From a virus (lineage: Duplodnaviria; Heunggongvirae; Uroviricota; Caudoviricetes): a stretch of DNA of 4,162 nucleotides. The notes beneath the pieces were generated by a model. It was given only the letters and a program-made list of their open reading frames with translations. It did no database searches and was not told the origin of the DNA. A program made the translations under genes and the position numbers. Shown here one piece after another: positions 1 through 4,162 of the stretch; position 1 is the first letter of the stretch; each line of letters begins with the position of its first letter. The stretch lies in IMG/VR virus record IMGVR_UViG_2734482575_000003, one strand, 5' to 3'.

Positions 1-434
1 TACCGGACTCCTCCTGCGATCCCTTCTGATACTGTCATCAGCATTACGTCATCCTCCGTCATGTCCGCCACATCCGGGGAAGCGGGGATAACTTCATTCC
101 CGTCCGGGCCAAAGCGGACACCTCCGGCAAGCCCTGCCGCTTTCTGCATCAGCACATCATCTTCAGGCTCTTCGTCAGCCTCGCGCCGGTTCAGCAGACT
201 GAAATCCAGCGGATGCATCTCCGGATCGCTGAAAAACAGGCTGAGCACGGTGTACGTCAGCCCGGAAAAGTGCATATCCAGCAGAACATCATGAAAATAA
301 TGGGTACTGTAAAAGCGGTGCCAGTCGGCATACTCCGTGGATGACATCCCGGCAAGCATGGCGCGCCAGTCGGGTCGCCCCATCTCACGCGCCAGTTTCA
401 GGGCAAAACTCAGCTCACCGTCGAACACTTTCCC
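1..434 (-). CDS. T: Tail assembly chaperone G-T fusion, -1 frameshifted T portion; 3' end truncated by the window start (about 2 codons plus stop missing)
   Basis: Hand translation of the minus strand from the heptamer at 434-428 in the -1 frame gives GKVFDGELSFALKLAREMGRPDWRAMLAGMSSTEYADWHRFYSTHYFHDVLLDMHFSGLTYTVLSLFFSDPEMHPLDFSLLNRREADEEPEDDVLMQKAAGLAGGVRFGPDGNEVIPASPDVADMTEDDVMLMTVSEGIAGGVR with no stop through position 3. This matches my recollection of lambda gpT. It is absent from the ORF track because it has no start codon of its own. Confidence 0.85.
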
Positions 435-832
435 GCAGAAACAGGCTCTGCAGGCCCGGCGTCCTCTGCCTGTTCAGGAGCATCATTCACCACAAACTCA
501 TACATACCGGACAGCCGGTACACCACGTTTTCAGCATGAGAAATTGCCTCTGTGGGCCAGGTGGTAAGCACTTCCTGCTCAATCTGTTTAACGGCTTCAT
601 TCATGGACGGNNNNNNNNNNNNNNNNNNNNNNNNNNNNNNNNNNNNNNNNNNNNNNNNNNNNNNNNNNNNNNNNNNNNNNNNNNNNNNNNNNNNNNNNNN
701 NNNNNNNNNNNNNNNNNNNNNNNNNNNNNNNNNNNNNNNNNNNNNNNNNNNNNNNNNNNNNNNNNNNNNNNNNNNNNNNNNNNNNNNNNNNNNNNNNNNN
801 NNNNNNNNNNNNNNNNNNNNNNNNNNNNNNNN
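410..832 (-). CDS. G: Tail assembly chaperone G; start lies in the N block and is estimated assuming a 140-aa protein
   Basis: The visible 66 C-terminal residues (PSMNEAVKQIEQEVLTTWPTEAISHAENVVYRLSGMYEFVVNDAPEQAEDAGPAEPVSAGKCSTVS) match lambda gpG, ending in TGA at 412-410. The N-terminal extension shown in the ORF track (410..1045) is an artefact of reading through Ns. Confidence 0.75.
   Translation of the reverse strand, partial: XXXXXXXXXXXXXXXXXXXXXXXXXXXXXXXXXXXXXXXXXXXXXXXXXXXXXXXXXXXXXXXXXXXXXXXXXXPSMNEAVKQIEQEVLTTWPTEAISHAENVVYRLSGMYEFVVNDAPEQAEDAGPAEPVSAGKCSTVS
428..434 (-). promoter_or_regulatory. Programmed -1 ribosomal frameshift slippery heptamer G GGA AAG (G to G-T)
   Basis: Plus strand 428-434 is ctttccc, so the minus strand reads GGGAAAG, positioned as codons Gly-Lys 8 codons before the G stop (TGA at 412-410). 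The -1 frame downstream is open to the window edge and encodes the T homologue. Confidence 0.8.
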
Positions 833-972
833 NNNNNNNNNNNNNNNNNNNNNNNNNNNNNNNNNNNNNNNNNNNNNNNNNNNNNNNNNNNNNNNNNNNN
901 NNNNNNNNNNNNNNNNNNNNNNNNNNNNNNNNNNNNNNNNNNNNNNNNNNNNNNNNNNNNNNNNNNNNNNNN
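611..972. other. Masked or unsequenced block (362 N) covering the V 3' end, the V-G intergenic region and the G 5' end
   Basis: Continuous run of n characters in the sequence. Confidence 1.
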
Positions 973-1607
973 ATACCACTGACCGACACGGTGGCTTTTG
1001 TTTTATCCGCAGACACCGCACGGAAGCTCTTGTCGGTTGCGCCATCCGGCTGGAATGCCACGGTCAGCGTGGTGCTCTGCCCTTTCACTACGGAAGCACT
1101 GGCGGGTGTCACCGTCATGCCGGTCGTCGCCGTCACCGTGCTGCGATCTTCTGCCATCGACGGACGTCCCACATTGGTGACCTTCACCGTGCGGGTAATC
1201 ACCTCCTTCGCCGTCACCGCCTTACCGATACTGCTGACCCAGCCACGGAACACATCGACCGTGCCGTTCGGGAAGCGGATTTTATAGGCACGGGTATCAC
1301 CTTCATTAAACCACGCCAGCAGCGCCTGCTGCCCCTGCTCTCCGGGCATCCACGCCAGCGTGAAGCTGGTATCTCCGGCAGATTTCTGCCCCTGCCCGGT
1401 CGCAGTCCAGTCTGCATCTTCATCATCGAGATAGCTGTCGTCATAGGACTCAGCGGTCAGTTCGCCGGGCGTCAGGTCTTTAACTTTTGCCAGACGCGAC
1501 CAGTCAACGTCTGAAAGCGGGTTCGCATAAGGGTCACCGCTCCCCTTATAAACCCACAGGGTGGTCCCGGCACCTTTCACCGGCATTGTAGGATTTGGTA
1601 CAGGCAT
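867..1607 (-). CDS. V: Major tail tube protein V; 3' end lies in the N block and is estimated assuming 246 aa
   Basis: The minus-strand ATG at 1607-1605 is preceded by GAGGA that overlaps the U stop. Translation [50 protein letters not shown]... matches lambda gpV for the 211 visible codons, including the start of the C-terminal Ig-like (Big_2) region. The ORF-track start at 1637 ([10 protein letters not shown]) is an upstream extension that overlaps U. Confidence 0.85.
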
Positions 1608-1614
1608 AGCGTCC

Positions 1615-2010
1615 TCACATTTCATAGATAATGACATAAGTCAGATCGGCTGAACTCCACAGGCCCGCATCATCGTCGCGCCGGTAGTCATAGCCGCTGG
1701 CCACCATACTGGTGATCAAATCTGACAGTGCCGGGATATCGCTCATCACAGGATAAATCCGGGACTCCATCCACGAATCCAGCTCTGAATCCGGCACCTG
1801 AGCAGGCAGGAAAACTTCAATATGCAGCTCCGCCTGCCAGGTATCGCTGTCCAGCTCTTCGCCCGTGTATTCAGCGCCGGTGAGATAAACGGCAATTGCC
1901 GGAAAATCTTCCTCATCAAAAACAGCGGGGCGACCATCAAAAAGCGTCGCCCCGGTGTCATGCTTCTCCAGTGCATCCAGTACGGCTGCACGGAGTTCAG
2001 TATGTTTCAT
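1615..2010 (-). CDS. U: Tail terminator protein U (131 aa)
   Basis: Complete [39 protein letters not shown]...LTYVIIYEM matches lambda gpU in length and sequence. ATG at 2010-2008 overlaps the Z stop TGA at 2009-2007. Confidence 0.92.
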
Positions 2011-2585
2011 CGCTTTATTACCATCCTCAGTTGATGCTGCAGCGCATAGCCCAGCTCTTTCGGAAGACGTTCACGCCGTATCCGTTCAATATTCTGTTTA
2101 AACGCCGTGGTCAGCGGCACCGCCATCGGGATTTTCACCACATCAATGGGGTAACGGTTTTTCCCGGCCACACGCTGCATAACATGCCACCGGCCGTTTT
2201 TCAGTTGCTGAATAAACGCGCCGGGAATACGACGGTTACCCACCACAAGCACGCTGCCGCCACCTTTCAGGGATGAACGCTGCCCCTTTTTATGACGCCT
2301 GCGGCGGGACAGGACAACCCGCGCATTACCCAGCTTGATTACGGGCAAATCCCCCCGGTTAACTTTGATTCTGGCCTGCGGATTTTTGACCGTGGCCCTT
2401 TTCAGCCTGGCCCTTTCCTTTACCAGTTTCCGGCGTACCTTTGTCTCACGGGCAACCTGTGACGCAGANNNNNNNNNNNNNNNNNNNNNNNNNNNNNNNN
2501 NNNNNNNNNNNNNNNNNNNNNNNNNNNNNNNNNNNNNNNNNNNNNNNNNNNNNNNNNNNNNNNNNNNNNNNNNNNNNNNNNNNNN
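2007..2585 (-). CDS. Z: Tail completion protein Z; start lies in the N block and is estimated assuming 192 aa
   Basis: The 153 visible C-terminal residues (SASQVARETKVRRKLVKERARLKRATVKNPQARIKVNRGDLPVIKLGNARVV...[15 protein letters not shown]) match lambda gpZ. The stop TGA at 2009-2007 overlaps the U start. Confidence 0.8.
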   Translation of the reverse strand, partial: XXXXXXXXXXXXXXXXXXXXXXXXXXXXXXXXXXXXXXXSASQVARETKVRRKLVKERARLKRATVKNPQARIKVNRGDLPVIKLGNARVVLSRRRRHKKGQRSSLKGGGSVLVVGNRRIPGAFIQQLKNGRWHVMQRVAGKNRYPIDVVKIPMAVPLTTAFKQNIERIRRERLPKELGYALQHQLRMVIKR

Positions 2586-2760
2586 NNNNNNNNNNNNNNN
2601 NNNNNNNNNNNNNNNNNNNNNNNNNNNNNNNNNNNNNNNNNNNNNNNNNNNNNNNNNNNNNNNNNNNNNNNNNNNNNNNNNNNNNNNNNNNNNNNNNNNN
2701 NNNNNNNNNNNNNNNNNNNNNNNNNNNNNNNNNNNNNNNNNNNNNNNNNNNNNNNNNNNN
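2469..2760. other. Masked or unsequenced block (292 N) covering the FII 3' end, the FII-Z junction and the Z 5' end
   Basis: Continuous run of n characters in the sequence. Confidence 1.
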
Positions 2761-2967
2761 AGTCCGGACAAACAGGGACGGGCTGGAGCCTTCAACGCGC
2801 ACGCCCTGTCCGGCATAGCTGATATTTTCAGGGTCATCAAAAACACCACGTATCACCGCACCTGACTGCTCACCGGATGTCATGGTGGCTGACGTTCCCA
2901 TGTACCCGCGTATCGTTTCATCGGCGCGGGCAATGGCAGCATCGAACAGGTTATCGAAATCAGCCAC
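2614..2967 (-). CDS. FII: Head-tail joining protein FII; 3' end lies in the N block and is estimated assuming 117 aa; the start codon is GTG
   Basis: The 69 visible N-terminal codons (MADFDNLFDAAIARADETIRGYMGTSATMTSGEQSGAVIRGVFDDPENISYAGQGVRVEGSSPSLFVRT) match lambda gpFII. The initiation codon at 2967-2965 reads GTG on the minus strand, preceded by GGGAGG with a 4-nt spacer and lying 11 nt after the FI stop. Confidence 0.8.
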
Positions 2968-2978
2968 AGCGCCTCCCG

Positions 2979-3377
2979 TTATTGCATTCTGGCCAGGCCG
3001 CGCTCTGTCATTTCGGCTGCCACACCGGCAGAGACACGAAACGCCGTTCCCGGCAGCACAAATGCCACAGGTTTATCCCGCGTGGCGTGAAGTGCATCAG
3101 TATGCAGCGTCACCAGTGCCACGACCGTGACCAGTTCAGCCGTATCCTGAATCACGGTATCCGGCTGCGCTGATACCACCTCATTTTCATGCCCGGTCAG
3201 CACATTTTCCCGGCTGAGAGGGGTGTCCTGACCGGCAGTTTCATCCGTGTCATCAAGCTCTTCTTCCAGCTCTGCCACACGAAGCGCCAGTTCTTCTTTC
3301 GTTCCCGTCAAACTGACATCGCGGTTCAATTGCTCACCCAGCTCCTGAAGACGGGCAATCAGTTCATCTTTCGTCAT
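2979..3377 (-). CDS. FI: FI, DNA-packaging / head completion accessory protein (132 aa)
   Basis: The minus-strand ATG at 3377-3375 is preceded by GGAGGAG and followed by MTKDELIARLQELGEQLNRDVSLTGTKEELALRVAELEEELDD...AAEMTERGLARMQ, ending in TAA at 2981-2979. Length and sequence match lambda gpFI. The ORF-track start at 3416 is a 13-codon upstream extension lying inside the E-FI hairpin. Confidence 0.9.
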   Translation of the reverse strand: MTKDELIARLQELGEQLNRDVSLTGTKEELALRVAELEEELDDTDETAGQDTPLSRENVLTGHENEVVSAQPDTVIQDTAELVTVVALVTLHTDALHATRDKPVAFVLPGTAFRVSAGVAAEMTERGLARMQ

Positions 3378-3398
3378 GAACTCCTCCACAGAGAGAAA

Positions 3399-3416
3399 AT
3401 GGCCCCGAAGGGCCAT
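3399..3416 (-). promoter_or_regulatory. Intergenic RNA hairpin with a 7-bp GC-rich stem and UUCG tetraloop, immediately 3' of the E stop
   Basis: Plus strand 3399-3416 is ATGGCCC-CGAA-GGGCCAT, a perfect inverted repeat. On the minus-strand transcript it reads AUGGCCC-UUCG-GGGCCAU, a C(UUCG)G tetraloop motif. It is not followed by a U-tract, so it is not an obvious intrinsic terminator. Confidence 0.55.
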
Positions 3417-3418
3417 GA

Positions 3419-4162
3419 TTACGCCAGTTGAACGGACACGAACTCATCAGGATCAGCCAGCAGCATCAGCGGTGCTGACTGAATCATGGTGAACTCACGC
3501 GCCGGATCGCCGGTGGTCACCCAGTTTTTCGGGTAACGGGCAGAAGCGTTAATGCCTTCGCGCTGTGCGTCCGCATCCTGAATGCAGCCATAGGTGCGCA
3601 GACCGCGAGCCTGAGTGTTCCCCAGCACCATCGTGTTGTCCGGCAGGAAGTTCTTTTTGACGCCGTTTTCCACGTACTGTCCGGAATACACGACGATGGC
3701 CACATCGCCATACATTCCCTTATAGGACACCGCTTTGCCCAGGTCTTTTACCGCTGTCTCCAGCTCGGAATGAGAGCCGCGACGGGTATCCAGCTTCTCC
3801 TTGACGGCTTTGAAGGAACGGAACAGCGCCCAGCCTTTCGGGTCAAACACGATGATATTCACCACACCGCTGGCGTTCAGCGCGTAGGCTTCGATATCGT
3901 CGGTCGGGTCATACGTGGACTTGTCACGCTTGCTCCACTCCGTGACGCCGGACTGTGTGATGTTGTTCGCCGCACTGCGGCCCATATCCACCTCAACCGG
4001 ATCGAAGGCTTCACCGGTCATGGTGTATTTGCCCTTGAGCACGGCAGAAACTGCCTGCATCTCTTCGACCTGAGCAATGGCCAGCTCTTCGTCACGCATG
4101 TTCTGCATGATGATGCGACGGCGGCGGTAAGCCGGGTCCGCCAGATTCTGCGGATCTTCATC
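3419..4162 (-). CDS. E: Major capsid protein E, C-terminal 247 codons; the 5' end lies beyond the window end
   Basis: The minus-strand frame is open from the window edge (DEDPQNLADPAYRRRRIIMQNMRDEELAIAQVEEMQ...) to TAA at 3421-3419, ending ...MLLADPDEFVSVQLA. This matches lambda gpE (HK97-fold major capsid protein). The ORF-track start at 4108 is an internal Met. Confidence 0.93.
   Translation of the reverse strand, partial: DEDPQNLADPAYRRRRIIMQNMRDEELAIAQVEEMQAVSAVLKGKYTMTGEAFDPVEVDMGRSAANNITQSGVTEWSKRDKSTYDPTDDIEAYALNASGVVNIIVFDPKGWALFRSFKAVKEKLDTRRGSHSELETAVKDLGKAVSYKGMYGDVAIVVYSGQYVENGVKKNFLPDNTMVLGNTQARGLRTYGCIQDADAQREGINASARYPKNWVTTGDPAREFTMIQSAPLMLLADPDEFVSVQLA

What the first reader, a model, noticed from the sequence alone, without database searches (positions are those of the whole stretch)
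410..434. Intact G-T programmed -1 frameshift site; T frame open to the window edge
The heptamer GGGAAAG lies at the expected position near the 3' end of G. The -1 frame continues without a stop for about 142 codons and encodes a gpT-like sequence. In lambda this frameshift sets a low, fixed G to G-T ratio needed for tail assembly around the tape measure protein. The intact heptamer and open frame argue that the tail module is functional rather than decayed.
Basis: partly seen in the sequence, partly recalled or inferred. Interest (0 to 1): 0.45.

Follow-up and report, generated by a model that had tools for sequence, protein, structure and literature searches.

The report
Lambda G-T tail chaperone frameshift site
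This is the well-known ribosomal frameshift site of phage lambda's tail-assembly chaperone genes G and T, carried unchanged in a lambda-like phage or prophage, so it is real but ordinary.

Summary
On the minus strand, GGGAAAG lies at 434..428 in phase G_GGA_AAG with gene G. The G stop (TGA) is at 412..410, five codons after the AAG. The -1 frame from base 428 stays open for 142 codons to the window edge.

The readable window is about 97.5% identical to phage lambda 6417-10542 (genes E, FI, FII, Z, U, V, G, T). No substitution falls in 410-451. The -1 frame product matches lambda gpT at 141 of 142 residues (TIGR01715, PF06223). The G tail matches at 64 of 66 (TIGR01674, PF06894).

All 80 close IMG/VR relatives keep GGGAAAG. 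Diverged relatives keep it or carry another site ending in A_AAG, at the same position.

This is the lambda G/GT programmed -1 frameshift (Levin 1993; Xu 2004, 2013, 2014). It is already known and already annotated in many records.

Caveats:
- G codons 1-74 and the G start are hidden in an N run, so the window alone cannot show that G is intact.
- The window ends 2 codons before the T stop.
- An intact site does not prove a working tail module.

A predicted stem-loop 7 nt downstream has only marginal support. An earlier study had already judged it indistinguishable from background.

The parts
428..434 (-). Slippery heptamer G_GGA_AAG, with Gly-Lys in the P and A sites
   Evidence: It is the only copy in the window and is in phase with G. 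It corresponds to lambda 10109-10115. All 80 close relatives keep it.
410..412 (-). G stop codon TGA, five sense codons after the AAG
   Evidence: The 5-codon spacing is kept in 248 of 250 related loci.
413..610 (-). Readable C-terminal 66 codons of G, the tail assembly chaperone
   Evidence: 64/66 identical to lambda gpG residues 75-140. PF06894 E=2.6e-17. TIGR01674 E=7.8e-25.
413..473 (-). 61-nt stretch in which both the G frame and the T frame are open
   Evidence: the T frame opens at rc 3690 and the G stop is at rc 3751. This stretch holds exactly one in-phase canonical heptamer.
3..428 (-). T segment in the -1 frame: 142 of the 144 codons. It is made only as the C-terminal part of gpGT.
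   Evidence: No stop. 141/142 identical to lambda gpT, with D70E the one change. PF06223 E=1.9e-14. TIGR01715 E=7.4e-55. No start codon preceded by a Shine-Dalgarno sequence.
350..420 (-). Predicted 3' stem-loop beginning 7 nt after the heptamer (outer stem 420..413 with 357..350, enclosing a GC-rich hairpin). Its function is not established.
   Evidence: MFE -38.8 kcal/mol, z=-2.19. Pair counts on 57 sequences. Synonymous-codon shuffles give z from -1.2 to -2.1, against controls of -1.25 to +0.07. An earlier analysis rated it at background level (PMC4066793 Table S8).
611..972 (.). N run hiding the V C-terminus, the V-G intergenic region, the G ribosome-binding site and start, and G codons 1-74
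   Evidence: The homologous stretch is 343 nt in lambda and in the relatives.
8..15 (-). Shine-Dalgarno sequence AGGAGGAG of the tape-measure gene H. Window base 1 is the A of the H ATG.
   Evidence: Sequence. Lambda H starts at 10542, which corresponds to window base 1. That it acts as an SD is inferred.

Best explanation
The site is the programmed -1 ribosomal frameshift signal of the lambda-type tail assembly chaperone genes G and T, in a phage or prophage whose head-tail module is about 97.5% identical to lambda.

Most ribosomes read G to its UGA stop and make gpG (140 aa in lambda). On G_GGA_AAG a small fraction slip back one base. The P-site tRNA-Gly re-pairs from GGA to GGG, and the A-site tRNA-Lys (mnm5s2UUU) re-pairs from AAG to AAA. 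These ribosomes then read GTG TTC GAC... in the T frame and make the fusion gpGT (about 279 aa). The fraction is about 3-4% in lambda.

The G part of gpG and gpGT coats the tape-measure protein gpH. The T part recruits the major tail protein gpV. The roughly 30:1 ratio fixed by the slip rate is needed for tail assembly, and neither protein stays in the virion.

Shown here: the heptamer, its phase, the G stop, the open T frame, homology to G and T, synteny, and conservation. Inferred from lambda experiments: that slippage happens here, its rate, and the proteins' roles.
For: - Heptamer, phase, G stop and open -1 frame.
- The window aligns with lambda 6417-10542 with 88 substitutions in 3508 readable bases and none in 410-451. 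Lambda annotation of that stretch is E, FI, FII, Z, U, V, G, T, H.
- gpT 141/142 and gpG 64/66 identical to lambda. NCBIfam equivalogs TIGR01674 and TIGR01715 and Pfam PF06894 and PF06223 all score above their cut-offs.
- Public records annotate this exact stretch as tail assembly chaperone G/GT.
- T has no start codon preceded by a Shine-Dalgarno sequence. In relatives the codon at the junction is GTC, GCA or GCC, so it cannot initiate.
- Conservation: 80/80 close relatives keep GGGAAAG. Across 250 loci every site ends in A_AAG: GGGAAAG 134, GGAAAAG 82, AAAAAAG 32, others 2. The G stop lies 5 codons later in 248 of them.
- Literature: PMC5009743, PMC3296357, PMC7618472. G_GGA_AAG is among the most shift-prone heptamers in E. 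coli (PMC4066793).
Against: - There is no direct expression data for this copy.
- The G start and codons 1-74 are masked. The mask is 19 nt longer than the homologous stretch in all relatives, so an interrupted G cannot be excluded from the window alone.
- The T stop and H lie outside the window.
- The heptamer by itself is not statistically unusual.
Confidence: 0.94

Rival explanations
1. Same frameshift, but its rate is set partly by a conserved 3' RNA stem-loop that starts about 7 nt after the heptamer. It would act as a modest stimulator or tuner, rather than the heptamer acting alone.
For: - A structure is predicted at the canonical spacing, with MFE z=-2.19.
- On 57 distinct sequences 87.8% of cells pair, against 24-45% when the partners are slid. 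Pair 16:84 is AU 30, GC 24, CG 2, GU 1, with none unpaired.
- Synonymous-codon shuffles give z of about -2 in the window, HK225 and phi80.
- G_GGA_AAG gives only 0.28% in a reporter without stimulators and 3.8% with moderate stimulators (PMC4066793). Lambda's frameshift fraction is about 4% (PMC3296357).
Against: - The covariation rests on two or three evolutionary events.
- The structure was derived from one of the sequences it was tested on.
- Control windows inside T reach z=-1.25, and Gifsy-1 gives +0.5.
- Synonymous-site variability shows no clear trough beyond the G overlap.
- Sharma et al. found the gpG-cluster hairpin in only 51% of genes, with ddG/nt 0.020+-0.095, below their 0.09 threshold.
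Confidence: 0.2
2. The site is intact in sequence but sits in a defective, cryptic prophage. It would then be a relic that no longer contributes to virion production.
For: - Lambdoid tail modules are present in 4221 of 5426 complete E. coli genomes, often in several copies per genome, and many such prophages are known to be defective (general knowledge).
- G codons 1-74 are masked, and the N runs are 19 and 17 nt too long.
Against: - No readable gene from E to T has a stop or frameshift.
- Substitutions against lambda are mostly synonymous in E, Z and V.
- Near-identical contigs of 18-58 kb carry intact G, T, H, M and L.
Confidence: 0.12
3. T is translated on its own from an internal start (the GTG at 428 or the ATG at 383, as some records annotate it), with no frameshift.
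For: GenBank records annotate a separate T CDS starting at the GTG or at Met16.
Against: - None of the four candidate starts has a Shine-Dalgarno-like sequence 4-12 nt upstream.
- The GTG is replaced by GTC, GCA or GCC in relatives that keep the slip site.
- Lambda experiments detect gpG and gpGT (PMC3296357; PMC5009743).
Confidence: 0.02
4. The frame change arises from RNA polymerase slippage at the A run, or from ribosome collision at the UGA stop, rather than from simple tandem tRNA slippage.
For: A stalled ribosome at a UGA stop can stimulate -1 shifting on G_GGA_AAG in the trailing ribosome (PMC6815119).
Against: - The A run is only 3 nt, too short for transcriptional slippage (general knowledge).
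- Collision stimulation peaks at 8-10 codons A-site to A-site. Here the spacing is 6 codons.
Confidence: 0.02

Closest known systems
Bacteriophage lambda genes G and T, the gpG/gpGT programmed -1 frameshift (Levin, Hendrix & Casjens 1993; Xu, Hendrix & Duda 2013, 2014)
   Same: - Identical heptamer, phase and distance to the stop, and identical flanking sequence over 410-451.
- gpT 141/142 and gpG 64/66 identical.
- Same gene order, V-G-T-H.
   Different: Only 8 point substitutions in the readable 610 bases: G N117D and T122A, T D70E, and the rest synonymous. The G N-terminus cannot be read here.
The conserved G-T-like frameshift in tail assembly chaperone genes of long-tailed dsDNA phages (Xu, Hendrix & Duda 2004), for example N15, HK225, phi80, Gifsy-1 and Stx phages
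   Same: - Two overlapping ORFs between the major tail gene and the tape-measure gene.
- A slip site a few codons before the stop of the upstream ORF.
- A downstream ORF with no start of its own.
   Different: Those relatives use A_AAA_AAG or the non-canonical G_GAA_AAG, and their T proteins are 37-72% identical to this one. This copy is of the lambda type proper.
E. coli dnaX and the IS3/IS911 family -1 frameshift sites (A_AAA_AAG)
   Same: The same slippage chemistry: the single E. coli tRNA-Lys (mnm5s2UUU) leaves AAG for AAA (PMC5009743; PMC4066793).
   Different: Those sites rely on strong stimulators (an upstream SD and a downstream hairpin or pseudoknot) and reach tens of percent. The lambda site works at a few percent with no proven stimulator.

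Membership tests
Lambda-type tail assembly chaperone G/GT programmed -1 frameshift | Two overlapping ORFs located between the major tail protein gene and the tape-measure gene | tested here: met
   V lies upstream (1607..973, partly masked), followed by G and T. Window base 1 is the first base of the H ATG by alignment to lambda. Near-identical contig L098 has V, G, T and H (853 aa) in order.
Lambda-type tail assembly chaperone G/GT programmed -1 frameshift | A slippery X_XXY_YYZ heptamer in phase with the upstream ORF, close to its 3' end | tested here: met
   G_GGA_AAG at 434..428, five codons before the TGA stop.
Lambda-type tail assembly chaperone G/GT programmed -1 frameshift | A long open -1 frame from the slip site, with no independent translation start | tested here: met
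   142 codons are open to the window edge. There is no start preceded by an SD. The junction codon is not a start codon in relatives.
Lambda-type tail assembly chaperone G/GT programmed -1 frameshift | Sequence homology of the two parts to gpG and gpT | tested here: met
   TIGR01674 scores 87.4 bits (cut-off 74.45) and TIGR01715 scores 184 bits (cut-off 77.35). PF06894 and PF06223 also match. Identity to lambda is 97% for G and 99% for T.
Lambda-type tail assembly chaperone G/GT programmed -1 frameshift | Complete upstream ORF G with its own start | tested here: inconclusive
   G codons 1-74 and the start lie in the N run 611-972. They are intact in contigs that differ at 1 of 3508 bases. The N run is 19 nt longer than the homologous stretch.
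Lambda-type tail assembly chaperone G/GT programmed -1 frameshift | A trans-frame fusion protein made at a low fixed rate (about 3-4%) and required for tail assembly | not testable with these tools
   This is established for lambda only (PMC5009743; PMC3296357). It would need a reporter assay, mass spectrometry or genetics.
Stimulator-dependent bacterial -1 PRF signals (IS3/IS911/dnaX type) | A conserved downstream hairpin or pseudoknot, or an upstream SD, that is more structured than the local background | tested here: inconclusive
   A stem-loop is predicted with marginal statistics. No SD-like sequence lies upstream (sequence; Table S4 'SD N'). Sharma et al. report ddG/nt 0.020, below their threshold. 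No Rfam family matches.

The most novel reading that the evidence does not exclude
The lambda-type G-T site may not be free of stimulators. A stem-loop starting about 7 nt downstream (window 420..350, minus strand) is kept in the lambda, Stx-phage, HK225/N15 and phi80 lineages, with a compensatory G-C / A-U / C-G switch at one pair. It could raise slippage from the roughly 0.3% that the bare heptamer gives to the roughly 4% that tail assembly needs.
Probability: 0.2. Interest if true: 0.35.

Novelty: already known. Interest (0 to 1): 0.08.

Why it matters
The finding has little novelty value. It is one more copy of one of the classic recoding signals, and many GenBank and RefSeq records already annotate it. 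Related tail modules occur in 4221 of 5426 complete E. coli genomes.

Its practical use is for annotation. T should be joined to G as a frameshift product, not called as a separate gene from the GTG or from Met16. An intact site is one weak indicator among many that a prophage tail module has not decayed.

One open point remains. The bare heptamer gives about ten times less frameshifting in reporters than lambda achieves, so the contribution of the surrounding sequence is still not explained.

Tried and rejected
- **Source contig.** An exact 70-mer from the distinctive V allele found nothing in genome contigs. The same pattern found 9 IMG/VR contigs, four of which match the window at 3507 of 3508 readable bases.
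- **Rfam.** No family reached its gathering score on the window or on L098.
- **Solved structures.** The search found nothing for G. For T it found only spurious low-complexity matches to WD40 designs over residues 101-120.
- **Ribosome collision at the UGA stop as a stimulator.** Rejected because the spacing is 6 codons, against an optimum of 8-10.
- **Independent initiation of T.** Rejected.
- **Excess synonymous constraint around the predicted stem-loop.** There is no clear trough relative to other parts of T.
- **Primary papers.** Levin 1993 and Xu 2013 are not held in the library. Their content is cited through reviews and, where marked, from memory.
- **First translation attempt.** One search used the zero frame by mistake. 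One search is the correct -1 frame.

Full report
**1. What is in the window**

The minus strand carries a lambda late-operon segment. It holds the end of E (4108..3419), FI, FII, Z, U (2010..1615), V, G and T. Two N runs (611-972 and 2469-2760) hide the V/G and FII/Z junctions.

The readable 3508 bases align without gaps to lambda NC_001416 6417-10542, with 88 substitutions. Lambda's annotation of that stretch is E, FI, FII, Z, U, V, G, T, with H starting at 10542, which corresponds to window base 1.

**2. The observation**

GGGAAAG occurs once, at 434..428 on the minus strand. The G frame reads ...PVSAGKCSTVS*, as GCG GGA AAG TGT TCG ACG GTG AGC TGA. The heptamer is therefore phased G_GGA_AAG, and the stop is at 412..410.

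The -1 frame that starts at base 428 (GTG TTC GAC...) runs for 142 codons to base 3 without a stop.

The heptamer alone would not be significant. The expected count is 0.40, and 68 of 200 shuffles contain one. Two other in-phase canonical heptamers exist, in Z at 2289 and in V at 1555. Their -1 frames close after 15 and 25 codons. The median open -1 frame in these genes is 9 codons.

A long -1 ORF is not special in itself. The -1 frame at the end of Z is simply gene U. What sets T apart is that it has no start codon preceded by a Shine-Dalgarno sequence.

**3. Identity**

- The -1 product matches lambda gpT at 141 of 142 residues, with D70E the one change.
- The readable G tail matches lambda gpG residues 75-140 at 64 of 66.
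- Both parts pass the curated cut-offs of the NCBIfam equivalogs TIGR01674 (phage tail assembly chaperone G) and TIGR01715 (tail assembly protein T), and of Pfam PF06894 and PF06223.
- No substitution against lambda lies between 410 and 451.
- Phage 434, lambda, HK629, HK630 and DE3 match the G-T stretch at 98.7-99.3%, and their records annotate it as G, T or GT with H following.
- Related DNA is present in 4221 of 5426 complete E. coli genomes.

**4. Comparative evidence**

All 80 close IMG/VR relatives keep GGGAAAG, although neighbouring bases vary.

I examined 250 loci in all, gathered with three T queries plus annotated phages. Every site at this position ends in A_AAG:

| Site | Loci |
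|---|---|
| G_GGA_AAG | 134 |
| G_GAA_AAG | 82 |
| A_AAA_AAG | 32 |
| Single variants | 2 |

The G stop lies five codons later in 248 of the 250. Where G_GGA_AAG is replaced, the replacement is another shift-prone site (A_AAA_AAG), which argues that slipperiness itself is under selection.

In these relatives the codon at the junction is GTC, GCA or GCC, so T cannot start there.

**5. Mechanism**

The slippage model and the biology come from lambda work and were not tested here.

Lambda uses low-level -1 frameshifting to make gpG and gpGT at about 30:1. The G part binds the tape-measure protein gpH. [quoted passage not shown] Neither protein is in the virion (PMC5009743). About 96% of ribosomes stay in frame (PMC3296357).

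The single E. coli tRNA-Lys (mnm5s2UUU) is shift-prone on AAG. Loss of its thiolation raises the frameshift rate and lowers phage yield (PMC3296357; PMC7618472; PMC5009743).

G_GGA_AAG is among the three most efficient heptamers in E. coli (PMC4066793).

**6. Is there a stimulator?**

RNAfold predicts a stem whose 5' arm starts 7 nt after the heptamer (window 420..413 pairing with 357..350). It encloses a GC-rich hairpin, with z=-2.19 against dinucleotide shuffles.

On 57 distinct sequences (A3), 87.8% of cells pair, against 24-45% when the partners are slid. Pair 16:84 switches cleanly among A-U, G-C and C-G. That represents only two or three evolutionary events, and the structure was derived from a member of the alignment.

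Shuffles that keep the protein sequence give these z-scores:

| Sequence | z |
|---|---|
| Window | -2.0 |
| Lambda | -1.5 |
| HK225 | -2.1 |
| phi80 | -2.1 |
| Stx1 phage | -1.2 |
| Gifsy-1 | +0.5 |
| Control windows inside T | -1.1, -1.25, +0.07 |

Synonymous-site diversity shows no marked trough beyond the G overlap.

Sharma et al. 2014 had already examined this gene cluster (G_GGA_AAG_4, gpG). They found a hairpin in 51% of genes, with a 7-nt spacer and ddG/nt of 0.020+-0.095. That is below their 0.09 relevance threshold (PMC4066793 Tables S4 and S8). [quoted passage not shown]

The same Sharma study measured 0.28% for the bare heptamer and 3.8% with moderate stimulators. Lambda's roughly 4% therefore leaves room for a contribution from the surrounding sequence. 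I rate a functional 3' structure at about 0.2.

Collision-induced shifting at the UGA stop is unlikely. The A-site to A-site spacing is 6 codons, against an optimum of 8-10 (PMC6815119).

**7. Functional or decayed?**

No readable gene is interrupted. Substitutions against lambda run about 54 synonymous to 31 non-synonymous, and FI and U carry most of the amino-acid changes.

Four IMG/VR contigs differ from the window at 1 of 3508 readable bases. They carry G (140 aa), T (144 aa), H (853 aa), M and L intact.

However, G codons 1-74 and the G start are masked in the window. Both N runs are also longer than the homologous stretches in lambda and in all relatives checked, 362 against 343 and 292 against 275. 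This may be an artefact of masking. If the extra bases are real and lie in coding sequence, they would break a gene.

**8. Verdict**

The feature is the lambda G/GT programmed -1 frameshift. It is already known and already annotated in public records, so interest is low.

Noticed in passing
window 611-972 and 2469-2760: The two N runs (362 and 292 nt) are 19 and 17 nt longer than the homologous stretches (343 and 275 nt) in lambda, in 47/47 IMG/VR relatives (first run only), and in four contigs that otherwise differ at 1 of 3508 bases. Both runs span a gene junction (V/G and FII/Z), so frames across them cannot be checked. Either the masking does not preserve length or the source has unseen insertions.
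   Followed up: partly
window 350-420 (minus strand); alignment A3: A predicted stem-loop starts 7 nt 3' of the heptamer, and one pair covaries cleanly (A-U 30, G-C 24, C-G 2). The statistics are marginal, and Sharma et al. 2014 rated the same cluster's hairpin as background.
   Followed up: yes
L086, L087, L088, L089 and L099-L178 (site at about 683-701 of L086-L089): HK225, N15-like phages, phi80, Gifsy-1 and cdtI carry G_GAA_AAG at the homologous position. The P-site codon cannot re-pair fully (GAA to GGA), so these sites work effectively as A_AAG tetramer sites. The G stop is still 5 codons downstream in most of them.
   Followed up: partly
literature: PMC4066793 supplementary motif table against lambda's rate: The bare G_GGA_AAG heptamer gives 0.28% -1 frameshifting in an E. 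coli reporter, about ten times below the roughly 4% reported for lambda G-T. The contribution of the lambda context is unexplained.
   Followed up: partly
window 2979-3377 (FI) and 1089-1134 (V): FI is the gene most diverged from lambda (10 non-synonymous and 10 synonymous changes, including R11Q/S12E). A dense cluster of substitutions lies in V codons about 158-175. Both suggest mosaic exchange within an otherwise lambda-like module.
   Followed up: no
window 8-15 and base 1 (minus strand): The Shine-Dalgarno sequence AGGAGGAG of the tape-measure gene H lies inside the last codons of T. The window ends on the A of the H ATG, so the T stop (2 codons further) and all of H are missing.
   Followed up: yes
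window 2289 (Z) and 1555 (V), minus strand: The in-phase canonical heptamers A_AAG_GGG and G_GGU_UUA occur inside Z and V. Their -1 frames stop after 15 and 25 codons, so they are probably incidental.
   Followed up: yes
L082 (PhiR12_5), L085, L087 and NC_001416 annotations: Public records annotate T inconsistently: from the GTG at the slip site, from an internal Met, or as a joined GT product. Several records therefore under-annotate the frameshift.
   Followed up: no
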